The translations under genes and the position numbers were made by a program. This document shows, in pieces, positions 1 through 31,642 of a stretch of DNA of 31,642 nucleotides. The stretch's first letter is position 1; each line of letters starts with the position of its first letter. The stretch is taken from positions 1 through 31,642 of the IMG/VR virus record IMGVR_UViG_3300037309_000017. One strand, 5' to 3'. The notes beneath the pieces were generated by a model that was given only the letters and a program-made list of their open reading frames with translations, had not been told where the DNA came from and searched no databases. The stretch comes from a virus. Taxonomy: Duplodnaviria > Caudoviricetes.

Positions 1-211
1 CGGGGACGACCACAGGATCGGGCACGACGCGGAACGTGCAGCCGCTGACGTAGAGAGCCTCGCACGCCGGCAACTCCGGCAGGCTCTTGAGGCCCGTGCA
101 GCCGCTGGCGTTGAGCCGCTCGCACGCGGGCAACTCGGGTGGCATGTCCGACAAGTCGCTGTCGGGGTACAGCGTGATGCTGGTCGCGGCCCAATCAACT
201 TTGCGTGTCAT
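1..211 (-). CDS. Leucine-rich repeat protein, copy 1 (3' end runs off the window)
   Basis: Not in the ORF track. Hand translation from the ATG at 211, which overlaps the TGA of the upstream gene: MTRKVDWAATSITLYPDSDLSDMPPELPACERLNASGCTGLKSLPELPACEALYVSGCTFRVVPDPVVVP... Paralog of 2836-3441. Confidence 0.8.
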   Translation of the reverse strand, partial: MTRKVDWAATSITLYPDSDLSDMPPELPACERLNASGCTGLKSLPELPACEALYVSGCTFRVVPDPVVVP

Positions 212-1029
212 CGCGCGTCCTCCACTGCAAACCTCTGGTACTGCCTCAGCGCCCACTCGGGCACGTCGATGTCGCCCTCGTCGTGGTACATGGGCCACTG
301 GCCCGTCCCGCGGCAACGGATGTACTCGGCGGTCCAAGTGGCGATCTGATCCCTGGCCATCGCCATCGACCGCTCGCCAATCTGGTACACCGCAACGCCG
401 TAGGGCGCGTCGCTCTCGACCGCCAGCAGGGTGAATTGTGAGCGTGGGAGCCCCAGACGCGACGCGCCGAGCTCGTACCACGCTGCCTGGGTGTGGTACC
501 CGTAGTCCATCAGGGACCGCGAAAACGAGTGGCGCGAGGCATCGCGGGTGGTTTTGAGGTCGAGCAGAATGTTCGGCTCGGTGGTCGTGATCCGCTTGTC
601 CACGCGGGCCTTGCACAGCCCCAGCGACGGCTCGTCCCACACCAGCACGACCTCGGTCTCGCCGGGCTGATTGCGCAGCCAACGGGCCTCGCGGTGCAAA
701 CTGATGGCCTTCGCCTGCCCGAGCATGTCGTCGTGTTCGGCCTTGGTGATGACCTCTTGGCCAGCCATGTCCGCCGCCGCCGCGAAGGAATCCCACGTCT
801 TGCCGCGTCGCTCGCCGTCCCACACCGCCCATCGCTCGCTCCACGTCGCCCGCTCCAATACCCACGCATGCAGGGCACGACCGGCACGCTTCGCCAGGCT
901 GTCGTCGCCGCCCGTGTAGTGCTTGCAATGCCACGCGCTGCGCGCCATCTGGCGGAGCGTGCTGTGGTTCATCGCGGGGCTCGCGATGTAGCGGTCGAAC
1001 GTGATGTTGGTGTGGATGCCCGGGGTCAT
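208..1029 (-). CDS. PD-(D/E)XK exonuclease, RecE/exonuclease VIII-like (DUF3799-type)
   Basis: 273 aa with family motifs YIASPAMNHSTL, GRALHAWVLE, CKARVD...LLDLKTT and YGYHTQAAWY. Confidence 0.88.
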   Translation of the reverse strand: MTPGIHTNITFDRYIASPAMNHSTLRQMARSAWHCKHYTGGDDSLAKRAGRALHAWVLERATWSERWAVWDGERRGKTWDSFAAAADMAGQEVITKAEHDDMLGQAKAISLHREARWLRNQPGETEVVLVWDEPSLGLCKARVDKRITTTEPNILLDLKTTRDASRHSFSRSLMDYGYHTQAAWYELGASRLGLPRSQFTLLAVESDAPYGVAVYQIGERSMAMARDQIATWTAEYIRCRGTGQWPMYHDEGDIDVPEWALRQYQRFAVEDAR

Positions 1030-1037
1030 TGGATGCT

Positions 1038-1484
1038 TTACATGGACGCGATCGCCTGGTGAACCTTGGCGAGCTCCTGCAATCGCCGGTACTTTTCAGA
1101 CACGGCGCGAAACTCGTTCTTCGCCCGCGACAGCACCTGGGCCCGCAGATCGTCGATGCTCATGGCGTGTCCGAGCGACTGGTAGTGTGTCCGATTGTCC
1201 TCCCGAACTACCACGAAGGCCCGGGCCGGATGCGGCGTGCTTTCGACGACCACCTCGATCTGGGTGATGATGCTACTCGCGAGGTGGCGTCGCCAAGCCT
1301 CAGCCGCGACGCTATCCTCCCATTCGATCAGCGAGTGCAGCGGAGACTCGCGATCGCGTGCGTCGCCGAGCACGATGTCGATGTTGAGTCCGCCGTGCTG
1401 CCGTCGTAATCGTTCGAGACGTTCGCCGACCACCTGCGCCACCTTGGGCGAGAACCTCGCGCCCGGCTTCCACTGGTATCGCAT
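1038..1484 (-). CDS. Conserved phage hypothetical protein, candidate accessory of the RAMP/array locus
   Basis: 148 aa with AGGAG RBS at 1491-1495. The motif ARDRESPLHSLIEWEDSVAAEAWR resembles a recurring phage family (SPLH..FEWDD..AA...R). Lies directly downstream of the pentamer array. Confidence 0.75.
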   Translation of the reverse strand: MRYQWKPGARFSPKVAQVVGERLERLRRQHGGLNIDIVLGDARDRESPLHSLIEWEDSVAAEAWRRHLASSIITQIEVVVESTPHPARAFVVVREDNRTHYQSLGHAMSIDDLRAQVLSRAKNEFRAVSEKYRRLQELAKVHQAIASM

Positions 1485-1498
1485 GTCAATCTCCTATT

Positions 1499-1528
1499 CT
1501 CGCGACGTGGCGTCAACCACGCCGCGAG
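1499..1528 (-). other. Strong hairpin at the 3' end of the pentamer array
   Basis: Minus strand CTCGCGGCGTGG-TTGACG-CCACGTCGCGAG forms a 12-bp stem with one G-U pair. No U-tract follows, so a processing or stability hairpin is more likely than a terminator. Confidence 0.6.
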
Positions 1529-1534
1529 CCGTGC

Positions 1535-1759
1535 ATGCCCCGCCAAAACGCACCAAGCCACTCCGCGACTCGCCGCACCTGCCGCAACGCACCGAGCCCT
1601 GCCATGACGCGCCGCACCTGCCGCAACGCACCAAGCCTCGCCATGACGCGCCGCGCCTGCCCGAACGTGCGATGCCCTGCCTATCCGGGCGACACCCAGC
1701 CTGCCATCACGCGCCGCGCCACGCCACGCCAAATCAAGCCATAACCCAACAGGCCTGCC
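1535..1759 (-). ncRNA. GGY-NN pentamer repeat array, putative guide RNA array (VIPR vrRNA-like)
   Basis: 41 in-phase pentamers: 26 start with exact GGY, 14 have one mismatch, 1 has two. GGCA delimiters begin at 1759, 1705, 1661, 1622 and 1583, with spacings of 54, 44, 39 and 39 (all 5n+4). Intergenic, immediately 3' of a RAMP-like gene. Confidence 0.8.
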
Positions 1760-1765
1760 GCGAAT

Positions 1766-1789
1766 GCCCGCCAGCCCGTAGGCGGCGGC
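1766..1789 (-). other. Hairpin with C(UACG)G tetraloop at the 5' end of the array
   Basis: Minus strand CCGCC-GCC-TACG-GGC-T-GGCGG, about 10 nt after the RAMP gene stop and just before the first GGCA delimiter. Confidence 0.55.
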
Positions 1790-1798
1790 GCTGTGTTG

Positions 1799-2575
1799 TC
1801 ACGCGCCGACCACCTCGAAACGACCAAAATGGCCATCACGCTCAGGACGCCACTCGCCAATGCCGACGCCGTAGCCCGCCCGGTGCAGCAGATTGGCGAC
1901 GCGCTCCGGAGTCATGGCCGAAGTCTCGAACGAAATTGGGACTGTCATCTCCCACTCCTTGAACTCGCCGCGGAAGCGAGGCGTTGCGGTATTCCCACGG
2001 TCGATCCTCGCGACATCCGTCCGCATCTCGACCTGGCCACGAATCGGCACGAGCTCCTGCAAGATGTGGAACGACATGCGCGCGTTGGTCTTCGCGAGGT
2101 CCACCAGACCGCAGGCCGTCGTCATCGCCTGCTTGATTCCGATGGCCGGAAAACCCAGCGTGTAGGTACGCAGCATCTGCATGGCCTTGGCCTCATCGTC
2201 GCGGGCCAACGCAATGACCTGATCAGGGTCACCCCGGATGATGTGCAGGCTGTCCACGAATTCACGGAACGGCTCGCGAGGCTGCTTGCCCTCGTCGGCC
2301 TTGCCCGTCTGCTTGTCCACGATTTGCATCAACGCCTTGTGCGAAAACCGATGCACGATCAGGGGGGACAGGCCACGGATGACGAAGTGGATCGTCTCGG
2401 TGCGGATAGCCGGTATGCTGATCCGGGCGGTTTTCTTGACGGTCGGCACATCGCCAGTCTTGATCTTGGCCTCGGCGTCGTCATCGTGCCGCAACACAGG
2501 GGGTCGCCCGGTCTTCACGGCACGCGCAGCCGCCGACTTGGCCAAGTACCGTTCCGCTTTGTTCGTAGCAGTCAT
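1799..2575 (-). CDS. Stand-alone RAMP/Cas7-like protein (Vipr-like)
   Basis: 258 aa with AGGGAG RBS. RAMP-like hallmarks: first strand FVIRGLSPLIVH, FPAIGIKQAM (cf. iPgsslKGa), PRFRGEFKEWEMTVPISF, and the C-terminal Gly-rich loop AGYGVGIGEWRPERDGHFGRFEV. Confidence 0.75.
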   Translation of the reverse strand: MTATNKAERYLAKSAAARAVKTGRPPVLRHDDDAEAKIKTGDVPTVKKTARISIPAIRTETIHFVIRGLSPLIVHRFSHKALMQIVDKQTGKADEGKQPREPFREFVDSLHIIRGDPDQVIALARDDEAKAMQMLRTYTLGFPAIGIKQAMTTACGLVDLAKTNARMSFHILQELVPIRGQVEMRTDVARIDRGNTATPRFRGEFKEWEMTVPISFETSAMTPERVANLLHRAGYGVGIGEWRPERDGHFGRFEVVGA

Positions 2576-2677
2576 CGCCTACTCCCTGCACAGTCACACC
2601 AACGCGGGTCGCACGACGCGGCCCAGGAACCCCGCGACGCGGCTTTCGCCTGCGGCGCAAGGGAGGGGAGGGATAGA

Positions 2678-2839
2678 TCACTCGTCTGCGTCGTCGGGCT
2701 CGTCCCACACGATCCAATCGCACTCGGTGCAGTACGTGGAGGGTGGACGCCACTCTTCGTACGCTCCTACGGGCAGCCAGTACCCGCGCTCGGTTGCCGT
2801 AGGCGCGCCGCACTCAGGGCAAGGGGCCGTGCAAGTCAC
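2678..2839 (-). CDS. Small zinc-ribbon protein (53 aa)
   Basis: GTG at 2839 overlaps the LRR gene stop (GTGA). Contains CPECG...YCTECDW and an acidic tail. Confidence 0.6.
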   Translation of the reverse strand: MTCTAPCPECGAPTATERGYWLPVGAYEEWRPPSTYCTECDWIVWDEPDDADE

Positions 2840-3441
2840 AGCGCACGCTCCCCCAGGGCCCATCGCAACAGTGCGACAGACACTCGCCTGCTCGCTGGCA
2901 TGACTAGCTCCAGCCGCCTCTTTTGCTCCGCCGTCAGTGGAGTCTGATCGCATCCGCCAAGCCCCGTGCAGCCGCTGGCGTAGAGCCACTTGCACGCGGG
3001 CAGCGCGGGCAGGCTCACGAGCCCCGTGCAGCCGCTGGCGTTGAGCCGCTCGCACGCCGGCAACTCCGGCAGGCTCTTGAGGCCCGTGCAGCCGTTGACG
3101 TAGAGCCGCTCGCACGCCGGCAACTCCGGCAGGCTCTTGAGGCCCGTGCAGCCGCTGGCGTAGAGCCACTTGCACGCGGGCAGCGCGGGCAGGCTCACGA
3201 GGCCCGTGCAGCCGCTGGCGTCGAGCGTCTCGCACGCGGGCAGCGCGGGCAGGCTCACGAGGCCCGTGCAGCCGCTGGCGTAGAGCCGCTCGCACGCCGG
3301 CAACTCCGGCAGGCTCTTGAGGCCCGTGCAGCCGTTGACGTAGAGCCGCTCGCACGCCGGCAACTCGGGTGGCATGTCCGACAAGTCGCTGTCGGGGTAC
3401 AGCGTGATGCTGGTCGCGGCCCAATCGACAGTGCTCGTCAC
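2836..3441 (-). CDS. Leucine-rich repeat protein, copy 2 (201 aa, seven 20-aa repeats)
   Basis: GTG at 3441 overlaps the upstream TGA and aligns with the start of copy 1. Repeat consensus LP(E/A)LPAC(ER/KW/ET)L(Y/N/D)(AS/VN)GCTGL(K/V)S. Confidence 0.85.
   Translation of the reverse strand: MTSTVDWAATSITLYPDSDLSDMPPELPACERLYVNGCTGLKSLPELPACERLYASGCTGLVSLPALPACETLDASGCTGLVSLPALPACKWLYASGCTGLKSLPELPACERLYVNGCTGLKSLPELPACERLNASGCTGLVSLPALPACKWLYASGCTGLGGCDQTPLTAEQKRRLELVMPASRRVSVALLRWALGERAL
2960..3366. repeat. Tandem 60-bp coding repeat, about 7 copies
   Basis: Successive 60-nt lines from 2941 to 3360 align almost column for column. Confidence 0.95.
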
Positions 3442-3920
3442 AGCGCACCCCCCACGATGCGAGCGCACTCTGCACGGATCAGGGACACGACGCGATCGAC
3501 GATCGGCCCGCACTGCGACGGGGCAACGCCCGCATGTACGAGGGCCTCTCTCACGCCGATGGCGATGTTCGTCCAACGGATGTGCTCGTCGTCGCTCACA
3601 GGGTTCGCTGCCATCACGTCTCGCAGCAATGCCTCCGTGCGGTCGCGTCGGATCGCAGCGCTGGGCCACGCATCACGCACGACGGTGTTTGCGGCATCGA
3701 CCATCCCGGGGCTCGGTGCGCTGTCATCCGTGATGCGTATCTCGGTCGCGCCCGACTCGTGACGCCCGACCGCGACGCCCGCAAAGGCGCTGCGCAACGT
3801 GTCCACGAGCACCGTGCCGGCGTACGTCGCGGGATCTACCCGCAGGGCCTCGTGCGGCCCTGTAGCCTCGCAGAATGGCTCAGGGTGCTGGTACTCGCCG
3901 TGGTGCCGATCAATGTCCAT
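3438..3920 (-). CDS. Hypothetical protein (160 aa)
   Basis: ATG at 3920 with GGAGG RBS at 3925-3929. The stop overlaps the LRR start. Confidence 0.65.
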   Translation of the reverse strand: MDIDRHHGEYQHPEPFCEATGPHEALRVDPATYAGTVLVDTLRSAFAGVAVGRHESGATEIRITDDSAPSPGMVDAANTVVRDAWPSAAIRRDRTEALLRDVMAANPVSDDEHIRWTNIAIGVREALVHAGVAPSQCGPIVDRVVSLIRAECARIVGGAL

Positions 3921-4199
3921 GGTGCCTCCGGGCTCGGGCTCGGGCACCCAAACGAACAAGCCCCCGCACGTCTCTCGACGCACAAGTGTCAGCTGGTGTC
4001 CCTTGCGGGACGCGGGGGCATGTTCGGATTGGGTTGGGTGAGGGGCCAAGTAACGCTCCAGCTGACGCCACCATCATCGGCAGACTCGGCCATCGAGTCC
4101 ACACGTTTTTAGGCTGTGTGCCGTTGAAAAGGCGTAACCCACGGATCGGCAATGGGTTATGGCGTGTAGATTGCCGCAGTTCTGGGCGGCGGGTCCCCT

Positions 4200-4258
4200 G
4201 AAAAAACAAAAAAAAACGACAACGCGCCCTTGACTATCCGATGATCGTCGGTTATGCT
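4200..4258 (+). promoter_or_regulatory. Sigma70-type promoter with A-tract UP element and an operator-like palindrome
   Basis: TTGACT (4230-4235), 17 nt spacer, TATGCT (4253-4258). A-tract at 4201-4216. Imperfect palindrome CCGATGATCGTCGG (4238-4251) inside the spacer. Confidence 0.75.
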
Positions 4259-4302
4259 GTGTGGGTCGCTGCTAGGTGCCGCGGCACTCAAGGAGATGGG
4301 AT

Positions 4303-4869
4303 ATGTGCGACCAGACGATCAGGCCGGACCGGGAGTACAGGGTGGAGATGCACTGCGAGGACGGCGGGAACCACAAGCAGCGGGTCACGATCCCGTCCGG
4401 GACCGAGGAGGCGCAGGACGAGGCCGCGATGTCGTGGGCCAGGGCCGAGACAGAGGACTGGATTCGGGATGCTGAGTGGGGCGACGATGGGGCCACGGTG
4501 TGCGGGTCGTACGTGCTGCGCGATGCGGAATCGACGTGGGAGGAGGAGCACATCGAGGTGGAGATCGCGCCCAAGCACCAGCGCCAGATCCGGTCGGCGA
4601 TGGGCGACAGGGGATGCGGGACCGATCCCGACGACCACACGTGGACCGGCGAGGGCCACGGCGGGTGCAGCGAGAATCCGGGCGTGTGGTCCACCGGCGG
4701 CACGGGGATCAGCATCTCAGAGCACTGCGAGGTATGCGGGCTGGTACGCCACACGCACCTGCGCGGCAGCAACCGCAACCCCGGCGAGAGCGACACGGTG
4801 TCATATCGCGCCCCTACGGACGAAGAGTTGGTAGCGTGGGGCATCGCGGACGCGGACGCGGACGCGTAA
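4303..4869 (+). CDS. Acidic hypothetical protein with Cys/His motifs (188 aa)
   Basis: AAGGAG RBS before the ATG at 4303. Very D/E-rich. Contains HTW...GCSENPG...HCEVCG...H, a possible metal-binding site. Confidence 0.75.
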   Translation: MCDQTIRPDREYRVEMHCEDGGNHKQRVTIPSGTEEAQDEAAMSWARAETEDWIRDAEWGDDGATVCGSYVLRDAESTWEEEHIEVEIAPKHQRQIRSAMGDRGCGTDPDDHTWTGEGHGGCSENPGVWSTGGTGISISEHCEVCGLVRHTHLRGSNRNPGESDTVSYRAPTDEELVAWGIADADADA

Positions 4870-4966
4870 CGCACGCGACCCACCACCCGCGCCACGCCCC
4901 ACCGGACGGGCGCCGGGCTTCACCCGCCGCGACGGTGCGGCGGGCAACCAAGGGGCCGAGTGACAC

Positions 4967-5209
4967 ATGCCATCTACCGACGCGATCCACGCAGCCGTCG
5001 TCGCCCGCGCCGCCGAGCTGGGCATGACGGCCTACGCAATCGCACGCGCCACGGACGGCGCGGTCAACGCCGACACTATGGCCAAGTACATGCGGGGCGG
5101 CTACGCGATGGGGTCTGACCGCCTCTCGCATGTGCTGCGGGTGCTCGGCCTGTGCGTGCGCCCGTGCCCATCGCACCGAGCACGCGCGGCACGATCTCGC
5201 GCGAAGTGA
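4967..5209 (+). CDS. XRE/Cro-like helix-turn-helix regulator
   Basis: 80 aa. The pattern LGMTAYAIARAT...VNADTMAKYMRG...RLSHVLRVLGL fits an XRE HTH. Confidence 0.7.
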   Translation: MPSTDAIHAAVVARAAELGMTAYAIARATDGAVNADTMAKYMRGGYAMGSDRLSHVLRVLGLCVRPCPSHRARAARSRAK

Positions 5210-5287
5210 CGCGGCGCAACTCGCTCGCACGTACGCCATGGCGTACGCTGGACCGCGCGTCGGGTGGACGGACACGAGGGGCCGCAC

Positions 5288-5647
5288 ATGCCCAACAGCC
5301 CCAAAGTCGCGTGCAGCGTGTGCGGCGTGGCCGGATGCAAGGCCCATCGCCGAGCCCGCATCGCATGGGACCATCGCGGCAAGGACGACACGGATCGCGG
5401 GTACGGCGCGACGTGGCGCAAGATCAGGACGGACGTGCTCGCCCGCACGCCCCGGTGCGCATGGTGCGCCGCGATGGCTACGTGCGTGGACCATCGCGTA
5501 CCAAAGAGCATGGGCGGCACGGACGCATACGCGAATCTGCAACCGCTCTGCGACGGCTGCCACGCTCGCAAGACGCGCCAAGAATCCATACAGGGCGCGC
5601 AACGCGCCGCCGCAAAGCGGCGCGAGTCTGCGGGTCATGACGCATGA
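5288..5647 (+). CDS. HNH endonuclease (HK97 gp74-like, packaging-associated type)
   Basis: RGYGATWRKIR...PRCAWC...VDHRVPKSMGGTDAYANLQPLCDGCHARKT. Confidence 0.9.
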   Translation: MPNSPKVACSVCGVAGCKAHRRARIAWDHRGKDDTDRGYGATWRKIRTDVLARTPRCAWCAAMATCVDHRVPKSMGGTDAYANLQPLCDGCHARKTRQESIQGAQRAAAKRRESAGHDA

Positions 5648-5673
5648 TTGAGACGCGATCGGACCGCGCGATC

Positions 5674-5925
5674 CTAGTGCAGCATTGCCGGAGCCAGCAA
5701 CTTCAGGAACGCGAGCACGACGGAAGTCACCGCCGCCATCGCTACCCAGCCGATGACGCGATCCCTGCGTCTGGCGTCCTGCTCCAGCCGGTCCATTCGC
5801 ACGGCCAGCGACTTGCTCGCATCCCCGCCGCCCGTGATGAACACGCGGACCTCGTGCAGCTCCTTGCGCATGGCGCGCACCTCAACCACCAGTTCGCGGA
5901 CGGATTCGTGCGTAAACGTAGACAT
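5674..5925 (-). CDS. Small coiled-coil protein with one C-terminal TM segment, holin-like candidate
   Basis: LAVRMDRLEQ followed by IGWVAMAAVTSVVLAFLKLL. Last gene of the late module. Start is uncertain (5925 or 5961). Confidence 0.5.
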   Translation of the reverse strand: MSTFTHESVRELVVEVRAMRKELHEVRVFITGGGDASKSLAVRMDRLEQDARRRDRVIGWVAMAAVTSVVLAFLKLLAPAMLH

Positions 5926-6010
5926 GCTGCTATCGCCTACGTCGTCGAGGGGCATGCTCATAACGCCCGCCGCAGCCGTTGGGCGTGCGGCGGGCTGGAG
6001 GAGAGAGATA

Positions 6011-6502
6011 TCAAGTCGCGGGCTTGGGCTGTGCCGCGGCAACAACCGCCTTGCTCGCCTCGTCCCAGTTGGCGTCGGCGACCCTGTTCTGTCGGGAGCG
6101 CAACCACCACGCGAGCGGCCCGCCGAGCACTGCCCCGGCTAGCACGCCCCAAGGACCAAACGCCGAGCCGATCGCCTGGGCCGCAGCCGCAGCCACCGTC
6201 GCCCCGTCTCCGGCGCCATTCGCCTGCGCGCGTTCGGCGCCCGCAATCACGCGATGCGCCAACTCGATGATCGGGGCCGCCTGCCTGTCGTGCTTCTCCA
6301 CGTCGCCGCCGGAAGCAACGACAACCGCACGCTGGGCCTCGATGTCGCGGACGGTCTGGATGGCCGCTTGCTTCGCCATCTCGACGACCTCGGGCGTCAG
6401 TTGCGGACCTTGAGAGGCACAGCCACCGCCCATGATCGCCATGCCCAGCACGGCGGCAGAAAGGGTGACGGACAGCATGAGAACTCGTAGGGACTTCATC
6501 AT
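6011..6502 (-). CDS. Putative lipoprotein with a C-terminal TM segment (163 aa)
   Basis: ATG at 6502 overlaps the upstream stop. MMKSLRVLMLSVTLSAAVLGMAIMGGG-C resembles a signal peptide plus lipobox. Hydrophobic AFGPWGVLAGAVLGGPLAWWL near the C-terminus. Confidence 0.65.
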   Translation of the reverse strand: MMKSLRVLMLSVTLSAAVLGMAIMGGGCASQGPQLTPEVVEMAKQAAIQTVRDIEAQRAVVVASGGDVEKHDRQAAPIIELAHRVIAGAERAQANGAGDGATVAAAAAQAIGSAFGPWGVLAGAVLGGPLAWWLRSRQNRVADANWDEASKAVVAAAQPKPAT

Positions 6503-8274
6503 GGAACCTCCTGCACAGAGACACCAAACGCACGGCGCGCACGCGCCGCGAAGGTCTTCGCCCACCACTGCGGATTCTCGGATCCCTTGCGCACCGCCGA
6601 CGCCGCGAACTGGGCAATGGTCGCGTGCGGGTCCGACGACTGGACGCCCAGCTCCGAGAGCCAAGACGCCGCCGAGAACGCCGGAAAGTTGCGTGGTTCG
6701 AGCTTCGCGGAGGGCTCAAACTGCCGCCACCAGAGGATGTCTTTGGGCTGGTTGCTGGCGTCCTTTGCCATCGGGCTGCCCCAGTAGATGTTGCCGGACA
6801 GCGTGCCGCCCGGCGTCGTCACGCCGGGGTACAGCTGCGCCGCCGCGCCGCTGCCGGGATGGGCGAAGACGTTGTTTCTGACGATCTCGCCTGGCTGGAG
6901 CGATCGGCGGAACTGCAAAGCCGCGCCGTCCCAATTCCAGACGACGTTGTTTTCGATGACGACCCGCGATGACGAATCGTTGTCGAAGTACAGACCGGCC
7001 TCGCGAGAGCCCTTGCAGTTGGCGACCACGTTGCCGCGAACGACTCCGTTCACCGAGCGGACGACGCCGATCCCAAAGCCACGGGGCAGGCTGCTTGTGA
7101 TGGAAGGGGCTCCGTCGATCACGGCACAGCGCTCGATGACGCCCTCCCATCCGTCCGTGGGCCATCGCCCAAGCGGATGCCCGCCGCCGATGCCGAGCGG
7201 CGCACCGAGAACCGCGCACTCGAAGGCGCTGGACGTTTTGCCACGCAACTGGATCGCACCCGCAGCCGGGCGGATGCTCCACACGTTGGAGAGCGTGATC
7301 CGGTCGGACCCGGACACCACGTAGGCGTTTTGGTTGTAGATTGTGGCGGTCGCATCGCGGCCTCGCGCGGCATCCCAGCCGTTCTGATACAGGACGCCGT
7401 GTTCCAGCAGCAGGCCATCGACGCCCTGGAGGTACGTGCCCTGCGAGTGTGACGCGGAGCCGCCGTAGCAGTCGCGGATGACGAAGCCGCGGACGACGCC
7501 ATTACGGATGGCGTTGAGGTACGGCCCTTGCCCGAGCCCCTCAGCCTCGACGACCAGACCGGTGCCACCCGCCCCGCGAATCTCGGTGTCTTCAATCGCC
7601 CAGTCGTTGCAGTTGCCCAGGATCTTCACGGTGCCCCGGAAGTCGATGCCGCTGATGATCCAGTTGGACGCGCCGAAGTGCATGGACGCTCCACCGGTGA
7701 TGACGGGCGGGGGCAGGTCGGCGTTTCCATAGGACGTGATGACGATGGGGGCCTGCGGGGACGCCCCGCTCTTGCGCCAGTCGTCGGGCTCGGTGCCGCC
7801 GGACGACACGCCCAGCCGACCGGGGATGACCGATCCGCGAGCAATGCGAACCTGATCGGACGAGCCAGCCCGCACCTTGCGGTACGCGGCGTCCTCAGAT
7901 CGGCACGGGGCGCTCGGGCTGGTGCATGACCCTGTGTCGGACGCGGATGGGTGCGACGGGTCCACGTAGTAGACGCTCGCCCCCGCGCGCGGCGCCAGGT
8001 CGGCCCATGCGATCGTGGGGATGTTCACGCACGTCGAGAACCTTTGGTAGAACGCGTCAACGTCCGCGTTGTCCGGGAAGACACCATCGCCGTTGATGTC
8101 GATTCCATCACAGGACGCGGCTGGGCACGGGCCGCCGCCGAGAACGCCGAGGAAGTCCGCCACGTCGGCTACGTCTGGATATCGACCATCGTTGTTGAAG
8201 TCGATGTCGCACGGCGCGGCGAGGGCCGGGGAACAGGTCAGGGACAGTGACGCAATGAGGGCACGCGGACGCAA
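6499..8274 (-). CDS. Secreted protein: signal peptide, dockerin/EF-hand-like duplicated motif, right-handed beta-helix
   Basis: 591 aa. Signal MRPRALIASLSLTCSPALA. CDIDFNNDGRYPDVADVADFL...CDGIDINGDGVFPDNADVDAF. YYVDP motif followed by beta-helix repeats (VVRGNVV, VIENNVV, IVRNNVF). Confidence 0.8.
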   Translation of the reverse strand: MRPRALIASLSLTCSPALAAPCDIDFNNDGRYPDVADVADFLGVLGGGPCPAASCDGIDINGDGVFPDNADVDAFYQRFSTCVNIPTIAWADLAPRAGASVYYVDPSHPSASDTGSCTSPSAPCRSEDAAYRKVRAGSSDQVRIARGSVIPGRLGVSSGGTEPDDWRKSGASPQAPIVITSYGNADLPPPVITGGASMHFGASNWIISGIDFRGTVKILGNCNDWAIEDTEIRGAGGTGLVVEAEGLGQGPYLNAIRNGVVRGFVIRDCYGGSASHSQGTYLQGVDGLLLEHGVLYQNGWDAARGRDATATIYNQNAYVVSGSDRITLSNVWSIRPAAGAIQLRGKTSSAFECAVLGAPLGIGGGHPLGRWPTDGWEGVIERCAVIDGAPSITSSLPRGFGIGVVRSVNGVVRGNVVANCKGSREAGLYFDNDSSSRVVIENNVVWNWDGAALQFRRSLQPGEIVRNNVFAHPGSGAAAQLYPGVTTPGGTLSGNIYWGSPMAKDASNQPKDILWWRQFEPSAKLEPRNFPAFSAASWLSELGVQSSDPHATIAQFAASAVRKGSENPQWWAKTFAARARRAFGVSVQEVP

Positions 8275-8277
8275 ACG

Positions 8278-11200
8278 CTACCTCCTGCCCGGCAAGTACG
8301 GGCTCGAAACGCCGATGGTCGGCAGACGCCGCAACGCGCGGCGGCTCGTGTCGTACAACTGGTCGGGGAAGTCGCCCGAGTTGATGGCGCTGATGATCTG
8401 TCGCGCCGTTTCCTCTTGGGCTGCGTCCTGCAACAGGAAGAACCCGGGCGTCGCGCCCTGACGCACGCGGAGAAGAGCGTCGGCGATCTTCGCCTCATCC
8501 CAAGGCGGCTGGAACGCGATACCCAATTGGCAGTTGTCGGGGACGACCCACGCGCCGTTGCCGGGCGTGTTGATGTTCACGCCGATCAGCATGAACCGGC
8601 GGTTCGCGGCCCGGGCCGTGTCGATCGCACCGGCCACCGTGATCGGCACGGGCTCGGCACCGGGCACAATGCCCTTGGAGACGCAATAGTCGTGCAACTT
8701 GCTGTACTGCGCCTCCTTGGTCGTGTCGCCGATGACGGCATCCCACCAGATATCCCTTATGCCGATGCCCTTCCAGAATTCGATCTCGCGATCAATGTAC
8801 GCCTGCTCTTTGTCGGGGCTCAGCAGGGTCCGGAGCGGGCTCTGCGTCGTCTGTCGCGTCTCCCAGACCGCGCCCAGGTACACCGCGACGGTCGGATACC
8901 CATAGCGCGCCCGCCATGTTGCAATCTGTGCGGCGGTCAGCGTGTCCCGGAAGTAGCCGTTGAGCCACGGCCACCACTGCTCGACTGAGTAGTAGTAGTC
9001 GATCGCGCCGCCGGTGTGCCACCACGGGGAGATCGCGTTGCCTCGCGGGACGTGGAGCATCACGTATGGCGCTCCGATCCGCTGGGCTTGGGCGAAGTGG
9101 GACTCGATGTACGAGCGGGGATCTGGGAGCGAGAGCGTGTTGATTCCGCGCTCGTTGATGTCGTGCAGCCCGCTGGGGAACGACACCCACATGAAGGGCG
9201 GGAGCGGGACATTGGACGACACGCCAGATGCGTATGTCGGCGCCGGTCCGTACTGGTAACATCCTCGCGTGCCAACCATCGGCACACCATCCATGCCGAC
9301 CGGGGCGAGATTCGTCAGATCGCTGAGCCGCGAGTCAACTTCGGAGCCAGTGACGTTCAGCCGGGCCGAGGCCTGAAGATCGTAAAACTCAGTTGCGGCG
9401 TGGGTTGTTGCCGCCGCGTCGATGGCGGCGGTCCACTCGGCGAGCGTGTTGTACGCGGCCCGGCTGGAGAATTGGCCCGTGCCAATGCCTACGTAGGCGT
9501 TGCGTCGAAAGAGCCGCTGCCCCGCGGTCTCGTCCCAGTTGTCGCCCCAGAAGAGGAAGCGGTTGGTGCCACTGGTCAAGAATCCGTAGCGACCGCCGTA
9601 GGCGGCGTGCTTGCGGGCGCTGGACCACGGATAGGCCCACGACCGAAGGTTGTCGTTGGTGCTCTCGCCCACGTCGATGCCGGTGCATGATCGCTGAATG
9701 ATGTCGGTCTGCCGCATGCGGAACACATGCACGTTCGCCGACGAGTTGAGGTTGGGACGCAACTCGCAGGCGTCGAGGAGCCAGGTGAAGGTGGGCGAGT
9801 CGGCGGTGAGGCCGTCGTCCATGACTCGACCAAGCGCGGCGGCCTTGGTGTTGGCCTGCTCCATCCCCATCCGGCAACCGCGCATGTACACGTTCGACTG
9901 GATGGTGAACCCGACCGCGCCCTCACAGATGCAGTCGATGAACTTGACGCCATACGCGTCGGGGTCGTCCAGAGCCCTCGCGGGGGTGAGCGCCGCCGGG
10001 CTGATGACCTGGGCGCACGACCACGGCGAACTGCCCGCGCCCACCGCGTAGGGGAAGACGAAGCGCTGGCCTTCGACGGTCAGGAACCCGGGCCCCAGCC
10101 TTGCGGTGCTCTGTGCCGTGCCATCGTTGTGGACGTACAAACCGATGATCGTCCATGAAGTGCTCAGGGGCGTGCCGTCGCGCTTGAGCGGTGCGCAGCA
10201 CACGTACTGCATGCCCGGAGCCATCGTGTTGCCGGTCTGGTTGTCGTGCTGCGTGTACCACACCCCGAGCGTCGAAGAGGCGCTAGCGCTGCCCATCGCG
10301 CCGATCAACTTGCCCTCGCCCTGCGGGAAGACGCCGCTGTTGCTCATCGTGCCAGCGGCGTTGTCGTCCACGCCCCATCCGTGGTGATAGCCGCCGTAGA
10401 CGGTGCGGTCGTGCCCGCAGACCCACGAGCCGTACCACTTGACGAAGTATCCAAAGCCCGGTGCCGGGTCGATGTTGAGCGAGGCGCGCAAGTACTCGAT
10501 ACGGCCCGAGCCGCCGAAGAGGTTGAGGACGTTCTTCCCGCCCTCGCACCACTCGATGACGCGGCCCGTGGGGGACTGCCCGCCCAGGTTGATGCTCAGT
10601 ATGCCCGTGCCGCTTGCGTAGTGCCACGAGTCATTCGTCGCGGCGCACGCGGCGGCGTCCGCAGCGTCCGCGAGTTGGCTCTTCGGGCACCCCCAGATGT
10701 CGCGGGCGCAGGTGTCAAAGTCCACCGCTACGCCCTTTACGCTCTTGCCGGTGCCGATGCTGGAGGTGTACACGTTGCCCGATTGGGTCCACGGGCCCGC
10801 CGCGACCCACGCCATGCGCAGATCGTAAGGGACGGCGTTATCCCATCGCTTGAACGTGACGTTCGGGGAATCATTGAACGTCGCCGCGCCGCGAATGATG
10901 CCGCGCATGCTCACCACGTCGTTCGCGCCCAGTTGGTTGCCCGTCTCGGTCGCGAGCTTCGTGAGCGTCTTCCACGGCGTGGCGAATGAGTTTGTCGGGG
11001 CGGCATCGTTGCCGTTGTCGCCGTCGATCCACCACTGGGTCGGCACCTCGGCTGGTGCGGGGTTGATCGTCACGGTCGTAGACGCAATATTGAACCGCTC
11101 GCCCGCGTCGCTGACGACGCATCGCACGTCGTACGTGGCGGGGATGGTACCGACCTCGAACGAGTGCGTGTACTGCTCACCCGATCCGAGCGGCGTCCCG

Positions 11201-13947
11201 TCTGCCAGATACCAATTCCACGACACGATGTCATTGTCGGGATCGGTGCTCGGCGAAGCATCGAGCGTGATGTCCACAAACCCATCCGCGTCCTCGTCGG
11301 TGGCGGCATACGGGCCGGTCGTGCGGGCAACGGGCGGATTCGTGGCGGCGGGCGGGATGTACGGGAGCGTCTGGGTGAAGAACGCGGCGGACGCTTTCAC
11401 TTGCCCAAAGAGCGTAGCGACGCACACGACCTTGTAGACGCGGCCCGGCGCGAGCGTGGTCAGTGCGAGCGTGTTGGCGTTCGTCCCGACTGGTGCGTCA
11501 TCGAGATACCATTGGAAGTCGGGGTATAACTCGCCCGGAACGAGCGTGAGCGTGTCGGGCAAGCCGCCGATGCCGCAAAACCACGCGGTGGCCGGAACTC
11601 CAATCGGGGTGGCCTGCACGGTGGCGGGGCCGCTGATCTCCGGGGTCCAATGCTGAAACGCCATGTCGAACAGCGGATCAATCGGATCGGACACGGTTAC
11701 GGTCTTGAACGCCTGCCCGGTCAGCCCGTCGCCGTCGGTGACGGTGAGACGGAACTGATATGCCTCTGGACGCACGTCGGCGGTGTAATTGTGCGTCGCG
11801 GTGGTGGCGACCTGATCCCATGCGCCCGTTCCGATGTTGAGCACATCCCATTGGTACGACGTGATGCCCGCATCGTCGGTGCTCGCCGTGCCGTCCAGGG
11901 CGACAACCTCGGAACCGTTCTCGTCGTTGTCCACGAGGACGAGCGTTGCCGCGCCTGCATTGGCCACCGGCGGCAGGTTGATCGCGCCACCGTCGCCGTA
12001 CTCCAGGCCGTACCCGTCAAAGATCCAAGGGATGATTGCGGCGGGGCTCAGCGACGTATCCCAGTCTGTGCGATTCTGGCTGGCGCGGACTGCCACGACG
12101 TACTGGCGGATGGCGTTGAGGGCCTTCGCGTCGTCGTTGGCCCCGCTGAGGGTCCAGCCCTTCACCGTGGTAGCCCACGTCGAGAAGTTGCGCGTGCCAT
12201 CGACGAACGTGGCGTCGTCAACGGCGGACGCGGCGGTGCCGGACTGCCGCGTCCTTGCGAAGAACGTCGCGTAAGGGACGAGTCCTCCCGCGTGGGTGAT
12301 GACCCATCCGGAATCGGCACCCGGCGCGAACCACGATGCATTCGCGAACACGCCGCCGTAGTCGGTAGCGTTGTTCGGATCGCTGCCGATCCAGGCGAGC
12401 TTGCCCGCCGGGGTCTGCACCACGCGGAAGTTCGGGCCGATGCGTTCTTCCGCACCCAAGCGGCGCTGCAGGTACACCATTGCCCCGTTGTTGTTCGTGC
12501 CCGGCGCGCCGACCATGATGATGTCGCGGTACACGCCGTGCGTGCTCACGCCCGGGGTGTTGACCTCGAAGTTGAAGGCTCGCACGTCGCCGCCGTTTTG
12601 CAGTCGATGCAGCAGCAGGGATTGGAAGACCGGGACTTGCGTCCCCGGGGTGTCGGGGTCGTAGGAAGACGCGGACGCGGCGAGGGTCGCGGCTTCCTGA
12701 TCGGTCCACTGACGAGGATTCGCGCCGCCGGGGGCCGCGATGACCTTGGGGTTGATCGTGCGTTGCTGGCGGGCGTATGTGCTGGTGTATCCGAACCCGC
12801 GGGCGTCAGCGCCAGCCGTCGAAATGTTGTTGCACTGGAAGACGTAGCAGGCGAGGATCAAGCCCCAATACCCGGGGTTGGAGATTCGCAGGTTCGCGTC
12901 TGTCTGGGTGCCGCCCGAGATGTTGATGGGGTTTTGCAGCGCGATGCACCGAAACGCGCACGCGTTGTTGGCTCGCAACTGAAAGCCTGTTGCGCTGCCG
13001 TTCCATGCCACACAGTCCCTGAACAGGACGTTGCGGTTGGTCTGGTTGCAGTACACGTTGTGATCGAAGATCGTGCCCGGCGCCTCGGTGCCGAACTGGG
13101 TGCCGTACGGCTGGCCCGTCGCCCGCCAGTTGCGACCACCACCGAAGAAGTAGCACTCCTCGAACAGAGCGTTGTTCGTGAGCTCGATATACGCGCCTTG
13201 CCCGTGGCCCGCGCCGTTGGGGCCGCACTCGTCGAAGACGCAACGCCGGACAACGAGGTTGTCTTTGTTGGGCTGCCATCGCAACCACCAGGACACCGCG
13301 TCCGTGTTCGGGACCGACCACGACATGCCGTAATAGGCGCGCCGCACAATGACGGACTCGAACAATACGTTGTTGACCGTAAACTCGGCGGTCAGGCCGT
13401 TGGCGACGTTCGTTGTCTGAAAGAAGTCGTGATTGAGGAACAGATTGACGAACGCGAGGTTGCTATTGCTCACGATCTTGAGCGCGTTTCGGCCTGCGGG
13501 CGGGCGAATCTCGGCGGGCTTGCCCAGGCCGTAGACCGGCGATCCGCTCGACAGGTAGTACGTGGTGACGATGTGGCGCTGGGTCGAAGAGATGCCGCTG
13601 CGGAACCACGACGGATCGCCCGTCTGCCCCGCGCCTGTCCATCCGCCGATGTGCTCTGCGTACGCGCCCGACCAGTTGGGTTCGTCGCCGCCTGCGGTCT
13701 TGCAGCAAATCCAGTGCGATTGACCAGCGACCCCCGCGCCCGTGCGGATCTTCTCAAAGCCCGCAAAGATCGTGCGGAGAGGCTGGGTCGCCGTGCCGGG
13801 ATTGGCGTCGTTACCCGCAATGGGATCGACGTGCCACTGGTTTGGCGAGCCGGACGACAGCGACGCAAGCACGGTCCAGCCGTTGCCGTCCTGGGTGCCA
13901 TACGTGACGTTGAGGGTCGGTACGGGTAGCGCCACGCGGACTCCCAT
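8278..13947 (-). CDS. Giant multidomain protein (1889 aa): beta-helix, PKD/Ig-like domains, second beta-helix, C-terminal domain; probable receptor-binding or depolymerase protein
   Basis: WHVDPIAGNDANPGTATQPLRTI and WWIDGDNGNDAAPTNSFATPWKTL are pectate-lyase-like caps. PPVANAG...LDGTASTDDAGITSYQW and PPVAR...LDASPSTDPDNDIVSWNW are PKD-like. Located after the tail-tip genes. Confidence 0.8.
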   Translation of the reverse strand: MGVRVALPVPTLNVTYGTQDGNGWTVLASLSSGSPNQWHVDPIAGNDANPGTATQPLRTIFAGFEKIRTGAGVAGQSHWICCKTAGGDEPNWSGAYAEHIGGWTGAGQTGDPSWFRSGISSTQRHIVTTYYLSSGSPVYGLGKPAEIRPPAGRNALKIVSNSNLAFVNLFLNHDFFQTTNVANGLTAEFTVNNVLFESVIVRRAYYGMSWSVPNTDAVSWWLRWQPNKDNLVVRRCVFDECGPNGAGHGQGAYIELTNNALFEECYFFGGGRNWRATGQPYGTQFGTEAPGTIFDHNVYCNQTNRNVLFRDCVAWNGSATGFQLRANNACAFRCIALQNPINISGGTQTDANLRISNPGYWGLILACYVFQCNNISTAGADARGFGYTSTYARQQRTINPKVIAAPGGANPRQWTDQEAATLAASASSYDPDTPGTQVPVFQSLLLHRLQNGGDVRAFNFEVNTPGVSTHGVYRDIIMVGAPGTNNNGAMVYLQRRLGAEERIGPNFRVVQTPAGKLAWIGSDPNNATDYGGVFANASWFAPGADSGWVITHAGGLVPYATFFARTRQSGTAASAVDDATFVDGTRNFSTWATTVKGWTLSGANDDAKALNAIRQYVVAVRASQNRTDWDTSLSPAAIIPWIFDGYGLEYGDGGAINLPPVANAGAATLVLVDNDENGSEVVALDGTASTDDAGITSYQWDVLNIGTGAWDQVATTATHNYTADVRPEAYQFRLTVTDGDGLTGQAFKTVTVSDPIDPLFDMAFQHWTPEISGPATVQATPIGVPATAWFCGIGGLPDTLTLVPGELYPDFQWYLDDAPVGTNANTLALTTLAPGRVYKVVCVATLFGQVKASAAFFTQTLPYIPPAATNPPVARTTGPYAATDEDADGFVDITLDASPSTDPDNDIVSWNWYLADGTPLGSGEQYTHSFEVGTIPATYDVRCVVSDAGERFNIASTTVTINPAPAEVPTQWWIDGDNGNDAAPTNSFATPWKTLTKLATETGNQLGANDVVSMRGIIRGAATFNDSPNVTFKRWDNAVPYDLRMAWVAAGPWTQSGNVYTSSIGTGKSVKGVAVDFDTCARDIWGCPKSQLADAADAAACAATNDSWHYASGTGILSINLGGQSPTGRVIEWCEGGKNVLNLFGGSGRIEYLRASLNIDPAPGFGYFVKWYGSWVCGHDRTVYGGYHHGWGVDDNAAGTMSNSGVFPQGEGKLIGAMGSASASSTLGVWYTQHDNQTGNTMAPGMQYVCCAPLKRDGTPLSTSWTIIGLYVHNDGTAQSTARLGPGFLTVEGQRFVFPYAVGAGSSPWSCAQVISPAALTPARALDDPDAYGVKFIDCICEGAVGFTIQSNVYMRGCRMGMEQANTKAAALGRVMDDGLTADSPTFTWLLDACELRPNLNSSANVHVFRMRQTDIIQRSCTGIDVGESTNDNLRSWAYPWSSARKHAAYGGRYGFLTSGTNRFLFWGDNWDETAGQRLFRRNAYVGIGTGQFSSRAAYNTLAEWTAAIDAAATTHAATEFYDLQASARLNVTGSEVDSRLSDLTNLAPVGMDGVPMVGTRGCYQYGPAPTYASGVSSNVPLPPFMWVSFPSGLHDINERGINTLSLPDPRSYIESHFAQAQRIGAPYVMLHVPRGNAISPWWHTGGAIDYYYSVEQWWPWLNGYFRDTLTAAQIATWRARYGYPTVAVYLGAVWETRQTTQSPLRTLLSPDKEQAYIDREIEFWKGIGIRDIWWDAVIGDTTKEAQYSKLHDYCVSKGIVPGAEPVPITVAGAIDTARAANRRFMLIGVNINTPGNGAWVVPDNCQLGIAFQPPWDEAKIADALLRVRQGATPGFFLLQDAAQEETARQIISAINSGDFPDQLYDTSRRALRRLPTIGVSSPYLPGRR

Positions 13948-14114
13948 CAGAGAGGCCCGAACGCTGGCGCGGACTCACACCGCAAGACCGTAGGCGGGCA
14001 AGTGCTACGGTTCCAACATGATGACGCACTACGCGAGCCCGGATGCGTTTGAAGAACACCGGCAGGCGGAGAGGCATCGGAGGTACGGCGACTGGAAAGG
14101 CGACGGGCGGTACT

Positions 14115-14789
14115 TCACATCGCTTGCTGGGGCTGCGGCGCCGTGCCACACCCGCATCGAACTGTGGGACCTGTGCCACCAGGCGATGCCCGACGAGTCG
14201 TGCATCCACGCCCAATGGCAGGTCTGGGACTGGTGGACGCGGGAAAGGCGTCCCGAATGGCACGTCGTGCTTCCCGAATCGACGGAAGGACCTCATCTGC
14301 AACCCAACGCCGCAGCAGTGGCGAAATGGCAAAGATGGGTTCGAGATAGGCGCGGAACCGCCCACGCGCAAGAACCACAATACAGCCGCAGGATGTCAGG
14401 CGAGGATTGCGGCCCAGCCTCAGCAGCACCCGCCATCGCAACGGTTCGGGTGCCCCTATCCACGAGACGCCGCACCACCTGATGGTGGGCTTGTGCCCGT
14501 CGAACTGCCCCCACTTCCCGCGAGGGCACGCTGCGTTGGCGTCGCCGAGAACATCACCGATGCGCCGCCCCAGCACGGAACATGCGACGACCCGCCCGGT
14601 ATCGCGCTGGGCCTTCGCGCACGAATCGCAGACGACCGCGCGATCCCATCCGGCATCGGCTGATGTGCCGACGCGGCTGGGCCACGCGGGGCGCACTTGG
14701 CCCGGGGCCAATCGTACAGCCTTCTCGCGGTGCATCGGGCGAGTGGTCGTCTCGGGGTGTGGGCGTGATTGGAAGCATCCGCAAGCCAT
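14115..14789 (-). CDS. Cys-rich hypothetical protein
   Basis: Starts just downstream of the previous stop, in operon direction. Contains CDSC...C...CPRGKW, a motif seen in small phage proteins. The C-terminal half is uncertain because of a competing + strand ORF at 14018-14482. Confidence 0.5.
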   Translation of the reverse strand: MACGCFQSRPHPETTTRPMHREKAVRLAPGQVRPAWPSRVGTSADAGWDRAVVCDSCAKAQRDTGRVVACSVLGRRIGDVLGDANAACPRGKWGQFDGHKPTIRWCGVSWIGAPEPLRWRVLLRLGRNPRLTSCGCIVVLARGRFRAYLEPIFAISPLLRRWVADEVLPSIREARRAIRDAFPASTSPRPAIGRGCTTRRASPGGTGPTVRCGCGTAPQPQQAM

Positions 14790-14798
14790 GTTCGCTCC

Positions 14799-16010
14799 CT
14801 AGAACCAGTCCTCGGACGTTTCCGTCTCCGGAGTCGGTGCGAGCATCGGAGCTGGTGACTCGGGGCAAGTGTCTTCCGGGCACGAGCCCCGACCGCTGCA
14901 ACGCCACGCAAAGATTGATTCGATGTTCCACCGTGCGGAGCTCTGGCACGTCTCGCGGAAGTCTATCGGCGAGGACAGAGAGCAGTTGTCACCGCACAGA
15001 CCGCCGCGAGCGAAGTACGTCGCTTTTTCGTAGTTGGTGTCCCATTGCCCGCCCGAGCAGTTGTGGTTGTGATCCCATGTAAAGTTGATGTTGGTTGCGG
15101 GCTGGCCCTCGCACGGGAGGCCGGGATCGACAACGGCGTTGAACGTGTACGTGCCCGAGCAGTCTCCGTCCATCATGCCAGCGGGCACGCCGTCCAGGGC
15201 GCACGACGGCGCGAAGAACAGGGCGTTCGGGCATGGCGTGCTCGGATCCCATGCGGGGTCCGGGTCTGCGTCATCGTTGATGTTGGTCGTGCCGTTGAGT
15301 TGCCAGACGCACGGGTTGGGGCATGTGATTGGTTGACCGACCGCGTAGTCCCATGTCTTGGTGTTTTGGCGACGGCGGTACTGGTAGGCGTACTTGATGG
15401 GGATCGGTTGGCCGGGGTTGGCGGCGGGGTTGAACTGATCCGGGCACCGCTCGACCTCGCAGACAATCGAGATACTGCGCGTCTGCGCGTATGTCATCAC
15501 GAGGCCGCAGTCGGCACAGCACGACGGGGAGCCATTCACCGCCGCGCTCGCGTTGGCCCATCGGTAGTTGGACTCGATGACTTGCCACTGCGTGCGGGAA
15601 TGGTTGTACCCGGAGCAGCACCGAAACTCGGACGCGAACGCCGTGCGGCACTCGCATGGAATCGTCCACTCGACGCAGCAATCGTTGGGGCACGCGGGGC
15701 ATGGCGTGTTGCCGCACGTCACCGGGCAGGTGACATCCACCCTCGCGACGATGGGAAGCCCCGACGTGACCGCCTCCGATCGCGGGACGGTCACGTTCGC
15801 GTCGATGTTGTAGCAGTTGTCCCCGTACTTGAACGTCCCGTATTGACCCGACAGGCACGACGCCACGTCGAGCTCCGCGTAGATGAACACCGCAGGATTG
15901 CAACAATCGGTAGCCTTGTACACCGCGTCGTCGCAGCAGGGCGTGCATGGCGGCACGGCCAGCGCCCCGGATCGCCGCGTAAGGCCCGCGTTGGACTTGA
16001 GCAGGGGCAT
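14799..16010 (-). CDS. Cysteine-rich tail-region protein (403 aa)
   Basis: TGATG coupling with the upstream gene at 16010. About 35 Cys by hand count, including 5 CC pairs. Confidence 0.75.
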   Translation of the reverse strand: MPLLKSNAGLTRRSGALAVPPCTPCCDDAVYKATDCCNPAVFIYAELDVASCLSGQYGTFKYGDNCYNIDANVTVPRSEAVTSGLPIVARVDVTCPVTCGNTPCPACPNDCCVEWTIPCECRTAFASEFRCCSGYNHSRTQWQVIESNYRWANASAAVNGSPSCCADCGLVMTYAQTRSISIVCEVERCPDQFNPAANPGQPIPIKYAYQYRRRQNTKTWDYAVGQPITCPNPCVWQLNGTTNINDDADPDPAWDPSTPCPNALFFAPSCALDGVPAGMMDGDCSGTYTFNAVVDPGLPCEGQPATNINFTWDHNHNCSGGQWDTNYEKATYFARGGLCGDNCSLSSPIDFRETCQSSARWNIESIFAWRCSGRGSCPEDTCPESPAPMLAPTPETETSEDWF

Positions 16011-16405
16011 CAGGCGCAGGTCGTGAGTGAGGGCAACTCGTTCGGGTCCCACAGTTGCAACGTGCCGGTCTCGTCAACGTATGCGCACCCGATGCTGTCG
16101 TTGGGCGGCGCGACGTACTGCACGGTTGCAAACCGGCGACGCTTGGGCGCGAGCGCCGACGTGTTGAGCTGGACACCCGCGAGCGAGTACACGTCGTACG
16201 TGAACGTGCAGTCCGTCGAGCCCGATCCCGCAGACCCGCCCACCTGCCGCACCTTGCACGCGAACATCACGTTCGGACGGAGGGTGCGGAGCAGCTCGCG
16301 TGCGTCGGCGGGGACGCGCTCGGGCGACTGGATGACGCGGCGGACGGCATCGCGGATCTTGCGAGCGCCTTCTAGCGTGGTCGTGATGGGGTAGGACTGC
16401 GGCAT
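16010..16405 (-). CDS. Hypothetical tail-tip region protein (131 aa)
   Basis: Tightly packed between its neighbours, with normal composition. Confidence 0.7.
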   Translation of the reverse strand: MPQSYPITTTLEGARKIRDAVRRVIQSPERVPADARELLRTLRPNVMFACKVRQVGGSAGSGSTDCTFTYDVYSLAGVQLNTSALAPKRRRFATVQYVAPPNDSIGCAYVDETGTLQLWDPNELPSLTTCA

Positions 16406-16408
16406 GGA

Positions 16409-17341
16409 TCACGTGAACGCGAACGCGGCGAACGAAAGTTTCGGATGGGTCTGGAACGTAATGCTCGCTGGCGTCGCGTCGGGCGTCGATGCCTTGGCTC
16501 CCGCGCCGTCGAGCGGCCAAGGTTCGTCGATGAGCTCGCCTTGGTTGTTCGTGATGCGCTTGAGCGAGCCGCCCGACAACTCGTAGAACCCGTACGAGCC
16601 GAACGCTTTGGCGAACGTGTCGGGGTCAAACTCGAACTGGTAGGTGGTGCGGTAGTACGTCGTGCCACCCTCCGTGAGTTTCTGGCAGGTCGGAATGGTG
16701 AGCAACGCGGCATTCGCAGGAATCGCTACGCCGTCGATGGTGAACGTGCCGAGGTTGACGCTCGGCGGCCTCATGTTGTTCACGATGTACGACAGCACGT
16801 TCGCCGCCATCGACGCCCCATCGTTGCGGGTGTACGTCAGCGTGGGAATCGCCCAGGGCACTTCGAGCGGCGTGCCGAAGAGCGTCCCCGCCGTGTTGCG
16901 GATCTTCTTCGGCGTCGGCGTGGTGTAGTCCTGGTCGATCACTTGCGTCTCGAAGCGTGCGCCCCACACAATCTCCGGCGGCCTCGCGGTCGGGTTCGTG
17001 TCGCTCGGGCTGGTGCCGCCGCTGGTGTCGAGCGTGCGGTACGTGTGCGTGACCGTCCAGTGCGTGAGGTTGGACTTCGCGAACGGCTCCACGTCGCTCT
17101 GGTCCAAAAAGTACGTCGTGAAAGTCGGATGGGCCGAGTTGAGCCCCGGGAATGCGGACCAAGAGCCTCCGGTCCACGATCCGCCGGTGTCGGTGACGAT
17201 CTGCGTGATGGCCGCCGCCTCGTCGGTCGGTGCGCTGGGCGCTCCAAGGATGTACAGGAATCGCTCGACGTACTCCCGCTGGCGCGTGGTCGCGTTCAGT
17301 CGTGTAGTCGATTGGAGTCTCGACGCCCGAATCACCGACAT
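16409..17341 (-). CDS. Putative distal tail/tail-tip protein (310 aa)
   Basis: Directly follows the tape measure gene and is Thr/aromatic, beta-rich. The start is probably MSVIRAS at 17341, although the ORF stays open to 17488. Confidence 0.65.
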   Translation of the reverse strand: MSVIRASRLQSTTRLNATTRQREYVERFLYILGAPSAPTDEAAAITQIVTDTGGSWTGGSWSAFPGLNSAHPTFTTYFLDQSDVEPFAKSNLTHWTVTHTYRTLDTSGGTSPSDTNPTARPPEIVWGARFETQVIDQDYTTPTPKKIRNTAGTLFGTPLEVPWAIPTLTYTRNDGASMAANVLSYIVNNMRPPSVNLGTFTIDGVAIPANAALLTIPTCQKLTEGGTTYYRTTYQFEFDPDTFAKAFGSYGFYELSGGSLKRITNNQGELIDEPWPLDGAGAKASTPDATPASITFQTHPKLSFAAFAFT

Positions 17342-17487
17342 CCGTACCCCGACCGCTAGGTGCGTGCGCTGCCGAGGAAGGCTACGGACGCGGGCTACTG
17401 GTCCGAAGAGTCTATGCCCGGGCGGATTGGCCCGGCCAACGCCACGGGTAGCCCGTGCTTGCAGCGGCGAGGGCTGGGGCGCACCCA

Positions 17488-18858
17488 TCAGAACGTCAGC
17501 AGTACCCCGTTGATGCGCACCCCATCCCGGCGAATCTGCTCCAGCAGACGCCGGGACTCCTCCTCGACGACGGTCTGGCGGCGCAACTCCTCCAACTGCG
17601 CGTCCGCTGCCCGGGTGAACTGAGACTCCCGAGCGACCGCAGCCGCCCGCGACGCCTCGCCCGACCCTGCAAGCAGCATGTCGGGGCGTCCCGCCTCTGT
17701 GGCCATGCGGCCCGCCATCGCTCGCTCCACGCGGCTTGCGAGCTCGTCGTCCCAGTAGGCATCAAAGTCTTCCTGCATCCGACGCTGGCGTTCGGAGAAC
17801 TGCTTGGACGCATCCTCCAAATCCAGCTCTCGCTTGATGCGTTCGGCGACGGCTGAGTTTGCCTTCTCGGTGCTTTCCCTCATCTTCACCTCGCGCTCGA
17901 CACGATCGGCTTGCATAGCCCTGACGCGATCGTTCGCCTCTTCAATCCTCGCCAAGATGTCGTTGGCTTTCGCGTAAGAGTCGGCCATAAACCCTGCGAA
18001 GTTGTAGACTCGCCCAAGGACGGTGTATTCTTTGCTCGCCCTGGCTCCGGCCCGGAACACGTCGCCTAGCGGCACCCTCTGAAGCGCGATCATTGCTTCG
18101 GTGATCCCTTGGAGGGCCGTCCTCACTGGTGGGGTGATGGACGAGGCAAAGGTATCCGCGAACGACTGCCACACCATCTGCAATCGCTTCACCGCGTCAT
18201 CGGTCTTCTGGATCGCCTCGACCTGACGCTCAGATAGCCCGATGCCGTCCTGCGCGGCCTTCGCGATCATCGCGTCGATGCCCGCCGACCCGCCCGCAAG
18301 CAGGTTGGCGATGCCGCGACCGCCCCTGCCGAAGATGCCATTGACCGCCGAGAGCCGCTCGCCCGCTGTGCCCAGCCTCGACACCGCGTCCGCGATCCGG
18401 CGAAGTTGCTCTACGGGATCGAGACGCGCGAGGGTTTTCGCGTCCAGTCCGAGCTTGCCCAGCACACCGCCATCCTCAGACGCCGCATCTTCTGCGATCG
18501 TCTGCGACATGCGATGAAGTAACGAGTCCAGCTTCTCCGCGCTAAGCCCGGCCTGCACCGCCGCGTATTGCAGCCGTTGGAGCCGGTCCGTCGCCACGCC
18601 GAGCCGCGACGCCGCGTCCGCGATCTGATCGACTCGGGCGATGGAATCCACCACCGTTTGTACCGCAAGGTGTGCTGCGGAAACGGCGGCCACCACCCCA
18701 CCGCCCGCAAGGAAAAAACTCGACATGCGGCTTAGAGACGCGGACACCGCCGCGCCCCATCGGGACGCTTTCGCCTCCATGCGATTCAGCGTGGACGAAA
18801 AGCCCTCGTCCTTGGCCGTGAAGACTGCCGAGACTGGTGCGAGCCGCTTGGCCATCAT
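17488..18858 (-). CDS. Tail tape measure protein (456 aa)
   Basis: Ala-rich and helical. IADAASRLGVATDRLQRLQYAA and AVNGIFGRGG are TMP-like motifs. Follows the tail chaperones. Confidence 0.85.
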   Translation of the reverse strand: MMAKRLAPVSAVFTAKDEGFSSTLNRMEAKASRWGAAVSASLSRMSSFFLAGGGVVAAVSAAHLAVQTVVDSIARVDQIADAASRLGVATDRLQRLQYAAVQAGLSAEKLDSLLHRMSQTIAEDAASEDGGVLGKLGLDAKTLARLDPVEQLRRIADAVSRLGTAGERLSAVNGIFGRGGRGIANLLAGGSAGIDAMIAKAAQDGIGLSERQVEAIQKTDDAVKRLQMVWQSFADTFASSITPPVRTALQGITEAMIALQRVPLGDVFRAGARASKEYTVLGRVYNFAGFMADSYAKANDILARIEEANDRVRAMQADRVEREVKMRESTEKANSAVAERIKRELDLEDASKQFSERQRRMQEDFDAYWDDELASRVERAMAGRMATEAGRPDMLLAGSGEASRAAAVARESQFTRAADAQLEELRRQTVVEEESRRLLEQIRRDGVRINGVLLTF

Positions 18859-19169
18859 GCCCCCTTGGGTCGTGCGCCGCTCATGGCCTCGATCCACGCT
18901 GCGAGCCGAGCGCGTTCGATCTCGGCATCGGACACGAACGGGTCACGAGGCGGGCACGGGTCCGCGTCCTTTGGGCTCAGTGTCACGCCCCCGGAAGCCG
19001 CCGTCGCGAGCACGCCCAACTGTGTTCGGGAGTCCGCTCGCCTGCAACCGAGCGGCCCGTACACGTACTCGTATCCAGCCCACAGCCCAACGTCACGCAA
19101 CGCATGCTCTAACCCCATCCCGCAGTGCTCGGCCACCCGCATCGCACGAAGCAACGTGGGGGCCATCAT
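18855..19169 (-). CDS. Tail assembly chaperone, frameshifted part (lambda gpT-like)
   Basis: Lies in the -1 frame of the upstream chaperone. GPLGCRRADSR resembles the P.G..R.D motif of gpT-like proteins. Confidence 0.7.
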   Translation of the reverse strand: MMAPTLLRAMRVAEHCGMGLEHALRDVGLWAGYEYVYGPLGCRRADSRTQLGVLATAASGGVTLSPKDADPCPPRDPFVSDAEIERARLAAWIEAMSGARPKGA

Positions 19170-19510
19170 CAGTTTTTTGCGACCTCGCGCTCCGTGCTCT
19201 CACGCTCGGCAACCACGATGTCCAGCAGCGTTTCGAGCGTCTGGAACGGGAGCATGCTGAGCAGCGCCTTCGCGTGCTCGGCGTCCGGTGGTCCGTAGCG
19301 GTTGCCCGCGTCGTCGCACAGCCACGTCAGCAGCACCATCGCCGTCCGCAATGCGCCTCGCTCGGTGTTGTCGGGCAGGGCAGCCGCCGCCATCTCTGCG
19401 GCGAGCGCGTCCTGCGCGCTCGCGGGCCGGATGTGAAGCGTCACCGTGCCAACGGCGACGCTTCGGACGACGGACAACGGGGCCAAGATCGCTTGCAAGC
19501 CTTCCAGCAT
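19169..19510 (-). CDS. Tail assembly chaperone (lambda gpG-like, 113 aa)
   Basis: GGAGG RBS before the ATG at 19510. Contains LCDDAGNR and ends EVAKN at the slippery site. Confidence 0.8.
   Translation of the reverse strand: MLEGLQAILAPLSVVRSVAVGTVTLHIRPASAQDALAAEMAAAALPDNTERGALRTAMVLLTWLCDDAGNRYGPPDAEHAKALLSMLPFQTLETLLDIVVAERESTEREVAKN
19172..19178 (-). promoter_or_regulatory. -1 programmed ribosomal frameshift slippery site A AAA AAC
   Basis: GCA AAA AAC TGA ends the chaperone. The -1 frame continues AAA CTG ATG ATG GCC into 18855-19169. Confidence 0.8.
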
Positions 19511-19521
19511 CTGTCCTCCAA

Positions 19522-20049
19522 TCACTTGCCAACACGCCCGGCGGCCTTGTTCCGAGCCGCCACCATCTCCCGGTACATCGCCCTTGCAATCTCTTCCTTC
19601 ACAATCTGCGGCACCGCTGCCGCAGTGAGATGCGCGGCCCGCGTCAGGTATCGCGAGCCGCGACTGTGGACCGTGCCAAACTCCACAAGGTGATTGTACC
19701 TCCACGGCTCAAAGAACCACGGCGTGCCCTCGTTTTCGCCTCGCGACTTGATGCCCGCAGGCACGCGATACGCCTTGTCGGGTCCGATGACCGCAAACGC
19801 CTTCAACCCGTCCTTGCCCTTGTTGTAGACGCCGACCTTGTATGCAAGCGCTTTCTTCAGGTTGCCGTGACGGACGGGCACGCGGGCCCGGGCTTGCTTC
19901 CTGCACATCCGCCCGGCCCGGGTGAGGACGCGGCGCACTGCGGCGTTCCTTCCACGCTTGCGGATGCCCGCGAGTTGCTGCCGCATGTCCTCCAGCCCCA
20001 CGAGCCGGACGGATCGCACGGTTCTGCGCTGGCTTGGCCGACTTGCCAT
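19522..20049 (-). CDS. HK97 gp10-like tail completion protein
   Basis: Basic protein with VGLEDMRQQL, ARVPVRHGNLKKAL and YNHLVEFGT...RYLTRA. Confidence 0.85.
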   Translation of the reverse strand: MASRPSQRRTVRSVRLVGLEDMRQQLAGIRKRGRNAAVRRVLTRAGRMCRKQARARVPVRHGNLKKALAYKVGVYNKGKDGLKAFAVIGPDKAYRVPAGIKSRGENEGTPWFFEPWRYNHLVEFGTVHSRGSRYLTRAAHLTAAAVPQIVKEEIARAMYREMVAARNKAAGRVGK

Positions 20050-20060
20050 GATGCACGCTC

Positions 20061-20507
20061 TCAGGTCAGGTTGGACCAGGTGAGCGGGCCGCTCACTTGG
20101 ATGGTCGCGTTGGCCATCACGGTGCCGCGCAGGTCCATCTCCTGAATGACATTCGACGTGATCGGGCCGCTGAACGCTACCTTCGTGAAGTTTGGACCGG
20201 TGCCAAACTGCGTGAACTCAATCTCCCAGTCCACGTTGGCATTGTTCATCAGGTCTTCCATCGTCTTGAAGCTGCTCGCGCCGCTCGATGGCCTGTTGAC
20301 CTTGTACTGGAACGACACCTCGCCAGCACTGGCGATCGTCGCGATGTACTCGTCGTACCCGCCCGGGCTGTCCGCGCAGATGTACCGCTCGCCCTCTCGC
20401 GTGTGCTGCGGCGGACTCAGGCTCGTGACACGCGCCGTTTCCACGAACGCGCCCGCGCCTTCCACCTTGTGGTACAACTTGACGCCATACTGCTTTGCCG
20501 CTGACAT
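20061..20507 (-). CDS. Major tail tube protein (148 aa)
   Basis: GAGGAG RBS. VTSLSPP...DSPGGYDEYIATIASAGEVSF...ATIQVSG matches the siphophage tail tube pattern. Confidence 0.8.
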   Translation of the reverse strand: MSAAKQYGVKLYHKVEGAGAFVETARVTSLSPPQHTREGERYICADSPGGYDEYIATIASAGEVSFQYKVNRPSSGASSFKTMEDLMNNANVDWEIEFTQFGTGPNFTKVAFSGPITSNVIQEMDLRGTVMANATIQVSGPLTWSNLT

Positions 20508-20517
20508 GGTGTGCTCC

Positions 20518-20916
20518 TCACTCAATCGCCCCAAACGTGAGAATCGTTCGGATCAGGTTGCGATCCGCCGCGCTGTCGTCCTTCGATCCAACCTCGGTGC
20601 GGTCTTCCAGCGTGTACAATTGCACAGTGTCGGTGCTCCCGAGCTCGATACGGTTGCCGACGGCATCCGCAAGGTCGGACCCACCCTGGGCCACGTCGTG
20701 GACCACCGATACCTCGATCGAGTGCAACCGTTCGCACACGCCATCCGTGGCGATCGTGTTGGTTTGCGCAATGTTTGCAATCACGATGTAGGGCCGGGCC
20801 GCCGTCTGCGGTGCGTTGTTCCAGTACACGCGAGCGTCCGAGCCCGATCCGACCGCCGCCGCGATGGCGGCATCGCCCAGCAGAAAGGCCCGCAACTCCG
20901 AGGCTGGGTTGGGCAT
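20518..20916 (-). CDS. Tail terminator (DUF3168-like)
   Basis: LRAFLLGDAAIAAAVG...RVYWNNAPQTAARPYIV. Coupled to the head-closure gene stop. Confidence 0.75.
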   Translation of the reverse strand: MPNPASELRAFLLGDAAIAAAVGSGSDARVYWNNAPQTAARPYIVIANIAQTNTIATDGVCERLHSIEVSVVHDVAQGGSDLADAVGNRIELGSTDTVQLYTLEDRTEVGSKDDSAADRNLIRTILTFGAIE

Positions 20917-21263
20917 CACGGCACCCCCGGCTGATCGTCCGACCGCACGCATTTTGCGATCGTGAAGAAGTGGCGATGTGTGTCCTGGTCCACGGTGGCG
21001 ATGTTCCACGCGACGCCGCGATGTATGATACGGTCGGTCGCGAGCAGGTCGGCGAACCATCGCATCGCGATCGTGGCATGACGCCTTTCGACTGCGCCGT
21101 CTGCCTGCTCTTCCTCGCCGCCGCCGCTCCGCTGGATGACGCCCTGCTCGACATGCGCCCATCGCGTCGCGGGGCTCCCGTGATCCGCCCACGTCTGCGT
21201 CACGCTGCCCGTAGATGACACCATGACGGCGCGGCGTTGCACCCGCACTCGCTCGGTCAACAT
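20916..21263 (-). CDS. Head closure protein (SPP1 gp16-like)
   Basis: LTERVRVQR...TWAD...RWAHVE...IAMRW...DRIIHRGVAWNI. Confidence 0.85.
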   Translation of the reverse strand: MLTERVRVQRRAVMVSSTGSVTQTWADHGSPATRWAHVEQGVIQRSGGGEEEQADGAVERRHATIAMRWFADLLATDRIIHRGVAWNIATVDQDTHRHFFTIAKCVRSDDQPGVP

Positions 21264-21461
21264 TCCAGCATGGGGCGTTGCGTCCGGGATTGCGCGGCTC
21301 CGTGTTCTCTCGCAGTGCGTGCCGCGAATTGGCGAGGGCGCGGCGGCGTGTCCTCGGGTGCCTGGATCTCGCCTGCCGGTGGTGTGAGTCCGCCCAGGCG
21401 TTCAGGCCACCACCACGCCGCCGCCGCCCGCCGGAACACGCGGGACCGCCCCGCGTGTTGA

Positions 21462-21878
21462 TCAAGCCGTGCCGTTTACCGGGTTGCTCACGGCGGTGAA
21501 CGTAATGCCGCCGGTCGCGGGCTTGCTGTTCACGTCGTGGACCAAGTAGAACAGATCGCCGGTGGCGGTCGATGCGCCCCGAACGATCACCGCGCGGTAG
21601 TACCGCTTGGTCAAGTTGTGAGCGCAGATGCCGATCCCCGCGCCGTTGCTCGACGACACGACCTTCGAGCTGAACACGTCCGCCGCGTCTGACTGGTTGG
21701 TTGCGTCGGCATGCTGCCACTTGATGAAATTGGCCGCGTTCGCCGTGGTAATCGTCGCGACGGCGGCGATGCCAGCGCCCTGGGGCTCAATCCACGCCCC
21801 ATTCACGTCCGACGTTCCAGCGGTCGCCCCAGCCGCGCCCAAAATCACCTTGTTCTCTTCGTTGAACCGCAAGTTCAT
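21462..21878 (-). CDS. Putative head decoration/cement protein (138 aa)
   Basis: AAGGAG RBS. Ala/Gly/Thr-rich, with AGTSDVNGAWIE, KWQHAD and KRYYRAVI. Located in the head module. Confidence 0.6.
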   Translation of the reverse strand: MNLRFNEENKVILGAAGATAGTSDVNGAWIEPQGAGIAAVATITTANAANFIKWQHADATNQSDAADVFSSKVVSSSNGAGIGICAHNLTKRYYRAVIVRGASTATGDLFYLVHDVNSKPATGGITFTAVSNPVNGTA

Positions 21879-21892
21879 TGCACGCTCCTTTG

Positions 21893-22543
21893 TTACGCGA
21901 CGGCAACACTGCCATCGGTCATCTGCATCAACGTCTCACGGACCTGGGCCGCGACCGGGCCCTCGAAGGCTATGTCCATCTGTCCGGGCTCGCGGTTGCG
22001 ATACGCCATCGCCACGAGCGACAGGATCGCCGACTTGATCCTCGGGCTCGTCGCGGCGGGAGCGAGGCCCGCCGTGTACTCGCACGTGACACTCCCCACG
22101 AATCCCGCCGTCTCTGGCCACTGGTCGGTATTGGGCGAGGACAACGCCATGTAGCTCGGGCCGTACTCCCAGTCTTGCCGAACCACGTACCGCTGCGGGG
22201 CAAGCGTCAGCGTGCTCTCGCTGGGGTCCTTGTACGTGACGGTCAGCGAGGACGCCGGGCCCATCGGAAGCATCAGGCCGACGCGAGACATGCCCGGGAA
22301 TCGGTCGAACAGCACGCGCCGTGTGGTTTGCGCCAGACTACGGTTGATGATGTGCTCGCACCACTCGCGGGCCGAAGCGATGGCGATGGCGAACCACGAA
22401 TCCTCGTCTGCCGTGTCCACCCTGACGTGGGCCTTCGCCTCGGCCAACGTGACTGGCTCCAACGGGGCGCCGCCGACGCCGCCAACATAGCCGGTGCGGG
22501 CGTCCGAGTAGGGCTGTACGGAGATGTTGCACCAGCTGGCCAT
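21893..22543 (-). CDS. Head-tail adaptor (HK97 gp6-like)
   Basis: EPVTLAEAKAHVRVD...AREWCE...YTAG...IKSAILSLVAMAYRNRE. Confidence 0.9.
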   Translation of the reverse strand: MASWCNISVQPYSDARTGYVGGVGGAPLEPVTLAEAKAHVRVDTADEDSWFAIAIASAREWCEHIINRSLAQTTRRVLFDRFPGMSRVGLMLPMGPASSLTVTYKDPSESTLTLAPQRYVVRQDWEYGPSYMALSSPNTDQWPETAGFVGSVTCEYTAGLAPAATSPRIKSAILSLVAMAYRNREPGQMDIAFEGPVAAQVRETLMQMTDGSVAVA

Positions 22544-22544
22544 G

Positions 22545-22712
22545 TTACTTGGTCTTCTCGTCGGCGACTTCCGTGGCAATCTTCGCGCTCACCAAGCCGC
22601 GCGCGATCTCGTCTGGGATCACGCGCACGTCGCCGGGCTGGCACATCACCGTGCGCCGCTCGTTGCCTTCGCCCGCGCCATACGCCACGCTCTGGAGGAT
22701 TTTCACCTTCAT
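22545..22712 (-). CDS. Small capsid-adjacent protein (55 aa)
   Basis: Not in the ORF track. AGGGAG RBS. MKVKILQSVAYGAGEGNERRTVMCQPGDVRVIPDEIARGLVSAKIATEVADEKTK fits the small G...v....a..lv..g.a proteins often found after capsid genes. Confidence 0.7.
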   Translation of the reverse strand: MKVKILQSVAYGAGEGNERRTVMCQPGDVRVIPDEIARGLVSAKIATEVADEKTK

Positions 22713-22755
22713 GTCTGTACTCCCTGAGTGCTCGTCTCACACCGCCACGAACAAT

Positions 22756-22787
22756 GGAGGGCCTCGCGTTGCCACACGAGGCCCGCC
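22756..22787 (-). terminator. GC-rich hairpin downstream of the capsid gene (terminator or stabiliser)
   Basis: Minus strand GGGCCTCGTG-TGGCAA-CGCGAGGCCC followed by a weak tail (TCCATTGTT). Confidence 0.45.
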
Positions 22788-22832
22788 AACACTTCCGATC
22801 GGCGTCCTTGCCTGATCTGGCTCGCGGCCTGC

Positions 22833-24269
22833 TTACGTGATGCGCAGGCCCTTGATCGGCTGCGTAGTCGCGCTCGCCGCCGGGTTGATGTACGCGCCGC
22901 CGTAGCGGGCTAAGCCGTAGAAGTTGACTTGGCCCGAGCCCATCGCGATGTAGTCGTTGCGAAGCAGAATCAGGCCCATCGTCTCGCGGAAGTAGTACGC
23001 GGAGATGTCGCCATACAACAGACGGGTCTGATTGCTGGCGATTGCCACCCGAGTCATGTTGGTCAAGGTGACGTACCGCTTGCCGTAGATTGTGGGCTGG
23101 TCGCTGTTGCGGTTGTCCACGAACAGGCTGCGATTGCTGTTCGTTTCGTCCACGAACGCCATGATCTCTCGCTTCACCTGGTCCGAACCCATGAAGGCGG
23201 AGCGCGGGTTGTCGCGGATCACGGGGTCCACCGAGAACAACAGGGGCAGGATGTCGCCGACCGCGAAGGCGTTGTTCGTGGCGCTGTTCTGGTAGGCGTT
23301 CGCCCCGATGGTGTCGATGGCTGTCAGCAGGCCCTCGGGGGCGCTGGTGCCGTTGCCCGTCACAAAATCCTCTGCCAGAGCCCGGAGCATGCGCCCCGAA
23401 GCGAGGCTGGAAATCCACTCCGGGATGTTGATGTAGGCGTCCTGCAACATCTCGAACGTCGCCCGCATCTCGCCCGTCGTGTACTTGTACGTGCGGATTT
23501 CCTTTGTCGCAAACGCACTGGTGGCGCTCGGGGCAGCCGCGGCCTCGCCTTGAATCGTGGAGCGTGCGCCCGTGTCGTCATTCAGGGGCACGGCCAGCGG
23601 AGCGCCGGTCGCGGTGCGAACCACCGTGCAGCCAGCCTCGATCGGTCCCAGCGCCTGACGCTCGGCCCCGATCACCGACTCCATGATGAGCGGGGACACG
23701 AGGATGCCACCGGCAGAGCCGGGTGAAGTCAGGAAGTTTCGGTACTCGTCCACATCGCCCTGGCGAGCAATGTTGGTTGTGGTCGGGAGGCCCGTGCGGG
23801 TGATGAACCCGTCCAGACCAGCCCGCGCAACGCCATCCATGCCAGCGGCGCACCAGATTTCAAACGCCGCCATGTGGTGGCGACGCAGGTACTCGTATCG
23901 CTGCTCTGGGATGGGGTTCGCGAACTTGCCCCGGGTGTTCTTGGCCCGCACGAACGCCCGAAGCTCGGCCTGAGTAGCCGGGCCCTCGGCGTTCGGGTCG
24001 AACTGCATGCCCATCCGTTCCTGCCGGTTGGGATCGCTGATCGTCCGGCGGATGTCGGGGGCCGGGGCCTGCGGCATCGCCGCATGCTCCGAAAGCCGTC
24101 GCTCGGTCGCGGATCGCTCCTCGATCTGGCGAGTGATCGCGTCTGCCTTGTCGAGACACTCGACGACTCGCTTACGCTCCTCGGCGGTGGCGTCCGGCTT
24201 CTCGTTGAGCGTGTTGGCCTCACTGAGCAACCTGGCCTTTTCGGCCATCAGGTCTGCGATACGGGTCAC
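22833..24269 (-). CDS. Major capsid protein, HK97 fold (478 aa)
   Basis: AAGGAG RBS before the GTG at 24269. N-terminal coiled-coil delta domain, AGGILVSP, FEMLQDA, FVTGNGTSAPEGLL, IYGKRY, YGDIS. Confidence 0.95.
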   Translation of the reverse strand: MTRIADLMAEKARLLSEANTLNEKPDATAEERKRVVECLDKADAITRQIEERSATERRLSEHAAMPQAPAPDIRRTISDPNRQERMGMQFDPNAEGPATQAELRAFVRAKNTRGKFANPIPEQRYEYLRRHHMAAFEIWCAAGMDGVARAGLDGFITRTGLPTTTNIARQGDVDEYRNFLTSPGSAGGILVSPLIMESVIGAERQALGPIEAGCTVVRTATGAPLAVPLNDDTGARSTIQGEAAAAPSATSAFATKEIRTYKYTTGEMRATFEMLQDAYINIPEWISSLASGRMLRALAEDFVTGNGTSAPEGLLTAIDTIGANAYQNSATNNAFAVGDILPLLFSVDPVIRDNPRSAFMGSDQVKREIMAFVDETNSNRSLFVDNRNSDQPTIYGKRYVTLTNMTRVAIASNQTRLLYGDISAYYFRETMGLILLRNDYIAMGSGQVNFYGLARYGGAYINPAASATTQPIKGLRIT

Positions 24270-24547
24270 GGCGTGCTCCTTGCGGGCAGGCCGTGTCACG
24301 GTCACATGTTCGCGCAGTCACGCACTGGCGGCCACGAGTGGCACGGCGTGCGTTGCTGCAAAAGTTTCGGGTACACCAAGCGTCCGACGCGGCGAAGCGG
24401 CGTCGTCCTCGCGTTATGGCGTGTGCGTCAACCCGTCACGGGCGAAGGTGCGGCATCACGCCGCAACACCCGACACACACCGCACTCACTCACGCGCTTG
24501 GCGGGCTACTGCCCGTCCACAGATCATTCCCAACCACGGACCACGCG

Positions 24548-25192
24548 TCAAGCCACCTCCGGCCCGATTTTTCCGACCGGCCCCCCGCCTGTAAACACAT
24601 CGTCAGAAGCATCACCCACCGCCCCGGTCTCGCTCGTCGGCGTCGCTCCAGTGGGCAGCATCCGCATCGCCGCCCGCGCCGCCGGGGTGCATCCAAAGTG
24701 ATGCTCCAGTTTGAGCAACCGCGCGGCGAGCGTGTCAATCTCGCTCTGCTGCGGCAACTTCGCGACGCCCGACACCCGCCCCTGCGCGGTCAAGATCGGG
24801 TAGACGAGGCCCCGCATCGCCTCGCGCGCTGCCACGTTCGCCATCGACTCCGGCTCTGCCCCATCCTCAGCCGCCCGGCGGGACTCTTCCTGCAACTTCG
24901 CCATCCGTTCCTCGTACTGCCTCTGCCAACGCAGGAGCGAGACGTATCGCGCAAGATCCTCGCAGTACCGGGCGAACGGGATCACGTCTGCGGTCGTCAG
25001 GATCGGCGGAGTGCTCCGCGCCAGAACCGGCGTGATGGTGTCCCAATGCGCACGAGCGGCTTTGCTCAGCCACGCCGGGGCCACCACATCGCCCGGGCGG
25101 GGCACGGGCTCATTGTCCCCGATGGGCTTGCGCGCCGGATCGGCGAGCCCACTCAGGGCGGTCGGTCGTGGTTTGCGCCCCGGTCGTCCCAT
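24548..25192 (-). CDS. Terminase small subunit (P27 family)
   Basis: MGRPGRKPRPTAL...APAWLSKAARAHW...D...FARYC...FGCTPAAR. Confidence 0.9.
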   Translation of the reverse strand: MGRPGRKPRPTALSGLADPARKPIGDNEPVPRPGDVVAPAWLSKAARAHWDTITPVLARSTPPILTTADVIPFARYCEDLARYVSLLRWQRQYEERMAKLQEESRRAAEDGAEPESMANVAAREAMRGLVYPILTAQGRVSGVAKLPQQSEIDTLAARLLKLEHHFGCTPAARAAMRMLPTGATPTSETGAVGDASDDVFTGGGPVGKIGPEVA

Positions 25193-25195
25193 GCG

Positions 25196-25798
25196 TCACC
25201 TCAGCGACAGCAGCCGGATGCGAGCCCGGTTCCGCATCGTCACGCCATCACGCTCGAAGGTGTCGGCCTCTCGCAACGCCGACAACACCCGCTCCGCATC
25301 CTCTTGGCGGATGCAAGATCGCACGTCCACTGTGGTCGCGTCATAGAACGGGAACACCACCGGCGACACGTCGAACAGGTCGGCGGTGATGATGCTCCGC
25401 AACGGGTTCTCGCGGTCGCTGCGGTCAATCTCCTCGTCCATCACCCGAAACCCGAAGGACGAGCCCCGGATGTTGCCAGCCCGGATGTTCTCGACCAGAT
25501 CGCGCCCAATAGACGTATCCGCCGGGGTGAACTCGTACCGCAGGCCCTTCTCGTCCTCTTGGAGCTTGAGCGTGCCGCCCGAGCGACGCGCAACCACAAG
25601 GCTCGGGTCGTGCTCGACGCACGCGATAACGTCATCGTTGCGGGCGAGGCTCTCGGCGAACGCGCCCGGGCGGATGCGCTCTCGCCAACCCCAGCCCGAA
25701 TCGGCGACGTAATCCCACACAGCGGCGTAGCCAGACACGACCCGGCTGTCGGTGTCAATCGCCACGCGATGCTCGTATGCCCTGCGTTCGATCTTCAT
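25196..25798 (-). CDS. HK97-family prohead protease
   Basis: GYAAVW...ERIRPGAF...EHD...LQEDEKGLRY...GSSFGF...DVSPVVFPFY. Confidence 0.95.
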   Translation of the reverse strand: MKIERRAYEHRVAIDTDSRVVSGYAAVWDYVADSGWGWRERIRPGAFAESLARNDDVIACVEHDPSLVVARRSGGTLKLQEDEKGLRYEFTPADTSIGRDLVENIRAGNIRGSSFGFRVMDEEIDRSDRENPLRSIITADLFDVSPVVFPFYDATTVDVRSCIRQEDAERVLSALREADTFERDGVTMRNRARIRLLSLR

Positions 25799-25828
25799 GG
25801 CTTTGTCTCAACGGTTGAGTCCGACACA

Positions 25829-26167
25829 TCAGCGATCAATATTGAACGGCGCGTAGACTGTGCCCGGGTTGGGCGGGACAGAGCACTGAGAGAACCCGTC
25901 GAATCGGCATCCGGGAATGATCATCGCCGGATGCCCGTCGGGCCTGAGCGCCACGATCGCAAATCGGTCCGTCGTGTGCAGGTCCTGGATGCCCGAGGCC
26001 TTGTTGGTGACGACGTGCCAGCGGGCGGACCAGAACTTGCGGTACTCGTGCCCGTCGGGCCCGCTCGTCCAGGCGCTCGTGGTGACGACCCCCGGGGGCA
26101 ACGGGTGTGGTACGGACTTGGTTTGAGAGGCTTCGGTGATTTTGGCGGATGTGGGTTTGGACTTCAT
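25829..26167 (-). CDS. Hypothetical protein between portal and protease
   Basis: 112-aa ORF in operon direction with an AAGGAA RBS-like site. No recognised motif. Confidence 0.5.
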   Translation of the reverse strand: MKSKPTSAKITEASQTKSVPHPLPPGVVTTSAWTSGPDGHEYRKFWSARWHVVTNKASGIQDLHTTDRFAIVALRPDGHPAMIIPGCRFDGFSQCSVPPNPGTVYAPFNIDR

Positions 26168-26243
26168 AGTGGCTTTCCTTGACGCACGCACTCGCGGTCG
26201 GGTTTGGTGACAACGTAATCATCGTATGCCCGGCGAGCCGTCT

Positions 26244-27905
26244 TCATTGCTCTGTCTCCAGCATGCTGATCCACTCACCCACGATCGCACGTGCAGAATT
26301 GCGCGCCCACGCCGTCACGCTTGCGGGCACCGCATCGGTCGGCGGGTTTGCCCGGATCGCCGACACCACCACCCCGGCGAGCGGACCGATCGGGCATCCC
26401 GTCACGATCGCCGCCGCCTCTGACACCGGCAGTACAACGGCGCGGCATCGGTCCTCGACCTCCACCATCGCCGCCGCCCTGCGTTCCGGCGGCTTGCTCA
26501 ACACCCTGTCCGCCACCATGCGACCGGCGGTCTCCATCGCGCGGGCCAAGATCGGCTCCAGCGCCCGCGTCGCGTCCGAACGCACGATGTTGTTCGGAAG
26601 CCCGCCACTTTCGTTCGGGTCGCCCGTGTTGTTCGCTTGCACGTTGGCAGCCGCGCCATCCATGCCGGGGCTCGCGGTGTCCGTGGACCTCAGCGCGTTC
26701 TCCAAAGTCATCATGTTCGCTGGGACGAAAGGCACGTCGCCGCCCGTCACCGGGGGCATGCCGTCCTGCGCCCGGACTTCGTTGATCGTCATTGTCCCCC
26801 ACTGACGACGCATCGCCTGGGTTTGGGCACGCAACAGCGGATCACCGCGCATCAATTCGTCCTCGTCGTGGACCAGTTCGAGCCCGGTCGGGAGGAACTT
26901 CCGCGAGAACTCTACTTCGATCTTCCGCATGATCGGCGACAGAGCGTCCTTCACGTAGGCGATTTCGCGCTGGTCGATGCTCGCCTTGCTCCCGTCCTCG
27001 TCGCCCACCTTGTGCGGGGGCACGCCGAACCACCGGCAGATATCCCGCACGGTGTGCTGCATCGTTTCCAGGAACTGGGCGTCCTGCAATGGCATACCCA
27101 CGGGGATATACCCAACGTCGGAGTTAAGGTACTTGAACGGCCCGCGTTGCGCCTGCCACGACTGCACGAGGGCTTCACGCTGCTTGTCGTTCTGCGCGCC
27201 CGCGCCTTTGTAGTGCAGGATGCCGCTCATGCGGGCTCCGTCCGAAAAGAACTCGGAGCCGAAACGCTGACCAGCCGCCGCCACTGCGAGGCTCTCGCGC
27301 GCCAGTCGCACCGTCGAGTACCCGATGATGCCGTCGTGCCCCATGTTCCTCACGTCGGCGACGAACGCCGACGACAGACGCCGCACCTGCGTGCCAGACT
27401 GGTACTCGTACACGATTCGATCGCGGTCGTCCAGCAGCACGGCGGTACGCTCGGGCAGCATCAGGCTGAGCCGAGCGACAGCACCATCCGGCCCAAACGA
27501 CCCGACGCACCGCCCGTTGCCCCACAACAAAGAGTGCTGGATCATCGCCGCGCGGAAGTCGAAGGCCGAGATTTGCCCGTCCGGCGACTCATTGAGCAAC
27601 CGTTCCAGCGGGTGCCGCTCCGCGATAGGCTCGTACATGTTCGGCCCGGTGCGACGCACGACCTGCACCGGGGTTTTCGCGATGTCCTCCGAGATGCGTT
27701 TGACGCAGGCGTAAACGGTCGGGATCGTCAGCGGCGATCGCTCCACCGAAGTCTGAATGGCCTTTGCCTTGTCCTCTCCCCACATGCCGGTCAGCACGTC
27801 GGAGATGAACATGGGAATGAAGTTGGGCGAGGCCGGCACGGCTGCGGCGCGTTGCTCGACCGGAGCGAGCCCGAACCATCGCCCGATTGTGGTCGCCAGT
27901 CCCAT
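26244..27905 (-). CDS. Portal protein, HK97 family (553 aa)
   Basis: VYACVKRISEDIA, HPLERLL..SP, LLWGNG, GYSTV, DAQFLET, ICRWFGVPPHKVG, MTINEVR. Confidence 0.95.
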   Translation of the reverse strand: MGLATTIGRWFGLAPVEQRAAAVPASPNFIPMFISDVLTGMWGEDKAKAIQTSVERSPLTIPTVYACVKRISEDIAKTPVQVVRRTGPNMYEPIAERHPLERLLNESPDGQISAFDFRAAMIQHSLLWGNGRCVGSFGPDGAVARLSLMLPERTAVLLDDRDRIVYEYQSGTQVRRLSSAFVADVRNMGHDGIIGYSTVRLARESLAVAAAGQRFGSEFFSDGARMSGILHYKGAGAQNDKQREALVQSWQAQRGPFKYLNSDVGYIPVGMPLQDAQFLETMQHTVRDICRWFGVPPHKVGDEDGSKASIDQREIAYVKDALSPIMRKIEVEFSRKFLPTGLELVHDEDELMRGDPLLRAQTQAMRRQWGTMTINEVRAQDGMPPVTGGDVPFVPANMMTLENALRSTDTASPGMDGAAANVQANNTGDPNESGGLPNNIVRSDATRALEPILARAMETAGRMVADRVLSKPPERRAAAMVEVEDRCRAVVLPVSEAAAIVTGCPIGPLAGVVVSAIRANPPTDAVPASVTAWARNSARAIVGEWISMLETEQ

Positions 27906-27916
27906 GTTCTGCTCCG

Positions 27917-29722
27917 TCAGAAGTTGAGCGACACGAACTCGATCACCCTCGATCCGCCGCGCTCCCGATGCTCTGCGCTCACCATCCTGTTGATCGCCAT
28001 GAGCAATGCGGGCATTCCGTCGATCCGGCCCCGGCTGCGTTTCTTGTCCGGGATCATGCCGCCTCTTGGGCCCACTTTGACCACCATGTTGCTCGCCGTC
28101 CACGTCAGCACTTCGTTTCCACCGTGCCGGAACGCCCTGGCAAGCAGCGAACGTTGCAGCCACTGCATCGCCAGCGTGTAGGAGTCGTAGGTCTGCTCGA
28201 CGATAACCATGCTCACGCCGTCCTCATCTTGGAGTTGCTGCGCGAGCGTGGAGGCTAGATGCTTGTCGTAGCCGACTTCGCGCAGATCGAACGCGCCCGC
28301 AACCCGGTTGATGTCTTCCCGCACATGAGCATAGTCGGTCACGTCGCCAGGCGTGCCCACCAACCAACCTTCGCGCTGCCATCTGCCATACTCCGCCGCG
28401 TCGATGCGTTCCTTCTCGGCAATCGCCGCCGCCGGGCAGTAGAACCTTGCGAGCACGTCGAATCCAACGCCGCCGCACCCGTCCCACACTTCCGCGGGCA
28501 TGGTCTCTCGGTCTTCCTCGACCCACGGCACCACGACGACCAAGGCTGTGAGGTCGCGCGTGTGGGCAAGATCAAGCCCTGCGTACGCGCGGCGCCCGCG
28601 ATACCGCTCCAGGTCGCGAGACACCCTGCCCGCACACGCCTTCCATTGCGCCATCGGGATCGCACCCGTCACCTCATGCACCCAGATATTGAGGTGCTTC
28701 GTGAGAAAGCCCGCCTGCGTCGCAGGGAAGTTGATCGCCCTGTTGCACGCCTGCCGCAACCGGCTGGGGTAGATAGACACGCCCAGATTCGGATTGGCCT
28801 TTCGCCACACCGCCTCGCTGCGCCAATCGTCGGAGTTGTCCGCGCCGTAGATCACAGGCAGCAGCTCGTCTTCCTGCACGATGCCGTCGCGCACTTTTTT
28901 CGCGTGCTCCCACATGCGGTAGCACGGGGAGTCCACGTTGTTGCCCGCCGTCGTCGGCATGAAGATCATGGGCTGTGCGCGAGCGCCCGTGCCCGTCTCG
29001 ATCGACTCGAACAGGTCTGCTGTCCGGTGCTGGTGGTACTCATCCACGATCCCGCCGTGGATGCTCTCGCCATCTCGCACCTTGCTCGATACGACCTTGA
29101 GCAACCCGCCATTGTGCCGACAATCGACCACGCTCGTGCGGACCTCTAGCCGCTTGCGCAGGTCCGGCGATGCGTCCACCATCGCCCGCGCCTCGTCGAA
29201 CACCACGCGGGCCTGTTCTTCGTCCGTCGCGGCACAGACGACGATTGGGCCTCGCTCCCCATCCGCCGCCGTCAGCAGCAGAGACACCGCCGAACACAAC
29301 AGGCTCTTGCCGTTCTTGCGCGGGACGAACAAGAACACCAGCCGGTATCGTCGCGTCCCGTCCGGGCGATACCAACCGAACGCGCGACGCAACAGCCGCC
29401 GCTGCCACGATTCGAGGATCACACGCTGGCCGCGCCACTTGCCTTTACTATGTCGGCAGTACCGCTCCACGAACGTGCAGACGCGATCGGCCTCGGGATA
29501 CCGAAACCAGTACCCAGACTCCAACAGCGCGTTGTCTCGCGCGAGCAGTGCGGGCGACACGCCCATGAGCCCGTCGTCGATGCGAGGCGCTCGCTCAGGG
29601 TGCGCCGCGTACTCACCCGTCGCCCACGGCACCGGCGATGATGCTGCCGCAGCAGCGTCGGACACTGGCCGATCTTCGCTCTCCGGCGTCGCGGGGCTGT
29701 CGTCGCTTCCGTGCTCGACCAT
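27917..29722 (-). CDS. Terminase large subunit
   Basis: LESWQ adenine-binding motif, Walker A VPRKNGKS, Walker B GGIVDEYH, WRKANPNLG, nuclease GLDLAH...D, RIDG. Confidence 0.97.
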   Translation of the reverse strand: MVEHGSDDSPATPESEDRPVSDAAAAASSPVPWATGEYAAHPERAPRIDDGLMGVSPALLARDNALLESGYWFRYPEADRVCTFVERYCRHSKGKWRGQRVILESWQRRLLRRAFGWYRPDGTRRYRLVFLFVPRKNGKSLLCSAVSLLLTAADGERGPIVVCAATDEEQARVVFDEARAMVDASPDLRKRLEVRTSVVDCRHNGGLLKVVSSKVRDGESIHGGIVDEYHQHRTADLFESIETGTGARAQPMIFMPTTAGNNVDSPCYRMWEHAKKVRDGIVQEDELLPVIYGADNSDDWRSEAVWRKANPNLGVSIYPSRLRQACNRAINFPATQAGFLTKHLNIWVHEVTGAIPMAQWKACAGRVSRDLERYRGRRAYAGLDLAHTRDLTALVVVVPWVEEDRETMPAEVWDGCGGVGFDVLARFYCPAAAIAEKERIDAAEYGRWQREGWLVGTPGDVTDYAHVREDINRVAGAFDLREVGYDKHLASTLAQQLQDEDGVSMVIVEQTYDSYTLAMQWLQRSLLARAFRHGGNEVLTWTASNMVVKVGPRGGMIPDKKRSRGRIDGMPALLMAINRMVSAEHRERGGSRVIEFVSLNF

Positions 29723-29725
29723 GCT

Positions 29726-30091
29726 CTACTCGATTGGCAGCCCAGCCGCAATCCTCGCGGCGATGATGAGAGCCGCCGTCGTCGTCTTCACGCCCCCGCC
29801 GAGCCGCACCGACTGTACGCGATGCTCTGTTTGGGGCACGCCCGGCGCCGGATTCGACGTGAGCCGCTGCGTGAGTCGCGTCGATGTACGGGTCCACGAT
29901 CCCGACGTGATCGGTGCGCTGCCCGCCGAGATGCTGAGTTGCGTCAGATCCACGATCGGCACCAGCGGGCCGTCGCCGAACGCTCTCAGACCCACCCAAT
30001 CGACCACGTAGGGCACGCCCGCAATCGTCAACACCTCGCCGCAATGCACTTGCGTCGCTCCGTCGCCAGCCAGAAGCCCGCCCAGTTGCAT
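29726..30091 (-). CDS. Hypothetical protein (121 aa) in the usual terS position
   Basis: The stop lies 3 nt before the terL ATG. Beta-rich, with no terS motifs. Confidence 0.6.
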   Translation of the reverse strand: MQLGGLLAGDGATQVHCGEVLTIAGVPYVVDWVGLRAFGDGPLVPIVDLTQLSISAGSAPITSGSWTRTSTRLTQRLTSNPAPGVPQTEHRVQSVRLGGGVKTTTAALIIAARIAAGLPIE

Positions 30092-30172
30092 GATTCAGAC
30101 CCCCCCGGGGTTATGGGGTGTTAGAAAACCGTGCGCACGCCCACGGCACGGTGTTTGCAGGTTCGGCGATCG

Positions 30173-30670
30173 TTACCCCCTATCCCGGGGCGTCTTGCTT
30201 GCAACGCCGATCGCGTCATGCGGAAGGCTGGGGCGTCGGGGCGGCAGCCATCCACCCTCGATCACACGCGGCGGCGGTGGCGGACATGCGAGTTCGCACG
30301 GATCGGAGTCTGCCGGCATATCGCACGGCTGCTCACCGCGGGTACATCCGCACCAGATGTCGAGGCGAGGTGGGATGGCCGGGGCATCCGGGCGAATGGG
30401 TGTGGTTGGTTGTCGCGGAGCGAGTGGTGCGGGAGCTCGCAACGGGGTTGGCCAGTCGATGCGGATCGAGACGAAGCCAAGGCGGACGGCAAGCGCCGTG
30501 AGCAATTCGTCCGTCGTGATCTTGGACGGGTCGGCGTTGCCCTCGAATGCGAGTCCATCCTTGCGGATGATGAGCGTTCCCGAGATGCTGGGGCATGTCT
30601 CATCCTGTCGCGGCTTGCACGCACACTCCAACAACTCGACCGCGTTTTCTGGCTGATAGACCGTCTTCAT
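30173..30670 (-). CDS. Hypothetical Pro/Cys-rich protein
   Basis: GAGGGAG RBS before MKTVYQPEN at 30670. Confidence 0.5.
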   Translation of the reverse strand: MKTVYQPENAVELLECACKPRQDETCPSISGTLIIRKDGLAFEGNADPSKITTDELLTALAVRLGFVSIRIDWPTPLRAPAPLAPRQPTTPIRPDAPAIPPRLDIWCGCTRGEQPCDMPADSDPCELACPPPPPRVIEGGWLPPRRPSLPHDAIGVASKTPRDRG

Positions 30671-30740
30671 TGGGGCTCCCTCGGTTGTTGCGGACACCGC
30701 TGCTCGCCCGCTGTCGTTGTCGGGCGGATGTGTGCCATCA

Positions 30741-31016
30741 TCAGGCTCTCCCGCTGAGTTTCCGCCGAATCCTGCCATCGACGCGCTCGTAGGCGTATCG
30801 GCTCCCGCCGATGACCACATCGACACCCCGACGCAGTAACTCGCGGTCGATGCATTCGCGGCACCAGCCGCCGCCACGGGCCCAGTGCCCGCACTTGGTC
30901 GCCAAGCCGCACGCGAACGTGTGGCACCCGGGGGCACACTGGTAGTCGAGCTTGCTGATGAGGACGGCCTTGGGCTCCGATGAGAGGTCGGGGAAGTCTG
31001 GTGGTGGCGTGGTCAT
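30741..31016 (-). CDS. Small Cys-rich hypothetical protein (91 aa)
   Basis: GAGGAG RBS and ATGA overlap with the upstream ORF. Contains C...KCGHWARGGGWCREC. Confidence 0.6.
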   Translation of the reverse strand: MTTPPPDFPDLSSEPKAVLISKLDYQCAPGCHTFACGLATKCGHWARGGGWCRECIDRELLRRGVDVVIGGSRYAYERVDGRIRRKLSGRA

Positions 31017-31318
31017 TGGGCGTGCTCCTCGATCACGGAAGACGGTATGCGGACACCCATCGCCCGCTCAACAAACGCTTTGTTGCAGGGTGGACAGCAC
31101 GTCATGTCTCCAAGTATTTGTTCGCGCCAAGGACGGATCCTCACGCCGCACACATCACACGGGGTTGATGTCCAGAGAAGTCGCGGCTTGCGCATGATCC
31201 AGCGACACTTGTACGCGGAGACGCTGTGAGTGGGTTGGTTGTGCATGGTGTGGGTTGGTGCGGTCGGACTAGTCCGGTTGTGCCCGCGCCGTCGCCCGCT
31301 GCTTTCGTGATTACTCAC
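31013..31318 (-). CDS. Small zinc-finger-like hypothetical protein
   Basis: CDVCG...CCPPC. Start is uncertain (GTG 31318 or ATG 31246). Confidence 0.5.
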   Translation of the reverse strand: MSNHESSGRRRGHNRTSPTAPTHTMHNQPTHSVSAYKCRWIMRKPRLLWTSTPCDVCGVRIRPWREQILGDMTCCPPCNKAFVERAMGVRIPSSVIEEHAQ

Positions 31319-31642
31319 ACTCCTGTGTGACGCTCCCCAAAGACCCGTGCTCGGCGATCATGGAGGGCGGTCTAGTGGGGATGGGTCATGGCGACGATCA
31401 CCAGAGCTCCGTGAACGCACCGGCAAGATAGAACTGGGCGAGCACGATGGCTTGCCCAATGATCCACTCCCAATCGGCTCGTTTGCACGCGGCCCACCAT
31501 GACGCGGGCGTGGCGTGCTTGCGAGCGTCCTCGATCGAGACCCTCGTTGCACGCGGTCGTTGCGTACTTGTCGGTCCAGTGGGGGGTCATTGGGGGCCCT
31601 TTCCGCACCAAGTATCGTGGCCCGGGAGATAGTCGGGGGTCC

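Follow-up and report, generated by a model that had tools for sequence, protein, structure and literature searches.

The question raised by this phage locus is what a tandem array of degenerate pentamers between two genes on the minus strand encodes and, should it specify guide RNAs, where these begin and end and which sequences they recognize. The analysis covered a window of 31,642 nucleotides, taken from the virus record IMGVR_UViG_3300037309_000017 (48% complete), whose phage context is evident from terminase, portal, protease and capsid genes among the 14 of 189 open reading frames scanned. A preliminary description made from the letters alone had divided the array into five units of GGY/NN pentamers, and all five units, their coordinates and their NN lists were reproduced (Table 1). 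A GGY phase parser assigned the array a score of 38.2, compared with at most 6.6 in the rest of the window; dinucleotide shuffles of the array yielded a mean of 4.6 and a maximum of 9.9, none of the 1000 reaching 38.2. Canonical GGY accounts for 26 of the 41 triplets, and the entropy of the five pentamer positions amounts to 0.28, 0.96, 1.30, 1.71 and 1.74 bits. A Logan contig of 1875 nt, possibly from the same source sample, is identical to positions 1000-2530.

Each unit is preceded by the 4-nt step GGCA, which breaks the pentamer phase as originally observed and corresponds to a 1-nt overlap of the pentamer registers, and the units abut directly with neither tail nor spacer. The hexamer GGCAGG, formerly proposed as the delimiter, does not serve as such: copies occur in phase within U2 (1681) and U4 (1603), and related arrays have 630 copies that shift the phase beside 260 that keep it. 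The boundary mark is the 4-nt phase step and not the hexamer. Units U3 to U5 share a 39-nt period with 85% matches (TRF) and are likely the product of duplication. Where U5 ends on its 3' side is ambiguous, as its last pentamer GGCAT may represent a closing GGCA, which would leave eight NN. Degenerate GGY pentamers (GGCTC, GGCGT, GGTTG) continue past U5 at positions 1485-1534 of the minus strand and may represent a tail or what is left of a sixth unit. An Rfam scan of positions 1000-3000 detected no ribozyme and a single chance match, and a promoter and terminator scan remained at chance level.

Table 1. Coordinates of the array, its units and junctions, and other features considered here (positions refer to the window unless a locus number is given).
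Feature	Position	Strand	Remark
Staggered vrRNA array	1535..1759	-	Five GGY/NN units, 4-nt GGCA step ahead of each
Unit U1, 10 NN	1706..1755	-	
Unit U2, 8 NN	1662..1701	-	Predicted guide against Sak4-like AAA_24 gene
Unit U3, 7 NN	1623..1657	-	Likely shares duplicate origin with U4 and U5
Unit U4, 7 NN	1584..1618	-	
Unit U5, 8 or 9 NN	1535..1579	-	
GGCA junctions	1756-1759, 1702-1705 (U1/U2), 1658-1661, 1619-1622, 1580-1583	-	4-nt step
vipr gene, RAMP-like Vipr protein, 258 aa	1799..2575	-	Identified by homology and fold
vap accessory gene, 148 aa	1038..1484	-	AGGAG ahead at 1495-1491
591-aa protein	6499-8274	-	Duplicated N-terminal motif
1889-aa protein	8278-13947	-	No clear family
L049 unit	L049:2629-2791		Matches the thumb-coding region of vipr at L006:693-725 and at 35 further loci

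The array is separated by 39 nt from the vipr gene and by 50 nt from vap, all on one strand, and belongs to a minimal vipr and vap locus on a phage. The length of 258 aa given for Vipr exceeds the collection's own call of 232 aa, which uses a later start. A single-sequence phmmer comparison with the SUSP1 Vipr (36PP) yielded an E value of 2.8e-4, the SUSP1 protein was the sole match of profile A1 (E 1.8e-9), and hhalign aligned the Mooglevirus homologue across 163 columns with a probability of 97%. The best folds found for the AF2 model (pLDDT 89) are Csm3/Cmr/Cas7 RAMPs (Z 10.7, rmsd 3.3, 150 aligned), and the protein combines a RAMP-like architecture with RRM core, thumb and glycine-rich loop in a non-CRISPR context, as known for VIPR. 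The residues H17, R138, D177, W178 and R179, which read GGY in the SUSP1 protein according to the accessible part of 10.64898/2026.04.26.720927, align with H75, R202, E241, W242 and R243, and the GGY-reading residues are invariant across 117 Vipr homologues. The vap product belongs to phrog_15946 (E 8e-20), and its AF2 model (pLDDT 93) gave no clear fold match (none with E <0.001 in Foldseek; best Z 5.0). An Exonuclease VIII-like (DUF3799) gene follows directly past vap (208-1029, minus strand), and the vipr-vap-exonuclease module is bracketed by two leucine-rich-repeat genes (2836-3441 and 1-211, both minus strand) with near-identical 5' ends and 60-nt repeats, the latter running past the contig end.

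An alignment search provided 163 loci with Vipr homologues, a single-protein locus search having given none. A GGY/NN array is located on the vipr strand at 148 of the 163 loci and on the other strand at none, and a vap homologue is found at 145 of them. The arrays of these relatives, evaluated as 164 distinct arrays, comprise 9076 pentamers with positional entropies of 0.39, 0.80, 1.19, 1.92 and 1.98 bits. Accordingly, the statement that information is confined to the NN dinucleotides was correct in that variation is concentrated there, but not in its exclusiveness, both here and in the relatives; equal variability of GGY and NN in related arrays, which had been named as counter-evidence to guide function, was not observed. 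The repeats beside vipr are intergenic tandem repeats of the YNNGG (GGY/NN) type with a conserved triplet and variable NN. GGCA represents 698 of the 930 4-nt steps in the relatives, and the unit length peaks at 9-11 pentamers. The rule that the last pentamer starts with GT applies to U1 to U4 and is not general among the relatives, in which GTY stands before GGCA at 77 of 689 junctions (11%) and begins 1108 of the 9076 pentamers overall (12%). GTY is the commonest non-canonical triplet in the arrays of loci L001-L163 (12%), and a hairpin pairing of GTY with GGY was ruled out, there being no excess over shuffles. The first NN past the junction is skewed in these loci (AA in 152 and AT in 95 of about 693 cases). 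Junction variants were also seen: in a Phycisphaerales locus (L149:926-1398 and 2742-2948) the junction is mostly CGCA after GGCAA, and in L028:2161-2887 it is GGCN followed by GTC.

A natural target was decoded for U2. The reverse complement of its NN list had been read before any scan as R-V-(I/M)-L-Y-G-T-(H/Q), which we took to be a phage ATPase motif. An exact scan of IMG/VR for U2 with a 1-nt skip returned an estimated ~170 stretches, and 118 of the 120 among the matches listed fall on one gene site, the other two being unrelated. This site encodes RVMLYGT(H/Q), the residues leading into the Walker A motif, in a Sak4-like AAA_24 gene carried by temperate phages linked to Phycisphaerales; named homologues of the gene are mostly from Phycisphaerales or Phycisphaeraceae. 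Among the 118 listed sites 42 different 23-mers occur. The matching stretch stops precisely where the unit meets its two GGCA junctions: the NN flanking the target are CC on one side (118 of 118) and CG or CT on the other, never the junction bases. The skipped bases are third codon positions, and hence the suggestion that a 1-nt gap would place the skipped base on the wobble position holds for U2. An in-frame ATG lies 36-75 nt upstream at 97 of the 118 listed sites. The unit specifies 16 bases, and four of its eight triplets are non-canonical.

The comparison with shuffled NN, which the preliminary description had recommended, turned out in favour of the match, since one shuffled control in IMG/VR gave 12 scattered hits in eight clusters (largest 3) against 118 of 120 listed matches at one site; a single alternative skip of 2 nt gave 7 hits in four clusters, and skips of 0 and 3 nt were covered on small local sets. 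In 401 Planctomycetota genomes (the phylum of the Phycisphaerales record G001) U2 was found in seven, always in the Sak4-like gene, and the reversed control in none. When guides of relatives were compared with 26 U2-target phage records, 0 of 374 were perfect at a 1-nt skip; a shuffle test within these 26 records is circular because the records were chosen by U2, and it was not counted as evidence. In the targets, the Sak4-like gene is followed by SSB-like, resolvase-like, helicase and primase genes. Two annotated target records contain integrase, portal, capsid and tail genes (40 of 72 open reading frames scanned) and are therefore full temperate phages. The tape measure protein of the window (17488-18855, minus strand) is ~29% identical across 170-185 aa to those of 8 of 40 target-phage stretches, besides which only the exonuclease matched such stretches (3 of 40). 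An AAA_24 or Sak4-like gene was not found on the phage's own contig (48% complete), and the phage may possess a recombinase other than the Sak4-like type matched by U2.

A target was identified for one of the five units. U1 had no exact match in IMG/VR, three metagenome hits that all fall in unrelated hydrophobic segments, and none in 50 U2-target records (50 of the 118) at up to three mismatches; with up to two mismatches, 25 matches stood against 21 of the control in 401 genomes (order of G001). For U3, no full self match and none above shuffles was detected in the own contig and the 26 U2-target phage records. The 14 bases of U4 fit about 1800 IMG/VR stretches, and the 120 listed are spread over 85 clusters, the largest of which among the matches listed has 22 members, a size attributable to chance. 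The first eight NN of U5 yielded 30 IMG/VR hits in 19 clusters (largest 7), none of which reaches the ninth NN, and three matches against nine of the control in the 401 genomes. At a 1-nt skip the own contig contains no full match to any unit, the best being 6 of 7 NN for the short U3. Units U3 to U5 may be decayed guides or guides against unsampled elements.

A second guide-target relation was obtained from the relatives. A search of 364 GGCA-bounded units, at least 363 of them from relatives, against the loci with their arrays masked resulted in two units with at least 90% at a 1-nt skip and none at skips of 0, 2 or 3 nt. One of these two, a unit of L049, matches vipr genes with 11 of 11 NN at 36 of the 163 loci (32 distinct sites), and it matches its own vipr at 6 of 11 and that of the window at 4 of 11 NN. 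Translated in frame the unit reads E-D-M-V-R-V-G-M-G-T-A, and its polarity is opposite to that of U2, as it reads like the coding strand. Guides against vipr genes have been reported in the accessible part of 10.64898/2026.10.15.759431. Separately, a gene close to a different vipr locus, on the minus strand of L143 (offset 1354), fits a unit of L152 at 9 of 10 NN when 1 nt is skipped. The U2-Sak4 and L049-vipr matches support the earlier proposal that the units are guides whose NN specify a non-contiguous target, and both display a 1-nt skip, wobble alignment and a target in another mobile element.

The host of the phage was approached through other genes of the window. The sole named relative of the N-terminal domain of the 591-aa protein comes from a Phycisphaerales bacterium; the duplicated N-terminal motif of this protein is presumably dockerin-like. 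Direct domain searches gave no hit in five genomes and, with this domain, none in 101 genomes, and a 359-aa open reading frame of the structural module was found in 2 of 301 Planctomycetota genomes. A Phycisphaerales host is therefore likely, a prediction that depends on one named cluster member.

The available data are very probably explained by a staggered vipr-array-vap region whose units would be guide RNAs for a Vipr filament silencing genes of competing phages, with U2 directed against Sak4. For SUSP1, one Vipr protomer is described per pentamer, with GGY hidden, NN presented to the DNA and every third target base skipped, and for VIPR an R-loop triplex and repression of transcription on either strand are reported (accessible parts of 10.64898/2026.04.26.720920 and 10.64898/2026.04.26.720927). 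In the present phage, vipr, array and vap would form a single transcript and probably an operon, and guide RNAs are likely released by division of the array RNA at every 4-nt GGCA step. The step would break the register of the filament and end it, and the exposed junction would undergo cleavage or trimming, for which host RNases are the most likely agents; when hairpins and ribozymes were considered as explanations of the boundaries, no hairpin excess and no ribozyme were found. By pairing with the coding strand at 36-75 nt past the start codon of sak4, the U2 guide would keep the sak4-ssb-resolvase-helicase-primase operon of a resident or co-infecting prophage from being transcribed, which likely amounts to silencing a DNA-recombination gene of other temperate phages. 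Cas6 and Csm3 RAMPs cut RNA, and a rather doubtful extension would be that in the widespread clade with GGCA junctions the precursor is cleaved by Vipr itself where the 4-nt step breaks the register, and that the present phage uses this to shut down the Sak4 replication operon of Phycisphaerales prophages; if true, maturation and deployment of a tailless multi-guide array would both fall to one small protein.

Alternatively, the array might act as one unprocessed RNA in which a GGCA step does no more than reset the register of the filament; a single transcript would then carry several independent targeting modules. The direct abutment of the units, the lack of an Rfam ribozyme in positions 1000-3000 and the location inside what is probably a vipr-vap operon, 39 nt from one gene and 50 nt from the other, would suit such an arrangement, but it appears unlikely, as the legend of fig. 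S18 of 10.64898/2026.04.26.720920, in its accessible part, refers to processed vrRNAs with 1-nt overlapping boundaries and the units of the relatives peak at 9-11 pentamers, like single vrRNAs. Readings of the region as a tandem repeat of low complexity, as an array of hairpins or as a piece of a coding frame are hardly conceivable. Although TRF reports the 39-nt period over U3 to U5, two long overlapping open reading frames cross the array and U3 and U4 fold as G-U-rich hairpins, shuffling of NN or of pentamers gives folding energies just as good (p 0.32-0.80), the mean folding z across 384 units from relatives is 0.15, the 4- and 5-nt steps lose any reading frame, and the array accompanies vipr on one strand. 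The match of U2 to one gene site also refutes these readings.

Given a genuine VIPR array, the match of U2 to Sak4 might still be a chance fit of a codon-like 16-base pattern to an abundant motif. Only one of five units examined converged on a target, Walker A lead-ins are common and conserved, and the 14-base pattern of U4 produced a 22-member cluster by chance among the matches listed; a coincidence is nevertheless improbable in view of the 118 of 120 listed matches at one site, compared with at most 7 of 30 for U5 and 3 of 12 for the shuffle, the 0 of 374 relatives' guides that fit the target phages perfectly at a 1-nt skip, the wobble-aligned frame, the position near the gene start and the prevalence of Phycisphaerales among the named homologues. 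It is likewise highly improbable that U2, being antisense to the message, acts on the Sak4 mRNA instead of the DNA. U2 does pair with coding-strand sequence, and the accessible part of 10.64898/2026.04.26.720927 describes pairing of SUSP1 VIPR with single-stranded RNA in vitro, but the same text reports mostly incomplete filaments on RNA substrates, and the opposite polarity of the L049 unit is what targeting of double-stranded DNA on either strand predicts.

The VIPR system itself is already published, and the novelty implied by the preliminary description does not stand, since the bioRxiv preprint 10.64898/2026.04.26.720920 contains the GGY/NN code as well as the 1-nt skip and arrays of the staggered kind. 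The locus contributes a natural target that could be decoded cleanly from a staggered array. By the U2 match, the limits of the units are set at the GGCA steps and the 1-nt skip gains support outside type II; the class of target so named, a Sak4-like recombination gene heading a replication operon, was not found in print. As a guide-target pair bearing on the processing of tailless arrays, U2-Sak4 matters for compact multiplexed VIPR tools. A link between vrRNAs and Sak4 was not found in the literature, where the figures and data S1-S4 of 10.64898/2026.04.26.720920 may list the clade, type or target; Sak4 and Planctomyc are absent from the searched text of 10.64898/2026.10.15.759431, GGCA and Planctomyc from the accessible supplement text of 10.64898/2026.04.26.720920, and a literature search with planctomycete terms contained no vrRNA work among the matches listed.

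Staggered arrays of VIPR RNAs with GGY/NN pentamers are known from Yoon et al. 2026 (10.64898/2026.04.26.720920, fig. S18 legend), where small-RNA confirmation is listed for ribozyme arrays and single vrRNAs and not for staggered arrays. Judged by sequence, the locus is a VIPR system of the staggered architecture, as every VIPR characteristic that could be checked was present. The 4-nt GGCA steps agree with the text of the legend, by which the comparison was made, and the locus resembles staggered VIPR in the presence of vipr and vap on a phage, the GGY/NN pentamers, the 1-nt unit overlap without spacer and a wobble-aligned target in another phage at a 1-nt skip with no self target; unlike it, three of the units are short (7-8 pentamers). 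With type II VIPR (SUSP1, P. fulva prophage; PDB 36PP) it shares the G(D/E)WR motif of the Vipr G-loop, the thumb Arg and the code. However, each type II vrRNA comprises 9-16 repeats and then a structured 3' tail that is conserved (10.64898/2026.04.26.720920), for SUSP1 a 3' pseudoknot according to the accessible part of 10.64898/2026.04.26.720927, and type II vrRNAs are spaced by tails and spacers, as in the Moogle locus, whereas the units abut here and comprise 7-10 pentamers, U2 to U4 only 7-8. The vap product and that of the gene after vipr in Moogle reached an hhalign probability of 0.08%, a weak test of a profile against a single sequence. The class 1 CRISPR proteins Cas7, Csm3 and Cmr4 have the RAMP fold in common with Vipr and are its top structural matches (Z 8-10.7). 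Repeat-spacer arrays with contiguous spacers were not detected in the window, nor were cas genes among the 14 open reading frames scanned. In contrast to class 1 CRISPR, the target specificity of the present array is non-contiguous, and the sole target found for it is a gapped one.
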